A DNA stretch of 61,756 nt from contig PXUB01000004.1 in assembly GCA_003009755.1 (NCBI GenBank), positions 1 to 61,756 of the forward strand. Direction: 5' to 3'. The notes beneath the pieces were generated by a model that was given only the letters and a program-made list of their open reading frames with translations, was not told where the DNA came from and made no database searches. Made by a program: the position numbers and the translations under genes. This DNA comes from Thermoplasmatales archaeon SW_10_69_26. GTDB taxonomy: Archaea > Thermoplasmatota > SW-10-69-26. Below, piece by piece: positions 1-61,756 of this stretch; positions within the stretch are counted from its first letter, which is position 1, and every line of letters starts with the position of its first letter.

Positions 1-110
1 GGCGGATCCTCGCGAGAGTCCGGATCTTCGATCCGGGCGAACCTTCGTCTCGGCTCCGCGCTTTCACCGCCTGAGGGCGGCGAGAGCCTAACCCAAGCAT
101 CGCCGGCAGT

Positions 111-1235
111 CTAGGGCGGGGTCCGCTCGACGAGGTCGCTCATGACCTCGGTGAACTCGCCCGTTTCCTCGTAGATGCGCAGCTGGCGGTCGGCGCCGGT
201 CTCGCCGCGCTGGACGATCTCCTCGATCGTGGCCATCTCCTCCTTGAGGCCCCGGTCCTGGACGACATCGTCGACGAGCGCGAGCGTGTCCTTGACGGCG
301 CTCTCGACGGACATCGTCTCGACCTCGCCATCGTCGCCGACGCGGATCAGATCGGCCTCGAGCCCGTCGCGGAGGGCCCGCCAGCGGTTCTCGTCGATGA
401 CCTCGGGGATGTGCTGGATCGGACGCTCCTCGCCCTGCTCGAAGTCCCGGGCCAGGCGCACGACGAGCGCCTGGGTGAGCGCGGCGACGGCGATCGATTC
501 GTCGACCGTCGTCGGCAGGTCCGGGATGCGCACCTCGACCGTACCGATATCGGGTCTCGGGCGCACGTCCCACCAGATCTTCGTGACGTCCTCGATCGAG
601 CCGCCGGCCGCGAGCGTGTCGAGGGCCGCCTGGAAGTCCGCGAAGCTCGAGAACTCGCGGGGGATCCCGGTGCGGGGCAGGGCGTCGAAGATGCGGACGC
701 GCGTGGATTTCAGCCCCGTGGAGACGCCGCGCCAGAAGGGGCTGTTCGAGGAGAGGGCGAGCAAGATCGGCAAGAACGGGCGCAGGCCGTTGTTGATGTA
801 GATGGCCTGGGGCGCGTTCTCGACGGCGACGTGCGTGTGCTGGCCGAAGATCAGCTCGCGCTTGGCCGGCCACTGCACGTCGTCGATCAGCTCGTCGTAG
901 CGCGGCCGGTCGGTGTAGTCCTGCTCCTCCCACAGCGCGAAGGGGTGCGTGCCGGCGGCGGCGATCGTGTAGCCCTTGTCGGCCATCGTGTCGATGAGGG
1001 CGCCGCGCAGCCGGCTGACGTCCTCGCGCAGCTCGTCGATGTCGGCGCAGATGTCCGAGGTCGTCTCGACGAGGGCTTGGAACAGCTCGCTTTGCAGGTT
1101 CTCCTCGATGCCGGGCCCGGCCTTGCCCATGACCTCGTCGATGCGGGACACGAGCTCGCCTGTCTCGGGGTCGAGGATCTGGAACTCCTCTTCGACCCCG
1201 AGCGTGAACGGCTCGCTGGAGCCGAACTCGGTCAT
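111..1235 (-). CDS. Carboxylate-amine ligase / glutamate--cysteine ligase family 2 (GCS2, YbdK-like)
   Basis: N-terminal FTLGVEEEFQ, AAGTHPF, FGQHTHV, SSNSPFW and WWDVRPRP..GTVEVR motifs; acidic composition matches the real genes in the window. Confidence 0.9.
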   Translation of the reverse strand: MTEFGSSEPFTLGVEEEFQILDPETGELVSRIDEVMGKAGPGIEENLQSELFQALVETTSDICADIDELREDVSRLRGALIDTMADKGYTIAAAGTHPFALWEEQDYTDRPRYDELIDDVQWPAKRELIFGQHTHVAVENAPQAIYINNGLRPFLPILLALSSNSPFWRGVSTGLKSTRVRIFDALPRTGIPREFSSFADFQAALDTLAAGGSIEDVTKIWWDVRPRPDIGTVEVRIPDLPTTVDESIAVAALTQALVVRLARDFEQGEERPIQHIPEVIDENRWRALRDGLEADLIRVGDDGEVETMSVESAVKDTLALVDDVVQDRGLKEEMATIEEIVQRGETGADRQLRIYEETGEFTEVMSDLVERTPP

Positions 1236-1416
1236 CGCCAGCCTCCTGCTCGTCGACGGCCGGCGGGCTCACCGCCGGTGCTCCGTCGGAGCTTGCTCAC
1301 ACCTCGCCATCGCCTCGCGTTGTTAAGTCTTCTTCCTCTTGGGACGGCCCGGTGGCCTCCCTGGACGAGAGGGGAGCGGGGCAACGCCTTTATCTTGCAA
1401 GGCTATCCCCCTGGTG

Positions 1417-2433
1417 ATGGGCCAGAACCTCGACATCGAGGAGTTGCGCCACGGGACCGACCTCGTGAAGCGAGGGTTCGCTCGGATGCAGAAGGGCGGC
1501 GTCGTCATGGACGTCACCACGCCCGAGGAAGCCCGCGTCGCCGAGGAGGCCGGCGCCGTGGCCGTCATGGCGCTCGAGCGCGTCCCGGCCGATCTCCGCG
1601 CCGAGGGCGGTGTCGCTCGCATGAGCTCCCCCGAGGTCATCGAGCAGATCCTCGACACCGTCACGATCCCCGTCATGGCCAAGGCCCGCATCGGCCACTC
1701 CGTCGAGGCACAGCTCCTCGAGGAGCTGGGCGTCGACATGATCGACGAGTCCGAGGTCCTCACGCCCGCCGACCCGTTCTTCCACATCGACAAGCAGGAC
1801 TTCGACGTCCCGTTCGTGTGCGGAGCCACGAACCTCGGCGAGGCCGTGCGCCGCATCTACGAGGGCGCGGCCATGATCCGCACGAAGGGCGAGGCGGGGA
1901 CCGGCAACATCGTCGAGGCCGTCCGCCACCGCCGCCTGATGCAGGACGCCATCGACCGGCTGGACGAGATGGGCAAGGACGAGCTGTACGAGCTGGCCGA
2001 GCACTACGCCGAACCGTTCCACCAGCTCCAGCACTCCGCCCGCGAGGAGCAGGGCCTCGAGCGCGAGGGCCAAGGCGAGGCCATCTTCGCCGGCGAGACC
2101 GGCGAGGAGATCACCGAGGGCCTCTTCGACGTCCTGGTCGAGATCCGTCGCGAGGGCCGGCTGCCGGTCGTGGACTTCGCCGCCGGCGGCATCGCGACAC
2201 CCGCCGACGCTTCGCTCATGATGCAGCTGGGCAACGACGGCGTCTTCGTCGGGTCCGGCATCTTCAAGAGCCAGGACCCCGAGCCGCGAGCCCGCGCCAT
2301 CGTCGAGGCGACGACGCACTTCGACGAGGCCGACCGGGTCGTCGACGTCTCCAAGGGCCTGGGTTCGGCCATGAGCGGCCAGAACGTCGAGGCGATGGAC
2401 GAAGAGGAGAAGCTGCAGGCCCGCGGCACCTGA
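1417..2433 (+). CDS. pdxS: Pyridoxal 5'-phosphate synthase lyase subunit
   Basis: [56 protein letters not shown] and [11 protein letters not shown] motifs; ATG at 1417 chosen, with a TTTATC box ~25 nt upstream. Confidence 0.96.
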
Positions 2434-2491
2434 ACGGGTGCATGTTCGGGCCGGGGAGGTCCTTTCTAGGCGTCCCCAGGGAGGGGCCGCC

Positions 2492-2806
2492 ATGCCCCCA
2501 GCCGCCGTCTGCGATGCCTGCGGTGCTCGCTCGACCCGCGGTGGCCGCGTCCGACGGTTCAACGAGCTCGGGCTCGGAGCCGAGAACCGGCGGAAGGCGA
2601 TCCACCTGTGCGAGGAATGCCTCCATCGGCGCCAGGAACGGCGATGGCATCTCGATCACGAGATGGGCCAGCGCGTGTTCGAGGCACTGCGCGGGCGCAC
2701 AAGCGCCTCCTCCCAGCGCTACAGCTACCTGATCGAGGCGGACGACCGCATCCACCTGATGCGGTTGCAGCCCTCCTGGGTCGACGATCACGCCGCCGAC
2801 ACGTAG
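2492..2806 (+). CDS. Small putative zinc-binding protein (CDAC...CEEC), paralog 1
   Basis: Two CxxC pairs; GGAGG upstream of ATG 2492; colinear similarity to the next ORF. Confidence 0.65.
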   Translation: MPPAAVCDACGARSTRGGRVRRFNELGLGAENRRKAIHLCEECLHRRQERRWHLDHEMGQRVFEALRGRTSASSQRYSYLIEADDRIHLMRLQPSWVDDHAADT

Positions 2807-2855
2807 ATGTGCGTGACCGGGCACCGTCTTGGGGGTGCCGGAGAGAACGAGGTGC

Positions 2856-3164
2856 ATGCAGCAGCGCTGCCTCACGCGTGGCAAGTCGGCCGGGGACGGG
2901 GAGACGATCGAGACGTTCACCGAGCTCGGGCTCGGCCCGCACGAGGACGGGGGCGACCTGCATCTGTGTCGGGACTGCCTGGGTCAGCGCCGAGCCACGG
3001 ACTGGCCGCCGGACACCCAGGTGACCAAGCGCGTGCTCAGCGTCCTCGAGAACGCCGCCAAGCGCCACCCCCAGGGACGGTACAGCTACCTGCGGGACAC
3101 CGAGGAGGGGGTCCATCTCGTGCGGCTCGACAACGAGTGGGCCCGCCGCCACGCCGAGCACTGA
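2856..3164 (+). CDS. Small putative zinc-binding protein, paralog 2
   Basis: Shares FxELGLG, HLCxxCL, W..D, RYSYL, HLxRL and W...HA with 2492-2806; GAGGTG upstream of ATG 2856. Confidence 0.65.
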   Translation: MQQRCLTRGKSAGDGETIETFTELGLGPHEDGGDLHLCRDCLGQRRATDWPPDTQVTKRVLSVLENAAKRHPQGRYSYLRDTEEGVHLVRLDNEWARRHAEH

Positions 3165-3239
3165 GCGCCCGAGCCCGGCTTCACCGCCACCCAGCACGGG
3201 GCGGGAAACCTTGACAACCTGGACGGCGATGGGTCGACG

Positions 3240-4883
3240 ATGCCGTCGGCCCGCTTGCCCCTCCTCGTGCTCGCGCTGGTGATCGTCCAACCGCTGGCCG
3301 GATGCGTCGGCACGGGCGGCGAGAACGTCTCGAACCGATCGGCTCCCACGGCCGATGGTGCGGCCGACGAGATCGCCTTCGAGCAGATCCACCACCCCGA
3401 CGAGATCCGCGAGCGCGTGACCGAGCTCGCCGACCGCGATCCCGTCGACGCCCAGCGGATCGGGACCACGCTGGAGGGCCGAGGGATCGACCTGGTCACG
3501 GTGGGCGAGGGCCCGATCGAGCTGTGGATCGTCGGCCGCCAGCACGGCGACGAGCCCACCGGCGGCGAAGCGATCCTGTTGGCGATCGAGGCGCTGACCG
3601 CCCCCGACGCCGAGCTGCCCTCGGATGCGCCGGAGGTCGTGGAGACCTTCCGCGAGCACCGCGATGAGCTGCGCGAACGCGTGACGTTCCACTTCGTCCC
3701 GGTCGGCAACCCGGACGGCGCGGCCGCCTACGAGCGCGGCACCGCGACCGGGGCCGACCCGAACCGGGACCACTTCGCCTTCGCCCACCCGTTCTCGCGA
3801 GCGCTGCGGGAGGCCTTCTGGGACCGCATGCCCGACGCCTGCCTGGACCTGCACAACATGGGCACCGGCGCCACCGACTTCGACGCCTACGGCGCCGAGG
3901 GTCCCTTGCTCGAGGCCGAGCCCTACGAGAGGGCCGTCGCCGACGCGAACCTCGCCGTGCGCGAGGTGGACGCCGCCGGCGGCAACGGCGGCGTCTACAA
4001 CGAGAACTACCGGTCGCCGGAGCCGGCCGACGATCAGCCGAACCCGACCGCCTTCCATCCCGGGACCCACGACGCTTTCTGCACCTCGCGGGGTGCCCCC
4101 GGCTGGACGCCGGAGGGCGCCATCGAGGGCGGCTCGAACGGCGCCGAGGACGACATCTTCGCCTGGTCGACCCGGCTGCACCAGGTCACGATCGCGGCCC
4201 ACGCGCTGCACTGGGCGGGCCTCTACGACGCCAGCGAGGCCGACGTCTGGAAGGCCGAGGGCGTGGCCGAGGCCACCACCGAGCACACGTTCACGCTCGA
4301 GGACCCCGGCGAGGTGACGTTGCAGACGGTCTGGCGGCAGGCCTCGACGCCTGGCGATCACAACGCCGCCCCGGTCCGGTTCACGGTGACGACGCCGGAG
4401 GGCGACACCCACGAGGGCCGCACCCCCCATCCCGAGGCCTGGACCAGCACCGTGCACCTCGAAGACGGCGAGCCCGGCGAGTACGAGCTGTCCATCACCG
4501 GTGCCTCGGACGCCCGCTACGAGGTGCGCGCCTACAGCGTCCCCGACCGGGCCCCGCTCGTGGAGGTCGACCGCCACGAGGATGGGTTGGCGGTGCAGGC
4601 CACCGGCGAGCGGTCGGTCCAGCTGCAGGTCTCGGACGTGTTCGCGCCGGCCGAGGTGGCCCCCGGCGACTTCGCGCCGACGGCGGAGGCGGTGCACGAG
4701 TTGAACGGGACGGTCGGCGAGCGCACGGTGGCCGAGTTCAGCCTCACGCTGGCGCCCGGCGAGACCGTGAGCCTGGCCGAGCCCGACCGCCTCGAGGCTC
4801 GGGGCCCCTACCACGTGACGGCCAGCGCCGGCGATCGCGTGCAGACCGTGGTCGAGGACGCGTTCAACCCGGCGCCGGACTGA
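3240..4883 (+). CDS. Lipoprotein, M14 zinc carboxypeptidase family, with C-terminal beta-sandwich domains
   Basis: LAGC lipobox; QHGDE (HxxE), NPDG, DPNRD and LDLH motifs. Confidence 0.8.
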   Translation: MPSARLPLLVLALVIVQPLAGCVGTGGENVSNRSAPTADGAADEIAFEQIHHPDEIRERVTELADRDPVDAQRIGTTLEGRGIDLVTVGEGPIELWIVGRQHGDEPTGGEAILLAIEALTAPDAELPSDAPEVVETFREHRDELRERVTFHFVPVGNPDGAAAYERGTATGADPNRDHFAFAHPFSRALREAFWDRMPDACLDLHNMGTGATDFDAYGAEGPLLEAEPYERAVADANLAVREVDAAGGNGGVYNENYRSPEPADDQPNPTAFHPGTHDAFCTSRGAPGWTPEGAIEGGSNGAEDDIFAWSTRLHQVTIAAHALHWAGLYDASEADVWKAEGVAEATTEHTFTLEDPGEVTLQTVWRQASTPGDHNAAPVRFTVTTPEGDTHEGRTPHPEAWTSTVHLEDGEPGEYELSITGASDARYEVRAYSVPDRAPLVEVDRHEDGLAVQATGERSVQLQVSDVFAPAEVAPGDFAPTAEAVHELNGTVGERTVAEFSLTLAPGETVSLAEPDRLEARGPYHVTASAGDRVQTVVEDAFNPAPD

Positions 4884-4898
4884 CGGCGGGGCTGGTGA

Positions 4899-5459
4899 TC
4901 AGATGCAGTTCGGAGTCAACCGGGGACGCTCCTCGGGCGCTTGGCCAGCCCCCTCCAACTGGGTCGAGACGTGATGGATGTTGTTCGCCGTCGCGTATTC
5001 GGGGAGAACACGTAGCTCCCAGGTGCCCGATCGGGGGTCCTGGAGGGTGACCCGCCGTTCTTCAGCCGGACGGCCCTCCTCCGTAGGACGGTGCGGGTCG
5101 GCCTCGGAGGGAGGGCTGACCTCGATCGTGGCGTACCCCGCGCCAGGCTGGGTTCCGTTCACGGCGGGCGCGGACACGGTGAAGGCCGCCCGCGTCGTTG
5201 CCTGGGGGACATCGATCACGAACTTCTCGCATCCCTCCGCGACGAGGACGCCGCCGTGGGTTGCCGTTCCCGCCCCCAGCGTGAACGTGACGGAATCGTG
5301 GGCTGAGGCGTTCCACGTCTCGGCTTCCCCACCCGCCTCCCCTCGAGGCTCGTTCGAGGGGGCAACCGGCTGTCCCCCGTCCCCGGTGATGCAACCGGCG
5401 GAAACGAGGAGGACAAATGTGAGGAAGAAGAAAGAGGAGAACGCAATCTTCGCCTTCAT
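4899..5459 (-). CDS. Hypothetical lipoprotein with a PPC-like beta-sandwich
   Basis: MKAKIAF..hydrophobic..SAGC signal; P.SGTWELRV motif. Confidence 0.6.
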   Translation of the reverse strand: MKAKIAFSSFFFLTFVLLVSAGCITGDGGQPVAPSNEPRGEAGGEAETWNASAHDSVTFTLGAGTATHGGVLVAEGCEKFVIDVPQATTRAAFTVSAPAVNGTQPGAGYATIEVSPPSEADPHRPTEEGRPAEERRVTLQDPRSGTWELRVLPEYATANNIHHVSTQLEGAGQAPEERPRLTPNCI

Positions 5460-5693
5460 GTCGAGGAACCTTCGCTCTGGATATGCTCCTCCTTGTGCAT
5501 AAAGGTGAGCTAGCGTTGCGAACCGGTTGGTCATCGATGGACGGTGGTCCCTGCTCGACCGCCGTAGCTGCCGGGAGGTCCGATTCCATCCTGTTTCTCT
5601 GGGGGAATCGCCAGCCTCCTCCAGGCCAGCCGCAGGGCGCCCCGGCCTGGCGACCCGGGGATCGACACAGCAACGCCCACCGCCGTCCTCGTC

Positions 5694-6044
5694 TCAGTAC
5701 TCGGGTGGGGCGTACACGCTGAGCAGCACCAGCTCCTCCTCGCCCACGCTTTTGACCCAGTGCTGGACGTCGGCCGGGATGTGGATCATGGTCCCCTCGG
5801 GGCAGGCCTTCTCGCGCGGGGGCTGATCGGGGCCATCGGCCCACAGGCGGACCTGGGCGGTGCCTTCGACGACGAAGGCCACCTGGTCGCTGTCTGGGTG
5901 CTCGTTGGGGCCGCCGGCCACGCGCCCGGGCTCGACGGTGTGCAGCACGGTCTGGGCCCGATCGGTAGCGTTCAGCACGTCGAAGAACCCGCCGCGGGCC
6001 TCCTCGATCGTCGTCCAAAGCTCCTCGTCGGTAGCCGAAGGCAT
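5694..6044 (-). CDS. Cupin domain protein
   Basis: EHPDSDQVAFVVEG and IHIPADVQHWV cupin motifs. Confidence 0.85.
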   Translation of the reverse strand: MPSATDEELWTTIEEARGGFFDVLNATDRAQTVLHTVEPGRVAGGPNEHPDSDQVAFVVEGTAQVRLWADGPDQPPREKACPEGTMIHIPADVQHWVKSVGEEELVLLSVYAPPEY

Positions 6045-6365
6045 CGCCGAGCCAAGCCAAGCACCGCGTTAAGACTCGCGGCCCCCGCCACGGTTGGATC
6101 GTCTCCGCCCGATCAATCGCTTGCTTCCTTCGGTCCCCTTGTTTCGGTTGTTTCGACTGGAACCGTTGGTTCGCTTGCGTTGCCTCCACCTCGCCAGTCA
6201 GCGCTTCCCTTGCTTCCTCTGTTTCAACTGGAACGGGTGCATCCGTTGGACCTTTTATCTCGGCCGTTGCCCGCCATGAAAGACGGCTCGACCCGCGGGG
6301 TCCTTCCCTCCACGGAGACGGGGCCGCGTTCCCGTGGGCAGGCGCTCTGTGCCGTCTCGAGCGCC

Positions 6366-6779
6366 TTATCCATCCCGCTCTGTGCTCTCCGTGTCCTGTT
6401 CTCCCATCTCGACGCCGGGCGTGCCCTCGAAGGCCCACTCGGTCTCGGTGTCCTCCTCGTCGCCGTAGTCGACCCGGTCGGGGTCCTCCAAGAGGTCGCC
6501 CTCGAAAGTGAACCCGTCCGAGAGCGTGATGTCGTAGGTGATCTGGCGACCGCCGGTCTCGAGCGGGATGTCGACGATCTCGTCGGCCTCCTCGATCGTC
6601 TCGCCCAGGCGCTGCTCCTCCCAGCGGGTCATCTCCTCGTCGACGTCCTCGAGCGCGGTCTGGATGACGAACAGCTCGCCGCCGCGCTCGAGCGTGAGGG
6701 AGACCTCGACGCCTGCGCCCAGCTCGGCCTCCCACCGGCTGTTCTCCTCGACGTCCTCCAGGCGTTCGCCCTCGATCAC
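6366..6779 (-). CDS. Acidic hypothetical protein
   Basis: Acidic C-terminal part of the 6366-7097 ORF; GTG start overlaps the upstream stop (GTGA coupling). Confidence 0.6.
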   Translation of the reverse strand: MIEGERLEDVEENSRWEAELGAGVEVSLTLERGGELFVIQTALEDVDEEMTRWEEQRLGETIEEADEIVDIPLETGGRQITYDITLSDGFTFEGDLLEDPDRVDYGDEEDTETEWAFEGTPGVEMGEQDTESTERDG

Positions 6780-7159
6780 GGTTGCCCCCCCGGCGTCTTG
6801 CGGCGGGCGGCCTCGAGCAGGCCCACGCCCAGCGCGATCGGGACAACGGCTTGGCCGATGGCGCGCGCGGCTCGGCCGCCGTCGCCGGTGGCGACGCCGC
6901 CGAAGGCCACGATGCCGCCGGCGACGATCATGACGGTCGCGGCGAACCCGAGCAACAGCGCCATCGTGGTGTCGCCTTGCTCGGGCTCGTCCTGCACGAT
7001 GTCGGCCCCGTGGGCCCGGCGATCCTCGCGGTAGCGTTCGAGGTCCTCGCGGTTGGCGAACGATCGCGTGCGGAGCGGCTCCAGGCAGTGCGGGCACGTG
7101 CGCTGGTCGGGGTCCTGGATCGACCCGGCGCAGCGCTGACAGGCCTGCAGGTCCGCCAT
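6776..7159 (-). CDS. Zinc-ribbon membrane protein
   Basis: CQRC...CPHC followed by two hydrophobic helices. Confidence 0.7.
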   Translation of the reverse strand: MADLQACQRCAGSIQDPDQRTCPHCLEPLRTRSFANREDLERYREDRRAHGADIVQDEPEQGDTTMALLLGFAATVMIVAGGIVAFGGVATGDGGRAARAIGQAVVPIALGVGLLEAARRKTPGGQP

Positions 7160-7256
7160 CGGGTCCCCATCGCGGTCACCAGGGTTTAACGGTTGGGCCG
7201 GGACCGACGAGGCTTGCCAGCGGTGCGTTTAGGTGGGGGGCCCTGATGGGGGCACG

Positions 7257-8321
7257 ATGTCCACGGACGAACGCGTCGTCGTGGCCGGGGCCGGGTTCGC
7301 AGGCGTGAACATCGCCAAGTCGCTCGCGGACGAGCGCGAGGTCGTCCTGGTCGCCCCCACCGATCAGTTCGTCTATCTGCCGATGATCCACGAGGTGCTC
7401 TCGGAGACCTCGCGCCCCGGCGACGTCTCGATCCCACTGGCCGATCTGGCCCCCCAGGCCGAGCACGTGCACGCCCGCGGCGAGCGGGTCGAGGGCGATC
7501 GGTTGATCACCGGCGACGGGGAGGAGCTGGCCTTCGACAAGCTCGTCGTCGCCATCGGGGCCCAGCCGGCCGACTTCGGGATCGAGGGCGTGGCCGAGCA
7601 CGGTCTCTCGATGTACAGCGTCGGCGACGCGATGCGGGCCAACGGCACCCTCAAGCAGGCCGCCGCCGAGGTCGAGGGCACCCTCGACGTGAACGTCGTG
7701 GGCGCCAGCTTCACCGGCGTCGAGGTCGCCGCCGAGATCGCCGACCTGCTCGACGACCACGACGTGGACCGCCGGGTCCAGCTCATCGAGGCCCGCGAGG
7801 GGATCTTCCCCCAGCAGTCCGAGAAGTTCCGACGGGGCGTCTGCGAGGGGCTCGAGCGCCTGGACCTGGACCTCGAGCTGGGTACGATGGTGGACGCGGT
7901 CACCGAGGACACCGTGCACGTGACCACGCCGGAGGGGGAGCGGGCGATCCCCAGCGACGTCACGTTCTGGTGCGCCGGCGTCGAGCCGCGATCGATCGAG
8001 AACGTGGATCAAAACGTCGACCGACGGCTGGTCTCCAACGGCCGGGAGGACGTGCTCGTGGCCGGCGACGCCGCCAGCTTCCCGGAGGACGTGCAGGTGC
8101 CCAAGCTGGCGCAGACGGCCGAGGACCAGGCTGACGTCGTCGTGCAGAACGTGTTGAACCCGGACGACCCGGTCCGCTACGATCCCCAGGTGCGGGGCTT
8201 GGTCGTCGCCATCGGGCAGGGCTACGCCGTGGCCGAGCTCGAGCACGGCCCCGTGTTCACGGGGCGGATCCCTTGGCACGTCAAGCGCAACCTGTACAAG
8301 GCCAAGATGACGCTGGCGTGA
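7257..8321 (+). CDS. NAD(P)/FAD-dependent oxidoreductase, type II NADH dehydrogenase-like
   Basis: VVVAGAGFAG, FDKLVVAIG, VVGASFTGVEVAAE, VAGDAA and PKLAQTA motifs. Confidence 0.85.
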   Translation: MSTDERVVVAGAGFAGVNIAKSLADEREVVLVAPTDQFVYLPMIHEVLSETSRPGDVSIPLADLAPQAEHVHARGERVEGDRLITGDGEELAFDKLVVAIGAQPADFGIEGVAEHGLSMYSVGDAMRANGTLKQAAAEVEGTLDVNVVGASFTGVEVAAEIADLLDDHDVDRRVQLIEAREGIFPQQSEKFRRGVCEGLERLDLDLELGTMVDAVTEDTVHVTTPEGERAIPSDVTFWCAGVEPRSIENVDQNVDRRLVSNGREDVLVAGDAASFPEDVQVPKLAQTAEDQADVVVQNVLNPDDPVRYDPQVRGLVVAIGQGYAVAELEHGPVFTGRIPWHVKRNLYKAKMTLA

Positions 8322-8912
8322 TCACCGCGGCGTGGGTGTGCCCTCGGACCCGGAGACCAGCCGCAGCGTGAGCGGGTAGCGGTACCGTCGGCCCTCGCTG
8401 GCCTTGATCGCTGCGACGATCGGCAACAAGAAGACACCGATGGCGAACACGATCGCGATCGGGACGATGGCGATCAGGCCGAGCCCGACGGTCGCGATGG
8501 TCAAGATGAGGGCCGCCAGGCCGCCGACGATCGTGTAGATGAGGACGGAGATCTGGAAGTTCAACGACTCGCGGGCCTGGTCGGCGACGAACGGGTGGTC
8601 CTCGCGCTTGACCAGCCACACGACGAGAGGGCCCAAGATCGGGGGCACGCCGACGAGCACGACCAAGCTGGCCAGGTGGGCGCCGGCGGCCCAGTTCGTG
8701 GCGTCTTGATCGCTCATCCCGCCCGGCCCGCCGCCGCGTGGGGCGTCGTCGGTCGGCGGCCGGCGGGTCCCCTGGCGGGCCTGCTCGTGGTCGGGCGAGG
8801 GCGCCTGCGGGGGCGAGGATCCCGCCGGTTCCTCCTCGGGTGGCCACGTCTCGATGTCCTCGTCGTCCGGCTGGGAGCCCCCTGGGTCCCCGCTTTCCCG
8901 TTCGGCGGTCAT
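8322..8912 (-). CDS. DUF4870-like (Tic20-like) membrane protein
   Basis: WAAGAHL, GPLVVWLVKR, QARESLNFQIS and YRYPLTLRLV signature. Confidence 0.85.
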   Translation of the reverse strand: MTAERESGDPGGSQPDDEDIETWPPEEEPAGSSPPQAPSPDHEQARQGTRRPPTDDAPRGGGPGGMSDQDATNWAAGAHLASLVVLVGVPPILGPLVVWLVKREDHPFVADQARESLNFQISVLIYTIVGGLAALILTIATVGLGLIAIVPIAIVFAIGVFLLPIVAAIKASEGRRYRYPLTLRLVSGSEGTPTPR

Positions 8913-8925
8913 CGCTGATGCACAG

Positions 8926-9108
8926 CTATGCGGACCGAAAACGGTTGCCCTCTCGGTTCACGAGCGAGACCACCTCGTCGCCGGGCCGTGGCGGAGGCCT
9001 CTCCTCGGTGTCGGTCCCTTGAAGCTCGTCGTCGGCGGCTTCCTCGCCTGCCCAGCCGGCGACGGCGATGGTGACGAGGACCAGCCCGACGAGCCAGGTC
9101 CAGCGCAT
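8926..9108 (-). pseudogene. Possible truncated or degenerate lipoprotein
   Basis: MRWTWLVGLVLVTIAVAGW-AGEEAADDE resembles a lipoprotein signal with the lipobox Cys replaced by Trp; the ORF ends after ~60 aa. Confidence 0.3.
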
Positions 9109-9161
9109 CGACCCACGAGAGTTCGTCTGTGGCATGAGGCGTTCGGGGGGCCCGGGGGGTC

Positions 9162-10016
9162 TCACGCGTCCGTCTGGATCCCGTACGCCTGGCGGGGCAC
9201 CTCGACGTGGATGCGTCGCCAGCTTTCATCGTCGATGAGGCCGGCCTCGTACAGCTGGTGGGTGCGGCGGGGGACCAGCTTGGGGCCAAGCACGGCGCCG
9301 GGCCGTGAGGGGTCGTCGAGGTAGTCGGTCTCCATCATGAACCGGTCGTCGTCCTCGAGCGCGGCCTCGAGGTTGTCCTCGCTGGCGATGATCGAGGGCA
9401 CGAGCCCGTGGTTGTCGTCCTCGTCGACGATCGGGGGCGAGAAGTGCTTGACGACCCGTGATCGGTCGAGCCCGGCTTCCTCGGCCCACTCGGCCCACTG
9501 GGCGAAGGTCTCCCGGTCGCCGGGTTCTGTGTGGAGGATGGCGGCCACGTCGTTCTCGGCGGCGATCTGCAGGCCCTCGCGGAACATCTCGTTCGCCGTC
9601 TCCCAGACGTCGTCGGGGACCTCGTAGTGCGGGCGGCCGATCTCGCCCAGCGCGACGACGCGGTCCCGCGAGAGCAGGTCCTCGGCGGCTTCGAGGCCGG
9701 CTTGGTAGGCCTCAGCAGCCTCATCGATGTCCCGGTCGCCGTCGAGGCTCTTCGTGAACTCGGCCGGGTGCGGACCCAGGCTGACGTAGGTTTCGACGTC
9801 GGTGACCTGCTCGGCCTCCTCGGCGAGCGTGATCGTTTGCTCCATGAGCCCGCGGTGACCCCCGACCGTGGTCGGGGGCAGGCCGTCGGCTGGCTTGTGG
9901 ATCACGACGAGGTGGGTGCCGCCGGCGCGCTCGAACTCCTTGACCGCCTCGACGCCTTTGCCGTCGGGGGACAGGTGCATATGATCGTCAAGGATCGGGA
10001 GCTCGGGAACGGACAT
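9162..10016 (-). CDS. TatD-family metal-dependent hydrolase (archaeal)
   Basis: DDHMHL, LGPHPAE, ALGEIGRPHY, ILHTE, VVKHF and METDYLDD..RPGAVLGP motifs. Confidence 0.9.
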   Translation of the reverse strand: MSVPELPILDDHMHLSPDGKGVEAVKEFERAGGTHLVVIHKPADGLPPTTVGGHRGLMEQTITLAEEAEQVTDVETYVSLGPHPAEFTKSLDGDRDIDEAAEAYQAGLEAAEDLLSRDRVVALGEIGRPHYEVPDDVWETANEMFREGLQIAAENDVAAILHTEPGDRETFAQWAEWAEEAGLDRSRVVKHFSPPIVDEDDNHGLVPSIIASEDNLEAALEDDDRFMMETDYLDDPSRPGAVLGPKLVPRRTHQLYEAGLIDDESWRRIHVEVPRQAYGIQTDA

Positions 10017-10243
10017 CGGGACCAGCGACACGCTCCCGGCTCTTGAGAGTACGGCCGACCGAGGACACCACCGAGGCCCTGCGAATGCGGAGGCCGCGTC
10101 CCCGGGCCCACCAGGTACGGCTCGGCCTCGGCAGAGCCCGACCGACGGCAACCACCGCCGAGGTCGGGCGGATCCGCGGGATCGGGCCCTTCGGCCGAGC
10201 TTCGCCCCATGACCGAAGACCCTGGAGATGGGTCAACACCCAG

Positions 10244-10579
10244 ATGCACCGCTGGCTGCGCGCCGCGCTCGTGTACGCCCTCGGCATCGGGCTCGTCCTG
10301 TTCGGGGTCGCGGGCCTCGTGTTGCCCTTCCACCCGGGCCTGGTCGTGATCGCGCTCGGGTTGGGCGTCTTGTCCTTGGAGTCCAAGACGGCCCGGCGGG
10401 CTCGCCAGCGGTTCCTCGCCTGGCTGGCCGAGCGCGAGATCGAATCCGAGCGATTCGATCGTTGGCGCTCGCGCATCGAGGCGTGGGCCCCGGAGGACGA
10501 TCCCGCGGACGGTGGGGGCTGCGAGGACGGTGAGGGGCCCGGCGAGGGCGGCGAGCAGGAACGAGAACCGCGGGGCTGA
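10244..10579 (+). CDS. Small membrane protein, PGPGW-family-like
   Basis: [31 protein letters not shown]...ARR pattern. Confidence 0.65.
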
Positions 10580-10619
10580 GCGAGAGGGGAAGACGGGAGA
10601 AGAAAGGGGAAGCGCGCCC

Positions 10620-11099
10620 CTTGCGAGCGCCCGTGCAGACGAGCTTGCCGGAGCCGAAGAGGAGCACGACGACCTTGGGATCGTCCAGCCGGTAAACCAG
10701 GCCAGGGAACTGCTCGGGCTCGTACTCGACGTACTCGAGGCCGAGCCCGATCGCGATCGCGTTGAGGTTCAGGTCGGACTCGAGGTCGGCGGAGGCGACG
10801 ATGTTCTGGACCTGGATGTCCGGCTCGCGGTTGACCTTGACGCCGGCGTCCTCGATGCGCTGGGTGACGATGTTCACCGCGCGCTCGACGTCGTCGACGC
10901 TTTTGGCCCCCGTGCAGACGACCTTCCCGCTGCGGAAGAGGAGGGCCGCGGTCTTGGGATCCTTGAGCCGGCAGACCAGGCCGGGGAACTGCTCGGGCTC
11001 GTACTCGGCGTTGTCGAGCGCGAGCGCGATGCTCTGAAGGTCGAGCTCCGTGTCGAGGGAGGTCGACGCGACAACGTTCTCGATCTTGATCTTCGTCAT
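10620..11099 (-). CDS. tbp: TATA-box binding protein, C-terminally truncated (ORF reads on to 10233)
   Basis: Two TBP repeats ([31 protein letters not shown] and [33 protein letters not shown]); homology stops abruptly after GARK, with no final helix or stop codon. Confidence 0.9.
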
Positions 11100-11120
11100 G
11101 ATGACTCCCGGCAACCCGCG

Positions 11121-11141
11121 TATAAAAAGCTCCTTTTAAAA
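11121..11141 (-). promoter_or_regulatory. Tandem TATA-like boxes upstream of tbp
   Basis: Minus strand reads TTTTAAAAGGAGCTTTTTATA; the proximal box is 22-29 nt from ATG 11099. Confidence 0.65.
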
Positions 11142-11338
11142 GCCTTATGTAGGTGGGCGAGGTCGTCGTTCCCCTGGTGAACCCGTCCCGTGAACGGAGG
11201 TTCGTGAAGACAGGCCGTTGTCTCCCGGACGGGGTGAAACGGCGATCCCTGGTTGCCCTGGACGGTGACACACCGCCTCCGACTCGCCGGTAACAAGCGG
11301 TCTGCATTATACCCTCCCGGGTATCCCGGGGTGCCGAG

Positions 11339-11578
11339 GTGGTGCCCATCGCTGACGACGCCCCGAACCCCGAGTACTTGGATGCGTTCTTGCAAGGAGC
11401 CCGGTTCGCGCTGTTCGCCCTCGAGGGACGGGTGAAGGAGTCCTCGACCTCCTTGTCCCCCGAACTCGCCGACTCGATCGACGAGGTGCACGAGATGGTG
11501 TCCACGACGCGGAAGGGCATCCAGGCACGGGATACGTCCTCGGTCTCGGCGCCTACGCGCTTCCTCGGGAAAAACTAG
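11339..11578 (+). CDS. Small hypothetical protein
   Basis: 79-aa ORF with upstream TTATA box and GAGG; co-oriented with the HD gene. Confidence 0.5.
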   Translation: MVPIADDAPNPEYLDAFLQGARFALFALEGRVKESSTSLSPELADSIDEVHEMVSTTRKGIQARDTSSVSAPTRFLGKN

Positions 11579-11605
11579 AAACAGCCCCGAGCCCTGCTCG
11601 GGGAC

Positions 11606-12847
11606 GTGTCCGGTTCCCGGCCCCGAGCCCGCCAGTTGAGCGCCCAGCGGGACGAGGCCAAGCGCATCAAGGACCCGATCCACGATTTCATCGTGGTCGA
11701 GCCGTACGCGCTGGATCTGCTCGACCAGCCGGCGATGCAGCGGTTGCGCTACGTTCGCCAGACGGGCACGGCCCACCTGGTCTATCCGGGCGCCAACCAC
11801 ACCCGCTTCGAGCACTCGCTGGGCTGCCACCACCTGGCACACGTGGCCGCCGACGCCTTGGATCTCTCGGCCGACCGGACGCGGCTGCTGGGAGCGACGG
11901 CGCTGTTGCACGATCTCGGTCACGGCCCGTTCTCGCACACCTCCGAGCTCGTGACCGAGAGCCGGTCCGGGCGCTCGCACGAGCAGCGGTCGGTGGACAT
12001 CCTGCACGAGCAGTTCACCGAGCCGCTGGAAGCCCACGGGGTCGACCCCGACGAGGTCGAGCAGCTCATCCTGGGCGAGCACAAGCTGAAGGCGTTGGTC
12101 TCCGGGCCCTTGGACGTCGACCGCATCGACTACCTGCTGCGCGATGGGCACTACACGGGCGTGGCGACCAGCGTGGACGCGTTGCGGTTGATGGCCACGG
12201 TCGCGATGCACGAGGACCGCATCGTCACCTCGCGCGACGGGCTGGGCGCGGCCGAGAGCCTGCTGGTCAACCGTTTCGCCATGCACTCGGCGGTGTACTA
12301 CCACCACACCTGCCGCGCCGGCGAGCTGTTGCTCGAGCGCGCGATGCTGGAGTTGGTGGACTCCGGCGAGCTGTCCGTCGACGAGCTGGCGCGCATGGAC
12401 GACTACCAGCTGGTGAGCCTGCTGCGCAAGCACGAGGGCGAGGCCGGTCGCATGGCTCGGCGCGTGCTCGACCGCGAGTTGCCGAAGGTCGCCTTCGAGG
12501 TGCCCTACCGGGCGCTCGACGAGCGCTGGGTCGAGGCGATCACCGGGGACCTCGAGGAGCTTTTGACCCTCGAGGAGCAGGTGGCCGACCACGCCGACGT
12601 CCCGCGCCGCCACGTGCAGGTCGATGCGCCCTCGCCGCCGGGGTTGCCCGAGACCGAGGCCCAGATCGTGGGCCCCGGGGGCGAGACCGAGCCGCTGTCG
12701 CAGGCCTCCACGCTCGTCCGATCGTTGGCCGACGCCTACCGCGATCACTGGCACTTCCGCGTGTACGCCCCTCGGGAAAGCCACGAGTCGGTCGAGGAGG
12801 CCGTGCCGAAGCTCGTGCGGCTGGAGACGCCGCTGGACGAGTTCTAG
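11606..12847 (+). CDS. HD-domain phosphohydrolase (SAMHD1/dGTPase-like)
   Basis: IKDPIH, QRLRYVRQ, HTRFEHSLG, LLHDLGHGPFSH, LDVDRIDYLLRD and VYYHH motifs. Confidence 0.92.
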   Translation: MSGSRPRARQLSAQRDEAKRIKDPIHDFIVVEPYALDLLDQPAMQRLRYVRQTGTAHLVYPGANHTRFEHSLGCHHLAHVAADALDLSADRTRLLGATALLHDLGHGPFSHTSELVTESRSGRSHEQRSVDILHEQFTEPLEAHGVDPDEVEQLILGEHKLKALVSGPLDVDRIDYLLRDGHYTGVATSVDALRLMATVAMHEDRIVTSRDGLGAAESLLVNRFAMHSAVYYHHTCRAGELLLERAMLELVDSGELSVDELARMDDYQLVSLLRKHEGEAGRMARRVLDRELPKVAFEVPYRALDERWVEAITGDLEELLTLEEQVADHADVPRRHVQVDAPSPPGLPETEAQIVGPGGETEPLSQASTLVRSLADAYRDHWHFRVYAPRESHESVEEAVPKLVRLETPLDEF

Positions 12848-12889
12848 GGACCCGATCCCGCGCCGGGTCGGCGCGCCCGAGCCGGCAGC

Positions 12890-13763
12890 TTACGCGCGGC
12901 CGGCGGCGATGAGGTGGTCGGCCAGGCGGTCGCTGATGGGGTACCCGGTCTCGTCCTCGAAGACGGCGAACATGGGGGAGGGGTTGCACTCGAGGAACCA
13001 GGGGTCGCCCTCCTCGTCGAGGATGAGGTCCAGGCCCGTGTAGGTCATCTGGGAGGCCTCCCTCGCCGTCCGGCAGAGCTCTTCGACGTCGTCGGCGAGC
13101 TCGACGGGTTCGACCTCGGTCTCGGCGGCGCGGTAGTCGACGCGTTCGTCGGGGTCGAAGCGGAAGCGACCGGCCGCGATCGTGTCGTCGATGACGAACA
13201 CGCGGTGGTGGTCGCCGTCGACGAGCCGCTGCAGGAACACGGGCTCGGTGTCGAAGGCCTCGCGTCGTTCGCGGACGACCTCGGGCGTGACCTCGAGCAC
13301 GTGGCGGCGGCCGCCGCGGGGCTTGTAGACGACGCGGTCGTGCTGCTCGGCGAACGCGATGGCGTCCTCGGGGTCGGTGGTGACCTGGAAGGCGGGAACC
13401 GGGACGCCGGCGTCCTCCATGCGAGCCAGCTGGTAGCTTTTGCGAAGGTGGTCGTAGACGGAGCGGGGTGGGTTGACGACGGTCGACGCCTCGGCCAGGA
13501 TCTCGAGGATCGAGCCGATCGTGATCGCTTTCTCGGTCTCGGCGGCGTGCCAGGAGCGGTAGCGGTCGTAGAAGGCATCCCACTGCTCGGGCGTGGGTTC
13601 GTCGGGTAGGATGGGGTCCCACAGGCCCAGCCGGCGGGCGTACCAGGCGGCCACGTCGTCGACGGGTTCGCCGTCGATCTGCAACGAGGGGGTCTCGTCG
13701 ACGGCCAGCGTCACGGACAGCTCGCTGGGATCCTGGGTGGGGACCGATGAGACCGATGCGCAA
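12890..13763 (-). CDS. ATP-grasp ligase, RimK/graspetide-synthetase-like; frameshifted near 13740
   Basis: AWYARR, VVNPP...KSYQL, GVPVP..TTDP, VVYKPRGG, PVFLQRLVDG, RVFVI, VDYR, YTGLDLI and FLECNPSPMF motifs; the natural-looking start TTG-MRIGLIGP (13763) is in a different frame from the body. Confidence 0.85.
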
Positions 13764-13780
13764 GGGATCAACTCGGGAAC

Positions 13781-13827
13781 GGGAGAGAGGAGAAGAAAGA
13801 AGAGACGAGAGCTCGCGAGGGCGAGCT
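13781..13827 (-). terminator. Hairpin plus pyrimidine tract between the precursor and ligase genes
   Basis: Perfect 7-bp stem AGCTCGC-N4-GCGAGCT (13810-13827) followed on the minus strand by CTCGTCTCTTCTTTCTTCTTCTCC. Confidence 0.55.
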
Positions 13828-13922
13828 TAGAAGGGGCACTCCTCGCCGAGGGCTTGCGTCGTCTGCCTGGGCTCGGGCTCGGGCGGTTCGCTGTCGTTGA
13901 CGGGTTCGAAGAGCTCACTCAT
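13827..13922 (-). CDS. Putative graspetide (omega-ester RiPP) precursor peptide, 31 aa: MSELFEPVNDSEPPEPEPRQTTQALGEECPF
   Basis: Translated by hand (absent from the ORF track); ATG 13922, TAA 13827-13829; GGAGA RBS and TTATAT box (13959-13964) upstream; TTxxxxEE core; directly upstream of the ATP-grasp gene. Confidence 0.8.
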   Translation of the reverse strand: MSELFEPVNDSEPPEPEPRQTTQALGEECPF

Positions 13923-14045
13923 GTGTGGTTCTCCCGTGGCTGGCTATCGCGTTCGTCGATATAATGGTTGCGATGGACGGGCTCGGACGGCTGGGGTCGA
14001 CGTCGATCGGTTCGCCCGGCGGCGTGACGGGGAAGCGGGCCCGGT

Positions 14046-14396
14046 CTACAGCGTGTCCTCGACATCGAAGTCGAGGGTATCCCACTCGTCGGTCTCGGCT
14101 TTGATGCCGATCTGGTGCGCCCCGTCCTCGATCTCGTCGTCGGAGACGACCCGCACCTCGACTCCCTTGTCGAGGTCGAAGGGGCTGTCCTCGGTGATGT
14201 CCTCGGCGGGGATCGGATCTCCGTCGAGCTCGAAGGCGATGTCGACGGGGGTCCCGTCGATCTGGACCTCGGGCGGGGCCACGATCGTGGCCGTCGCCAG
14301 GTTGTTCTTGAGCTTGAAGGCGAACCCGCCTTCCTCGCGTGCCTCGAGGCTGTCGTCGACGTAGAGCTTCTTCAGCATGAACGACGGGACGCGCAC
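14046..14396 (-). CDS. Conserved-looking small beta-rich hypothetical protein
   Basis: VPSFMLKKLYVDDSL..GFAFKLKNNLATATI; acidic composition; GTG start inferred. Confidence 0.7.
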   Translation of the reverse strand: MRVPSFMLKKLYVDDSLEAREEGGFAFKLKNNLATATIVAPPEVQIDGTPVDIAFELDGDPIPAEDITEDSPFDLDKGVEVRVVSDDEIEDGAHQIGIKAETDEWDTLDFDVEDTL

Positions 14397-14437
14397 GATA
14401 GCACCGACCCCCCAGAGGGGGTCCGCCCGGTAAGAAC

Positions 14438-14827
14438 CTATCCTTGGTCGTCGGGCGGGCTGAGCTCGTCGGGCGGCGAGATGTGGGCCTCGACGAACGC
14501 TGTGAGTTCGGCCAGCGCCTCCACGAGGTCGTCCTCGTCCGTGCCGAGCTCGGCGTTGGCGATCGCGGTGAAGCGCTCGCGCTTGGCCGGGTCGATCCCG
14601 GTGTCGGTCTCGTCGGCCACGCGCAGGATGCTTTTGGCGGCGGTCGCGGCGAGCAGCTTGGTCGGGCGACCCAGGTCGCTGTCGAGCGTGACGCGGGCGC
14701 CGTGCAGGTACTCGAAGGGCCGCTCGAAAGGCCCGGCGTCGGGGACGACGTCCCGGTCGGGGACCATGTCCTCCTCGATCTCGGGCCAGTCGGCGTCGTC
14801 GGGGACGTCGGCTATGCGGTCCGCCAT
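14438..14827 (-). CDS. Hypothetical protein overlapping the end of cysS
   Basis: 129-aa acidic ORF with GGAGG upstream of its ATG. Confidence 0.6.
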   Translation of the reverse strand: MADRIADVPDDADWPEIEEDMVPDRDVVPDAGPFERPFEYLHGARVTLDSDLGRPTKLLAATAAKSILRVADETDTGIDPAKRERFTAIANAELGTDEDDLVEALAELTAFVEAHISPPDELSPPDDQG

Positions 14828-16216
14828 CGGGGTCCCTCCTCGGTGTCCTCGACCTCGATGTCCATCTCGGCGAGCTCGTCGCGGACCTCGTCGGCGATCT
14901 CGTAGACCTCGTGGTCGCGTGCCATCTCGCGGACCTCCAACAGCAGATCCAGCAGCTCGGGCTCGCGGCCGCCGGGGCCCTCCTCCGCGGGCACGACGGC
15001 GAACACGTCGTCCAGCAGCTCGTAGAAACCCTCGACGGCGTCGGTGACATCCGGGTGGGGCGTCGTCTCGTCGAGGTAGGTGTTGAGTTCACGCACGAGC
15101 TCGTGAGCGTGCGCCAGGGCGCCGGGCGTGTCGAAGTCGTCGTTCATGGACGCACGGACGCCCTCGCGGGCGTCCTCGATCGCGCCGAGCAGCTGCTCGT
15201 CACGGTCCGCGCGCCCGTCGTCTCGGGTTGGGGTGTCCTGGAAGCGTTGCAGCGGGCCGACGAGCCGGTCGAGGCTGCGTTCGGCCTCCTCGAGGGCCTT
15301 CCAGGAGAAGTCGATCGGGGAGCGGTAGTGGGTCTGCGCGACGAGCAGGCGGACGGCTTCGGCCCGGTGCTCGTCGAGGACCTCCTCGGCGGTGACGAAG
15401 TTGCCCAGGCTCTTGGACATCTTCTCGTCCCCGACGGTCACGAAGCCGGTGTGCATCCAGTACTTGCAGAAGGGCGTCTCGCCGGTGGCGGCCTCGGATT
15501 GCGCGATCTCGTTCTCGTGGTGGGGGAACTCGAGGTCCTGGCCGCCGCCGTGGATGTCGATGCGGGGGCCCAGGATCGAGGTGGCCATCACGCTGCACTC
15601 GATGTGCCAGCCGGGTCGTCCCTCGCCCCAAGGGCTGTCCCAGGAGGGCTCACCGGGCTTGGCCTTCTTCCACAGCGCGAAGTCGCGGGGGTCGTCCTTG
15701 CCTTCGCCCTCGACGTCGCGGTGCTCCTCGAGGAGGGCCTCGGGGTCCATGTTCGACAGCTTGCCGTAGTCGTCGAAGCTGTCGACGTCGAAGTACAGGT
15801 TGCCCTCGGCCTCGTAGGCGTGCCCGTTGTCCTGGATGGCCCGGTTGGTGTCGATGACGTGCCGGATGTGGTCGGAGACCTTGGGCCAGTGGTGGGCGCG
15901 CTCGAGCCTCGTCGAACAGGGCCTCGGCCTTCGCGTGCTCGCGGAGGGCGACCTCGAGCGGGTCCTCGCCGGTCTCCTCGGCGTAGTCGATGATCTTGTC
16001 CTCGACGTCGGTGATGTTCTGGACGTGGATGACGTCGTAGCCCTCGTGCTCGAGCCAGCGGCGCACGATGTCGAACGCGATGTAGGTGCGCGCGTGCCCG
16101 GCGTGGATGTCCGTGTAGGGGGTGAGCCCGCAGACGTACAGGCGAACCTTGTCCTCCGCGAGAGGCTCGAAGGTCTCCTCCTCCCCCGTCAGGCTGTTCG
16201 AGATGCGCAAAGGCAT
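14812..16216 (-). CDS. cysS: Cysteine--tRNA ligase with a frameshift at ~15907
   Basis: YVCGLTPY, HAGHAR (HIGH-like), NITDVEDKII, DFALWK, GRPGWHIECS, DIHGGGQDLEFPHHENE and KMSKSLGN motifs; the frame changes at LFDE-g-LERAHH. Confidence 0.95.
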
Positions 16217-16361
16217 CGCGTGGGAGCAAGGCGCGCTGGTTGAAAAGCCTCCCGGCGGGGGCAGCCTCGTGTGCTGGTCGCGGCGGGTTCTCGATCGCCC
16301 TCGCGGGCCCTCGGGCCCTGGCGGTCCCCGAACCCTTCATGCGGGAGGCGGCTTCGTGGGT

Positions 16362-16673
16362 GTGGCCGAGCATCGCTGGCAGATCGAGTGCACGATGACG
16401 CCCGACGAGGCCGAGCGCGAGCTGGTCGACACGGTCGAGGGCCTCGTCGACGAGGCCGAGGTCATCGAGCACATCGAGACGGTCGGGTTCTTCGGGTGGA
16501 CGCTGCGGATGCCGGATGGGCGCGCCGTGGGCCTCTCGGTGCCCCAGCCGGGTGGCCCGGACAAGCTGGTCGTCCGCAGCGAGCACGAGGAACTGGGCGA
16601 GCGCGTGGCCAAGCGGCTGACGGGCTCGGGCCCGCTGGAGGGCCGCTCGGTGTCTCACGTCGATCGCGGCTGA
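16362..16673 (+). CDS. Hypothetical protein
   Basis: Acidic C-terminal part of the 16122-16673 ORF; GGAGG upstream of the inferred GTG. Confidence 0.55.
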   Translation: MAEHRWQIECTMTPDEAERELVDTVEGLVDEAEVIEHIETVGFFGWTLRMPDGRAVGLSVPQPGGPDKLVVRSEHEELGERVAKRLTGSGPLEGRSVSHVDRG

Positions 16674-16724
16674 GCCCGGCCCAGGGTCTTTCGGGGCCGG
16701 CGGTGCTGTCCGTCGAGAACAGCG

Positions 16725-17165
16725 ATGCAGATCGACGAGATCGAGACGGTGCTCGACGGGATCGTGCACGGCGAGACGCAGCGCGGCGACGACGAGTACG
16801 AGTTGACGGTCGCCGGGATCCATCGCCTCCACGAGCCCGGTCACATCGACTTCGGGGGCGGGGAGACGACCGAGCCGGAGACCGAGCCGCTGGACACCAA
16901 GAAGCGCCACGCCGAGGACGAGTACGGCTGGTGGAACCTCGAGCCGGGCACCTACCTCCTCGCGTACAACGAGACGCTGGACCTGCCGGACGCCTCGCTC
17001 GTGCTGCAGCCGCGGCCGGCGCTGGCCGAGATGGGCGTCTCCCACCCGACGATGATCGTCGACTCGCTGCCGCGCGTGCCGCTGGCCGTGCCGCCGGCGG
17101 GCGCCCGCATCAAGGAGAACGCCCGCGTCAGCCGCCTGGTCCCGGTGACCGAGGGCCGACGGTAA
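16725..17165 (+). CDS. dCTP deaminase / dUTPase-family protein
   Basis: ELTV, IDFGGGE, WWNLEPGTYL..YNE, LQPR and RIKENARVS motifs. Confidence 0.8.
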   Translation: MQIDEIETVLDGIVHGETQRGDDEYELTVAGIHRLHEPGHIDFGGGETTEPETEPLDTKKRHAEDEYGWWNLEPGTYLLAYNETLDLPDASLVLQPRPALAEMGVSHPTMIVDSLPRVPLAVPPAGARIKENARVSRLVPVTEGRR

Positions 17166-17272
17166 CCGGCCCAGCTCGCGGGGGCTGGCACAGCACCGCG
17201 TCCCCGGTCGACGATTCGAGGGTCTGGCATCCGCTGACCGCGGGCTCGACACCGAAGATCGAGCGATCCGCC

Positions 17273-18739
17273 TCAGCCTGAGGCCCCGCTCGCGGCCACG
17301 CGACCGGCGCGGGCGTCGCCGGTCGCGGTGAGGGCCAGGCACGTCGGGTGGATGGCGACCTCGCCGTTCCCGACGCGGGACTCGCAGGCGGTGGCGTCGC
17401 CGGTCGTCGCGCCCCCGGTCCCGCCGACCGCGACGTGGGTGCACTCGGCGTCGCCGCCGAGGTGCGCGCACGGCGGGTCGAAGGGGTCCGAGGTCTCGCT
17501 GTCGAGGGCCTCGGTGCTGGTGGGGACGTAGGCGGGTCGACCGCTCAGGGCGGCGACGGGGTCGACCATGCCGTGGCCGTAGGCTTCGTCGTGGCCGTCG
17601 TCGCCGAGGTCGCGGGCGGTCTCGTTGAGGCGGTCGCGGACGTCGGCAGGCGTCATCGAGGGGTCCTGATCGAGCAGCATGGCACCGGTGGCGGTCACGT
17701 GCGGGGCGGCCATGCTCGTCCCGGAGTAGAAGCCGTAGGCGCCGGGCAGGGTGGAGAGCACGAGGCTGCCGGGCGCGGCGAGCTCGACCTGGGGTCCCCG
17801 GCAGCTGTAGTCGGCCGCCTGCAACGCAGGGTCGGTGGCGGCGACGGCGAGGGCTTCCGCGTGGATCGCAGGGTGTCGCACGCACTCGCTGGGATCGGAC
17901 TGTTGCGCGTTGCCGGCGGAGACGACGACGAGCACGCCGGCCTCCCAGGCCTGCCGGATCGCTTCGTGGAGCGGCTCCCAGTGGATGGTGCAGTGGCCGC
18001 TGAGGTTGATGACGTCGGCGCCGGCGTCGACGCTGTCGACGATGGCAGAGGCCATGTCGCTGCAGAACCCGCCGTCGGGACCGAACACGCGCGTGACGAA
18101 GAGGTCGGCCATCGTCATGCCGGCGACGCCGCGGTCGTTGTCGCGGATCGCCGAGGCGATCCCGGTCACGTGGGAGCCGTGGCCGGTCGTGTCCACGGGG
18201 TTGTCGTCGCCGTCGATGTAGTCGTGGCCCATCGTGACCCGGTCGGTGGGGAGGTCGGGATGCTGGATCGCGATGCCGCTGTCGACGACGGCGATCGTCG
18301 GCGAAACGTCGGGTCCGGCGATCGCCCAGGCTTGCGGGGCGTTGAGCTCGAGGGGACCCCACTGGGCGCCGAGGTAGGCGTCCAGCGGCACCTCGGCCGT
18401 CGGCGTGCGCGCGGCCGGCTGGCCCCGGGGATCGGGCGAGGGGGCCTGACCCGCCTCGGTCTCGAAAGCCTCGGGGTCCTCGAGCGCGAGCACGGCGAAC
18501 CCGAGGTGGGCGTCGGTGCGGACGAGGTGCCCGCCGGCGGCCTCGAGGCCCTTACGGAGCTCGGCGTCGGTCAACGCGTCGGTGTCGACGGTGTAGCGGT
18601 CCTCGGGAGCCGGGTCCGAGCCGGGATCGGTCTCGAGCCCGAGCCCTCCGCTAGCGACGGCCACGATCGCGACGACTGCGACGAGCAGCCATCCCATCGA
18701 CGGAGCTGTGCCTCCCGTTCGTTCGAGGTCGGCCTCCAC
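17273..18739 (-). CDS. Secreted subtilisin-like serine protease (S8)
   Basis: Signal peptide; catalytic motifs AVVDSG, GHGSHVTG, VSAGN and SGTSMAAPHV. Confidence 0.93.
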   Translation of the reverse strand: MEADLERTGGTAPSMGWLLVAVVAIVAVASGGLGLETDPGSDPAPEDRYTVDTDALTDAELRKGLEAAGGHLVRTDAHLGFAVLALEDPEAFETEAGQAPSPDPRGQPAARTPTAEVPLDAYLGAQWGPLELNAPQAWAIAGPDVSPTIAVVDSGIAIQHPDLPTDRVTMGHDYIDGDDNPVDTTGHGSHVTGIASAIRDNDRGVAGMTMADLFVTRVFGPDGGFCSDMASAIVDSVDAGADVINLSGHCTIHWEPLHEAIRQAWEAGVLVVVSAGNAQQSDPSECVRHPAIHAEALAVAATDPALQAADYSCRGPQVELAAPGSLVLSTLPGAYGFYSGTSMAAPHVTATGAMLLDQDPSMTPADVRDRLNETARDLGDDGHDEAYGHGMVDPVAALSGRPAYVPTSTEALDSETSDPFDPPCAHLGGDAECTHVAVGGTGGATTGDATACESRVGNGEVAIHPTCLALTATGDARAGRVAASGASG

Positions 18740-18852
18740 CGTGCCACCAGCCCGCGAAGACCTGCGTGGAGGGAAAAAGCTGTCCCCCGCACCGACGGGG
18801 GCCCCAGGCCCCGGGGCCAGCTGTTAAGAGGAACCTGGGGCTACGGGCAGGC

Positions 18853-19782
18853 GTGCCCGACGACCACGAGGAGCTGTCGCCGCCGCCCGGCCAAGACGAG
18901 CCCAGCCCCGCAGGGCCGGCCGGCGACCCCGACAGCGTCGTCCCGGCCACCGAGGCGCAGAAGGAGCAGGCCAAGCGCCAGTTCGAGCTCAAGATGCGCG
19001 TGCGGGAGACGCTGGACGACATCGATCAGACGATCTGCATCATGAGCGGCAAGGGCGGGGTTGGCAAGTCGACCCTCGCGGTCAACCTCGCCGTCGCCTT
19101 CGCGCAAGCCGGCCTGGATACCGGGTTGGGCGATTTCGACTTCACCAACCCGAACGATCCCACGATGTTGGGCCTCTCCGGCGAGCACATGGAGGCCTAC
19201 GACGAGGATCTGGTCAAGCCCAAGCAGGCGCGGGACAACCTGCGCATGGTGTCGACGGGGTTCCTCGTGGAGGGCGAGGCCCCGATCGCCTGGCGAGGCC
19301 CGATCAAGATGGGCGTGATGCGGCAGTTCCTCGCCGACCTCAAGTGGGATCACCTGGACGTGTTCGTCGTCGACCTGCCCCCGGGGACGAGCGACGAGGC
19401 GTTGAGCGTGGCGCAGACGTTCCCGAGCGGGACGCCGTGCATCATCGTCACCACGCCGCAGGAGACCTCGGCGGAGAACGTCCGCCAGAACGTGGAGTTC
19501 TGTGAGAAGAACGGCCTGGAGGTCGTCGGCGTCGTCGAGAACTTCGCCGGCATGCGGTGCCCCAGCTGTGGCGACCACGTCGAGGCCTTCCCCGGCGACG
19601 GCGGCGATCGGTTGGCGCGCGAGGCCGGCACCGAGGTCCTGACCCGCCTGCCGTTGGTGCCGGCCATCTCGCAGGCCCAGGACGAGGGCACGCCCGCCGT
19701 CGAGATGGAGCCGTCCAACGCGGCCGGCGACCGGCTCGTCGAGCTGGCGGACGATCTGCAGGACCGCGTGCTGGCCAACTGA
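18853..19782 (+). CDS. Mrp/NBP35 family Fe-S cluster carrier ATPase
   Basis: SGKGGVGKST, WRGP, DLPPGTSD, VTTPQ and GVVEN...CPSC motifs. Confidence 0.92.
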   Translation: MPDDHEELSPPPGQDEPSPAGPAGDPDSVVPATEAQKEQAKRQFELKMRVRETLDDIDQTICIMSGKGGVGKSTLAVNLAVAFAQAGLDTGLGDFDFTNPNDPTMLGLSGEHMEAYDEDLVKPKQARDNLRMVSTGFLVEGEAPIAWRGPIKMGVMRQFLADLKWDHLDVFVVDLPPGTSDEALSVAQTFPSGTPCIIVTTPQETSAENVRQNVEFCEKNGLEVVGVVENFAGMRCPSCGDHVEAFPGDGGDRLAREAGTEVLTRLPLVPAISQAQDEGTPAVEMEPSNAAGDRLVELADDLQDRVLAN

Positions 19783-19833
19783 TCCAGGCCCCTTCACGAA
19801 CGCTTTTGACGGGGGCAGCGACTGGAGAGGACG

Positions 19834-21222
19834 ATGCAGCTCCGGCGCTGTCTCGTGATCGGGGCGCTGGTCGCCTTGGTCGTGGGGCTCGGCCCCGCCG
19901 CCTGGAGCCAGCAGGTCCCCCAGGCGACCTGCCTGGACTGCCACGAGGGGGAGGGCATGGAGTACGCTGTCGTCACCTCCACGCCCTTCATCGAGATCCC
20001 GGCCGGGAACACGACCGAGTACGACGTGACGGTCGCCAACCCGTGGCTGCACGACATCGCGAGCTCGCTCGTCACGGTCAACCTCACCGAAGCGCCGGGG
20101 TTGTCCTTCGACAAGCCGGACGACATCTCCCGCAACGAGTCGATGGAGGTCCCGCCCGGCGAGGCACGGAACGTCAGCTTCCCGGTGCAGGCGGGCGCGA
20201 CGGCGGTCGTCGCGACGATGACGCAGACCGAGGACGTCAGCGAACGCGGGGCCAACGACGTCGACAGCCGCCTGGTGTTGCCGGACGGGACGGTCGTCGG
20301 TGCCGGGCACGACGGGATCGACTCCGGCGATCCTGCGGGTCTGAACCTGCCCGAGCGCGAGCCCTCGAAGGCCAACACGGTCGAGCGGATCATCGTGCGC
20401 GACGACCGGTTGGCCACGACCGGGGGCTGGAACTTCACGATGGAGCGCGTCGGCGGTGACGGGACCGATCCCGTCGAGGCGCAGGTCGACGTGTACTACA
20501 ACGCGACGCCGACCCAGTCCCAGCGCATCACGGACACGATCGGCCCCAACGCGGCCGATAGCGCCACCTTCGACATCAAGGGCAGCCAGGAAGGCGAGGC
20601 GACGATCACGTACACGGTCACCGTGACCGACTACTACGAGCATCCCGACGGCGTGCAGTCCCAAGACGAGGGCAACGCGACCCTCGAGGGTGAGCGTACG
20701 TTCACCGTCGGCCAGACGCTCGAGACCGGCGATGCCGGGCCTGCGGTCCCGCCCGAGCCGCCGATCAACTGGATCTTGAACGCCCGCATCTGGGGCGAGG
20801 CCACCGGCTTCATCGGCCTGTTCTTGATCCCGTTCTCGCTCGTTCTCGGTGGCGCGTTCGGCCGCAAGAACGTCTTGTGGATGAACAAGATCACGCAGTC
20901 GGCGCGTCTGCGTGTTCTGTGGCACAACGCGCTGTCGTTCATCCTGCTCGGGGTCTCGATCATCCACCTGATCTTGTTCCTGATCGAGCCGGTGTACAGC
21001 TGGAGCGTCGGCTTCGTGTGGGGCGGGACCGCCAGCCTGGCCCTCGTCGGCTTGGGGATCACCGGCGCCTACCAGCGGAGGATCGCTCGCGAGATCGGGT
21101 ACGCGAAGTGGAGACTGTTGCACATCGCGATGGCGACGACGTTCGTGGCCGCGACGATGGCGCACGTGCTCATCGACGGCGCCCACTTCGACTTCCTGCG
21201 GAACGCGATCGGGCTGAACTGA
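19834..21222 (+). CDS. Exported protein with an N-terminal CxxCH heme-c motif, beta-rich linker domains and a C-terminal cytochrome b / ferric-reductase-like membrane domain
   Basis: Signal peptide then CLDCH; four C-terminal TM helices carrying His residues (WHNALS, IIHL, LLHIA, MAHV). Confidence 0.7.
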   Translation: MQLRRCLVIGALVALVVGLGPAAWSQQVPQATCLDCHEGEGMEYAVVTSTPFIEIPAGNTTEYDVTVANPWLHDIASSLVTVNLTEAPGLSFDKPDDISRNESMEVPPGEARNVSFPVQAGATAVVATMTQTEDVSERGANDVDSRLVLPDGTVVGAGHDGIDSGDPAGLNLPEREPSKANTVERIIVRDDRLATTGGWNFTMERVGGDGTDPVEAQVDVYYNATPTQSQRITDTIGPNAADSATFDIKGSQEGEATITYTVTVTDYYEHPDGVQSQDEGNATLEGERTFTVGQTLETGDAGPAVPPEPPINWILNARIWGEATGFIGLFLIPFSLVLGGAFGRKNVLWMNKITQSARLRVLWHNALSFILLGVSIIHLILFLIEPVYSWSVGFVWGGTASLALVGLGITGAYQRRIAREIGYAKWRLLHIAMATTFVAATMAHVLIDGAHFDFLRNAIGLN

Positions 21223-21276
21223 GGGGCGATCTGGGGCCCGTGACCCCGTGCGGCAGCGTCTCCCCCCACCACAGGG

Positions 21277-21283
21277 TTAAATA
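21277..21283 (+). promoter_or_regulatory. TATA box of the ribosomal protein cluster
   Basis: TTAAATA ~40 nt upstream of rps19e; GGAGG RBS before the GTG start. Confidence 0.55.
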
Positions 21284-21321
21284 GGAGTCCTTGAGTAGCT
21301 CGTCATCCCTGGAGGACCAGC

Positions 21322-21777
21322 GTGACCACCGTCTACGACGTTCCCGCTCAGCCGCTCATCGAACGGATCTCCTCCGAGATGGAGGACGAGGACGCCGTCG
21401 AGCCCCCAGAGTGGACGCCCTTCGTCCGCACGGGCGCTCACAAGGAACGGCCCCCCGAGCAGGAGGGCTGGTGGTTCACGCGGACCGCGGCTGTCCTCCG
21501 CAAGGTGTACCTGGAAGGCCCGATCGGCACCGAGCGCCTGTCCACCCACTTCGGCGGCAAGCGACGGTCTGGGTCCTCCCCGCACCACGCCGTGAAGGGA
21601 AGCCGCAGCATCATCCGAACCATCCTCCAACAGCTCGAGGAGGCTGACCTGGTCGAACAGACGGAAGGTCAATCGGGCCGTACGGTGACGCCCGAAGGCC
21701 AAAGCTTCTTGGACAACCTGGCACACGATGTGCAACAGGACCTGGCCGACGACCGTCCCGAACTGGCCAAGTACTAG
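21322..21777 (+). CDS. rps19e: 30S ribosomal protein S19e
   Basis: TTVYDVPA, PEW..FVRTG.HKERPP, WWFTR.A..LRKVY and SIIRTILQQLE motifs. Confidence 0.97.
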   Translation: MTTVYDVPAQPLIERISSEMEDEDAVEPPEWTPFVRTGAHKERPPEQEGWWFTRTAAVLRKVYLEGPIGTERLSTHFGGKRRSGSSPHHAVKGSRSIIRTILQQLEEADLVEQTEGQSGRTVTPEGQSFLDNLAHDVQQDLADDRPELAKY

Positions 21778-21787
21778 GTGAGCGACA

Positions 21788-22120
21788 ATGGATGAGGACG
21801 CCGACCTGGACGAGCTCCGAGAACGCAAGCGTCGCCAGCTCGAGAAGAAGGCTCAGCAGGAGGAAGCTGAGCAGGCTCGCCAAGAGCAGGCCGACATGCA
21901 GAAGAAAGCGATCCTCCGCAAGGTGCTCGACTCCGACGCCCGTGAACGCCTGGAACGGATCCGGATGGCCCGGCCCGACAAGGCCGACCGGATCGAGAAG
22001 CAGCTGATCCAGCTGGCCGCTTCCGGCCGCATCCAGCAGAAGATCACGGACGAGCAGCTCAAGGAGATCCTCGCCAAGTCGCAGTCCGGGAGCCGAGACA
22101 TCAACATCGAGCGACGGTGA
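21788..22120 (+). CDS. PDCD5-family DNA-binding protein
   Basis: ILRKVLD.DARERL.RIRMARP...IEKQLIQLA; canonical position after S19e. Confidence 0.93.
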
Positions 22121-22125
22121 TCGAC

Positions 22126-22281
22126 GTGGGCAAGAAGACTCTCGCCAAGAAGAAACGCCTCGCCAAAGCACAGAAACGCAACCGCCGCGTGCCCGCCTGG
22201 GTCGTCATGAAGACGGACCGCGAGTTCACCCAGCACCCCAAACGGCACAACTGGCGGCGAAGCAACCTCCAGAAGGAGTAA
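22126..22281 (+). CDS. rpl39e: 50S ribosomal protein L39e
   Basis: Translated by hand: [51 protein letters not shown]; too short for the ORF track. Confidence 0.95.
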
Positions 22282-22287
22282 CCTGCC

Positions 22288-22563
22288 TTGGCTGAGGACG
22301 AGTACCAAGAGCGGGTCTACACGATCCCGCTGCGATCCCGTACGCAACAGGTCCCCCAAACCAAGCGCGCCCCGCGTGCCCTGGAGGCGGTCAAGGAGTT
22401 CGTCGCCCGCCACCTCAAGGCCGACGAGGCCGACGTCTGGATCGACGACCCCGTCAACGACCGGATCTGGTCGAACGGGCGTGAGCAGCCGCCCGCGAAG
22501 CTCCGGGTCCGGGCGATCCGCTTCGAGGACGGCGTCGTCGAGGTCTCCCTCCCCGAGGAGTGA
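22288..22563 (+). CDS. rpl31e: 50S ribosomal protein L31e
   Basis: ERVYTIPLR, KRAPRA, FVARH, VN..IW..G...PP.KLRV motifs. Confidence 0.95.
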   Translation: MAEDEYQERVYTIPLRSRTQQVPQTKRAPRALEAVKEFVARHLKADEADVWIDDPVNDRIWSNGREQPPAKLRVRAIRFEDGVVEVSLPEE

Positions 22564-22591
22564 CGGGGATCCGCGGGCCAGGTGGCGTCTG

Positions 22592-23257
22592 TTGCTGATC
22601 CAAACCGAGTTCCAAGGTCGGGAGAGCCTTGGTGTCTACTGCCGCTCCACCGACGACCGCTGCCTGATCCCGCCGAACGTCTCTGACTCGATCCTCGAGG
22701 AAGCCGAGGACGCGCTGGAGGTCCCCGTGGACACCGTCACGGTGGGCGGGACGAGCATCCTCGGCGCGTTGACCGCGATGAACAGCAACGGTATCCTCGT
22801 CGCGGACATCATCTCCGAGCGTGAGCGCACCCGACTCGAGGACGCCGGCTTGGCCGTCGGCGAGCTCGGCGGCGTGGTGAACGCCGCCGGCAACGCGGTG
22901 CTATGCAACGATCACGGGGCGATCGTCGACCCCCGATGCCCGAGCGACCTGCTGGACACCATCGAGGAGACGCTGGACGTCCCCGTCGAGATCGGGACCG
23001 TGGGCGGCGTCCGTACCCCGGCCGCCGCGTCGCTGGTGACCAACGAGGGCGCGCTCGTGCATCCCAAGGCCACCGAGGCCGAGATCGCGACGGTCGAGGA
23101 GCTGCTCGACGTAGCCTCGATGCCGGGCACCGTGAACCACGGCTCGCCCTACGTTGGCTCCGGCGTCGTCGCCAACAGCCACGGCGCCCTCATCGGTACG
23201 ACGACGACGGGTCCCGAGCTCAACCGGCTCGAGGACGCACTGGGGTACCTCGACTGA
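22592..23257 (+). CDS. eif6: Translation initiation factor 6 (aIF6)
   Basis: LGVY, ILGAL..MNSNG, GNAVLCNDHGA, GTVNHGSPYVGSG and TTGPEL.RLEDAL motifs; follows L31e. Confidence 0.95.
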   Translation: MLIQTEFQGRESLGVYCRSTDDRCLIPPNVSDSILEEAEDALEVPVDTVTVGGTSILGALTAMNSNGILVADIISERERTRLEDAGLAVGELGGVVNAAGNAVLCNDHGAIVDPRCPSDLLDTIEETLDVPVEIGTVGGVRTPAAASLVTNEGALVHPKATEAEIATVEELLDVASMPGTVNHGSPYVGSGVVANSHGALIGTTTTGPELNRLEDALGYLD

Positions 23258-23324
23258 GCCTCGGGCTCGATGCCTCAACCGTGAGCCAAGAAGAACCAAG
23301 TACCCCCCAGCGTACGGGTTGGTG

Positions 23325-24461
23325 ATGCGGAGGCTCGCCCTCGCTGTTGGGATCGTAGCGATCGCCGTTGGACTCGCCGGCTGCATCGGAGGCAGCGGCG
23401 ACGAGACGGACGCCCAGACGCAGTCCGTACCCGAGGATCCTAGCGAACCCACGATCGACGATCCCAACGTCTCGTTCTCGGACGACGACCAGCTGTACGC
23501 GTTCCCCCACGAGGAGGTGCACGAGACGCGGTTCGAGAACGGCAGCTTCTCGCCGGCTACGTGCTTCACGTGCCCAAGCAGCGAGCAGCGGATCGACGTC
23601 ACCTCCATGCTGGCCGCCGAGGGCCCCTCCTTCCTGCAGGTGACCGTCAACCAGTCCGCCCGCGTGATCTCGGGCGTCACGGTCTCGATCGAGGCCGACG
23701 GCGCCGAGGTGTACGAGGCCAACAGCAGCTCCCGGGAGGCCAGCGCGGTCGTGGCCCCCCAGGGCGGCACCGTCGAGGTCGTCGTCGAGAACCTGTTGCC
23801 CGACGCCAGCGCCGAGAACGCCTACGAGTTGCGCATCCAGGTGGACGCCAACCGGACCCTGGTCGGCGACGACGTGCCGGTGGAAGTGGCCGCGCCCCAG
23901 GATCCGCCCGGTCTGGTCGTCGAACCCGAGGACCTCGAGGGCGAGGCGCGCCTGATGGTGTGGGGTGGCGACGACGGGTTCCTGGGCCACTACCCGATCG
24001 ACGGGCGGACGACGATCAACGTCACGGAGGCTGCAAGCGGTCCGCTGGTCGTCTACCTCGCCGGAGCAGAGGGCCTGGTCTCCCTGGCGCCGGTGAACGC
24101 CTCCGCCACGGACGCCAGCCTGCGTGGGCTGGGCACCTCGTCCCAGGAGGCCGTGACGGACATCGCCAGCGGCGAGGTCCAGGTCGTCGCCGAGCCGGAC
24201 GTGGTCCCGATCCAGGCCGGTCTGTTCATCCAAGGTCAACAGGAGGCGGGAACCGAGTACGCCGGCCAGCTCACCAACGGGGACGGCACGCTGGTCGACT
24301 TCGAGTCCGGCGGCTACTACACCGGGAACGGCGCGCGCTTCGAGTTCCCCGGCGAGCGTGGAGACGCCGACCTGGGGCCCGGCGAGTACGTGGGCACGTT
24401 CCAGTTCTCGCAGGCGACCGGCGGCGAGGCCGGCGTGACGTGGATCACCTACGAGCGGTAG
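23325..24461 (+). CDS. Hypothetical lipoprotein
   Basis: MRRLALAVGIVAIAVGLAGC lipobox; contains CFTC; beta-rich. Confidence 0.75.
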   Translation: MRRLALAVGIVAIAVGLAGCIGGSGDETDAQTQSVPEDPSEPTIDDPNVSFSDDDQLYAFPHEEVHETRFENGSFSPATCFTCPSSEQRIDVTSMLAAEGPSFLQVTVNQSARVISGVTVSIEADGAEVYEANSSSREASAVVAPQGGTVEVVVENLLPDASAENAYELRIQVDANRTLVGDDVPVEVAAPQDPPGLVVEPEDLEGEARLMVWGGDDGFLGHYPIDGRTTINVTEAASGPLVVYLAGAEGLVSLAPVNASATDASLRGLGTSSQEAVTDIASGEVQVVAEPDVVPIQAGLFIQGQQEAGTEYAGQLTNGDGTLVDFESGGYYTGNGARFEFPGERGDADLGPGEYVGTFQFSQATGGEAGVTWITYER

Positions 24462-24509
24462 GGCCCAGGCTGGCCAACGAGCAGGTGCGGTCCCGCGAGG
24501 TGACCGGGG

Positions 24510-25343
24510 TCAGTCGAGGCCGAGCAGGTTCTTGACCTTCGTTTTGAGGCCCTCGGCCTTGGGGAGCAGCTCCTTGTCGCGGATCTCCTCGACGCGGACG
24601 CGGACCTCGCGGGCGCCCTCCTCGGCCTGGTCGGCGGCCTCGTCGAGCTTGTTCTTGAACACCGGCAGGCCCGCCTGGATCTGCCCCTCGATGCGGACGA
24701 GCGCGTCGTCGGCGGCTTCTCGCAGCACGACGACGTTGCCCTGCACGTCCTCGAGGAAGGCCTCGGCGTCCTCGCGGGCCTTCAGCGGTAGGATGCGGGC
24801 CTCAGCCAGCACCTCGTCCTCGAACTTGACGCGGGCGTCCGTGATGCCCTCCTCGAGAACGACGCGAGCCTCCGACAGGCGCTTGGCGACCTCGTCGCTG
24901 GCCTCGAGCGTGCTCTCTTGGATGCGCTCGGCGGACTCCACGACGCCGGGCTTGCCCGGGTCCATGTCCTCGAGCGTCTCCTCCACCTCGGCTCGGACAT
25001 CCGAGCCTGCGACGGCATCCTGCCAGGCCTCCACGCGGTCGGCGTCGACGCCGGCCGCGGCCGCGATCTCCATCGGATCCTCGGCTTGGAGGCTCTCCGG
25101 GGCGCGGATCCCGGCGTCGACGAGTCGCTCGAGGTCCTCATCGGAGACGTCCTCGAGGTCGGCCAGGGCGATGATGCCGCGGGCTTGGTCGACGAAGTCC
25201 TCGAGCGTGGCCTCGGGGATGTCGACGTGGTCGGCCAGCTCGTCGGCGTCGGCCGCCGCCAGGGCGGGGATCTCGGCGATCCCGGCCTCGGTGAGCTTGT
25301 CCTGGCGGGCGGGGCCCAGTCCCTTGAGGGCCGTGAGGTCCAT
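24510..25343 (-). CDS. Helix-hairpin-helix domain protein with a helical C-terminus
   Basis: LKGLGPARQDKL.EAGI and a second repeat LEDVS..LVDAGI; amphipathic C-terminal helices. Confidence 0.75.
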   Translation of the reverse strand: MDLTALKGLGPARQDKLTEAGIAEIPALAAADADELADHVDIPEATLEDFVDQARGIIALADLEDVSDEDLERLVDAGIRAPESLQAEDPMEIAAAAGVDADRVEAWQDAVAGSDVRAEVEETLEDMDPGKPGVVESAERIQESTLEASDEVAKRLSEARVVLEEGITDARVKFEDEVLAEARILPLKAREDAEAFLEDVQGNVVVLREAADDALVRIEGQIQAGLPVFKNKLDEAADQAEEGAREVRVRVEEIRDKELLPKAEGLKTKVKNLLGLD

Positions 25344-25410
25344 GCGCGGTTATCGGGGACGCCGGCTTTAGTCCTTCCCAACCCTGGGGGCGAGGGCTGG
25401 GTCGAAGAAG

Positions 25411-25497
25411 CGCCGGGGAGGAGATTCGAACTCCTGTGGGCTGTAACGCCCAGTGGCTCTCGAAGCCACCGCCTTGCCCGGGCTAGGCTACCCCGGC
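25411..25497 (-). tRNA. tRNA-Ser(CGA)
   Basis: Minus strand: acceptor stem GCCGGGG/CCCCGGC, anticodon arm GTGGC-TTCGAGA-GCCAC, long variable arm, T-arm GGAG-TTCGAAT-CTCC, G discriminator; no intron and no encoded CCA. Confidence 0.95.
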
Positions 25498-25570
25498 GTT
25501 CCGCGGGACGGTCCCGCGATGCGAGCGATGGGGGCCTCTCCGTTAAGGGTTTCGTTGACGGGTGGCCGGG

Positions 25571-27856
25571 TCAGCGCCGGTCGCGCACGTCCTCGAGGAT
25601 CAACCGCTGTTCGGAGCGGGCCACGGTCTCGCGCACGCGGTCGACGGCGTCGATGTTGGCGGAGATGCTGGAGATCCCCCATTCGACGAGCTTCTCGGCG
25701 AAGTCGGGGTCCGAGCCGGCTTGCCCGCAGATCGAGGTGGCGACGTCGTGGTCGTTGCAGACGTCGATCACGTGCTCGATCAGGCGGCCGACGCCGGAGT
25801 GGAACTCGTCGAAGAGGTTGGCGACGTTGCCGTTGTTGCGGTCGACGGCGAGCGTGTACTGGGTGAGGTCGTTGGTGCCGAAGCTGACGAAGTCGAGCCC
25901 TTCCTCGACGAACTCGTCGATGATGAGCGCGGAGGCCGGCGTCTCGATCATGATGCCGAACGAGACGTCGGGGTCCTCGGGGTCGAGCCCGACGTCGCGG
26001 GCGATCTGTTTGGCCTCGCGCAGCTCGCTGGGGTGCTGGACGAGGGGGAGCATGACGCCGATGTTCTCGTAGCCGTCGGCGCGCAGGCGACGGATCGCCT
26101 CGAACTGGGCGCGCAGGAGCTCGGGTTGGCCCAGGTCGCGGCGGATGCCGCGCCAGCCGAGCATCGGGTTGGCTTCGTCGGGTTCGTCGTCGCCGCCGGG
26201 CAGTTGGCGGAACTCGTCGGTTGGGGCATCGAGCGTGCGGACCCAGACGGGCCGGGGTTGGAAAGCGTCGGCGACGCCGCGGATGTCCTCGGCGAGGTGG
26301 TCGGCGAAGGCGTCGGTGCCCTCCTCGTCGATGACGGTCATGGGGTGGCGGCCGAGGCCGAGCACGATGTGCTCGACGCGGAGCAGGCCGACCCCGTCGG
26401 CGTCGGTGGCGCGAGCGCGGTCGGTGGCCTCGGGCATGGAGATGTTGACCTTGACCTCGGTCGCGGTCGGCACGCGGGCGGGACCGGCGGCCTGGGTTGG
26501 GGTGGTCTCGGTCGGGGTCTCGTCGGTCTCGCTGGTCTGCTGGATGCCGGCTTCGACGCTGCCGCGGTCGCCGTCGACGGTGACCTGTTGGCCCTCGGAG
26601 AGGACCGAGGTGGCGTCCTTGGCGCCGACGACGCAGGGGACGCCCAGCTCGCGGCCGACGATCGCTGCGTGGCAGGTCATGCCGCCTTCGTCGGTGACGA
26701 TCGCGGTGGCGCGGCGCATCGCGGGCACCATGTCGGGCGTCGTCATCGAGGTGACGAGGACGTCGCCTTCCTCGCATCGGTCGAGCTCGTCGGAGGAGTC
26801 CAGCCGGGCCACGGGGCCCGCGCCGGTTCCAGGCGAGGCGCCCAGGCCCTCGATCAGCAGCTCGGTGTCCTGGGTCGGGCTGGTGGTGTCGTTCATGGTT
26901 TCCGGTTCCTTGATCGTGGTCACGGGCCGGGTCTGGAGGACGAACAGCTCGCCCTCCTCCCAGGCCCACTCGACGTCTTGGGGTTCGCCGTAGTGGTCCT
27001 CGAGCGTGCGGGCGAGCCCGGCCAGTCGGTCGAGGTGGGTCTCGTCGAGCACGCGGTCGTCGGCGCGGCCGTCGGTCGTGCGCTCGAGGGTGCCCTGGCC
27101 GTCGTCGGCGCGCACGATCTCGGTGTCCTTGGTCGCGATCGTGGCGTCCTGGACGGTGCCTTCGCGGCTGAGCACGTAGTTGTCGGGGCTCACGCGCCCG
27201 CTGACGACGCCCTCGCCCAGGCCCCAGGCAGCCTCGACGATGATGCGGTCGTCGCCGGTCGTCGGGTGGCGGGTGAACAGGACGCCGGCGCGGTCGGCGT
27301 CGACCATGCGCTGGACGACGACGCCCATCCGCACCTTCTCGTGCGGGAAGTCGTTCTTCACGCGGTAGTAGATCGCTCGCGGGGTGAACAGGGAGGCCCA
27401 GCACTCCTGCACGCGTCGGACGACCTCGTCGGGACCGTCGACGTGGAGGAAGGTCTCCTGTTGGCCGGCGAAGCTGGCCTCGGGCAGGTCCTCGGCGGTG
27501 GCCGAGGAGCGGATCGCCACGTCGGCGTCGCCGTCCTCCTCGAGCCGGTCGTAGGCGTCCACGATGTCCGAGCGGATGCGCTCGGGGACCTCGCGGTCGA
27601 GGATCAGCTGCTGCACGCGGTCGGCGGCGTCGGCGAGCGCGTCGTTGTCGTCCACGTCGACGTCCGAGAGCAGGCCGTCGATCTTCTCGCCGATCCCGGC
27701 CTCCTCGATGAAGGCGGCGTAAGCGCCGCTCGTGACGAAGAAGGCGGTCGGGACGGGTAGCCCGACGCTCATCATCTCGGCGAGGTTGGCTCCCTTGCCG
27801 CCGATCCGTTCGAGCGCGTCCTCGCCGGTGTCGCTGGCCCAGGCTACGTAACTCAT
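25571..27856 (-). CDS. ppsA: Phosphoenolpyruvate synthase
   Basis: GGKGANLAEM, RSSATAEDL..ASFAGQQ, GGMTCHAAIV, GVGLLR.E, NPMLGWRG, SFGTNDLTQ and SICGQA motifs. Confidence 0.96.
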   Translation of the reverse strand: MSYVAWASDTGEDALERIGGKGANLAEMMSVGLPVPTAFFVTSGAYAAFIEEAGIGEKIDGLLSDVDVDDNDALADAADRVQQLILDREVPERIRSDIVDAYDRLEEDGDADVAIRSSATAEDLPEASFAGQQETFLHVDGPDEVVRRVQECWASLFTPRAIYYRVKNDFPHEKVRMGVVVQRMVDADRAGVLFTRHPTTGDDRIIVEAAWGLGEGVVSGRVSPDNYVLSREGTVQDATIATKDTEIVRADDGQGTLERTTDGRADDRVLDETHLDRLAGLARTLEDHYGEPQDVEWAWEEGELFVLQTRPVTTIKEPETMNDTTSPTQDTELLIEGLGASPGTGAGPVARLDSSDELDRCEEGDVLVTSMTTPDMVPAMRRATAIVTDEGGMTCHAAIVGRELGVPCVVGAKDATSVLSEGQQVTVDGDRGSVEAGIQQTSETDETPTETTPTQAAGPARVPTATEVKVNISMPEATDRARATDADGVGLLRVEHIVLGLGRHPMTVIDEEGTDAFADHLAEDIRGVADAFQPRPVWVRTLDAPTDEFRQLPGGDDEPDEANPMLGWRGIRRDLGQPELLRAQFEAIRRLRADGYENIGVMLPLVQHPSELREAKQIARDVGLDPEDPDVSFGIMIETPASALIIDEFVEEGLDFVSFGTNDLTQYTLAVDRNNGNVANLFDEFHSGVGRLIEHVIDVCNDHDVATSICGQAGSDPDFAEKLVEWGISSISANIDAVDRVRETVARSEQRLILEDVRDRR

Positions 27857-28287
27857 CTGGATGATCCTCCGTCTGCGTCCGCGTCGACCCCTTCGAGGAG
27901 GGATTCCCGCTTGGCGCGGTACTGGGAGACCGCCTCGGCGGCGATGGCTTCCGTCTCCTCGGGGGTGAGGTCCAGGGCGCGACCTGCGGCGTCGAACCCG
28001 CCGGGGTCGGGTGTCGAGGTGGCCTTCTCCGAGCGGGCGGTGGCCTGGCGGACGTGGTGTGCCAAGGCCATCACACGCGCGAACCGATCGACGACGCCGA
28101 GCGTCGGGTTCGATTGTCCGGATTCGATGCGGGAGAGGGACTCGCGGCGCACGCCCAACCGTGGCGCTAGCCAGGATTGGGTGAAGCCGTGGTGTTCGCG
28201 GGTCGAGCGGATCACGTCGCCGGCGCCGTCGCCGACGACGACCTCTCCGGCGAGCTCGACCGCGACGCTCCGGACCCCATCACTCAT
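27853..28287 (-). CDS. XRE-family HTH transcriptional regulator coupled to ppsA
   Basis: ELAGEVV, R..HGFTQ..LA..LGVRRESLSRIESG..NP; ATGA overlap with ppsA. Confidence 0.85.
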   Translation of the reverse strand: MSDGVRSVAVELAGEVVVGDGAGDVIRSTREHHGFTQSWLAPRLGVRRESLSRIESGQSNPTLGVVDRFARVMALAHHVRQATARSEKATSTPDPGGFDAAGRALDLTPEETEAIAAEAVSQYRAKRESLLEGVDADADGGSSR

Positions 28288-28369
28288 GTGATGCTGACCC
28301 CACAAACATCCTCCCCGCCATAAGCGTTGCCGCCAGGGTAGAGGCCTTTGTGAGGTTCACCTAACGCAG

Positions 28370-29077
28370 TCAGAGGCTGTGTTCGGTCTCGTGGGGTCCC
28401 TCTTCGCCTTCCTCTTCGGCGTCGTCGGCCTCGGCCTCCTCGTCTTCGGCTCCCTCGAGGACCTCGGCCTCCTCGGCCTCCTCCTCTTCGAGCTCCTCCT
28501 CTTCTTCCTCCTCTTCGAGCTCGGTCGAGCCGATGGCGGTCGCGCCCTTCATCATTTCCTCGATGTTCTTGGGGACCTCGCCCTCGACCTCGCGGTCGCA
28601 GGGGATCGGGAGCTTCATGTAGGCGCGGCGGAGGGACTCCTTGGCGACGTCGTAGAACTGCCAGTGGGTGCGGACCGTGATGATCGGCTGGCCCACGTCG
28701 ATCCGGGCCGCGGCGCCGACCGGCTTGCCGAACGAGTTGCGCATCCCGCTGGAGATCCGGTCGGCCCCGGCGCCGGCCGCCTGCTTGTTGTGGCGGACGA
28801 CGTGGTGGGGGTAAACGCGCACCTTGATGTGGTACCCGAGCGACCCGCAGTTCTTCACGAGGGCTCGGTTGGCCGCGACGCGGGCGGCCTCGAGGGCACC
28901 GTGACGGATCTGGCACTTCTCGCCCGCCTTGAGGTGCAGGACAGCATCGAAGTCGCCCTGCTTGTTGCCCAGCTCGAACTGGGTCAAGCGGAGGCCAGGC
29001 ACCCCGTCGATGTACTCTTTGCGGGTGTAGGCCTGGCTGTTGACTTCCCGGTACATGCTGCCTGGCTGTTCGCCCAT
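28370..29077 (-). CDS. rpl10e: 50S ribosomal protein L10e (uL16) with an acidic tail
   Basis: P.SMYR, YTRKEYI, QIRHGALEAAR, RVYPHHVVR, GAGADR.S.GMR.SFGKP and LRRA.MKLP motifs. Confidence 0.96.
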   Translation of the reverse strand: MGEQPGSMYREVNSQAYTRKEYIDGVPGLRLTQFELGNKQGDFDAVLHLKAGEKCQIRHGALEAARVAANRALVKNCGSLGYHIKVRVYPHHVVRHNKQAAGAGADRISSGMRNSFGKPVGAAARIDVGQPIITVRTHWQFYDVAKESLRRAYMKLPIPCDREVEGEVPKNIEEMMKGATAIGSTELEEEEEEEELEEEEAEEAEVLEGAEDEEAEADDAEEEGEEGPHETEHSL

Positions 29078-29140
29078 CGTTGGTGCGCCTCGTCCGGTCG
29101 GAGTAAGAGGAAAGTGAAAAAGCTTGCGTGCGTGGACCCG

Positions 29141-29309
29141 CCGGCTGTCTGGTTAAGCAGGGGCCGCGAAGGACACGAAGGATCGCCGAGGCCACGAAGG
29201 GCCTGTGACTTCGCCGCCGGGCGGCCTTGTCACGGCAGCTGCTCCCCGTTGTGCTCTGGCGTCCCCTCGCGTCCTTGGTGGTCCCCCCCGTTTCTTATCC
29301 TTACAGCCC
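29141..29309. mobile_element. MITE-like element, copy 1
   Basis: Near-identical to 39090-39257; imperfect terminal inverted repeats (GCTGTCTGGTTAAG / CTTATCCTTACAGC); flanked by the 10-bp direct repeat CGTGGACCCG (29131-29140 and 29310-29319). Confidence 0.8.
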
Positions 29310-29434
29310 CGTGGACCCGGCCCCGAGCGGGGGAGGCTGGGTCGGCTGCGGCACGGCCATCGGGCGTCGAGCCCGCGGGACCGGCTCCGAGCGAAAACGC
29401 AACGCTGATGAACGGACACCGGAGTCAGCCGGTG

Positions 29435-29602
29435 ATGCCCCCAGGAGTCGAGGAGGAGCACGTTCCGGCCACGCCTGCCATCGGGATCACGTTGATCCTG
29501 CTGGGCCTGATGTTGATCCTCGGCATCCTGGACCTGGACACCCTGCTGGGCGTGGGTGGGGTCGTGATCGGTGTGCTGATCCTGCTTGGCGAGTTCGCCT
29601 GA
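29435..29602 (+). CDS. Small two-TM membrane protein
   Basis: AIGITLILLGLMLILGILDLDTLLGVGGVVIGVLILLGEFA; start uncertain. Confidence 0.55.
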   Translation: MPPGVEEEHVPATPAIGITLILLGLMLILGILDLDTLLGVGGVVIGVLILLGEFA

Positions 29603-29630
29603 GGCGGATCCCTCGGAGAGAATCAGAGCC

Positions 29631-29783
29631 TCAATCGTCGGACTGTTCTTGCTGCCTCTGGGCCACCCGCTTGTTCCCACATGTGTTGCACACGTAGACG
29701 GGCCCCGGACTGCCGGGATCGTCGAACTTGAACTTGTTCTCCGAGGCCTGGATGACCTTCCCGCAGTCAGCACACTGCAGCAT
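29631..29783 (-). CDS. Small zinc-finger microprotein (CxxCG...CxxCG)
   Basis: MLQCADCGK...VCNTCGNK, 50 aa; shares the AT-rich box at 29808-29818 with divergent aglB. Confidence 0.7.
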   Translation of the reverse strand: MLQCADCGKVIQASENKFKFDDPGSPGPVYVCNTCGNKRVAQRQQEQSDD

Positions 29784-29841
29784 CGGCGGCGGCAGTACCG
29801 AGAACACAATAAGCTTAACTCCTGGACCGGTTCGGCCGCCG

Positions 29842-32478
29842 GTGGTCCTGAACGACATCCGGGAGAAAGTCCCGGACCGGGTCGAGAAGCTCGTCCACGT
29901 CTCCTGGGAGTGGGTCGTGGTCGCCGTTCTGGCTCGGTTCATGTTCGTGACGCGGATGAAAACCTTCGACGAGTTCAACACCGACGCCGGAGTGTGGTTC
30001 TTCGGCACCGACGCCTACTACCACACCCGCCACGTCGTCTACACCGTCGCGAACTTCCCGAAGACGCTCGACTACGATGCCTTGACCCAGTACCCGCTGG
30101 GGACGACCGCCGGGCAGTTCGGGACCCTGTTCGACCAGATCGCGGCCGCGATGGCGTGGCTGTTGGGCCTCGTCGTGGACGGGGGTGCCCCCACGCGGGA
30201 CACCATCCTCGACGTGATGACCGCCTACCCGGCCATCCTCGGCGCGGTGGCGATCGTGCCGATCTACCTGGTCGTGCGGGACATGTTCGGTCGGGCGCCG
30301 GCGCTGTTCGCCGCCGTGGCGACCGCGCTGATCCCGGGCTCGTTCCTGATCCGCACGATCGCCGGCTTCAGCGACCACCACGGGCTCGAGATCGTGCTCT
30401 CGACGACCGCCGTCTGGGCCAGCTACCGCGCGTTCACCGCGTGGGAGGCCCGCGAGCTCACGCTCGAGGGCGTCGCCGACGACCCGGCGAGCCTCTACCA
30501 CGACCACCGGGGCGCGCTGGGGGTCTCGCTGTTGGCTGCCTTGGCCTTCTGGGCCTACCTGGCCGCGTGGCCGCCGGGCGTCCTGTTCGTCGGCATCGTC
30601 GGCCTGTGGTTCGTGCTGCAGACGATGGTCGAGACCGCCCGCGGGCAGGATCCGATCGATCCGATCGTGACCGGCGCGACCGTGTTCGGGTTCCTGAGCC
30701 TGATGATGATCCCCTACGCGCTGGGTAGCCCCCGCGGGGGGTTCTCCGCGTTGGACTTCACCTGGATGCAGCCCTCGGCTCCGCTGTTGGCCGGGCTCGG
30801 TCTGGTCGGGCTCGGCGCGCTGACGTGGGTCTGGCGGGACCGCGAGCTGCCGGACCCGGCCTACCCGTTCGCCGCGATCGGCGCTGGCCTGGCCGGCCTC
30901 GCCGTGCTGTGGGTGCTGTTGCCGGACCTCGTCGGGGAGACCCTGTCGGGCACCTCGTGGGTGACCGGGATCGGCGTCGACCCGACCCGCCGAACGATCC
31001 GGGAAGCCCAGCCGGCGGAGTTCGGCCGCCTGGGCAGCCAGTTCGGCTGGCTGTACATCAGCGCGGGCGTGGCCTTCGTGCTCGCCCTCGTCGGCGTCTT
31101 CGCCAAGCCCGAGCGGCGGACGAACACGCTGGTCGTCGTCTGGGCCACCCTGATGACGATGGGCACGTTCACGCAGTCGCGGTTCCTCTACTACCTGGCC
31201 GTCGCGGTCATCGTCCTGAACGGGTACCTCGCGTCCCGGTTGTTCGACGCCGCCGACGTCTTCGCCCGCGAGTCCCGCGAGCTCGACGAGGACGCCGAGC
31301 TGGGGTGGACCGGGTCCCACACAGCCGTCGTGGTCGTGCTCGCGCTGATCTTGCTGCCGACGAACGTGACCGGGTTCTGGGCGCCCTGCGACGGGTCGAC
31401 GAACGCCTGGTCGGCCGCCGGCTGCTTCGGCGGACCGGGCGAAAGTCGCCTGTGGTCGGAGGAGCTGGGCTGGATGGAGGACAACACGGCCGATCCCCAG
31501 CTGGGCTTGCGGGACACCTTCGAGCAGCCCGACGCCGAGCGCTACGCGTATCCGCAGGACATGTACGGCGTGTTGTCCTGGTGGGACTACGGGCACCAGA
31601 TCCTCTACGACGGCGAACGGGCGCCGGTCGCCAACCCCTTCCAGCAGCAAGCGCCGCTGGCCAGCCAGATCTTCACCGCGCCCAACGAATCCCGCGCGCT
31701 CGACCACTTGGACGAGTACCTGGGCGACGACAACCACGCCCGCTACCTCATGATCGACGACGCGATGGCTGCCACGAAGCTCGGGGCCATCACCGTGTGG
31801 GCGGGCGAGCGCGACACCTACGAGGAGGGGCAGCTCCGCACCTACGACGCCGAGCAGCAACAGCGCCCGCTCGAGTTGCGCAGCCCCAGCGACGAGGTGC
31901 GCAGCTGGTTCCTGCAGGACGTCTACCACAACGACGGGGACGGCATGCACCACTTCCGGCTCGTCAAGGAGCATCCCCAGTTCACGCTCATCGGCAGCTC
32001 GGCCCAGGTCACCGACCAGGGCTCGCGCGTCTCCGGGTACAACACGTTCCTGGCGCGCGGCTCGTGGGACGATCTCAGCGACATCCAGCGTGACCAGGCC
32101 TACCCCGGGCGGGGCGACACCGTCATCTACGACGCCCAGCCCGAGTCGCGGTTGAAGACCTACGAACGGGTGCCGGGCGCTCACCTCGTCGGCGAGGCCG
32201 CGCCCGGCACGACCGTGAACGCCTCCCTGGACCTGGAGGCGAAGACGAGCGGGCGTCCGTTCACCTACGAGGTGAGCCAGGAGGTCGGCGAGGACGGCCG
32301 GTTCAACCTGACGGTCGCCTACAGCACGGACGACACCGTCGGGCCCGCCGAGGGCGGCACCGACCAAGCCGTCGAGGCTGTCGGCTCCTACACGGTGGAG
32401 ATCGGGAGCCAGACGACCCAGGTCGACGTGCCCGAACCGGCCGTGCTGGACGGGCAGCCGGTCCCGGTCGGGTCCTAG
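29842..32478 (+). CDS. aglB: Oligosaccharyltransferase (STT3 family)
   Basis: DAYYH, SDHH, TIRE, QSRF.YY, SWWDYG and ANPFQQ motifs; multiple TM helices; GTG start inferred. Confidence 0.93.
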   Translation: MVLNDIREKVPDRVEKLVHVSWEWVVVAVLARFMFVTRMKTFDEFNTDAGVWFFGTDAYYHTRHVVYTVANFPKTLDYDALTQYPLGTTAGQFGTLFDQIAAAMAWLLGLVVDGGAPTRDTILDVMTAYPAILGAVAIVPIYLVVRDMFGRAPALFAAVATALIPGSFLIRTIAGFSDHHGLEIVLSTTAVWASYRAFTAWEARELTLEGVADDPASLYHDHRGALGVSLLAALAFWAYLAAWPPGVLFVGIVGLWFVLQTMVETARGQDPIDPIVTGATVFGFLSLMMIPYALGSPRGGFSALDFTWMQPSAPLLAGLGLVGLGALTWVWRDRELPDPAYPFAAIGAGLAGLAVLWVLLPDLVGETLSGTSWVTGIGVDPTRRTIREAQPAEFGRLGSQFGWLYISAGVAFVLALVGVFAKPERRTNTLVVVWATLMTMGTFTQSRFLYYLAVAVIVLNGYLASRLFDAADVFARESRELDEDAELGWTGSHTAVVVVLALILLPTNVTGFWAPCDGSTNAWSAAGCFGGPGESRLWSEELGWMEDNTADPQLGLRDTFEQPDAERYAYPQDMYGVLSWWDYGHQILYDGERAPVANPFQQQAPLASQIFTAPNESRALDHLDEYLGDDNHARYLMIDDAMAATKLGAITVWAGERDTYEEGQLRTYDAEQQQRPLELRSPSDEVRSWFLQDVYHNDGDGMHHFRLVKEHPQFTLIGSSAQVTDQGSRVSGYNTFLARGSWDDLSDIQRDQAYPGRGDTVIYDAQPESRLKTYERVPGAHLVGEAAPGTTVNASLDLEAKTSGRPFTYEVSQEVGEDGRFNLTVAYSTDDTVGPAEGGTDQAVEAVGSYTVEIGSQTTQVDVPEPAVLDGQPVPVGS

Positions 32479-35010
32479 TCAGGGTTCGGTCGCCACGCGC
32501 ACGGCGAACCCGGTCGCGATCAGCGGGATCGAGGCCCACACCAGGTTGACGGCGGGCAGGCGCTCGACGCCCATGGCCACGGCCTCGACCTCGCCGGTCA
32601 GGTCCGCCGGCCGGGGGCCGTTGGCCTCGATCCAGGTCGCGTTGGCGCCCGGTTGGTCGACGCGGATCGCCAACGGCGTGCTCGTGTCGGCGTTCAAGGC
32701 CACGTCGCCCCACCAGGCGCGGGCCGAGGGCGAGCCCTCCGGCACGAAGCTGCCCTGCCCGGCCAACCCGGTGGAGGGCGAGTACGACAGCGCCAGCGTC
32801 TCCTCGGCGACGAAGCCCTCGCCGCGCGTCACGTGCACGGTGGCGCTAACCCGGTCCGTGCGGCCGTCGCCGTCCCCGTCCTCCAAGGCTCCGTCGACGA
32901 GCTCGACCTCGTGGGCACCCACATCGGCCGGCTGCCCGCGGACGACGGGCTCGCCCTGGTCGAACGTCCAGGTGCTGGCACCGTAGGTGGACAAGGCGAC
33001 GCCGAGCACGAGCACGGCCAACCCGGCGTGGATCAATGGCACGCCGACGGTTACCAAGGAGCCCTGCTCCGTGCTGCGGCGGTCGACGAGGCCCGCCAGG
33101 AGGGCTGCCAGGGCGCCAAGGCCGTAGCCGACGGCTAGCACGCCCAACGCGGGGCCGACCCATCGCCCGGCTCGCCCGCGCGTCTCGACGAAGGGAGCCA
33201 CGATCGCACCCAGGCTGGCCGCCAGCCCGACCACGAGGTAGCCCGGCGGCGACGCCAGGGACAGGCCAGCCACGGTGACGGCGCCTGGCCAGGCCCACTG
33301 CACCAGGCCCAGCAGGCCCGCCCCCCCCAGCAGTCCGGCCCGCCAGCGCGCCCGGCGGTCGCCTTGCGGGGTGGCTCGACGCAGGTACACCACGCCGAGG
33401 GCGCCCAGCGTGACCAAGCCGACGGGCACGGCGGCCCACGCCCACGAGCCGGTGAGGAACCGAGCCAGCAGGCCCACGCCCAGGCCGCCGCCGACGGAGA
33501 CCCGCCGGGTGGACCACGCGCCGGGGTGGAAGGCCAACCCGACGAGGCCGAGCACGGCCGCGCCGAGGTAGGGAGCTCGCGCCCAGTACACGTCGGCGCG
33601 GTAGCCGTTCACGCCGAGCACGAGCAACAGCCCGCTCGCCACCGCGATCAACGCCAACAGGGCGGCGGCCAGCGTCAGCTGACCTCCGCGCGTCCGGGCC
33701 GAGACGGGCGTGTCCTCCGGCGAGCGCAGCAGCCCGTACGCCAGCGGGACGGCGGCGACGGCGACGACGAGCATCACGCCGACCAGCGGGCGACCGAAGC
33801 TGAGAGCCCCGGCCGTGGCGGCGAGGACCTGCACGGTCTGCGTCGGCGCCAGCAGGCCGGCGAGCCCGATCGCGGCGTACACGCCGGCCACCACGCCCCA
33901 CCAACGCCCGCCCTCGTCGGTCTCGCGGGCGTGGAAGGCCGCCATCGCGCTCGTGGCGGCGCCGAGACCGAGGGCGAACAGGCGGGTGGCGAAGGCGGGC
34001 TGGAAGCCGGCCTCGACGGCGGCCGTCAGCCGCTGCATCGGGTCCTCGATGGCGACCGACAACCCGACCGGCAGGAACGCGTGCACGCTCGACCACAACC
34101 CGGTGCGGGTGACGAAGGAGCCGAACAGGACGAGCACGAAGGCCAACACGGCCGAACTCGGCGTCAACAGTCCCAGCCATCCGCGCCGGTTCACGGGGGC
34201 CGCGTGCAGGTACACCGTCAACGCCAGGAACGGGAGCAGGTTGGCGACCTCGACGGGGTCCCAGATCCAGTACCCGCCGAAGGAGAGGACGTTGTAGGCC
34301 CACAACCCGCCAAGCGTGAGCGCCGCCAGGAAGGACAGCCACGCGGCCCGGGCCCACGGGCGGGCCCGCTGGCGGGTGTTCTCGCCGGTGAACAGGTGCA
34401 CCAGGCCGTAGGCGAAGGGGATCGCGGTCAGGCCGTAGGCGAGGAACTCGACGACGGGGTGGATGCTCATGTACGGGCTCTCGAGCAAGGGGTTGAGGCC
34501 GTCGCCGGCCGGGCGCAGGCTCGTCGGCGAGGGGCCGGAGGCCCCCAGCTGGAAGCCCTCCTCGGCGGTGAGGCCGTAGAGGGCGGTCTCCGCGCCCAGG
34601 TGAAGGGCGACAGGTGCCACGAGCAGCACCGTGGCGACGAGCAACAGCACGGTGCGGGCCCGCCGCCAGGCGCGGCCGGTGGCGCGGCGGGTCTCGAACG
34701 CGGTGGCGGTGGCGATCACGCCCGACCACAGGAGGAACGTGCCGGCTTGGCCGCCCCAGACGCCGGCGACGCGCAGCCACCAGGGGTAGGAGCGGTCGAC
34801 GTTCTCCCAGACGTAGAAGACCGACAGGTCCCCGCGGAGGAACGCCCAGACGAGCACGAGCAGGCTCAGACCCGTGGCGGCCGCGGCCGCGGTCGGGAGG
34901 CGCCGGGCGGCGGGTCGGAACCGTGGCCAGGCGTGGCTGGCGGCGCTGGCGAGCAGGGCCAGCGTGGTGGCGGCGGCCGCCAACCAAACGGTCCCGGTGA
35001 CCGGCGTCAT
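32479..35010 (-). CDS. ccmF: Cytochrome c biogenesis heme lyase CcmF
   Basis: WGGQAGTFLLW, GLNPLLE..M.IHP, LGGLWAY..L.FGGYWIWDPVE, LH, FVTRTG..SSVHAF and LIHAG motifs; ATG 35010 coupled to the upstream stop. Confidence 0.9.
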   Translation of the reverse strand: MTPVTGTVWLAAAATTLALLASAASHAWPRFRPAARRLPTAAAAATGLSLLVLVWAFLRGDLSVFYVWENVDRSYPWWLRVAGVWGGQAGTFLLWSGVIATATAFETRRATGRAWRRARTVLLLVATVLLVAPVALHLGAETALYGLTAEEGFQLGASGPSPTSLRPAGDGLNPLLESPYMSIHPVVEFLAYGLTAIPFAYGLVHLFTGENTRQRARPWARAAWLSFLAALTLGGLWAYNVLSFGGYWIWDPVEVANLLPFLALTVYLHAAPVNRRGWLGLLTPSSAVLAFVLVLFGSFVTRTGLWSSVHAFLPVGLSVAIEDPMQRLTAAVEAGFQPAFATRLFALGLGAATSAMAAFHARETDEGGRWWGVVAGVYAAIGLAGLLAPTQTVQVLAATAGALSFGRPLVGVMLVVAVAAVPLAYGLLRSPEDTPVSARTRGGQLTLAAALLALIAVASGLLLVLGVNGYRADVYWARAPYLGAAVLGLVGLAFHPGAWSTRRVSVGGGLGVGLLARFLTGSWAWAAVPVGLVTLGALGVVYLRRATPQGDRRARWRAGLLGGAGLLGLVQWAWPGAVTVAGLSLASPPGYLVVGLAASLGAIVAPFVETRGRAGRWVGPALGVLAVGYGLGALAALLAGLVDRRSTEQGSLVTVGVPLIHAGLAVLVLGVALSTYGASTWTFDQGEPVVRGQPADVGAHEVELVDGALEDGDGDGRTDRVSATVHVTRGEGFVAEETLALSYSPSTGLAGQGSFVPEGSPSARAWWGDVALNADTSTPLAIRVDQPGANATWIEANGPRPADLTGEVEAVAMGVERLPAVNLVWASIPLIATGFAVRVATEP

Positions 35011-36257
35011 GCCTGATCCCCGCTGTTCTCGGTGAGGAGCCCCTCGAGGATGGCCACGACGCGGTCGTGGTCGGCGACGCCGGTCTCGACGTGGCGGATC
35101 ACGCCCTGCGCGTCGACGATGACCTCGGTCGAGAGCGTGCCCACGCCGTAGTCGCTGGCGACCTCCCCCTGCTCGTCCACGGCGACCGGCCACGTGATGC
35201 CGTGCTCGTCGACGAACGACCCCAGCGACGAGGGCGACTCCCACGGATCGACGCCGATCGAGACGATCTGCACCCGGTCGCCGAACTCGTCGCGCAGCTG
35301 GGTGAGGTGGCCGGCGTTCTCGGCGCAGCTGGGGCACCACGTCGCGAAGAACTCGACGACGACGGGGTGGCCCAGCATGGCGTCGAGGCTGATCGTCTCG
35401 CCCGCGAGCGTCGTCAGCTCGAAGGAGGGAGCCCGCGTCTGGCCCTCGGGCGGTCCACGGACGTCGACCAGGTTCGCGTACACGGTGTAGGTCTCGCCGG
35501 CGCGGGGGTGGTTGCCGTCGACGGTGAAGGTCCGGTCGCCCGCCTCGACCACGGTGAGGTAGGTGTCGAGGTCGGCGGCCTGCACGCTCGTGCCGGCCTG
35601 GGCCTGGTGGCGGACGACGAGGTGATCCTCGGTCCAGTCGACGAGCTCGGATCCGAACAGGCAAAAGCGCTCGTTGCACCAGTCGTCGACCGCGAGCTGG
35701 CGACCGACGTCCTCGTCGGTGGGCTCGATCTCGAAGGAGCCGTTGGCGGTCGGGCTCCCGTTCCACGTGTGTCCGTAGGCCCGCGAGCTATCGACGATGC
35801 GCGGCAGCTGTTGGACCCGCTCGTGCTCCTCGACGAGGGCCTCGCGGTGGGGTCCCCAGGCTTGCACGTCCTCGACCAGGCGGTGCTCGTCCTCGGTCAG
35901 CCCCTTGAGGTGGTCGACGAGGGCGTCGGTGAGCGGGCTCGCGTTGGCGAACGCCGGTGGGAGATGGGCCGGGCGATCGCCGGCGAGCACGTAGCGCTGG
36001 CGGGCATCGGGGCAGCCTCGGGCGCCGAGGGCGGGCAACCGATCGCCGCACAGCTCGGTGGTGTCGGTGTCGGTGTCGGGCCAGGCAACGTCCCCGCCGT
36101 CGGCGACGACGAGCTCGATCTCGGCCAAGTCGCCGCGACGAGCCGTCAGCTGGGTCGAGGGACCGGAGATGCAGCCGGTGAAGACCGAGCCGACCACGAG
36201 GAGGGCGACGAGCCACGCCCCCGCGCTCGCCGTCGAGCGGCCATCTGGGGGGCCCAC
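35007..36257 (-). CDS. Lipoprotein with an FKBP/SlyD-like domain fused to a TlpA/ResA(CcmG)-like thioredoxin
   Basis: VFTGC lipobox; AWGPHRE.LV and TVDGNHPRAGET FKBP-like motifs; APSFELTTL.GE...VEFFATWCPSC redoxin; start inferred. Confidence 0.75.
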   Translation of the reverse strand: MGPPDGRSTASAGAWLVALLVVGSVFTGCISGPSTQLTARRGDLAEIELVVADGGDVAWPDTDTDTTELCGDRLPALGARGCPDARQRYVLAGDRPAHLPPAFANASPLTDALVDHLKGLTEDEHRLVEDVQAWGPHREALVEEHERVQQLPRIVDSSRAYGHTWNGSPTANGSFEIEPTDEDVGRQLAVDDWCNERFCLFGSELVDWTEDHLVVRHQAQAGTSVQAADLDTYLTVVEAGDRTFTVDGNHPRAGETYTVYANLVDVRGPPEGQTRAPSFELTTLAGETISLDAMLGHPVVVEFFATWCPSCAENAGHLTQLRDEFGDRVQIVSIGVDPWESPSSLGSFVDEHGITWPVAVDEQGEVASDYGVGTLSTEVIVDAQGVIRHVETGVADHDRVVAILEGLLTENSGDQA

Positions 36258-36409
36258 GCCGACGCGAGGAAGCGACTCCTTCAAAAACGTTGCCGGATAT
36301 GGCCCCACCGGATGCGGCTCCCAGGGACGCTGTCTCGCCCGTCCTCGTGGCCAGGCCCCCACGAGCACGGCTATCCCGCCCCACGGAGCCGCCCTGCGGG
36401 GGCTCACCC

Positions 36410-37039
36410 GTGAGCTCGCTCGTGCGCGTCCGCGACCTCGTGCACGTCTACGACCGCCGACCGGTCCTGTCGGTGCCCGAGCTCGACGTGCCCGCCGGCC
36501 GATGGCACGTGGCCGGCCCCAACGGCGCCGGCAAGACGACCCTCCTGGGCATCCTGTCGACGTTGATCCGCCCCACGCGCGGGGAGATCGCGGTCGCCGG
36601 TCACCCCTTGCCCGAGCAGGCCCGCCAGGCGCGGGCCCGCCTGGGCTACGTCGGCCACGAACCCAGCCTGCACCCCGACCTGGCCGCCCGCGAGGCCCTG
36701 GCCATGCACGCGGGGTTCCACGAGGTCCCCCAGGCCCGCGTGGACGAGGCGCTGGCGACGTGGAGCCTAGCCGAACGGGGCTCGCGGTCGGTAGCCGAGC
36801 TGTCCTTCGGCCAACGCCGCCGGCTGGACCTGGCTCGGGCCCTGCTGCACGAGCCCGAGGTCCTCCTCCTCGACGAGCCGGCCCGCGGCCTCGACGAGGC
36901 CGGCCAAGCCACGCTGGCAGACCAGCTGGCCGGGGACGGCCCCGAGCTGGTCCTCGTCGGGGCGCCCGAACGGGCTCCTGTCGAGGTCGACGGGAAGATC
37001 CAGCTGGCCGACGGACGTGTGCAGGAGGCGCCGGCGTGA
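36410..37039 (+). CDS. ccmA: Heme-exporter-type ABC ATPase CcmA
   Basis: GPNGAGKTT, YVGHEP, LSFGQRRR and LLLDEP motifs; Ccm gene context. Confidence 0.8.
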   Translation: MSSLVRVRDLVHVYDRRPVLSVPELDVPAGRWHVAGPNGAGKTTLLGILSTLIRPTRGEIAVAGHPLPEQARQARARLGYVGHEPSLHPDLAAREALAMHAGFHEVPQARVDEALATWSLAERGSRSVAELSFGQRRRLDLARALLHEPEVLLLDEPARGLDEAGQATLADQLAGDGPELVLVGAPERAPVEVDGKIQLADGRVQEAPA

Positions 37040-37692
37040 TCGGCTCGCTGCTGGGGCACCACCTGCGGTGGCTGGCCTCGGCCCGCGACGTGGTCGCCAC
37101 GGCCCTGCTAGCCGTGGCCGTCGTCGGGCTCGTGGGCCTGTTGGCTCTCCACGATGCGCCCGACAGCGCCCGGGCCGCGGCCGCCATCGTGTGGCTGGTC
37201 GCCGCCATCGGTGGCCTGCTGGCCGGGGCCCGCGTCATCGCCGCCGAACGCCAAGGCGGCGGCCTGCGCGGCGTGCTGTTGGCGCCGGTCGACCGGCGGG
37301 ACGTGTTCCTGGCCCGCGGGTTGGCCTTGGGCTTGATCGCGGGCCTGGCCACCGCCGCCGCGCTCGCCGCGACGGTCGTGTTCTTCCCGACGCTGCCCGG
37401 CCACGGCGATCCCCGGCTCGTAGCCATCCCTGTGATCGCGGCGATCGGGCTCGGCCCGCTGGGCGCCTTGACGGGGCTGGCCTCGCTGTCGACCAGCGTC
37501 GGCGAGCTGCTGGCCACCGGGCTGGCGTTGCCGGTCTCGGGCCCGCTGATCGTGGCCGGCCTCCACGCCACCGAGGACCTGCTGGCGCGCTCGGCCGGCT
37601 GGGAGGCAAGCCTTACCTTCGCCACCGGGTATGCCGTGATGGTGGCTGCGCTCGCCTACCTCGTCAGCGAGCCCGCGACGGAGGTGGCCTGA
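37036..37692 (+). CDS. ccmB: CcmB-like permease
   Basis: Six TM segments; ER.GGGL.G.LLAP; coupled to ccmA. Confidence 0.75.
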   Translation: MIGSLLGHHLRWLASARDVVATALLAVAVVGLVGLLALHDAPDSARAAAAIVWLVAAIGGLLAGARVIAAERQGGGLRGVLLAPVDRRDVFLARGLALGLIAGLATAAALAATVVFFPTLPGHGDPRLVAIPVIAAIGLGPLGALTGLASLSTSVGELLATGLALPVSGPLIVAGLHATEDLLARSAGWEASLTFATGYAVMVAALAYLVSEPATEVA

Positions 37693-38360
37693 TGGATCGC
37701 GAGCGCTGGCTGGCCCCGATCCTGGCCGCCGGCGCCGGCCTCGTCGGCGCCGCGATCGCGGCCTCGCCCACCCCGCCCGAGTGCCTCCCCGGCACCCGTG
37801 TGCCGGGCTGCTGGGAGTACGCGCTCGGGCAACGCCTTCTCTACGTGCACGTGCCCTTAGCCTGGGTCGCCTACCTCGGGTTCATCGGAGCCACGATTGG
37901 CGCCGTGCTCGTCCTCGCAAGGGACAGCGAGCCCGCCGGCCGCTGGATGCGGGCCGCCAACGAGACCACCACGATCTTCGCCGCCAGCGCGCTCGCCGCC
38001 GGGTTGGCCTGGAGCTACGAGTTCCCGATCTACGACCCCTTGGCGGACGCCAAGGTGCAAGCCACGATCGTGCTCGTGGCCGCCCTCGTCGGCCTGTGGA
38101 CGCTGGCCGCCAGCGCCAACCCCGCCCAGCGCGACCGCCTGGTTGCCAGCCTGACCCCGGTCGCCTTCCTGAGCGTGCCCGCCAGCTACTACGCCTCCCG
38201 GCTCGTGTCCCCGCACCCGGACTTCCTGCGGGAGACCGAGCTCACCCTCGTCACCGGCCTGCTGCTGGCCGCCGCCACGGTCGGCTTCGCCCTCCTGTGG
38301 CTGGGCATCACGTGGCTGCGGCAACGCACCCTCCGCCTGGAGGAACGACCCCTATGGTGA
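37692..38360 (+). CDS. ccmC: CcmC-like cytochrome c assembly protein
   Basis: QRLLYVHVPLAW, G.AW and C-terminal HP motifs; the Trp-rich motif is degenerate. Confidence 0.75.
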   Translation: MDRERWLAPILAAGAGLVGAAIAASPTPPECLPGTRVPGCWEYALGQRLLYVHVPLAWVAYLGFIGATIGAVLVLARDSEPAGRWMRAANETTTIFAASALAAGLAWSYEFPIYDPLADAKVQATIVLVAALVGLWTLAASANPAQRDRLVASLTPVAFLSVPASYYASRLVSPHPDFLRETELTLVTGLLLAAATVGFALLWLGITWLRQRTLRLEERPLW

Positions 38361-38500
38361 GCCCCCAACTCCTGCTCGGCCTCGGCCTCGCGCTCCCGCT
38401 CGTCGCGATCGGCGGCTACGTCGCCTGGCTCAGCCAACGCGTCACGGAGCTCGAAGAACGCGTCGAAGAGGACGCTGGCCCAGCGACACGTGACGAATAA
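38354..38500 (+). CDS. CcmD-like small single-TM protein
   Basis: 48 aa: TM helix, YVAWL, then charged helix RVTELEERV; overlaps the end of ccmC. Confidence 0.6.
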   Translation: MVSPQLLLGLGLALPLVAIGGYVAWLSQRVTELEERVEEDAGPATRDE

Positions 38501-38506
38501 GGTGGA

Positions 38507-38545
38507 CCACAGAGGCACAGAGGAGACAGAGGTCCACAGAGGAGG
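38507..38545 (+). repeat. Short tandem (C)ACAGAGG repeats
   Basis: CCACAGAGG-CACAGAGG-AGACAGAGG-TCCACAGAGG. Confidence 0.7.
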
Positions 38546-38689
38546 GACGGTCGGCAGAGAGGGGTAGCAAGGCAGGAGAGGACGATGGAGGCGGGGGACG
38601 GCGAGGTCGGACAGTTCGCGTGCGAGTGTCCGCAGCTCGCACGTCGTTCTCGAAGACCAGCGGTGTAACCGTCTTGACGGCGATGGGCG

Positions 38690-38945
38690 GGACGCCGGCG
38701 GTCGACGACCATCGTGGTGACCTCGTCCAACCCAGCTTGCCTACGCGGCGGCAGGATGGGGAGGTCGCCTCCGTGTTCCAGCTACCACCGCAGGCGCGCG
38801 TGGCGGGGTGCAGGACGCGATTGTCCCCCTCGGAGACGACGTGAATGTCCCCCACCTCGTCCAGCGCGATCCGGGGATGCCATCCTTCCTCGGCCAACCC
38901 GGATCGGGCCCAGCCATCGTCGGGATCCGTTGTGGTGGTTGCCAA
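38690..38945 (-). pseudogene. Probable degraded beta-propeller gene fragment
   Basis: GWHPRIALDEVGDIHVVS...GSWNTE pattern followed by loss of a plausible frame. Confidence 0.35.
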
Positions 38946-39089
38946 CCGCGACCGCCGCTGGCTTTTGCTATCCTCCGACCCCCGCTTTCCCCCTTGGTGC
39001 CCTCTGCTTGCCCACTCCCCTGCGTGCCCCTCCCCGTTTCCACGGGAACCGCCGGAAACGTCGAGCCTACCCCGTCGGGGACGACGGCG

Positions 39090-39257
39090 CCGGCTGTCTC
39101 GCTAAGCAGGGGCCGCGAAGGACACGAAGGATCGCCAAGGCCACGAAGGGCCTGTGACTCGCCGCCGGGCGGCGTTGTCACGGCAGCTGCTCCACGTTGT
39201 GCCCTGGCGTCCCCTCGCGTCCTTGGTGGTCCCCCCCATTTCTTATCCTTACAGCGC
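39090..39257. mobile_element. MITE-like element, copy 2
   Basis: Near-identical to 29141-29309; flanked by a different 10-bp direct repeat, GACGACGGCG (39080-39089 and 39258-39267). Confidence 0.8.
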
Positions 39258-39316
39258 GACGACGGCGGTAGGGTAGGTTTTTAGGCTTGGTCCTGTTGTC
39301 GCTGCCGCAGGAGACC

Positions 39317-40144
39317 ATGGCCGCTCCCACGGAGCAACGCGACGAGGGCGGGATCTTCGGAACGCAGCGCGAGGACCTCTGGTGGGTTCCCCCCACGATC
39401 ATCGCGATCGGGTTCACCGCGTTCATCGTCTACTCCACCTGGGCCGCCTGGGTCGGGGAGCACTTCTTCACGGGGCTCCCCGAAGCGGCCGCTGCCGCCC
39501 AGGGGACCAACTACCTCTCCCCGTTCTACTCGCCGTGCCTGTTGCAAGGCTGCGAGCACGGATTCCTCGCCGGCGTCATCCCGCTCGAGATCGGCACGAT
39601 CTCGCCCGCGTTCTTCATCCTGTGGGCCCCGCTCGGGTTCCGCGCCACCTGCTATTACTACCGTAAGGCGTACTACCGATCCTACTTCGCCGATCCCCCC
39701 GCTTGCGCAGTCGACGAACCCCGCGACGACTACCAGGGGGAGACATCGTTCCCCTTCATCCTCCAGAACATCCACCGCTACTTCCTGCCGTTCTCGTTGG
39801 CGCTCGTCGGGTTCCTCACCTACGACGCCATCCTGGCGTTCAAGTTCTCCGGCGGCTGGGGCATCGGCGTCGGCTCGATCGTGCTCAGCCTGAACGCGAT
39901 CCTGCTGGCGACGTACACCTTCGGCTGCCACTCGCTGCGCCACCTCGTCGGCGGCGGCAAGGACTGCTTCACGTGCGACGAGGGCGACGAGACGGTCGCG
40001 AAGAAGAGCTGGGACTTCGTGACGTTCTGGAACGAGAACCACATGCTGTGGGCCTGGTTGTCCCTGTTCTGGGTCGCCTTCGCCGACCTGTACGTCCGGC
40101 TGGTGTCGATGGGCGTGATCCAGGACCTCCACATCGTCTTCTGA
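39317..40144 (+). CDS. Succinate dehydrogenase membrane anchor, mycobacterial Sdh1 (Rv0249c)-like
   Basis: YLSPFYSPC, FRATCYYYRKAYYRSYF..PPAC.V.EP, FP.ILQN.HRY, YT.GCHSLRH..GG and HM.WAW.SL motifs; first gene of the sdh operon. Confidence 0.85.
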   Translation: MAAPTEQRDEGGIFGTQREDLWWVPPTIIAIGFTAFIVYSTWAAWVGEHFFTGLPEAAAAAQGTNYLSPFYSPCLLQGCEHGFLAGVIPLEIGTISPAFFILWAPLGFRATCYYYRKAYYRSYFADPPACAVDEPRDDYQGETSFPFILQNIHRYFLPFSLALVGFLTYDAILAFKFSGGWGIGVGSIVLSLNAILLATYTFGCHSLRHLVGGGKDCFTCDEGDETVAKKSWDFVTFWNENHMLWAWLSLFWVAFADLYVRLVSMGVIQDLHIVF

Positions 40145-40154
40145 GGATGATCCC

Positions 40155-42008
40155 ATGACCGAGGACCTCGACAACGTCACCGAACACACCGTCGACGTGC
40201 TGGTCGTCGGCGCCGGCGGAGCCGGGCTCCGAGCCGCGATCCAGTCCGCGGAAGAGAGCGCCGAGACCGCCGTCGTCACGAAGAGCTTGCTCGGCAAGGC
40301 CCACACGGTCATGGCCGAGGGCGGCTGCGCCGCCGCGCTCCGCAACGTGGACGAGCGCGACAACTGGAAGGTGCACTTCCGCGACACCGTGCGCGGCTCC
40401 AAGCTGCTCAACGATTGGCGCATGGCCGAGTACCACGCCAAGGAAGCCCCGGACCGCGTGCGCGAGCTCGAGAAGTGGGGCGCCACGTTCGACCGCAACG
40501 AGGAGGGCTGGATCAACCAGCGCCCGTTCGGCGGTCACGAGTACAACCGGCTGGCCCACGTCGGCGATCGCACCGGCCTCGAGCTGATCCGCACCCTGCA
40601 AGACAAGGCCGTCCACACGGACGATCTGGACGTCTTCCAGGAGACCACGGTCACGAAGCTGTTCAAGGACGGCGGCCGGATCGCCGGCGCGCTCGCCTAC
40701 GACCGCGACACCGGCGGTCTTCACCTGTTCCAGGCCGACGCCGTCATCCTGGCCGGCGGCGGCTTCGGTCAATGCTACAAGTACACGTCCAACAGCTGGG
40801 AGTACACCGGCGACGGCATGGCGCTCGCCTACGAGGCCGGCGCCGAGCTGATGGACATGGAGTTCGTCCAGTTCCACCCGACCGGCATGGTGTGGCCCCC
40901 CAGCGTGCGCGGCCTCCTCGTCACCGAGGGCGTCCGCGGCGAGGGCGGCATCCTGCGCAACAGCGAGGGCGAGCGCTTCATGTTCGACTACGTCCCCCCG
41001 ATCTACGAGGGGGAGTTCGCCGCGGACGAGGACGAGGTTCTCCGATGGCTCGACGATGACGACGACGCCCGTCGCCCGCCCGAGCTGCTCACCCGCGACG
41101 TCGTCGCGAAGGCGATCCACGACGAGAACGAGGCCGGCCGCGGCAGCCCGCACGGCGGCGCGTTCCTCGACATCTCCTGGCGCGACGACGAGTACATCCA
41201 CAAGAAGCTGCCCTCGATGGTCGAGCAGTTCGAGGAACTGGCCGGCGTCGACATCACCGAGGAGCCGATGGAGGTCGGCCCGACCATGCACTACGCCATG
41301 GGCGGCGTCCGCGTCGACCCGGAGACCGAGATGACGAACGTGCCCGGCCTCTTCGCCGCCGGCGAGAACGCCGCCGGCCTGCACGGCGCCAACCGCCTGG
41401 GCGGCAACTCCCTGTCCGACCTGCTCGTCTTCGGGAAGCGCTCGGGCGAGCACGCCGCCACCTACGTCGAGGAGCTCGACGATGCACCCGCCATCGACCA
41501 CGACGAGGTCGAGACCGCCATCGACGAGCTGATGGCGCCGCTCGAGAACGACGAGGGGGCCGACCCCTACGACCTGCACGAGGAGCTGCAAGAGGTCATG
41601 GACGAGGGCGTCCAGATGATCCGCGAAGCCGACAACATGGAGGCCGCCATCGACCAGCTCGAGGACCTGTGGGAGCGGGCCCGAAAGCTCAGCGTCCCCG
41701 GCGGCACCAGCTACAACCCCGGCTGGCACCGGGCCGTCCACGTGCCGAACATGATCCTCACGAGCCTCGCGGTCGCCCGCTCGGCCCTCATGCGCGAGGA
41801 GTCCCGCGGTGCCCACGTCCGCACCGACTTCCCCGAGAAGGACGAGGAGTGGGGCGATGTCAACATCGTCATCCGGGAGGAGGACGGCGAGATGTCGCTC
41901 GTGACCGAGCCCTCGCCCGAGCGACCCGAGAAGATCCAAGAGATCATCGACGCTGACCCCGAGGAGGTCAGCTCCGAGGCCTACGGTGCGAAAGAGGTGA
42001 TGCCCTGA
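40155..42008 (+). CDS. sdhA: Succinate dehydrogenase / fumarate reductase flavoprotein
   Basis: VGAGGAG, KAHTVMAEGG, QFHPTG, TEGVRGEG, HYAMGG, HGANRLGGNSL and ESRGAH motifs. Confidence 0.95.
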   Translation: MTEDLDNVTEHTVDVLVVGAGGAGLRAAIQSAEESAETAVVTKSLLGKAHTVMAEGGCAAALRNVDERDNWKVHFRDTVRGSKLLNDWRMAEYHAKEAPDRVRELEKWGATFDRNEEGWINQRPFGGHEYNRLAHVGDRTGLELIRTLQDKAVHTDDLDVFQETTVTKLFKDGGRIAGALAYDRDTGGLHLFQADAVILAGGGFGQCYKYTSNSWEYTGDGMALAYEAGAELMDMEFVQFHPTGMVWPPSVRGLLVTEGVRGEGGILRNSEGERFMFDYVPPIYEGEFAADEDEVLRWLDDDDDARRPPELLTRDVVAKAIHDENEAGRGSPHGGAFLDISWRDDEYIHKKLPSMVEQFEELAGVDITEEPMEVGPTMHYAMGGVRVDPETEMTNVPGLFAAGENAAGLHGANRLGGNSLSDLLVFGKRSGEHAATYVEELDDAPAIDHDEVETAIDELMAPLENDEGADPYDLHEELQEVMDEGVQMIREADNMEAAIDQLEDLWERARKLSVPGGTSYNPGWHRAVHVPNMILTSLAVARSALMREESRGAHVRTDFPEKDEEWGDVNIVIREEDGEMSLVTEPSPERPEKIQEIIDADPEEVSSEAYGAKEVMP

Positions 42009-42829
42009 TGGCAGCCCCCGCCGAGACCACGCAAGCCGATCAGCCCTCCAGCGGGCCCGAGGAACCGCCCCGCGGCGGCCAGGCCACGTTCGAGGTTTGG
42101 CGCGGCGACGAGGACGACGGTGAGTTCGAGACGTTCGAGGTCGAGACCCAGCCCGGCATGGTCGTCCTCGACGCGATGCACGAGATCCAGGCCGACCAGG
42201 CCCCCGATCTGGCGGTGCGCTGGAACTGCAAAGCCGGCAAGTGCGGCTCCTGCAGCGCCGAGGTCAACGGCCATCCCAAGCTGATGTGCATGACGCGGCT
42301 CGAGGACCTGGAGGAGGGCCCGATCCACGTCGCGCCGATGAAGACGTTCCCCGTCGAGAAGGACCTCGTCTGCGACGTCTCCTGGAACTACGAGCAGAAC
42401 GAGGAGATCGAGCCCTTCGACGGGCGCGAGCTGGAGACGCCCGCGGAGAAGGAGAAGGGCGAGTTCCGGATGCAGCAGGAGGATTTGGACCGCGTCCAGG
42501 AGTTCCGCAAGTGCATCGAGTGCTACCTGTGCCAGGACGTCTGCCACGTTCTGCGCAACCACGACAAGTACGACGCCTTCCAGGGTCCCCGCTTCATGAT
42601 CCGCTACGCCGGCGTCGAGATGCACCCGGCCGACGACGGGGACCGCGTCGAGGAGATCTGGGACGAGGGCGGCATCGGGTACTGCAACATCACCAAGTGC
42701 TGCACGGACGTGTGCCCGGCCGACATCGAGATCACCGACAACGGGATCATCCCGATGAAGGAGCGCGTCGCCAGCGAGAAGTTCGACCCGCTGGCCATGC
42801 TCTGGCAGAAGGTCCGCGGCGAGGACTGA
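42008..42829 (+). CDS. sdhB: Succinate dehydrogenase iron-sulfur subunit
   Basis: CKAGKCGSC..C, CIECYLCQDVC and CNITKCCTDVCP motifs. Confidence 0.95.
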   Translation: MAAPAETTQADQPSSGPEEPPRGGQATFEVWRGDEDDGEFETFEVETQPGMVVLDAMHEIQADQAPDLAVRWNCKAGKCGSCSAEVNGHPKLMCMTRLEDLEEGPIHVAPMKTFPVEKDLVCDVSWNYEQNEEIEPFDGRELETPAEKEKGEFRMQQEDLDRVQEFRKCIECYLCQDVCHVLRNHDKYDAFQGPRFMIRYAGVEMHPADDGDRVEEIWDEGGIGYCNITKCCTDVCPADIEITDNGIIPMKERVASEKFDPLAMLWQKVRGED

Positions 42830-42933
42830 CGCGCGCCCGGTCCCCCCTCGGCCCCTGCGACCGGACCGGGGATCTCGGGCCGTTTCCAGGGCGCTGTCTG
42901 AGCCCGCGGCGGCCGCTTCGAGGGTCCCGAGAC

Positions 42934-43338
42934 TCAGGCGCCGTCCAATCCGTCGCGGATCCGTTCCAGGATCTCGACCTGTCGGTCGAGCACGCCGGTC
43001 TGGCGATCGAGCTCCACTTGCACGGCGTCGAGCTTGCTCGTCCGGCCGTCGGCTTCGACGAGCGCGTCCTCGATGACGTCGAGCTTGTCGAGCTTCCGGC
43101 CGTTGGTCTCGACCGCATCGCGGACACCGCCGACCTGCTGGCGGCCAGCGCCAGCCAGCAAGGTGCCCATCCCCACGACCACGGTGACGATGGCTCCGGT
43201 CGTCGCGCCGACCTCGCCGACGAAGTTCCACCAGCCGCGCAGCTCCCCGACGATCGAGACGACGGTCACGATGAAGCCCAGGATGGTCACCATCCACCCG
43301 ATGCGGATGACCGTCTCCATGTCCGGCTCGGGAAGCAT
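42934..43338 (-). CDS. Hypothetical membrane protein with a coiled-coil tail
   Basis: Two TM segments then a heptad-like KLDKLD..LDRQ..LDRQ region; start uncertain. Confidence 0.6.
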   Translation of the reverse strand: MLPEPDMETVIRIGWMVTILGFIVTVVSIVGELRGWWNFVGEVGATTGAIVTVVVGMGTLLAGAGRQQVGGVRDAVETNGRKLDKLDVIEDALVEADGRTSKLDAVQVELDRQTGVLDRQVEILERIRDGLDGA

Positions 43339-43465
43339 ACCCCCATATCGTTCACGCATGACCATGTAGATTACGCACGGGACCGAATCTAAAACCCTTC
43401 TCCGGCGGTCGCGTGGACGCGGGGAACCCGAACCGTTTCGTCCCCCGAGCAGCGTCCGGTCGACG

Positions 43466-44197
43466 ATGTCACAGCGATCACCCGACCTCGAGGGACGCGT
43501 TGCAGCGATCACCGGCGCCAGCAGCGGGATCGGCGAAGCCACCGCCCGCCGGCTGGCCGCCGAAGGCATGGACGTAGCTGTCGGTGCCCGCCGCGGCGAC
43601 CGGTTGGGCAAGCTCGCCGACGAGATCGAGGCCGAGCACGGCGTCGAGGCGCTGGCGGTCGAGACCGACGTCCGCTCGATGGTGGACGTGCACGGTTTCG
43701 CCGACGCCGTCGAGGACGCTCTGGGACCGGTGGATCTGTTGTTCGCGAACGCCGGCACCGGCGAAGGCGGTCGCGTCGAGGCGACCAGCGAGGAGGCGTT
43801 CGAGACGACGATCGACGTCAACCTCGTCGGCGCCTTCCGCACGGCCAAGGCCTTCCTGCCGCTGATCCGAGACGCCGAGGGCACGCGCACGATCGTGTTC
43901 ACGGGCAGCGTCTCCGGCACGGTGCCGATGGCGGGCTCCTCGGCCTACGTGGCCAGCAAGCACGGCGTCCGCGGGTTCGCGCGCTCGCTGGCGCAAGAGG
44001 TCGCCGACGAGGGCATCCGCACGACGGCGATCAACCCCGGCTACGTCAACACGCGCTGGCACGAGGGCCATCCGCGCGCCGACGACATGGTGCAGCCGGA
44101 GGACGTCGGGGAGCTCGTCGTGACGCTGGCCACGATGAACGACACCGCGATGATCGACGACGTGCGGGTGTGGCCGGCCAAGATGTACAGCGAGTAG
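43466..44197 (+). CDS. Short-chain dehydrogenase/reductase
   Basis: TGASSGIG, ANAG, YVASK and INPGYV.T motifs. Confidence 0.93.
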   Translation: MSQRSPDLEGRVAAITGASSGIGEATARRLAAEGMDVAVGARRGDRLGKLADEIEAEHGVEALAVETDVRSMVDVHGFADAVEDALGPVDLLFANAGTGEGGRVEATSEEAFETTIDVNLVGAFRTAKAFLPLIRDAEGTRTIVFTGSVSGTVPMAGSSAYVASKHGVRGFARSLAQEVADEGIRTTAINPGYVNTRWHEGHPRADDMVQPEDVGELVVTLATMNDTAMIDDVRVWPAKMYSE

Positions 44198-44275
44198 AGC
44201 CCAGCGTGTAGCTCGGCCGACGCGAACAAGACCGGTGGGCGGTGGGTTCAAGTTGCTCGCGGTAACGGTGACAGG

Positions 44276-44920
44276 ATGGTGAGCTCTGTGCCGTCCGACA
44301 CCGACGAGGGCTCGAGCGGTCCGCGGATCGAGGGGCCCCTCCGAGTCGACGGCATCGCTCGGATCGCGCGAGGGGTTCGTTGCACGGGAGACGTGCACGC
44401 CCCCGCCGGTCTCGAGCTCGGGGCAGACGCGATCGTGGAGGGCGACGTCTACACCGACGGCTCGGTCGAACGGGAGACCGGCGCCCACATCGCTGGGGGG
44501 GTCTTCCCCGCCCGCGGACCGGACCCGAGCCTCGAGGACCTGGGCGAGGCGTTGGCGATGGTGGACACGCTCCTGCGGGACGCCGAGACCGAGGCCGGGC
44601 TCGACGAGTCCGGCGTCGCGTTCGTGCGCGAGCAGGTTGCCCGGACCTGTCTGGACCATCCGCCCGAGGAGGCCTGGCCCCACCACGTGATCCATCAGGT
44701 GCTCTACGGGCAGGTCCTCGCCAGCGCGCACCCGCTCTCGGTCGAGACCAAGGACCGCGAGGCCTCGATCGTGCGGATCCGGGAGACGACCGAGCGATCG
44801 ACCCAAGCGGTGGCCCGCGTGGCCGAGCGTCTGGGGCAGGCGGCCCGCCCGAGCCTCGAGCTGCATCCGCTGTCCGCGCCGGACACGCGCGGGGACGCGG
44901 TGTTGCTCGTCGAGCCGTGA
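44276..44920 (+). CDS. Protein with an N-terminal bactofilin-like beta-helix
   Basis: Repeated I/V-x-G-x-V units (IEGPL, CTGDV, VEGDV, IAGGV). Confidence 0.55.
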   Translation: MVSSVPSDTDEGSSGPRIEGPLRVDGIARIARGVRCTGDVHAPAGLELGADAIVEGDVYTDGSVERETGAHIAGGVFPARGPDPSLEDLGEALAMVDTLLRDAETEAGLDESGVAFVREQVARTCLDHPPEEAWPHHVIHQVLYGQVLASAHPLSVETKDREASIVRIRETTERSTQAVARVAERLGQAARPSLELHPLSAPDTRGDAVLLVEP

Positions 44921-44973
44921 TCGGCCGGGCTTCGACCGAAGAGTTATGAACCGCGTCCGTGCATCCTTCCCCC

Positions 44974-46122
44974 ATGCCTGAGGCCTACATCCTGGATGCC
45001 GTGCGTACGCCGTTCGGCCGGGAGGACGGGGTCCTCTCCGAGTGGCGACCCGACGACCTGCTCGGGTACACCGCGCGCGAGTTCCTGGATCAGCACACCT
45101 TCGACGAGGAGCTGTTGGAGGACTTCGTCGTCGGTTGCGTGACGCAGGTGGACGAGCAGGGCGTCAACATCGCCCGCATGGCCGGCCTCATCGCCGAGTT
45201 GCCCCTCGACACCGGCGGCGTCTCCCTCAACCGGATGTGCGGCAGCGGTCAGCAGGCGCTCAACTTCGGCTCGATGGCCGTCATGAGCGGTCAACACGAC
45301 CTCGTGCTGACCGGCGGCGTCGAGTCGATGAGCCGGGTCCCGATCAGCTCGGACGCGGACACGTTCAGCGAGAAGCTGCAGGAGAAGTGGGACGTGCTCC
45401 ACCAGGGCGAAAGCGCCGAGCGCATCGCCGACGAGTGGGGCCTCACGCGAGAGGAGCTCGACGAGTTCGCGCTCGAGAGCCACCAGCGCGCCATCGACGC
45501 CCAGGACCGTGGCTTCCTCGCCAACGAGATCACGCCGGTTCCGCGCGAGCCGTGGAACGAGGACGCCAAGGCCGTCGAGCACGACGAAGGTCCCCGCCGG
45601 GGGACGACGCTGGAGAAGCTGGGCCAGCTGCCGACGGTGTTCCGCGAGGAGGGCGGCAAGCTGACGCCGGGCAGCTCGAGCCAGATCACCGACGGAGCCG
45701 CGGTCACGCTCGTCGGCAACGAGGCCATGGTCGACGAGACCGGCATCGAGCCGCGGGCTCGCATCGTGCAGACCGCCGTCGCCGGCGTCGACCCCGAGAT
45801 CATGCTGACCGGTCCGATCCCGGCCACGCGCGAGGTGCTGGACAAGGCCGACCTGGAGCTGTCCGACATGGACACGGTCGAGGTCAACGAGGCCTTCGCC
45901 AGCGTCCCTCTGGCGTGGATGGACGAGTACCCGGACTACCCCTACGAGCAGATGAACCCCAACGGCGGCGCGATCGCCTTGGGCCACCCGTTGGGCGCCA
46001 CCGGGCAAAAGCTCGTCCAGACCGCCCTGAACCAGCTCGAGGAGACCGGCGGCCGCTACGGGCTCGTCACGATGTGCATCGGGTTCGGCCAGGCGACGGC
46101 GACCATCATCGAGCGCGTGTAG
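44974..46122 (+). CDS. Acetyl-CoA acyltransferase (thiolase)
   Basis: AVRTPFG, NRMCGSG, GGVESMS, VNEAFA, GGAIALGHP and TMCIGFGQ motifs. Confidence 0.95.
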   Translation: MPEAYILDAVRTPFGREDGVLSEWRPDDLLGYTAREFLDQHTFDEELLEDFVVGCVTQVDEQGVNIARMAGLIAELPLDTGGVSLNRMCGSGQQALNFGSMAVMSGQHDLVLTGGVESMSRVPISSDADTFSEKLQEKWDVLHQGESAERIADEWGLTREELDEFALESHQRAIDAQDRGFLANEITPVPREPWNEDAKAVEHDEGPRRGTTLEKLGQLPTVFREEGGKLTPGSSSQITDGAAVTLVGNEAMVDETGIEPRARIVQTAVAGVDPEIMLTGPIPATREVLDKADLELSDMDTVEVNEAFASVPLAWMDEYPDYPYEQMNPNGGAIALGHPLGATGQKLVQTALNQLEETGGRYGLVTMCIGFGQATATIIERV

Positions 46123-46200
46123 GCTGCGGCTGCCCGACGGGGGCCATCTAGGCGTTGGCAAACGCCAGCTCCCTGCCATCCCGCCGCTACCTCGCGTGCG

Positions 46201-46968
46201 CTAACCTTGCTCGGGATCGTGGCGGGTGTCGCGCAGGAAGCGCGTGATCTCCTCGCCGAAGGGCTCCCGTCGCCAGGTGCGGGCGGCGACGACGTGGCCG
46301 GCGTGCGGGATGATCCACAGATCGGCCTCGGGGATCGTCTCGTACATCTCGACGGCCTCCTCGACGGGCACGATCGGATCGCGGTCCCCGGCGACGACGA
46401 GCGTGGGCGCCTGGATCTCGGCCAGCTGTTCGCGGGTGACCCGGTGGGCCTCGGGGTCGTTGCGCGACAGGCGAGCCGCGCGGGCGACGACGGTCTGCCA
46501 GGCGTCCTCGCCGCCCTGGGGTTCGTGGATGCGGGCCAGCCACTCGGCCATGCCGACCGATCGCCAGTACCCGGGATCGTCGAGGCGCAGGTCGTCAACG
46601 ACGTCCTTGGTGTCCCGCCGGTAGCCGGCGCGGAAGGACACCAGCCGGTCGACGAGCTCGGGCCCTTCCAGCGCCAGGCGCAGGGCGACGGCGCCGCCCA
46701 TCGAGGAGCCGACGACGTGGGCTCGGTCGACGTCGGCGTCGGCCAGCATCGCCTCGACCGCCTCCCTCATCTCGCGTACCGTCAGGGTCTCCCCCGCGAG
46801 CGGTGTCCGGCCGTGGCCGGGCAGATCGGGCGCCAGCACGCGGAAGCGCTGGGTGAGGGCCTCGCGGTGGACGTTCCACTCCTGGTGGGCCATGCCGCCG
46901 CTGTGTAGCAGGACGAGCGGGTCGCCGTCGCCGTCGTCGAGGTAGTGGGGGACCGAGCTCACGAGCAA
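46201..46968 (-). CDS. Alpha/beta hydrolase
   Basis: PDLPGHG, GSSMGG nucleophile elbow, G.RDP.V and AGH motifs. Confidence 0.9.
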   Translation of the reverse strand: MLVSSVPHYLDDGDGDPLVLLHSGGMAHQEWNVHREALTQRFRVLAPDLPGHGRTPLAGETLTVREMREAVEAMLADADVDRAHVVGSSMGGAVALRLALEGPELVDRLVSFRAGYRRDTKDVVDDLRLDDPGYWRSVGMAEWLARIHEPQGGEDAWQTVVARAARLSRNDPEAHRVTREQLAEIQAPTLVVAGDRDPIVPVEEAVEMYETIPEADLWIIPHAGHVVAARTWRREPFGEEITRFLRDTRHDPEQG

Positions 46969-47125
46969 GCCTCGGCGAGGCAGACGGCTCCTGCACCTAA
47001 GCGTTGCAGCTGGCGGATGGGTTCCGCCATCGCGGCGGCTCCGCGTGCGGGGCCGAGCCCTCGACAGGGACGAACGACCGACACCGACGACCGCGTCGCT
47101 CGTCCTCTTGCCGGCTACGTCTTGG

Positions 47126-47788
47126 CTAAATGTGGGAGACGTAGCCGGCGATGAAGACGTAGTGGAAGGCGCTGCCGGCGAGCACGAACAGGTGCCAGAT
47201 GCCGTGGGCGCCGACCGTCTCGGGCATCGGGTCCGGCCGCTCGGTGGCGTAGATGATGGCTCCGATCGTGTAAGCCAAGCCTCCGCCGGCCAGCCAGGCC
47301 AGCGCGGACCAGGAGAAGACGCTGACCATCGGCTTCAGGGCGACGAGCGCGGTCCAGCCCATCGCGAGGTAGATGCCCACGACCGCCCACCGCGGGAGGT
47401 CGAGGAACACGTTGCGGGTCACGATGCCGACCGCCGTCAGGCCCCACACGATGCCGAACAGCGTCCAGCCCCAGCCGGCCGGCAACGCCAGCAGGGCGAC
47501 GGGCGTGTAGGTGCCCGCGATCAACAGGAAGATCGCCGTGTGGTCCAGCCGGCGGAGCACGCGTCGGACGCGGCCTTCGCCAGGCACGCCGTGATGCAGC
47601 GTGCTCGCCAGGTACAACACGGTCAACGAGGCCCCGTACACGGCCATCGCGGCCGTCGCCATGGCGCCCTCGGCTTGGTAGACGAGGTACACCAGACCGA
47701 CGAGGGACAGGACCGCGCCGAGCCCGTGGGAGACCGCGTTGAACGGCTCGTGGATCCCCATCGGGCCCTGGTTTCCATCTGGGTCCAC
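47126..47788 (-). CDS. Hemolysin III / PAQR family membrane protein
   Basis: EPFNAVSH, STLHH, RRLDH.AIFLLIAGTYTP and HGIWH.FVLAG..H motifs. Confidence 0.92.
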   Translation of the reverse strand: MDPDGNQGPMGIHEPFNAVSHGLGAVLSLVGLVYLVYQAEGAMATAAMAVYGASLTVLYLASTLHHGVPGEGRVRRVLRRLDHTAIFLLIAGTYTPVALLALPAGWGWTLFGIVWGLTAVGIVTRNVFLDLPRWAVVGIYLAMGWTALVALKPMVSVFSWSALAWLAGGGLAYTIGAIIYATERPDPMPETVGAHGIWHLFVLAGSAFHYVFIAGYVSHI

Positions 47789-47838
47789 TTAACTCCACGG
47801 TCGAAGGGTCCAGCGGCCCTCCGCAGACGCGGACCTTC

Positions 47839-48741
47839 TCAGGCGGGTTCGCTGGCGACGGGCTGGGCGTCCTCGCCGTCCTCCTCGCCGTTCATGTACA
47901 CGGTGCGGATCGGGTAGGGGATGTCGTAGCCGTCCTCGTCGAGGGCCTCCTTGACGGCGCGCGCGACGTCGCCCTTGGTCGCCAGCATGGCACCCCGACC
48001 GGCGCGCTGGAGCCAGAAGCGGACGTTGAGGTTGACGCTGGAGCCGCCCAGGTCGGTCACGAAGACCTCGGGCGCGGGGTCGTCGAGGACCTCGTCGACG
48101 GTTCCCGCGGCTTCGAGGGCGGTGTCGATCGCGCCCTCGATGTCGTCGTCGTAGCCGATGCCGACGGCGACCTCGAGACGGCGCGTGGGGTGGTAGCTGT
48201 ACACCGTGATGTTGTTGGTGAGCACCTGCTGGTTGGGAGCCTCGACCTTGAGCCCGTCGAAGGTGCGGACCTTGGTGCAGCGGATGCTGATCTCCTCGAC
48301 GGTGCCCTCGACGCCGTTGACCTCGACGACGTCGCCGCGGGCGAACGGGTGCGTCGTGAGCAGGATCAGGCCCGAGATGAAGTTCGCGATCGTCGACTGC
48401 ATGGCGAAGGCGACGGCGAACCCGATGGCGCCGACGGCGACCATCAGCGCGCTGAGGCTCACGCCGGCGACGGAGAGGCCGGCGATGACGGCCACCAGCA
48501 GGACGGTGTACTGCACGATGCGGCCCCAGGAGTCGCCGGCGCGGTCGTCGCCGCTGGCTCGCGTGAAGGCCGTCTTCGCCCACTTGCGAGCGAGGGAGGA
48601 AGCCAAGACGCCTAAGGTGAACACGATCACCGCGAACAAGAGGTTCGGGAGGTGGGTGATCGCCTGATCCGACCAGCGGGAGAAGGCAGCCGTCACCTTT
48701 CGGCGCGACACCGGCAACCAGGACATGTTCGCCCGAGACAA
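47839..48741 (-). CDS. mscS: Small-conductance mechanosensitive channel
   Basis: GFAVAFAMQ..IANFISG, PF..GD.V and FDG..V..PN motifs; ends IPYP. Confidence 0.9.
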   Translation of the reverse strand: MSRANMSWLPVSRRKVTAAFSRWSDQAITHLPNLLFAVIVFTLGVLASSLARKWAKTAFTRASGDDRAGDSWGRIVQYTVLLVAVIAGLSVAGVSLSALMVAVGAIGFAVAFAMQSTIANFISGLILLTTHPFARGDVVEVNGVEGTVEEISIRCTKVRTFDGLKVEAPNQQVLTNNITVYSYHPTRRLEVAVGIGYDDDIEGAIDTALEAAGTVDEVLDDPAPEVFVTDLGGSSVNLNVRFWLQRAGRGAMLATKGDVARAVKEALDEDGYDIPYPIRTVYMNGEEDGEDAQPVASEPA

Positions 48742-48861
48742 CCTGGTCCGGTATGAAAACGCTTGGTCGGGGGAGCCGGGATGGGCGGATACGCGTCACG
48801 CGGTTGATCAGCAGATCCCGATCGAACCGGGGGACAGCGGTGGTCGCGAGACCCGCCCGCC

Positions 48862-49044
48862 TCAGGTCTCCTTGCCATCCTCGTCGAGCCACTTCATGAA
48901 CTCGAACGGGGTCGAGCAGGCCTCGCAGCGGTACTGGGCGTTGGCGACCACGGTCCCGAAGGCGGACACGAGCTCGGTGTCCTCGCTGCCGCAGTGCGGG
49001 CACTCCGGGTGCTCGGGCAGGTGGCCATCCTTGCGGGCGGGCAC
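48862..49044 (-). CDS. Stand-alone PaaD-type zinc ribbon protein
   Basis: CPHCGSEDT.LVS.FG.....QYRC.AC..PFEF.K. Confidence 0.75.
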   Translation of the reverse strand: MPARKDGHLPEHPECPHCGSEDTELVSAFGTVVANAQYRCEACSTPFEFMKWLDEDGKET

Positions 49045-49237
49045 GGGTCCAGGTACACACGCCACGGCATCAATGCCACGGTGGCTGGACCCCTCGGCTC
49101 CCGTTCCCTGGTCCTCCGCTTGCGAGCCTTCGGGGATCGGCCGCGGTGCTCTGCTCCGCTGCTCGGGTGTGCGCCTCTCCGCTCGCTCCGCCCGACAACG
49201 CTGTACCTTTTTCCCAGGGCAGGGTTTCGCGGCCTGC

Positions 49238-49789
49238 GTGCCGGAGGCGCTGCGCGACCTCGGCGAGATCCTGCCCGCGCTGGGCTTCGCCAGCGTCGGG
49301 GCTCTTGGGGCCGGCGCGCTGCTGGGCGCGATGACGCCTCACTTGCGGGCCGCGCCCGGCGTGCTCGTGATCGTGCCCGGCCTGATGGCGTTGCGCGGCA
49401 ACATCAACGGGGCGATGGGCGCCCGCCTGGGCTCGGCCGTGCACCTGGGCCTGCTCGAGCCGGAGGACCCGTTCGGTCCCGTCGCGCGGGCCAACGTCCT
49501 CGCCTCCTTGTGCCTGTCTCTGGCCGTCGGTGCCGCCGTCGGGGGCCTGGGCTGGCTTCTGTCGGTGATCGCGGGTCTGCCGGCGATCTCGCTCGTCCGG
49601 TTGACGCTGATCGGCGCCGTGACGGGGTTGCTCTCCGGGTTGGCGTTGGCCGTCGTGACGCTCGCGATCGTGGTGACCGCCACGCTGCGCGGCATCGACC
49701 CCGACAACGTGACGGGGCCGCTGCTCACCGTCGTCGGCGACGTCATCACGATGGGCATCCTGTTCGTGGTGCTGGGGGTGCTGGGGTGA
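49238..49789 (+). CDS. MgtE-type membrane domain protein (half 1)
   Basis: P.LM.LRGNI.G.MGARL.SA.HLG and GIDPDNV.GP....GD motifs. Confidence 0.88.
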   Translation: MPEALRDLGEILPALGFASVGALGAGALLGAMTPHLRAAPGVLVIVPGLMALRGNINGAMGARLGSAVHLGLLEPEDPFGPVARANVLASLCLSLAVGAAVGGLGWLLSVIAGLPAISLVRLTLIGAVTGLLSGLALAVVTLAIVVTATLRGIDPDNVTGPLLTVVGDVITMGILFVVLGVLG

Positions 49790-50346
49790 GCCAGCGCGCC
49801 GAGATGGGGGCGATCGTCCGCAACCAGGCGCCCGTGCTGGTGTTCACGGCGGCCGTCACGCTCGTCACGGGGCTCGTCCTCCGCTTCGAGGAGGGCGAGT
49901 TGTTCGCTCGGCCCTGGCTGCTGGCGCTGGTTCCCGTCGTCAACGCCCTCGGCGGGAACCTCGGCGCGGTGCTCGGGTCGCGGTTGACCAGCGCCCTGCA
50001 CCTGGGCCTGGTGGAACCGGCGATCCAGCGGGGCCCGTTGACCGACGACGTCGGGTTGATCGCGACCGCCAGCGCGATCGTGTACGGGACCCTGGCGCTC
50101 GCGCTCGGGGTCGCCGGACCCCACGTCGAGGCGCTGCCCGCCCTGGCGCTGCCCGACGCGTTCGCCGTCGTGCTCGGGTCGGGCCTGCTGTTGACGGCCG
50201 GCGTGATAGGTTTAAGCGTCGGCTCGGCGTTGCTCGCCTACCGGCGCGGGTTGGACCCCGACGACATCGTGATCCCGATCGTGACGAGCCTCACCGACCT
50301 TCTGGGCGTGTTCGCGCTGCTCGGCGTCGCCGAGGTGGTCCTGTGA
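49786..50346 (+). CDS. MgtE-type membrane domain protein (half 2)
   Basis: GGNLGAVLGSRLTSALHLG and GLDPDD.VIP.VT...D motifs; GTGA coupling. Confidence 0.88.
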   Translation: MSQRAEMGAIVRNQAPVLVFTAAVTLVTGLVLRFEEGELFARPWLLALVPVVNALGGNLGAVLGSRLTSALHLGLVEPAIQRGPLTDDVGLIATASAIVYGTLALALGVAGPHVEALPALALPDAFAVVLGSGLLLTAGVIGLSVGSALLAYRRGLDPDDIVIPIVTSLTDLLGVFALLGVAEVVL

Positions 50347-50972
50347 AACCCACGGAACAGGAGAAGTTCGAGGAGATCGAGTACGAACCGCAGAGCGTCC
50401 GGCAGATCCTCACCCGGATGAAGGACGTCGCCGAGCTCATCGTCGACCTAGCCTACAGCGCCGTCATCTTCGACGACGACGAGATCGCCGAGGAGGTGCG
50501 CTACCTCGAGGCGCACATGGACACGCTGAACTACAAGATCCGGCTCTCCTGCATGTTGGCGGCCCGCAGCGTCGACGACGCCGAGCGGTTGACCGGCATC
50601 CTGCAGGTCGCGGCCGCCGCCGAGCACATGAGCAACGCGGCCGGCGACATCGTGGACTTGCTCGACACCGTCGACACGCGGCCGTTTTTGCCCCGCATCC
50701 TGTCCGGCGGCGTCGAGAAGATCAAGCTGTTCCGCGTGCCGGAGGACTCCCACCTGGCCGAGGCCACCCTCGCCGAGAACGAGGTCGAGACGGCGACCGG
50801 GATGCGCGTGATCGCGATCCGCCGCGGCGAGCGCTGGTCCTTCGGCCCCGACGGCGACCAGCGCATCGAGACCGAAGACACGCTGCTGTTGCGCGGCACC
50901 GACGACGGGTTCGAGCACTTCAAACGCTTCTCGCGGACCGGCGAGACGAGGGATCGCCATGACGACACATGA
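50343..50972 (+). CDS. PhoU-like plus TrkA-C domain protein
   Basis: MKD.AEL.VDLAYSAV and TGMRVIAIRRG..W.FGP motifs. Confidence 0.88.
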   Translation: MKPTEQEKFEEIEYEPQSVRQILTRMKDVAELIVDLAYSAVIFDDDEIAEEVRYLEAHMDTLNYKIRLSCMLAARSVDDAERLTGILQVAAAAEHMSNAAGDIVDLLDTVDTRPFLPRILSGGVEKIKLFRVPEDSHLAEATLAENEVETATGMRVIAIRRGERWSFGPDGDQRIETEDTLLLRGTDDGFEHFKRFSRTGETRDRHDDT

Positions 50973-51543
50973 ACGCATCGAGCACCACGTGCTCGGCCTC
51001 AAGGACACCAGCGAGATGATGGTCGACCTGGCGCTGAGCAGCGTCATCTATTACAACGAGGAGCTGGCCGAGGAGGTCCGCCTGCTCGAGGATCACGCCG
51101 ACGAGCTGCAGAAACGCGTGCAGCGCGACGCCGTCGACGGCGCCGTGCAGAACCTGCTCAACCCCGACCAGGCGCTGGCCTTGGTGCAGCTCAGCGAGGC
51201 GGCCGAGACGATCGCCGACGCCGGCCGCGAGATCGCCGACGTCGTGCTGCGCGACGTCGAGCCGCATCCGGTGCTCGCGCAGAGCGTGGAGGACAGCGAC
51301 GTCGTGATCGCTCGCGTCGAGGTCGCCGCCGACGCCCCCCTCGAGGGACGGGCGCTGGGCGAGGAGCGCGTGCAATCCGAGACCGGCATGCACGTGTTCG
51401 CGATCCGTCGCGAGGATCGCTGGATCCCGGGCCCCGAGGCCTCGGATATCGTCGAGGACGGCGACGTTCTGTTGGCCAGCGGCCCCGAGAAGGGCCGAGG
51501 CAAGCTCCAGGCGCTTTGCCGCGGGGACGCGGCCGAGGATTGA
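50959..51543 (+). CDS. PhoU-like plus TrkA-C domain protein (paralog)
   Basis: LKDTSEMMVDLA.SS and ETGMHVFAIRR..WI.GP motifs. Confidence 0.88.
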   Translation: MTTHERIEHHVLGLKDTSEMMVDLALSSVIYYNEELAEEVRLLEDHADELQKRVQRDAVDGAVQNLLNPDQALALVQLSEAAETIADAGREIADVVLRDVEPHPVLAQSVEDSDVVIARVEVAADAPLEGRALGEERVQSETGMHVFAIRREDRWIPGPEASDIVEDGDVLLASGPEKGRGKLQALCRGDAAED

Positions 51544-51572
51544 GGACCCTCGAAGGCTCCTTTTCGGGGAAG

Positions 51573-51593
51573 GCCGGGGGACCGTCCCCCGGC
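51573..51593. terminator. GC-rich hairpin between convergent genes
   Basis: Perfect 9-bp stem GCCGGGGGA-CCG-TCCCCCGGC. Confidence 0.45.
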
Positions 51594-51618
51594 GCGAGGG
51601 GGGAGCCCCGATGGATCG

Positions 51619-52098
51619 CTACCACGTATACAGTCGCAAGTGGTACTCGTTGACGGCCGAGCGCAGCGGCATCAGCCGAAGCTCGCGGGCGTCCTCGCCG
51701 AGCTCACCGCGCAAGCCCCCGGACCCGCTGCCGCGCCAGCAGTCGAGGATGCGGCCGGTGTCGTCGAACGAGCAGACGAACCACGAAGCGAGGGGCGTGA
51801 CCACGCCGTTGGTCACCTCGAAGACGGTCCCGTTCTCGTAGCCCTCCATCGTGTCGGAGATGTCGACGTCGTGGAACGCCACATCTTCCAGCTCAGGGCA
51901 CGACCCCTGCCAGGCGCACTGCTTGGCCTGGTAGTAGGAGGGCCAGCCGGCCGGGATCACGTTGTCCTCGGTGACGGAGGCTGTCTCCAATGTCGACCAT
52001 GCGCTGACGCTCGCCGCCGTGGTCGTCGCGCCCGCGGTCAACGTTGCAACGAACAGGGCGACAACGACCGCCGTGAACCGGACTGGGCCTCGCCGCAT
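51619..52098 (-). CDS. Secreted hypothetical protein with four Cys
   Basis: MRR..hydrophobic signal peptide; CAWQGSC and CSFDDTGRILDC. Confidence 0.6.
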   Translation of the reverse strand: MRRGPVRFTAVVVALFVATLTAGATTTAASVSAWSTLETASVTEDNVIPAGWPSYYQAKQCAWQGSCPELEDVAFHDVDISDTMEGYENGTVFEVTNGVVTPLASWFVCSFDDTGRILDCWRGSGSGGLRGELGEDARELRLMPLRSAVNEYHLRLYTW

Positions 52099-52196
52099 CG
52101 CCCCCTCGTCCCTCGTCGTGGGGTACAAAAGCGTTCAGGCCACGGCCGACCCCGAACGTTGAAACGTCGGACCAGCGAGCGCGGGCGGGCGCTCGC

Positions 52197-53423
52197 TCAT
52201 TGAAGCAGCGTAGGGTCGACCTCTTCCTCGAGGAGCAGCTCCTCCCGGCCGGAGAAGTCCTTCTTCTGGCCGATGATCTTGCGGATGATGCCCGCCTGGG
52301 TGACGTCGCCGACGAACACGGCGCCGACCGGTCGGTCGCGGAAGAAGATCACGCGCCGGTAGTTGCCGTCATCGTAGACACGGTCGATCTTCTTGTCGCC
52401 GAGCACGCTGCCGACGCTCATGATGAAGAAGTCGAAGTGGTTGATCGAGTAGGTGTCGACCAGCTCGAACTCCTCGAGGTCCTCGTCCTCGTCCTTCGTC
52501 ATGTTGCGCCCAGCGACCGCGCCCTGCTCCTTGGCCGAGGCCCAGGAGCCGTTCTGGTTGACGCGGTCGAGCACCACGTCGTAGTACTGGGCGATGTCGC
52601 CCGCGGCGTAGATGTCCTCGACGCTGGTCCGCATGTACTCGTCGGTGAGGATCCCCTCGCCGATCTTCACGCGGGACCCACGCAGGAACTCGTGGTTGTA
52701 GTGCAGGCCGATGGCGACGCCGGCGGCGTCGCAGGGGTAGGTCTTGCCGGAGGAGCCCACGCACTCGGTGACGCGGCCTTCCTGCGTGTCGAACTGCTCG
52801 ACCTCCTCGTGGAAGATGCACTCGACGCCGAACTCGGCCAGGCCCTTCTCGACGACCTCGGAGCCTTCCTTGGAGATGCCTTGCCGCCACCAGCGGTTGC
52901 CGCGCATCAGGTAGCGCGTGTTGGCGCCGTGCTTGCCGAAGATGACCGCCTGGTCGATGCCGAGCAGGCCGGCCCCGATGACGACGGCGTCGTCGGCGTC
53001 CTTGGCGACCTTCTTGAGCCGGTCGGCGTCGTCGAGCGTCCAGAAGGTGTGGATGCCCTCGGCATCGCTGTTCGGGACGGGCAGCCGTCGGGGGGTCCCG
53101 CCGGAGGCGACGAGCAGCTTGTCGAACGAGTACCGGGAGCCGTCGTGGCAGACGACGCGACGCTCGGCGTCGCGGATCTCCGTGACGCGCGTGTTCGTGC
53201 GGAGGTCGATGTCGTGCTTCTCGTAGAACTCACGGTCGTGCATCATGAGGTCCTCGCGGTCCTTGTCGCCTTTCGCGAGGTCCTTCGTAGCTACCCGGTT
53301 GTACAGCGGGACGGGTTCGTCCGTGACGATGGTGATCTCGCCGGAGGGATCGTTCTCTCGGATTTCCTCGGCCGCGGTGGCGCCCGCGATGCCGTCACCG
53401 ATGATGACGTACTCCCGGCCCAT
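52197..53423 (-). CDS. NAD(P)/FAD-dependent oxidoreductase (ferredoxin/rubredoxin-reductase-like)
   Basis: YVIIGDGIAG, FDKLLVASG, VIGAGLLG, IYAAGD and W..AKEQG motifs. Confidence 0.9.
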   Translation of the reverse strand: MGREYVIIGDGIAGATAAEEIRENDPSGEITIVTDEPVPLYNRVATKDLAKGDKDREDLMMHDREFYEKHDIDLRTNTRVTEIRDAERRVVCHDGSRYSFDKLLVASGGTPRRLPVPNSDAEGIHTFWTLDDADRLKKVAKDADDAVVIGAGLLGIDQAVIFGKHGANTRYLMRGNRWWRQGISKEGSEVVEKGLAEFGVECIFHEEVEQFDTQEGRVTECVGSSGKTYPCDAAGVAIGLHYNHEFLRGSRVKIGEGILTDEYMRTSVEDIYAAGDIAQYYDVVLDRVNQNGSWASAKEQGAVAGRNMTKDEDEDLEEFELVDTYSINHFDFFIMSVGSVLGDKKIDRVYDDGNYRRVIFFRDRPVGAVFVGDVTQAGIIRKIIGQKKDFSGREELLLEEEVDPTLLQ

Positions 53424-53611
53424 TCGGCCGCGCGATGCAGGTTTCGACTTAAGGGTTTTCTCTGGGGAGCGATGGCGAGACCCGTGGGATCCAGCGCCAC
53501 GCGCAGAGGGCCAACCCCGGCACAGTACGGGCCCCGCGAGGGGGCCCTTGGACCCCGGACGCAAGGGACGGAGGCGAAGATGTAAAGGAAGGGGGCGGGG
53601 GAGGATGGAGC

Positions 53612-56600
53612 GTGCTCGGGCCTCGGTCGGCGCGCCCTCCCGGAGACGACAGCAGCTGTGCCAGGGGCGAGTCCGAGGCTCGTGGCGGTGACGAGGCGGT
53701 CGCCCAGGTGCTCGAGGCCGTCGTCATCGGGGTCGTGATCCTCGGCGCCACCTTCTTCGCCGTCTCGTTCCAGGCACCGCCCTCCCCCGATCAGAACCCG
53801 GGCACCGAGCAGACCCAGCAGACGACGTACGGGGCGCTGAACTCGCTGAACGACCTCTACATCGACGATGCCCGCTACAACCACAGCGCGTTGTCGCTGG
53901 CGCTGGCCGAGGCGGCTGCGGGGAACAAGACACCGCTGGTCGAGTCGATCGGGGCGTTCATGCCCGCCCAGGCCAAGTTCTGCGTCCACCTGAACAACGG
54001 GCACGACCGGATCGAGCTGCACTGTCCCAGCGACCCCGGCGGGTCGGCGGTCGGCGTCTCGTACCCGATCGAGCCGAACTGGCGGTTCCACTACGGCGAG
54101 ACCGACCTGCGATACGTGGACCAGGGCGGCGACGTGCAGCTGGGCGTCAAACAGATCCCGATCATGAACGCCCACACGGTCCACGACGAGGGCGAGTACG
54201 TGAACGTCTCGATCGGCGGCGAGCAGGCCTGGCGGCCCGGCACGGACGGCACCGAGCCCTCCTCCGAGCCGTTCTCGGCGTTCCGGGACAGCGCCTACGC
54301 GAGCCTCCTGCAAGGCGACGACGACGCCGATTACCCGTCCGCGTCGATCTACATGGAGTGCCTGCGGCCGAGCCTCAATGCCCACGAACCCTGCTACGCG
54401 TCGGACCTGGCGCGCAACATGTCGGGGTACCAGCCGTTCGCGAGCGGCTCCGATGGCGAGATCCTCCGCTTCACCGTCGACAACACCGGCCCGGGCACGG
54501 TCCCGGCGAACACGGTCCTCGAGATCGACTTCCCCGTCGGGCTCGATCTCAACCGGCCGCTGGAGAACACCTCCGGGTTCGCGAACGTGACGATCGACGG
54601 CGAGGATTCCTCGAGCCCGGAGACGGTGCGGGCCGAGATCGACAGCGAGCTCGGCACCGGGAACGTCAGCATGGACATCGAGGTCAACGTGACCGACACC
54701 CGGTACGCCTACAAGCACGTGGACGCGCGCCTGTCCGACGGGGCGGTCTCCCACAGCCAACTGCTGTTGCGCGTGCAGAACAAGACGGCCGGTGAATGGA
54801 CCGGCGGGGACGATCGGCGTGTCATGATCTCGACGCCGAAACCGGCGGGATCGGCCGACGCGGGCTCGCCGACCGGACGATGGGGCGTCGTGATGCCGAT
54901 CCCCTACGCGCGGACGTCGCTCGACGACGTGCAGTTCTCGGTGACGGATGGCGACGAGCTGCTGGACGCCACGTCCTGGCCGGACGACTTCAACCCGCCT
55001 CCGGCGACCGGTACGGGCGAGAGCCGGTCGGTGCTCGACGGCACGATCCACGACGCGGCCTCGGACGAGTTCTCCTGGTCGATCTCGCCGAACCTCGACT
55101 ACCGCGGGTACACGTTCGCCGAGTTCCAGTTCGAGGTGACCAGCGACGGGACCCAGACGCGCGCCTCCGAGCGGTTCCCCACCGCCCAGCCGGAGGCCAC
55201 GTTCGACAGCTTCGACCCGCCGCCGGCGTCGATCCAGACGAAGCCGGGTATCTGGTGGCGGGCCCATCCGCCGGCCGACGGCGGCGGAGGCTGCGGTGCC
55301 GGCGGATCGGGCTGCCCGGGGTACGCCAACGAAGCGAACCTCAGCGCCTCGGACACGACGGAGACCCGGGCGTTCGCGACGGCGCTCGACTGGCGAAACG
55401 TCCCGCTCGAGGGCGAGGCCAACTACACGCTGGCGGACCTCAAGGACACGGACCGCCAGGGGGTCCGGGACGCGCTGCGCGCCACGGGTGTCTCGAGCAA
55501 CCCCGACCGCTTGGCACCCGGCGACACGACGAACATCCACATCAACACGAAGGACCTGGCGCACTACGTCGCGGACACGACCAGCCTCAGCGACATGAAG
55601 CTGGAGTCCAAGATCTACGCCCCGTGGGGCATCCCGAACCGGACCCCCGTGGAGACGATCGACCACGGCCGCGTGGCTGGCGGCGTCGAGGCCCCCAACG
55701 ACATCCTGCCGCTCTACCTCGACGGCGACAACGTCGAGGACTTCTTGACCGCGTCGACGGACGGGAACGTGTACGGCGTGCACGCGGACTCCGGGGAAGC
55801 GATCGCCAGCTACGTGTTCGGCCTGCCCGAGGGCAGCGGGGCCGGCCAGGCGACCCCGACCGTGCTCTCCCACGGGACCGAGAGCGGCGGCGACGACGTC
55901 ATCGCCGTCGGGACCAGCTCCGACGTCGATCAGTTCTACACGATCGACGGCGACCTCGAGCAGCGGTGGAAGGCGACCAAGCCCGGCGAGAACCGCGAGA
56001 CGCGCTCCATCCACGTCGGGGACGACGTCACCGGCGACGGCCATCCCGAGGTCCTCCTGGCGACGAACGCGAAGAACGTCTCCGAACCGACCGCCCACGA
56101 GCAGGCCCGGTTGACGCTGTGGGAGGGCCAGGACCTCGACGGCGACGGCAACGGCGACCTCCTCGACGGCTGGGGCTGGGACTACGACAACCGCGACTTC
56201 GGCGTCGTCGTCAACGGCGAACCCTCCGAGATGGGGATGGCGAAGATGGGCGTCGACGGCCAGAAGGGCGTCTGGACCGACACGGGGCCCAACGCCGGGA
56301 CGAACGTGATGTACGTGAAGAACCAGACCGAGGAAGCGGTCAAGGACGGCGACGTCGCCGGCGCCGCCACGCAATTCCAGAACACCACGATCACGGAGGA
56401 GGGATCGGGGTTCTACGGGTTCTCCGAGAACGGCAACGAGCTGTTGAACCTCTCCGGGGTCCGCGTCGTCCGCGCGGAGACGGTCGAGGAGATCACCGAC
56501 GGATCCAAGCACTCCGGGATCGCGATCGGGGGCGCCAACGGGTGGACTTGGGGCCTCAACGCCTCGGGCACCTCGTACCCCGTGACCGGGGAAGAGGTGG

Positions 56601-59485
56601 CCGGGATCGAGAGCCGGACCGACGTCTCGATGGGCAACAAGCTCGACGGCTACCTGCTCGGGCGCTTCCAGGGCGAGTCCAGCAGCTACATGCAAGCCAC
56701 GAGCAGCGCCTTCACCGCCCGGGAGACGGTCTGGTGGGATGGCGAGGACATGGTCGCCGTCGACACGCCCGAGGGTGGCTACCGATCCAACGAGACCGCG
56801 ATCTCCTGGTGGGCCGGCACCAAGGGCGGCATCCTACGCTCGACGGACCGGCTCGAGACGATCGAGAACAAGGGCGGAGGCGTCTCCTACCTCGTCGGCC
56901 AGATCGTCTCCGACGGCCCGTCCGCGGCGGACGTCTCCCGCGGTGGGGGCGAGAACGTGCAACTGTCGTCGGTCAACTTCACCGGCGTCCACGCCGTCGA
57001 CGAGGACAACGCCTGGTTCGTCGGTCAGGGCGTGGCCGGCACCGACCTGGAGGGGAAAGGCATCATCCTGCGCACGTACGACGGCGGCGAGTCCTACCAG
57101 GCCGTCGAGGTGACCTGCGGGAGCCTGACGTGCAACCTGCAGGACATCGACCACGACGGCAAGCACCTGTGGGTCGCCGGCGGCGACGGGACCGTGCTCG
57201 TCAGCAACGTGAGCGGCATGGCCGAGCAGACGCGCCTCGAGGGCGAGGCAGACGTCGTCGACGACGGCGGCCACGGGGCCATCGAGATCCCGCTGCGCTC
57301 GGAAACCAACGTCTCCATCGACAACGTCACCGTCACCTGGGACCCGCGGACGTCGGTGACCTACGGGGAGGCGGTCCAGCTGGCCAACGGGACCTCCGGC
57401 GACCGCGACCTCTGGCACGCCGACAAAGGATGCCCGAGCGTGCTCGGGGATCCCTACACCGAGGCGGATCCCTACACCGAGGAGGACACCTGCTCGGAGA
57501 CGTGGGGGTACGATCACGCGAACACGCTTCGCGTGCGCGACTACGTCCAAGACAGCGGCGACGGGGTCAACCGAACGCTCGACGGGACGGGCAACCTGAC
57601 GATCGGACCGTTCACGGACGGCGTGACCGGGTACTACGGCCCCGACTGGTACAACAACTCGGTGAACCTCCCGTTGACCTTCCACGTCAACCTGACCTTC
57701 AGCGACGCCACGGAGGACACCTACACCGTCCACATCAACAAAAGCGGCGGCATCAACACGGCCGAGGCCAGCGCGGCGAACTGGACGTACCCCTCGCAAC
57801 TGCCGAACGGTCAGTCCTTCTCCACGCCCTCGTGCTTCGGGCGGACGACGGATGGCTGCCCGACGATCGAGAGCATCAACGTCACGAACGTGGGCACGGC
57901 CAACGCCCCCTCCTACGTGGGGGTCGCGGCCGGCCACGCCGCCGCCAACGGCACCGCGCTGTACCAGCTCGCGAAGGGGTCGGCGTCCTGGTCGGCGAAG
58001 TCCATGCCCATCTCGGAGAACCTGAACGACGCCGCGGTCGCCCCCCAGGATCCCAGTCGATGGGTCGTGGGAGCCGCCGACGGCCGGGTGCTCGTCAGCT
58101 ACGACGGCGGCAAGCAGTGGCAATCGCTACCCTCCGATATGACGGTCACGAAGGCGGTCGACCTGACGGACCCCAGCCTCGGGCACCTCGTCGGCGGTCA
58201 AGGCACGGGCGAGTACCACACGTTGAACGGGTACGTCTCCAGCGGAACCGTCGAGACCGTCGACCTCTACGACGAGGCCAACCACGGCGGGATGGCGCTC
58301 GAGAAGGTCAACATCTCGTCCCTGCCGACGATCGCCTTCGATCGAGGCGGCGACACCCCGGTCGAGATCGAGGTCTGGGACGAGAACGCCGGGTCGTGGG
58401 GGACCGTGTACGAGCCCGGGTCCGGCAAGCAGACCTACAACTTCACCGCGGCGACGACGAATGTCACCCTACGGTTCCAACTGGCTGCGGAAAGCCTGCG
58501 CAAGCAGTCGCCGCTCGTGCGTGGCGACATCCAACTGCAGGGCCACGACGACGACAACCTGACCGCGGCCTCGAGCGTCTCCTTCGGGTTCGCCCTGACG
58601 GACCGCAGCCAGTTCGGCAGCGGGCTCGACCAGGTCAACTACGACGCCGGCCACGGGTACATGATGCTGAAGACCGTCCAGAACCCCTGGTTGCTCCAGT
58701 TGGGCAACGAGGACGAGGGCGACTGGTCCACGGTGCGCAACGGGACCGTGGGTGCTCGCGTGGCGGACATGCAGGTCGACACCAACGGCACGATCTGGGT
58801 CGTCACCGAGGGCATCTACGATCACGACGCAGCGACGGACGCGACGACGGTCCAGGACGCGGCATGCGGCAGCGACACCGACTGCTTCGACAACACGCTG
58901 TACGCGATCGATCCCTCCACCGGGGAGGTGGCGTCGTGGTGGGATCCGATGCACTTCTCCCAGCCCCCCCAGGAGCTGGCCGTCGGTGACGACAGCCTCT
59001 CGGTCGTGACGGGGAACGAGAACCAGGAATCCTACGTCCACTGGATGGAGTTCGACGACCCGCGCAAGGACAACAACGTGTCCTTCGGTTTCAAGGAGGA
59101 GGCGCCCTTGGACCTGATCACGTCCGACGCCTGGCCCTCGCACACGCAGGGTCAGGACGACCCGATCGTCTCGGCCAAGCACTCCGCCGACGGCACCGGA
59201 GCCATCTACGGGTTCCGCGCGCCCGGCCTTGGCTTCAACTGGGAGGACATGCCCGCCCTCAACGACGAGTTCACCATCACCTACGACGTGCCGGCCGACG
59301 CCCTGTACGGAAGCCGTGTCGTGGTGACCGAGGTGCGCTGGACGACGGACGACGAGCACGGGACCGAGATCGTGCAGACCGGCCGGTTGCACGACACGTT
59401 CGGCGTCACGCCGGGCGGGGGCGAGATGCCGCTGGTACCCACGTACACGCTGGAGGTCGTGGCTTGGATCGAAGACTGGCGCTAG
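53612..59485 (+). CDS. Giant (1957 aa) surface protein with a pilin-like N-terminal helix, FG-GAP-like and BNR/Ycf48-like propeller repeats
   Basis: DEA-VAQVLEAVVIGVVILGATFF; DVTGDGHPEVL and DLDGDGNGDLL; RTYDGGESY and SYDGGKQW Asp-boxes; many N-x-S/T sequons; start uncertain. Confidence 0.8.
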   Translation: MLGPRSARPPGDDSSCARGESEARGGDEAVAQVLEAVVIGVVILGATFFAVSFQAPPSPDQNPGTEQTQQTTYGALNSLNDLYIDDARYNHSALSLALAEAAAGNKTPLVESIGAFMPAQAKFCVHLNNGHDRIELHCPSDPGGSAVGVSYPIEPNWRFHYGETDLRYVDQGGDVQLGVKQIPIMNAHTVHDEGEYVNVSIGGEQAWRPGTDGTEPSSEPFSAFRDSAYASLLQGDDDADYPSASIYMECLRPSLNAHEPCYASDLARNMSGYQPFASGSDGEILRFTVDNTGPGTVPANTVLEIDFPVGLDLNRPLENTSGFANVTIDGEDSSSPETVRAEIDSELGTGNVSMDIEVNVTDTRYAYKHVDARLSDGAVSHSQLLLRVQNKTAGEWTGGDDRRVMISTPKPAGSADAGSPTGRWGVVMPIPYARTSLDDVQFSVTDGDELLDATSWPDDFNPPPATGTGESRSVLDGTIHDAASDEFSWSISPNLDYRGYTFAEFQFEVTSDGTQTRASERFPTAQPEATFDSFDPPPASIQTKPGIWWRAHPPADGGGGCGAGGSGCPGYANEANLSASDTTETRAFATALDWRNVPLEGEANYTLADLKDTDRQGVRDALRATGVSSNPDRLAPGDTTNIHINTKDLAHYVADTTSLSDMKLESKIYAPWGIPNRTPVETIDHGRVAGGVEAPNDILPLYLDGDNVEDFLTASTDGNVYGVHADSGEAIASYVFGLPEGSGAGQATPTVLSHGTESGGDDVIAVGTSSDVDQFYTIDGDLEQRWKATKPGENRETRSIHVGDDVTGDGHPEVLLATNAKNVSEPTAHEQARLTLWEGQDLDGDGNGDLLDGWGWDYDNRDFGVVVNGEPSEMGMAKMGVDGQKGVWTDTGPNAGTNVMYVKNQTEEAVKDGDVAGAATQFQNTTITEEGSGFYGFSENGNELLNLSGVRVVRAETVEEITDGSKHSGIAIGGANGWTWGLNASGTSYPVTGEEVAGIESRTDVSMGNKLDGYLLGRFQGESSSYMQATSSAFTARETVWWDGEDMVAVDTPEGGYRSNETAISWWAGTKGGILRSTDRLETIENKGGGVSYLVGQIVSDGPSAADVSRGGGENVQLSSVNFTGVHAVDEDNAWFVGQGVAGTDLEGKGIILRTYDGGESYQAVEVTCGSLTCNLQDIDHDGKHLWVAGGDGTVLVSNVSGMAEQTRLEGEADVVDDGGHGAIEIPLRSETNVSIDNVTVTWDPRTSVTYGEAVQLANGTSGDRDLWHADKGCPSVLGDPYTEADPYTEEDTCSETWGYDHANTLRVRDYVQDSGDGVNRTLDGTGNLTIGPFTDGVTGYYGPDWYNNSVNLPLTFHVNLTFSDATEDTYTVHINKSGGINTAEASAANWTYPSQLPNGQSFSTPSCFGRTTDGCPTIESINVTNVGTANAPSYVGVAAGHAAANGTALYQLAKGSASWSAKSMPISENLNDAAVAPQDPSRWVVGAADGRVLVSYDGGKQWQSLPSDMTVTKAVDLTDPSLGHLVGGQGTGEYHTLNGYVSSGTVETVDLYDEANHGGMALEKVNISSLPTIAFDRGGDTPVEIEVWDENAGSWGTVYEPGSGKQTYNFTAATTNVTLRFQLAAESLRKQSPLVRGDIQLQGHDDDNLTAASSVSFGFALTDRSQFGSGLDQVNYDAGHGYMMLKTVQNPWLLQLGNEDEGDWSTVRNGTVGARVADMQVDTNGTIWVVTEGIYDHDAATDATTVQDAACGSDTDCFDNTLYAIDPSTGEVASWWDPMHFSQPPQELAVGDDSLSVVTGNENQESYVHWMEFDDPRKDNNVSFGFKEEAPLDLITSDAWPSHTQGQDDPIVSAKHSADGTGAIYGFRAPGLGFNWEDMPALNDEFTITYDVPADALYGSRVVVTEVRWTTDDEHGTEIVQTGRLHDTFGVTPGGGEMPLVPTYTLEVVAWIEDWR

Positions 59486-61548
59486 ACGATCAGGCAGCCT
59501 CGCAGATCCTGGGCTTCATCGTCGGGCTCACCGTGGTGACCGCCTCGCTGGCGATCGCCACGTACTTCATCGTGACCGTGCCCGAGAGCGGAGCCGACGA
59601 GCAGTCCCAGAAGCTGCAGGGCGGGACCCATCGGGCCGCCGAGACCCTGACCCAGACCCCGGGCCAACCCGCGAACTGGGACGAGAACTTCGACAAGGAC
59701 AAGCTCCGCCGCGTCGGGTTGCTGGAGCCTGGAACCGACAGCTACGCCGATCGGCATAAGATCGAGAAGATCCAGGACGGGAACCTGACGGGGACGGACA
59801 TCCTCGACAGTTGGGATCTCAACGCCACGGACACGGCCGTGCGGATCGAGGGACGGGTCCAATCCGTGCCGCTGGGCGAGACCCCGACCGTGGACACGTA
59901 CGGCGTCGTGGCCTCCAACGTCTCGAAGACCGATCTCGGCACGGAGATCCCCAGCCACAGCGAGGACGCTGCCGAGCTGTACGCCAAGACGAACGACGGC
60001 TACACGTACGAGAAACACAACTGGAAGTTCGCCGCCCAGACGCACCCCGATACCGGGCTGGGCACGACGGTGCCCGACCACGCCTGGTTCGTCGAGACCC
60101 AGCTGATCCCGAAGCTGGCCGGCATCGAAGCCACGCACTCGACGGCCGACCACGGCAACGGCGAGTGGGAGGACGCCAGGGCGAGCGTGGACGCCTTCAA
60201 CAACTACACCGGCGAGTTCAACGGCGGCCCGGACAGCGCGACGCGATGGCACGTCGTCGCCGACGGCGAACCCTGGGGGCTACCGGGGAACCCGCCAAGC
60301 GAGGTGGAGGACCACGCGCTGGCGATCAACTGGCACAAGCAGAACGGTGGCAGCGACGCCAACGGCGTCGGCCTGTGGCGCACCGCGCAAGGCGACCGCA
60401 GCACGGCGCTGCTGGGCGGGTTCGACGCCGGCGATGCCGACCACGCCACGCTCTCGTTCCGCCACCACCTGCGGGTCAACACCGACGATCTGGATCTGTG
60501 CGAGACGGTGGACGACACGGACTGCGACATGGTGCGCCCCTCGATCCTGTTCTGGAACACGACCGCCGATCGCTGGTCCCGCATCGCCCAGAACGCCAGC
60601 GGGTGCCCGGCCTCGGGCTGGAACGACACGGCTGACAGCATGGAGGCCACGTGGGGCACGGACTCGATCGATCTGTGCGAGGCGCTGGACAACTCCGACG
60701 ACAAGCTGTGGTTGTCCCTGATGTGGGACAGCGACTGCTTCGGGCCAAGCGGCGGCAACCAGACCTGTTCGAACGACAACGTCGCCCAGGGGTGGTTCGT
60801 GGACAACATCGAGCTCACCGCCGACGGCACCACCGTGTACGAGACCGGCTTCGAACCGCCCGAGGACAGCTCCGGGCAGGCGCTGTTCGTCTCCAACGGC
60901 GTCGACCACAACCGCACCTACGAACCGGGGCCCGACAAAAGCGAGGAGAACACCGTCGCCTACCTGCGGAACATGGTGCAGGACGGCGGCAACATCGTCG
61001 CGTTGTCGCCCGAGGACGCCCAACCCGGCGACTGGTTGTCCCCCATGGGCCTGTCTTCGATCGGGACCGCGCCCGATCAGGACGTCTCGACCGACGAGCC
61101 CGGCAGCATCGTTCTGCGGTACCCCAACGAGCTCCCGCAGGACGCGCCGGACTACGTCCGCGAGAACGTCACCTGGCTCGCCGGCACGCCCAACGTCCCG
61201 TACAGCGACTACACCGCGCCCGACGAGAACCTGACCGTCGTCCAATCCGGCCCCGACGGGAACGCCACCCTGCTGCAAGGCACGCCGTTCCCGGGCGGCG
61301 GCCAGGTCGCCGCGCTGTCGTACAACTACACGCACTTCGACAACTCGTCGCTGCGCGCGGACCTGTGGGAGAACCTGCACGGCAGCTCGGTGTTCATCCA
61401 CCCGACGTTCACCGTCGGCGACGAGCTGCCCGAGCCGGGCAGGAGCGAGGTCGCCAGCGCCCAGCGCGTCATGCTGGTCGAAGCGACACCCGACGGGCGC
61501 TACGTGGTCCCGCTGGAGACCACGGTGTGGATGTGGAACCGAGGCTAG
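59464..61548 (+). CDS. Pilin-like exported protein with large inserted domains
   Basis: DDQA-ASQILGFIVGLTVV hydrophobic N-terminus; AETL..TPG.P.NW; GWFVDNIEL jelly-roll-like motif; C-terminal LETTVWMW. Confidence 0.75.
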   Translation: MDRRLALDDQAASQILGFIVGLTVVTASLAIATYFIVTVPESGADEQSQKLQGGTHRAAETLTQTPGQPANWDENFDKDKLRRVGLLEPGTDSYADRHKIEKIQDGNLTGTDILDSWDLNATDTAVRIEGRVQSVPLGETPTVDTYGVVASNVSKTDLGTEIPSHSEDAAELYAKTNDGYTYEKHNWKFAAQTHPDTGLGTTVPDHAWFVETQLIPKLAGIEATHSTADHGNGEWEDARASVDAFNNYTGEFNGGPDSATRWHVVADGEPWGLPGNPPSEVEDHALAINWHKQNGGSDANGVGLWRTAQGDRSTALLGGFDAGDADHATLSFRHHLRVNTDDLDLCETVDDTDCDMVRPSILFWNTTADRWSRIAQNASGCPASGWNDTADSMEATWGTDSIDLCEALDNSDDKLWLSLMWDSDCFGPSGGNQTCSNDNVAQGWFVDNIELTADGTTVYETGFEPPEDSSGQALFVSNGVDHNRTYEPGPDKSEENTVAYLRNMVQDGGNIVALSPEDAQPGDWLSPMGLSSIGTAPDQDVSTDEPGSIVLRYPNELPQDAPDYVRENVTWLAGTPNVPYSDYTAPDENLTVVQSGPDGNATLLQGTPFPGGGQVAALSYNYTHFDNSSLRADLWENLHGSSVFIHPTFTVGDELPEPGRSEVASAQRVMLVEATPDGRYVVPLETTVWMWNRG

Positions 61549-61585
61549 ACTGCCGGACGTGTTTTGCTTAAGCTCTCGCGCCGGT

Positions 61586-61613
61586 CTCGGCAGACCGGGC
61601 ACGGTCTGCCGAG
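61586..61613. other. Perfect 12-bp hairpin, either a terminator or IS-end structure
   Basis: CTCGGCAGACCG-GGCA-CGGTCTGCCGAG. Confidence 0.6.
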
Positions 61614-61690
61614 GGTGCTGAACGGGACCTCTCAATCACCGTCTAACCGTTCGCGGCCAACGCCTCCCGCCAAGGCCCCCATCCCCAGGC

Positions 61691-61756
61691 ATGAGCAACG
61701 ACGACCTCCCCGGCGTTCTCTCCTTCCTCGAGCGCTTCCCCGACGAGGACACCTGC
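61691..61756 (+). mobile_element. Start of a probable IS1595-family transposase, cut by the window end
   Basis: MSNDDLPGVLSFLERFPDEDTC matches the F..RFPDE..C lead-in to the IS1595 zinc ribbon; only 22 codons are visible. Confidence 0.55.

Follow-up and report, generated by a model that had tools for sequence, protein, structure and literature searches.

The window, by which we mean the whole stretch of DNA analysed (61,756 nt), carries a two-gene cassette on the minus strand, which consists of the gene of a 31-residue peptide and the gene of a PsnB-like ATP-grasp ligase. The features are as follows.

13959..13965, minus strand: TATA-like box ATTATAT, 37-43 nt before the precursor ATG, a putative archaeal promoter element
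13930..13934, minus strand: Shine-Dalgarno-like GGAGA, 7 nt before the precursor ATG
13827..13922, minus strand: predicted precursor gene, 31 aa plus stop, ATG to TAA
Precursor residues 1-20: putative leader, with L4-F5 in ELFEPV
Precursor residues 21-28: putative core, T21-T22-Q-A-L-G-E27-E28 (TTQALGEE)
Precursor residues C29-P30-F31: tail
13810..13827, minus strand: 7-bp hairpin AGCUCGC/GCGAGCU with a 4-nt loop, starting with the final stop-codon base
13743..13763, minus strand: ligase codons 1-7 (LRIGLIG, TTG start), in a frame that differs from that of the gene body
13739..13742, minus strand: deletion junction CCCC, where 74 nt of other contigs are missing and the frame is shifted
12890..13742, minus strand: ligase gene body, predicted PsnB-like ATP-grasp macrocyclase, from the deletion junction to the TAA stop

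Translation of positions 13827-13922 (minus strand) gives MSELFEPVNDSEPPEPEPRQTTQALGEECPF, which is identical to the peptide reported in an initial annotation of this DNA. Among the 123,508 codon positions in the six frames of the window, TTxxxxEE has a single occurrence, which is that in the precursor ORF. GC values at codon positions 1/2/3 of the ORF are 0.66/0.44/0.84, those of neighbouring real genes are 0.73-0.74/0.41-0.55/0.92-0.95, and the coding-like pattern is not seen in the two shifted frames of the precursor. The TATA-like box and the GGAGA ribosome binding site that had been assigned to the ORF are both present, at 13965-13959 and 13934-13930, respectively; a similar 'CGCTTATC' box stands at about the same distance in four precursor genes of relatives, and GGAGG-type sites likewise precede four precursor genes of relatives. 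The co-oriented ATP-grasp gene claimed downstream is also there, but the spacing had been given as 64 nt and the distance from the precursor stop to the next co-oriented start (TTG 13763) is 63 nt. The hairpin between the two genes has an MFE of -13.5 kcal/mol (z-score -2.72, with 2 of 200 shuffles folding equally well) and is followed by a pyrimidine/U-rich tract; it may act as a terminator or attenuator between precursor and ligase. None of the 12 precursors considered here, that of the window included, matched an NCBIfam model at E-values up to 10. The only RNA contig aligned to the window spans 14114-14292, outside both the precursor and the cassette.

The cassette is an accessory insertion between housekeeping genes, flanked by convergent HD-domain and HMG-CoA-reductase-N-like genes. 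The ligase gene is absent from all five family relatives searched: two of them have a gap of 16-25 nt between the HD and HMG-CoA-reductase-N-like genes, with no gene in between, and in the other three different genes occupy the spot. Elsewhere in the phylum the distribution is patchy: of 400 other genomes, 6 have a ligase homolog. Neither a protease nor a transporter was recognised among the flanking genes examined (9.2-18.7 kb), the sole candidate being an S8 subtilase about 3.4 kb off, of the halolysin type, at 17273-18739. The host had been described as a halophilic archaeon; this holds for its habitat, which is halite (the related sequences come from halite metagenome runs), but not in the sense of the classical haloarchaea, since its class-mates are on record as Thermoplasmatota archaea and it is not a member of Halobacteria.

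Identity of the ligase and its interrupted frame

In order to place the ligase, its profile was compared to the PDB. The best match is PsnB (7drm) with an E-value of 1.3e-55 over the full length, followed by 9bou (5e-23), MdnC (9.7e-15), and MdnB (1.8e-12), and RimK/LysX-type chains range from 1.9e-8 to 1.7e-3. The window ligase protein alone matches PsnB in the PDB with an E-value of 1.7e-31, and its intact 315-aa ortholog P0006 with 4.9e-37. The AlphaFold model of P0006 (pLDDT 87) has PsnB as its closest fold at TM 0.83 and 31% identity; ranks 1-31 of the fold search are all graspetide macrocyclases (PsnB, then PruB, AMdnB, MdnC, CdnC, and MdnB), with LysX and RimK appearing only from rank 32. 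Among NCBIfam models the RiPP maturase TIGR04187 scores best (5.1e-29), although NCBIfam scores of the ligase are all far under their curated cut-offs (101.5 vs 350 for this enzyme). For a low-GC archaeal ligase the RimK family model outscores the RiPP models, and the best PDB match is still PsnB. Judged from these sequence and model comparisons, the ligase is a graspetide macrocyclase nearest to PsnB.

The alternative of a housekeeping glutamate ligase of the RimK/LysX/MptN type beside a chance ORF of 31 aa draws on the Pfam result, where only a RimK-like ATP-grasp domain is seen (7.6e-9), on NCBIfam matches to MptN (2.2e-20) and RimK (1.1e-15), and on the JGI names of close homologs, which read 'glutathione synthase/RimK-type ligase-like'. 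Those family scores, however, stay far below the curated cut-offs (rimK_fam 57.7 vs 143.4, MptN 72.9 vs 350, LysX 44 vs 275.6), and PsnB is both the top fold match and better than the RimK/LysX-type chains in E-value, by 47 or more orders of magnitude. A housekeeping role also sits poorly with the absence of the gene from the five family relatives, two of them with an empty syntenic site and the rest with other genes there. Nor does the ORF look accidental, with the window's only TTxxxxEE and with homologs beside homologous ligases. We consider this alternative very improbable.

Residues known from PsnB agree with this placement. The body of the ligase carries AWYAR-R, HHR-VFVIDD, DYR, and LECNP; the first two align with Arg72 and Arg213 of PsnB, and DYR with its DFR loop. 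The PsnB preprint lists Arg72, Arg213, and Arg235 among the critical residues, and the corresponding columns (R68, R212, and R236 of P0006) hold Arg in all 24 ligases of the alignment. The WYARR and VNPP features that the initial annotation had pointed out are real: WYARR has the invariant Arg aligned with Arg72, and VNPP an invariant Asn. The D(F/W)R loop, as defined in the same preprint, has Tyr as its aromatic residue in the window ligase instead of Phe or Trp. In the leader pocket, Y/F/V/L of the window ligase stand for Y171/L196/V201/F203 of PsnB. On the substrate side, the precursor has 16 residues from F5 to T21, equal to F15 to T31 of PsnA2, and the 25 residues of L4-E28 are like the published minimal precursor PsnA2 14-38. 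The PsnB paper gives TTxxxxEE as the core, LFIEDL as the leader motif, and 'AIGEE' as the core end, so that both motifs quoted earlier for plesiocin are borne out. It also describes Arg101, which binds the second Glu, is conserved only in group 2a, and is largely dispensable for activity; since this residue aligns with Thr (in AETEK) in the window ligase, the latter is not a group 2a enzyme by the Arg101 measure. A complex prediction with intact ligase, ATP, and precursor scored 0.00 in two runs made without controls, and we give it no weight.

As assembled, the ligase gene is broken, and the earlier remark that it would need repair proved right: seven N-terminal codons are out of frame and about 25 residues are missing. 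The out-of-frame LRIGLIG matches the N-terminus of P0006 (LRIGLIGP...), and by protein alignment the deletion removes the 25 residues corresponding to 9-33 of P0006, where the N-domain has its helix 1 and strand 2 (H12-23 and E27-31 in the P0006 model). The enzyme may therefore be dead in this genome, and the deleted form would be expected to be insoluble or inactive. An alternative start at a GTG near 13712 was considered and set aside, as its product would have neither strand 1, helix 1, nor strand 2 and is thought unlikely to function.

Contigs of other halite metagenome runs have the gene intact. In runs X2 (record 12) and X3 (record 20) the junction is bridged with 74 extra nt (70 plus the 4-nt repeat). 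The likely source run is X1, whose record 2 agrees with the window at every position of 12887-13742 and then extends 71 letters into the missing stretch; a 30-letter consensus of this extension, translated by hand, matches part of that stretch (P0006 segment ARGAEAVWLD). Two joints with sides of 21 letters and low similarity were disregarded. The 11 closest database relatives (P0006-P0016, 48-96% identity) have 315-324 aa with one exception of 424 aa. Given the undeleted gene in contigs of the same habitat, we take the break for either an assembly fault or a minor allele. It is probably an assembly fault, and a minor deletion allele is possible but less probable; either way, the break is not evidence of a dead system in the population.

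A rival explanation is that the cassette is decaying, with a real 74-nt deletion, a ligase pseudogene, and a precursor left as an unmodified orphan, while the system still works in relatives from that habitat. The deletion lies at a microhomology of 4 nt (CCCC), as slippage deletions typically do, and the contigs of X1 break exactly at the junction (record 7 stops at 13739, record 2 at 71 letters past 13742), as expected from a two-allele bubble. The accessory nature of the cassette and its patchy distribution in the phylum would also suit decay. However, the deleted junction is absent among the contigs listed from three DNA runs, and three contigs either span the undeleted form or reach into it. 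Two further breaks lie on the contig of the window, in TBP, where the last 22 codons and the stop are lost at about 10620, and in CysRS, with a frameshift near 15910; as these genes should be essential, their breaks speak for an assembly prone to faults and not for biology. We regard decay as rather unlikely. With three genes of this contig broken by small deletions or shifts, frameshifts of the assembly should not be taken for biology unless the reads are checked.

Relatives in other Thermoplasmatota

Small ORFs with a TTxxxxE core adjoin the ligase in five of the six other Thermoplasmatota genomes that have a homolog, namely G018 (four ORFs), G020 (three), and G318, G068, and G049 (one each). 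In the sixth, G142, the ORF list of the locus shows no recognisable precursor. A conserved Thr/Glu-motif peptide beside orthologs was to be looked for according to the initial annotation, and the five genomes have it. The cores of the relatives read TTQSCAETGC, TTYACGEE, and TT(L/M)AIGEE, with the TTQSCAETGC type in G018 and G020 and the TT(L/M)AIGEE type in G318, G068, and G049. When the window precursor is aligned with 11 precursors of relatives, M1, T21, T22, and E27 are invariant; one G018 precursor has FEPVN in common with the window peptide, and a Cys and a Pro-aromatic tail recur past the core across the family.

In a tree of the ligases, the window ligase, its halite relatives, and those of G018 and G020 form a clade of 14 rows with a support of 99. 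The tree was made with FastTree and has 107 rows and SH-like support only, with G142 as outgroup by choice; of the representatives, P0017-P0129 of 285-360 aa were kept, shorter, longer, fused, and post-P0129 sequences having been dropped. The sole row named as bacterial (P0030, Nannocystaceae) falls in another sub-clade than the archaeal rows. Because most rows have no taxonomy, we make no claim on the donor or the direction of transfer. Scans for further loci gave four in genome contigs (two already known and two weak Saprospiraceae matches) and two in metagenome contigs, where the precursor peptides are identical to those of the G018 and G020 loci. A search of 5.8 billion proteins with the 51-aa precursor of a relative returned two candidates, itself and P0005; since ORFs of this size are often uncalled, such scarcity says little about rarity.

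Taken together, the PsnB-like ligase, its kept residues, and small ORFs with the same core beside its homologs argue for a real cassette of the group 2 type. We assign a probability of roughly 0.8 to the reading, made from sequence, that the locus holds a two-gene graspetide cassette of the plesiocin type (group 2) in a halite-dwelling Thermoplasmatota archaeon. The central proposal of the initial annotation, a graspetide cluster with a hidden TTxxxxEE precursor, is accordingly supported by the PsnB match, the lone motif, and the conserved neighbouring ORFs. PsnB also leads the RimK/LysX-type chains in both profile and fold searches, the ligase does not group with RimK, LysX, or MptN, and all refutation tests of the annotation that can be run in silico favoured a graspetide.

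Proposed mechanism and significance

The mechanism that we propose follows from homology to PsnB/PsnA2. The 31-aa precursor would be expressed from its own promoter, with a 5' end expected near 13936, and the hairpin past its stop would restrict read-through to the ligase. L4-F5 of the leader would bind in the ligase's hydrophobic pocket. The ligase would use ATP to phosphorylate first the Glu27 and then the Glu28 side chain, with guidance from the Arg aligned with Arg213 of PsnB. Attack by the Thr22 and Thr21 hydroxyls would then give two nested omega-ester rings (-36 Da) round the QALG loop, the inner from T22 to E27 and the outer from T21 to E28. Removal of the leader and export would be carried out by genes elsewhere. 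The likeliest role is that of a protease-inhibiting hairpin peptide, and this is the weakest step of the proposal; we infer the ring chemistry and any bioactivity of the product wholly by analogy.

The same class of enzyme might instead yield another product, with one ester or with a link through Cys29 or the C-terminal Pro-Phe (a disulfide dimer or a thioester), and with a role such as signalling or antagonism. Six of the eight cores of high-GC relatives are TTxxCxETGC, with one Glu and two Cys. As most cores of G018 and G020 have a single Glu (ETG), two esters are not a rule for the whole family. The missing Arg101 contact for the second Glu and the recurring Cys and Pro-aromatic tail lean the same way. 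The window core, however, is a canonical TTxxxxEE with both Glu, and the PsnB work found phosphorylation and cyclisation to be efficient only with the native TTxxxxEE, and Arg101 largely dispensable. We think another product quite unlikely for the window peptide and keep to the two-ester plesiocin-type hairpin.

A broader possibility, which we hold to be unlikely, is that Thermoplasmatota have their own, diversified lineage of plesiocin-type graspetides, with naturally minimal single-core precursors of 26-51 aa. According to it, the halite and low-GC forms would keep the two-ester TTxxxxEE hairpin, and in the TTQSCAETGC of G018 and G020 the outer ester would have given way to a Cys pair. If true, the G018/G020 product would be a bicycle with an ester plus a disulfide (or another Cys link), not described among graspetides. 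Should the halite form prove to be an inhibitor of secreted subtilases, which are dominant in hypersaline communities, archaea would have their first functional graspetide, and peptide engineering a macrocyclase adapted to salt. The cassette is easily testable, being one enzyme and a 31-aa substrate laid out like the minimal precursor of the PsnB structure; it would show whether archaea can carry out graspetide chemistry, and whether it proceeds at high salt, and its relatives supply natural core variants for studies of ligase specificity.

Few archaeal RiPPs have been characterised, the lanthipeptides of haloarchaea being the main known case. No characterised archaeal graspetide was found in the literature searched on archaeal graspetides, ester-containing peptides, and Thermoplasmatota RiPP clusters, and the main text of an archaeal RiPP survey makes no mention of graspetides or ATP-grasp enzymes. 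The earlier claim of novelty stands in so far as characterised examples are concerned, but it is softened because section 7 of a 2026 survey (PMC13097080) predicts one archaeal group, graspetide group 36, found only in 'Thermoprotea'. The supplements of that survey may already list Thermoplasmatota entries.

Comparison with known systems

The best match of the window ligase in both sequence and fold is the plesiocin system PsnA2/PsnB of Plesiocystis pacifica (group 2; 7DRM, 7DRN, 7DRO, and 7DRP). In the initial annotation the full plesiocin core was written as TTLAIGEE. The window core is likewise TTxxxxEE, ending in ALGEE as compared to AIGEE, and the leader has its Leu-Phe 16 residues ahead of the first Thr, like PsnA2, with ELFEPV in place of LFIEDL. 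Unlike plesiocin, the window precursor has one core instead of four, and its natural 31 aa are about the size of the engineered minimal PsnA2 precursor of 25 aa. The ligase has Thr for Arg101 and DYR for DFR. The host is archaeal, halophilic, and high-GC, the enzyme is acidic, and the ligase frame is broken in the assembly. No NHLM-type transporter or peptidase was recognised in the 9.2-18.7 kb flanks of the window locus; according to the 2026 survey, NHLM-type transporters often co-occur with group 2 clusters, as a frequent feature and not a defining one (PMC13097080).

RcpA/RcpB of Rheinheimera, also group 2, has a single ATP-grasp ligase beside a TTxxxxEE precursor as in the window, and ester-type dehydrations are reported for it upon co-expression (PMC11626197). 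It differs from the window in the three motifs of RcpA (TTxxxxEE, TTxxxED, and VTxxxxED) with up to five waters lost, in its bacterial host, and in its position within a multi-BGC. The macrocyclase fold and features of the D(F/W)R and Arg213 type are common to the window ligase and to MdnB/MdnC (group 1 microviridin), PruB, CdnC, and AMdnB, which rank 15-31 in the fold search. These ligases are much weaker sequence matches (1e-11 to 1e-23 vs 1e-55) and have other core motifs and ring patterns. RimK, LysX, and MptN have the ATP-grasp fold in common and match the C-terminal half (1.9e-8 to 1.7e-3); unlike them, the window ligase has no LysW or S6 context, is accessory, and is paired with a Thr/Glu-core peptide.

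The cassettes of the Thermoplasmatota MAGs G018, G020, G318, G068, and G049 likewise have homologous ligases, at 30-43% identity, and single-core mini-precursors of 26-51 aa. G018 has the FEP(V/L/I) leader as well, and a Pro-aromatic tail follows the core in the relatives too. Unlike the window, G018 has a tandem array of four precursors, two ligases are present in G020, and G318 and G068 have two tandem ATP-grasp genes each. In G318 an ABC transporter follows the ligases and the leader has only 9 residues. The cores of G018 and G020 mostly have one Glu and two Cys, whereas the window core has two Glu.

The precursor gene and its ligase

The 31-aa ORF proposed in the initial annotation has the translation reported there, and both the TATA-like box and the GGAGA ribosome-binding site claimed for it are present ahead of its ATG. 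The ATP-grasp gene downstream (12890-13763) is co-oriented as described; its spacing, given as 64 nt, is 63 nt when counted from the precursor stop to the ligase TTG.

Elements of the precursor region
13827-13922, minus: precursor ORF, translation MSELFEPVNDSEPPEPEPRQTTQALGEECPF
37-43 nt upstream of the precursor ATG, minus: ATTATAT, read from sequence
7 nt upstream of the precursor ATG, minus: GGAGA, read from sequence
13763, minus: ligase start TTG, the next co-oriented start, 63 nt past the precursor stop

In the six frames of the window (123,508 codon positions) the motif TTxxxxEE occurs once, in this ORF. Its codon positions 1/2/3 have GC contents of 0.66/0.44/0.84, a pattern shared with the neighbouring genes (0.73-0.74/0.41-0.55/0.92-0.95) and absent in the shifted frames. 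A 7-bp hairpin (-13.5 kcal/mol, z -2.72) begins at the stop codon, with a U-rich tract after it. None of the 41 listed differences between the window and contigs of the halite metagenome runs X2 and X3 falls inside the ORF, which is weak evidence, as 65 more differences lie outside that list; several of the listed ones fall in the spacer (13780-13800) and ahead of the ORF (13938-13944).

The window ligase matches only the RimK-like ATP-grasp domain in Pfam (7.6e-9). Its top NCBIfam model is the RiPP maturase TIGR04187 (5.1e-29, 101.5 bits), followed by MptN (2.2e-20), the RimK family (1.1e-15), MvdC (3.2e-14) and LysX (1.4e-11), with every score far under the curated cut-off. We then have the comparison with PsnB, MdnB/C, RimK and LysX suggested in the initial annotation, in which PsnB is the best match by both profile and fold. 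A PDB profile search with the window ligase and three relatives as query gave 7drm as best match over the full length (E 1.3e-55; 1.7e-31 for the window protein alone and 4.9e-37 for P0006, its intact 315-aa ortholog), followed by 9bou (5e-23), MdnC 5ig9 (9.7e-15), MdnB 5ig8 (1.8e-12), AMdnB and CdnC. RimK/LysX-type chains trail these macrocyclases (1.9e-8 to 1.7e-3). Among solved structures this is a clear placement with PsnB. The top Foldseek matches of the P0006 AlphaFold model (pLDDT 87.0, pTM 0.85) are PsnB structures (TM 0.83, 31% identity), 7drm/7drn/7dro/7drp being labelled 'ATP-grasp ligase PsnB' with precursor; PruB, AMdnB, MdnC, CdnC and MdnB come after, and LysX and RimK appear from rank 32 onward.

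Residues described as conserved and critical in PsnB are Arg72, Arg213 and the D(F/W)R loop 233-235 (10.1101/2021.03.09.434688); the numbering of the PDB chain is shifted by +20, as counted on the alignment with the window protein. At these sites the window ligase has Arg, Arg and Asp-Tyr-Arg, and the three critical Arg columns are invariant across an alignment of 24 ligases. The pocket described as receiving leader Phe15, Tyr171/Ile193/Leu196/Val201/Phe203 (10.1101/2021.03.09.434688), aligns with Tyr/Arg/Phe/Val/Leu.

In a FastTree phylogeny of 107 ligases including database representatives (SH-like support only), the window ligase, its halite relatives and those of the Thermoplasmatota genomes G018 and G020 form a 14-row clade (support 99). 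Its sister is a 28-row clade containing low-GC archaeal ligases (joint support 99), and the sole row named bacterial (Nannocystaceae) is placed elsewhere. Since most rows are without taxonomy, we inferred no direction of transfer. Ten of the best database representatives (P0032-P0037, P0041, P0042, P0044, P0055) have 634-683 aa with two matched stretches each, and look like two ATP-grasp ligases of this family fused into one protein.

The broken ligase frame

The closest database relatives of the ligase (P0006 at 96% identity, then 79-48%) have 315-324 aa, save one of 424 aa. The need for a repaired ligase, anticipated earlier, is borne out: residues 9-33 of P0006, helix 12-23 and strand 27-31 in its AlphaFold model, are absent from the window protein, and the first seven window codons do not share the frame of those that follow. 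Record 12 of X2 and record 20 of X3 have 70 extra letters between the sides of 13739-13742, or 74 nt with CCCC used twice. In X1, the likely source run, record 7 stops at 13739, while record 2 matches the window letter for letter over 12887-13742 and then extends for 71 letters, from which a listed 30-letter consensus yields the P0006 segment ARGAEAVWLD on translation by hand. Two other runs thus carry the intact gene, and the likely source run has a contig that enters the missing stretch.

Other broken genes near the cassette
10233-11114, minus: TBP gene, last 22 codons and stop lost near 10620 relative to three family relatives
14812-16216, minus: cysteinyl-tRNA synthetase (CysRS) gene, two overlapping ORFs, frameshift near 15910 relative to relative G001

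TBP ends in ...TGARQPEDAQRAVEKIRDELTGLGLLT* in the three family relatives, and instead continues for about 125 out-of-context aa in the window; about 69 nt are deleted, a length near the 74 nt lost from the ligase gene. The CysRS break comes from a 1-2 nt indel, because its frame changes within about 3 codons relative to G001. The CysRS and TBP breaks suggest a fault-prone assembly, and an assembly fault is the more likely cause because a span of 6 kb contains three breaks, two of which hit genes expected to be essential. In nature the cassette is very probably intact, the break being confined to the window assembly or to a minor allele.

Relatives in other Thermoplasmatota and genomic setting

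Ligase homologs were found at E <= 1e-10 in two of 40 relatives searched (G018, G020), and at E <= 1e-15 in six of 400 further genomes from the phylum (G018, G020, G049, G068, G142, G318). The expectation that orthologs would lie beside a Thr/Glu-motif peptide holds for five of these, with small TTxxxxE ORFs at the G018, G020, G318, G068 and G049 ligases.

Loci with small ORFs
L005 2086-2823 (G018) and L006 2619-4221 (G020): tandem precursor genes, cores mostly TTxSCxETGC
L014 602-3913 (G318) and L019 1495-3558 (G068): two tandem ATP-grasp genes, then a 26-27-aa ORF

Four tandem small ORFs precede the G018 ligase, with leader MDPFEP(V/L/I), one reading MDPFAPL, and cores TTQSCAETGC (two ORFs), TTESCAETGC and TTYACGEEGNWC; one of these precursors shares FEPVN with the window peptide. 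G020 has two ligases, each with its own precursor genes ahead, and three small ORFs with cores TTQSC(A/Q/V)ETGC. With one Glu and two Cys, TTxSCxETGC cores could hold at most one Thr-Glu ester, plus possibly a Cys-Cys link. The G318 and G068 loci are low in GC (30-36%), and their small ORFs have the core TTLAIGEE or TTMAIGEE (MSNWNPKWYTTLAIGEEDDPWWPIVA or MSDFWKDKKYTTMAIGEEDEPWWPPIY) after a leader of only 9 residues; recognition may be through the PWWP tail. The G318 ligase, too, has PsnB as its best PDB match (5.2e-26), and an ABC transporter follows the small ORF at that locus. In G049, a 34-aa ORF with TTLAIGEE lies close to the ligase. Among 12 aligned peptides, invariance is limited to Met1, both Thr and the first Glu; the core is repeatedly followed by a Pro-aromatic tail.

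G142, a 62% GC Thermoplasmatota genome, has a different TIGR04187-like ligase (L017 1393-3588, 138 bits), a second ATP-grasp-like ORF and, upstream, a 174-aa ORF without Pfam match; no TTxxxxE peptide was recognised in the ORF list of this locus.

The contigs of G018 and G020 are titled 'Thermoplasmatota archaeon', and the genome search assigns both to the class of the window's genome. An archaeal TBP is among the proteins encoded in the window. The halophilic archaeal host assumed earlier agrees with habitat: the stretch is present in halite-metagenome runs of four studies, and long contig pieces from three halite runs match it at 95-100% identity.

The genes flanking the cassette are housekeeping. 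Five family relatives have TBP and HD, followed in convergent orientation by the HMG-CoA-reductase-N-like gene, a 129-aa gene and CysRS. In G001 and G004, HD and the HMG-CoA-reductase-N-like gene are separated by 16-25 nt; the gap between them in G005 is similar in size to that of G003.

Genes at this spot
L026 2035-2679 (G003): 214-aa gene in the gap, which looks like a putative sulfotransferase
L022 2-1087 (G002): membrane-protein gene after HD

The spot is a small variable island in the host family, and the cassette is therefore an accessory insertion.

Comparison with known graspetides

The database of Makarova et al. 2022 took in archaeal genomes, and its main text describes no archaeal locus (PMC8939145). 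In a 2026 survey of 21,584 predicted graspetides, group 36 is 'only found in Thermoprotea', and NHLM-type transporters are reported as frequent in group 2 clusters (PMC13097080); Rheinheimera peptides are described as group 2 graspetides (PMC11626197). The terms 'graspetide' and 'ATP-grasp' are absent from the main text of an archaeal RiPP survey (10.1101/2024.10.07.616454), and an earlier supplementary listing of the cassette loci is possible.

We regard the cassette as a genuine plesiocin-type graspetide cassette of a halite Thermoplasmatota archaeon. By analogy with PsnB and plesiocin, the product would carry two nested Thr-Glu esters. Plesiocin inhibits proteases, and on the same analogy the product may be a protease inhibitor. 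Characterised graspetides are described in general terms as protease inhibitors (PMC8939145).

A subtilase (Peptidase_S8, 4.5e-45) is encoded at 17273-18739 (minus), about 3.4 kb from the cassette with CysRS and other genes between; it is possibly a target or processing enzyme of the peptide, and equally may be there by coincidence.

The ligase differs from PsnB at Arg101, whose conservation is described as limited to group 2a (10.1101/2021.03.09.434688) and which is Thr in the window ligase. In the window peptide the distance from Phe5 to Thr21 is 16 residues, exactly equal to that from Phe15 to Thr31 in PsnA2, the plesiocin precursor, and Leu4-Glu28 spans 25 residues, like the minimal PsnA2 precursor described as residues 14-38.
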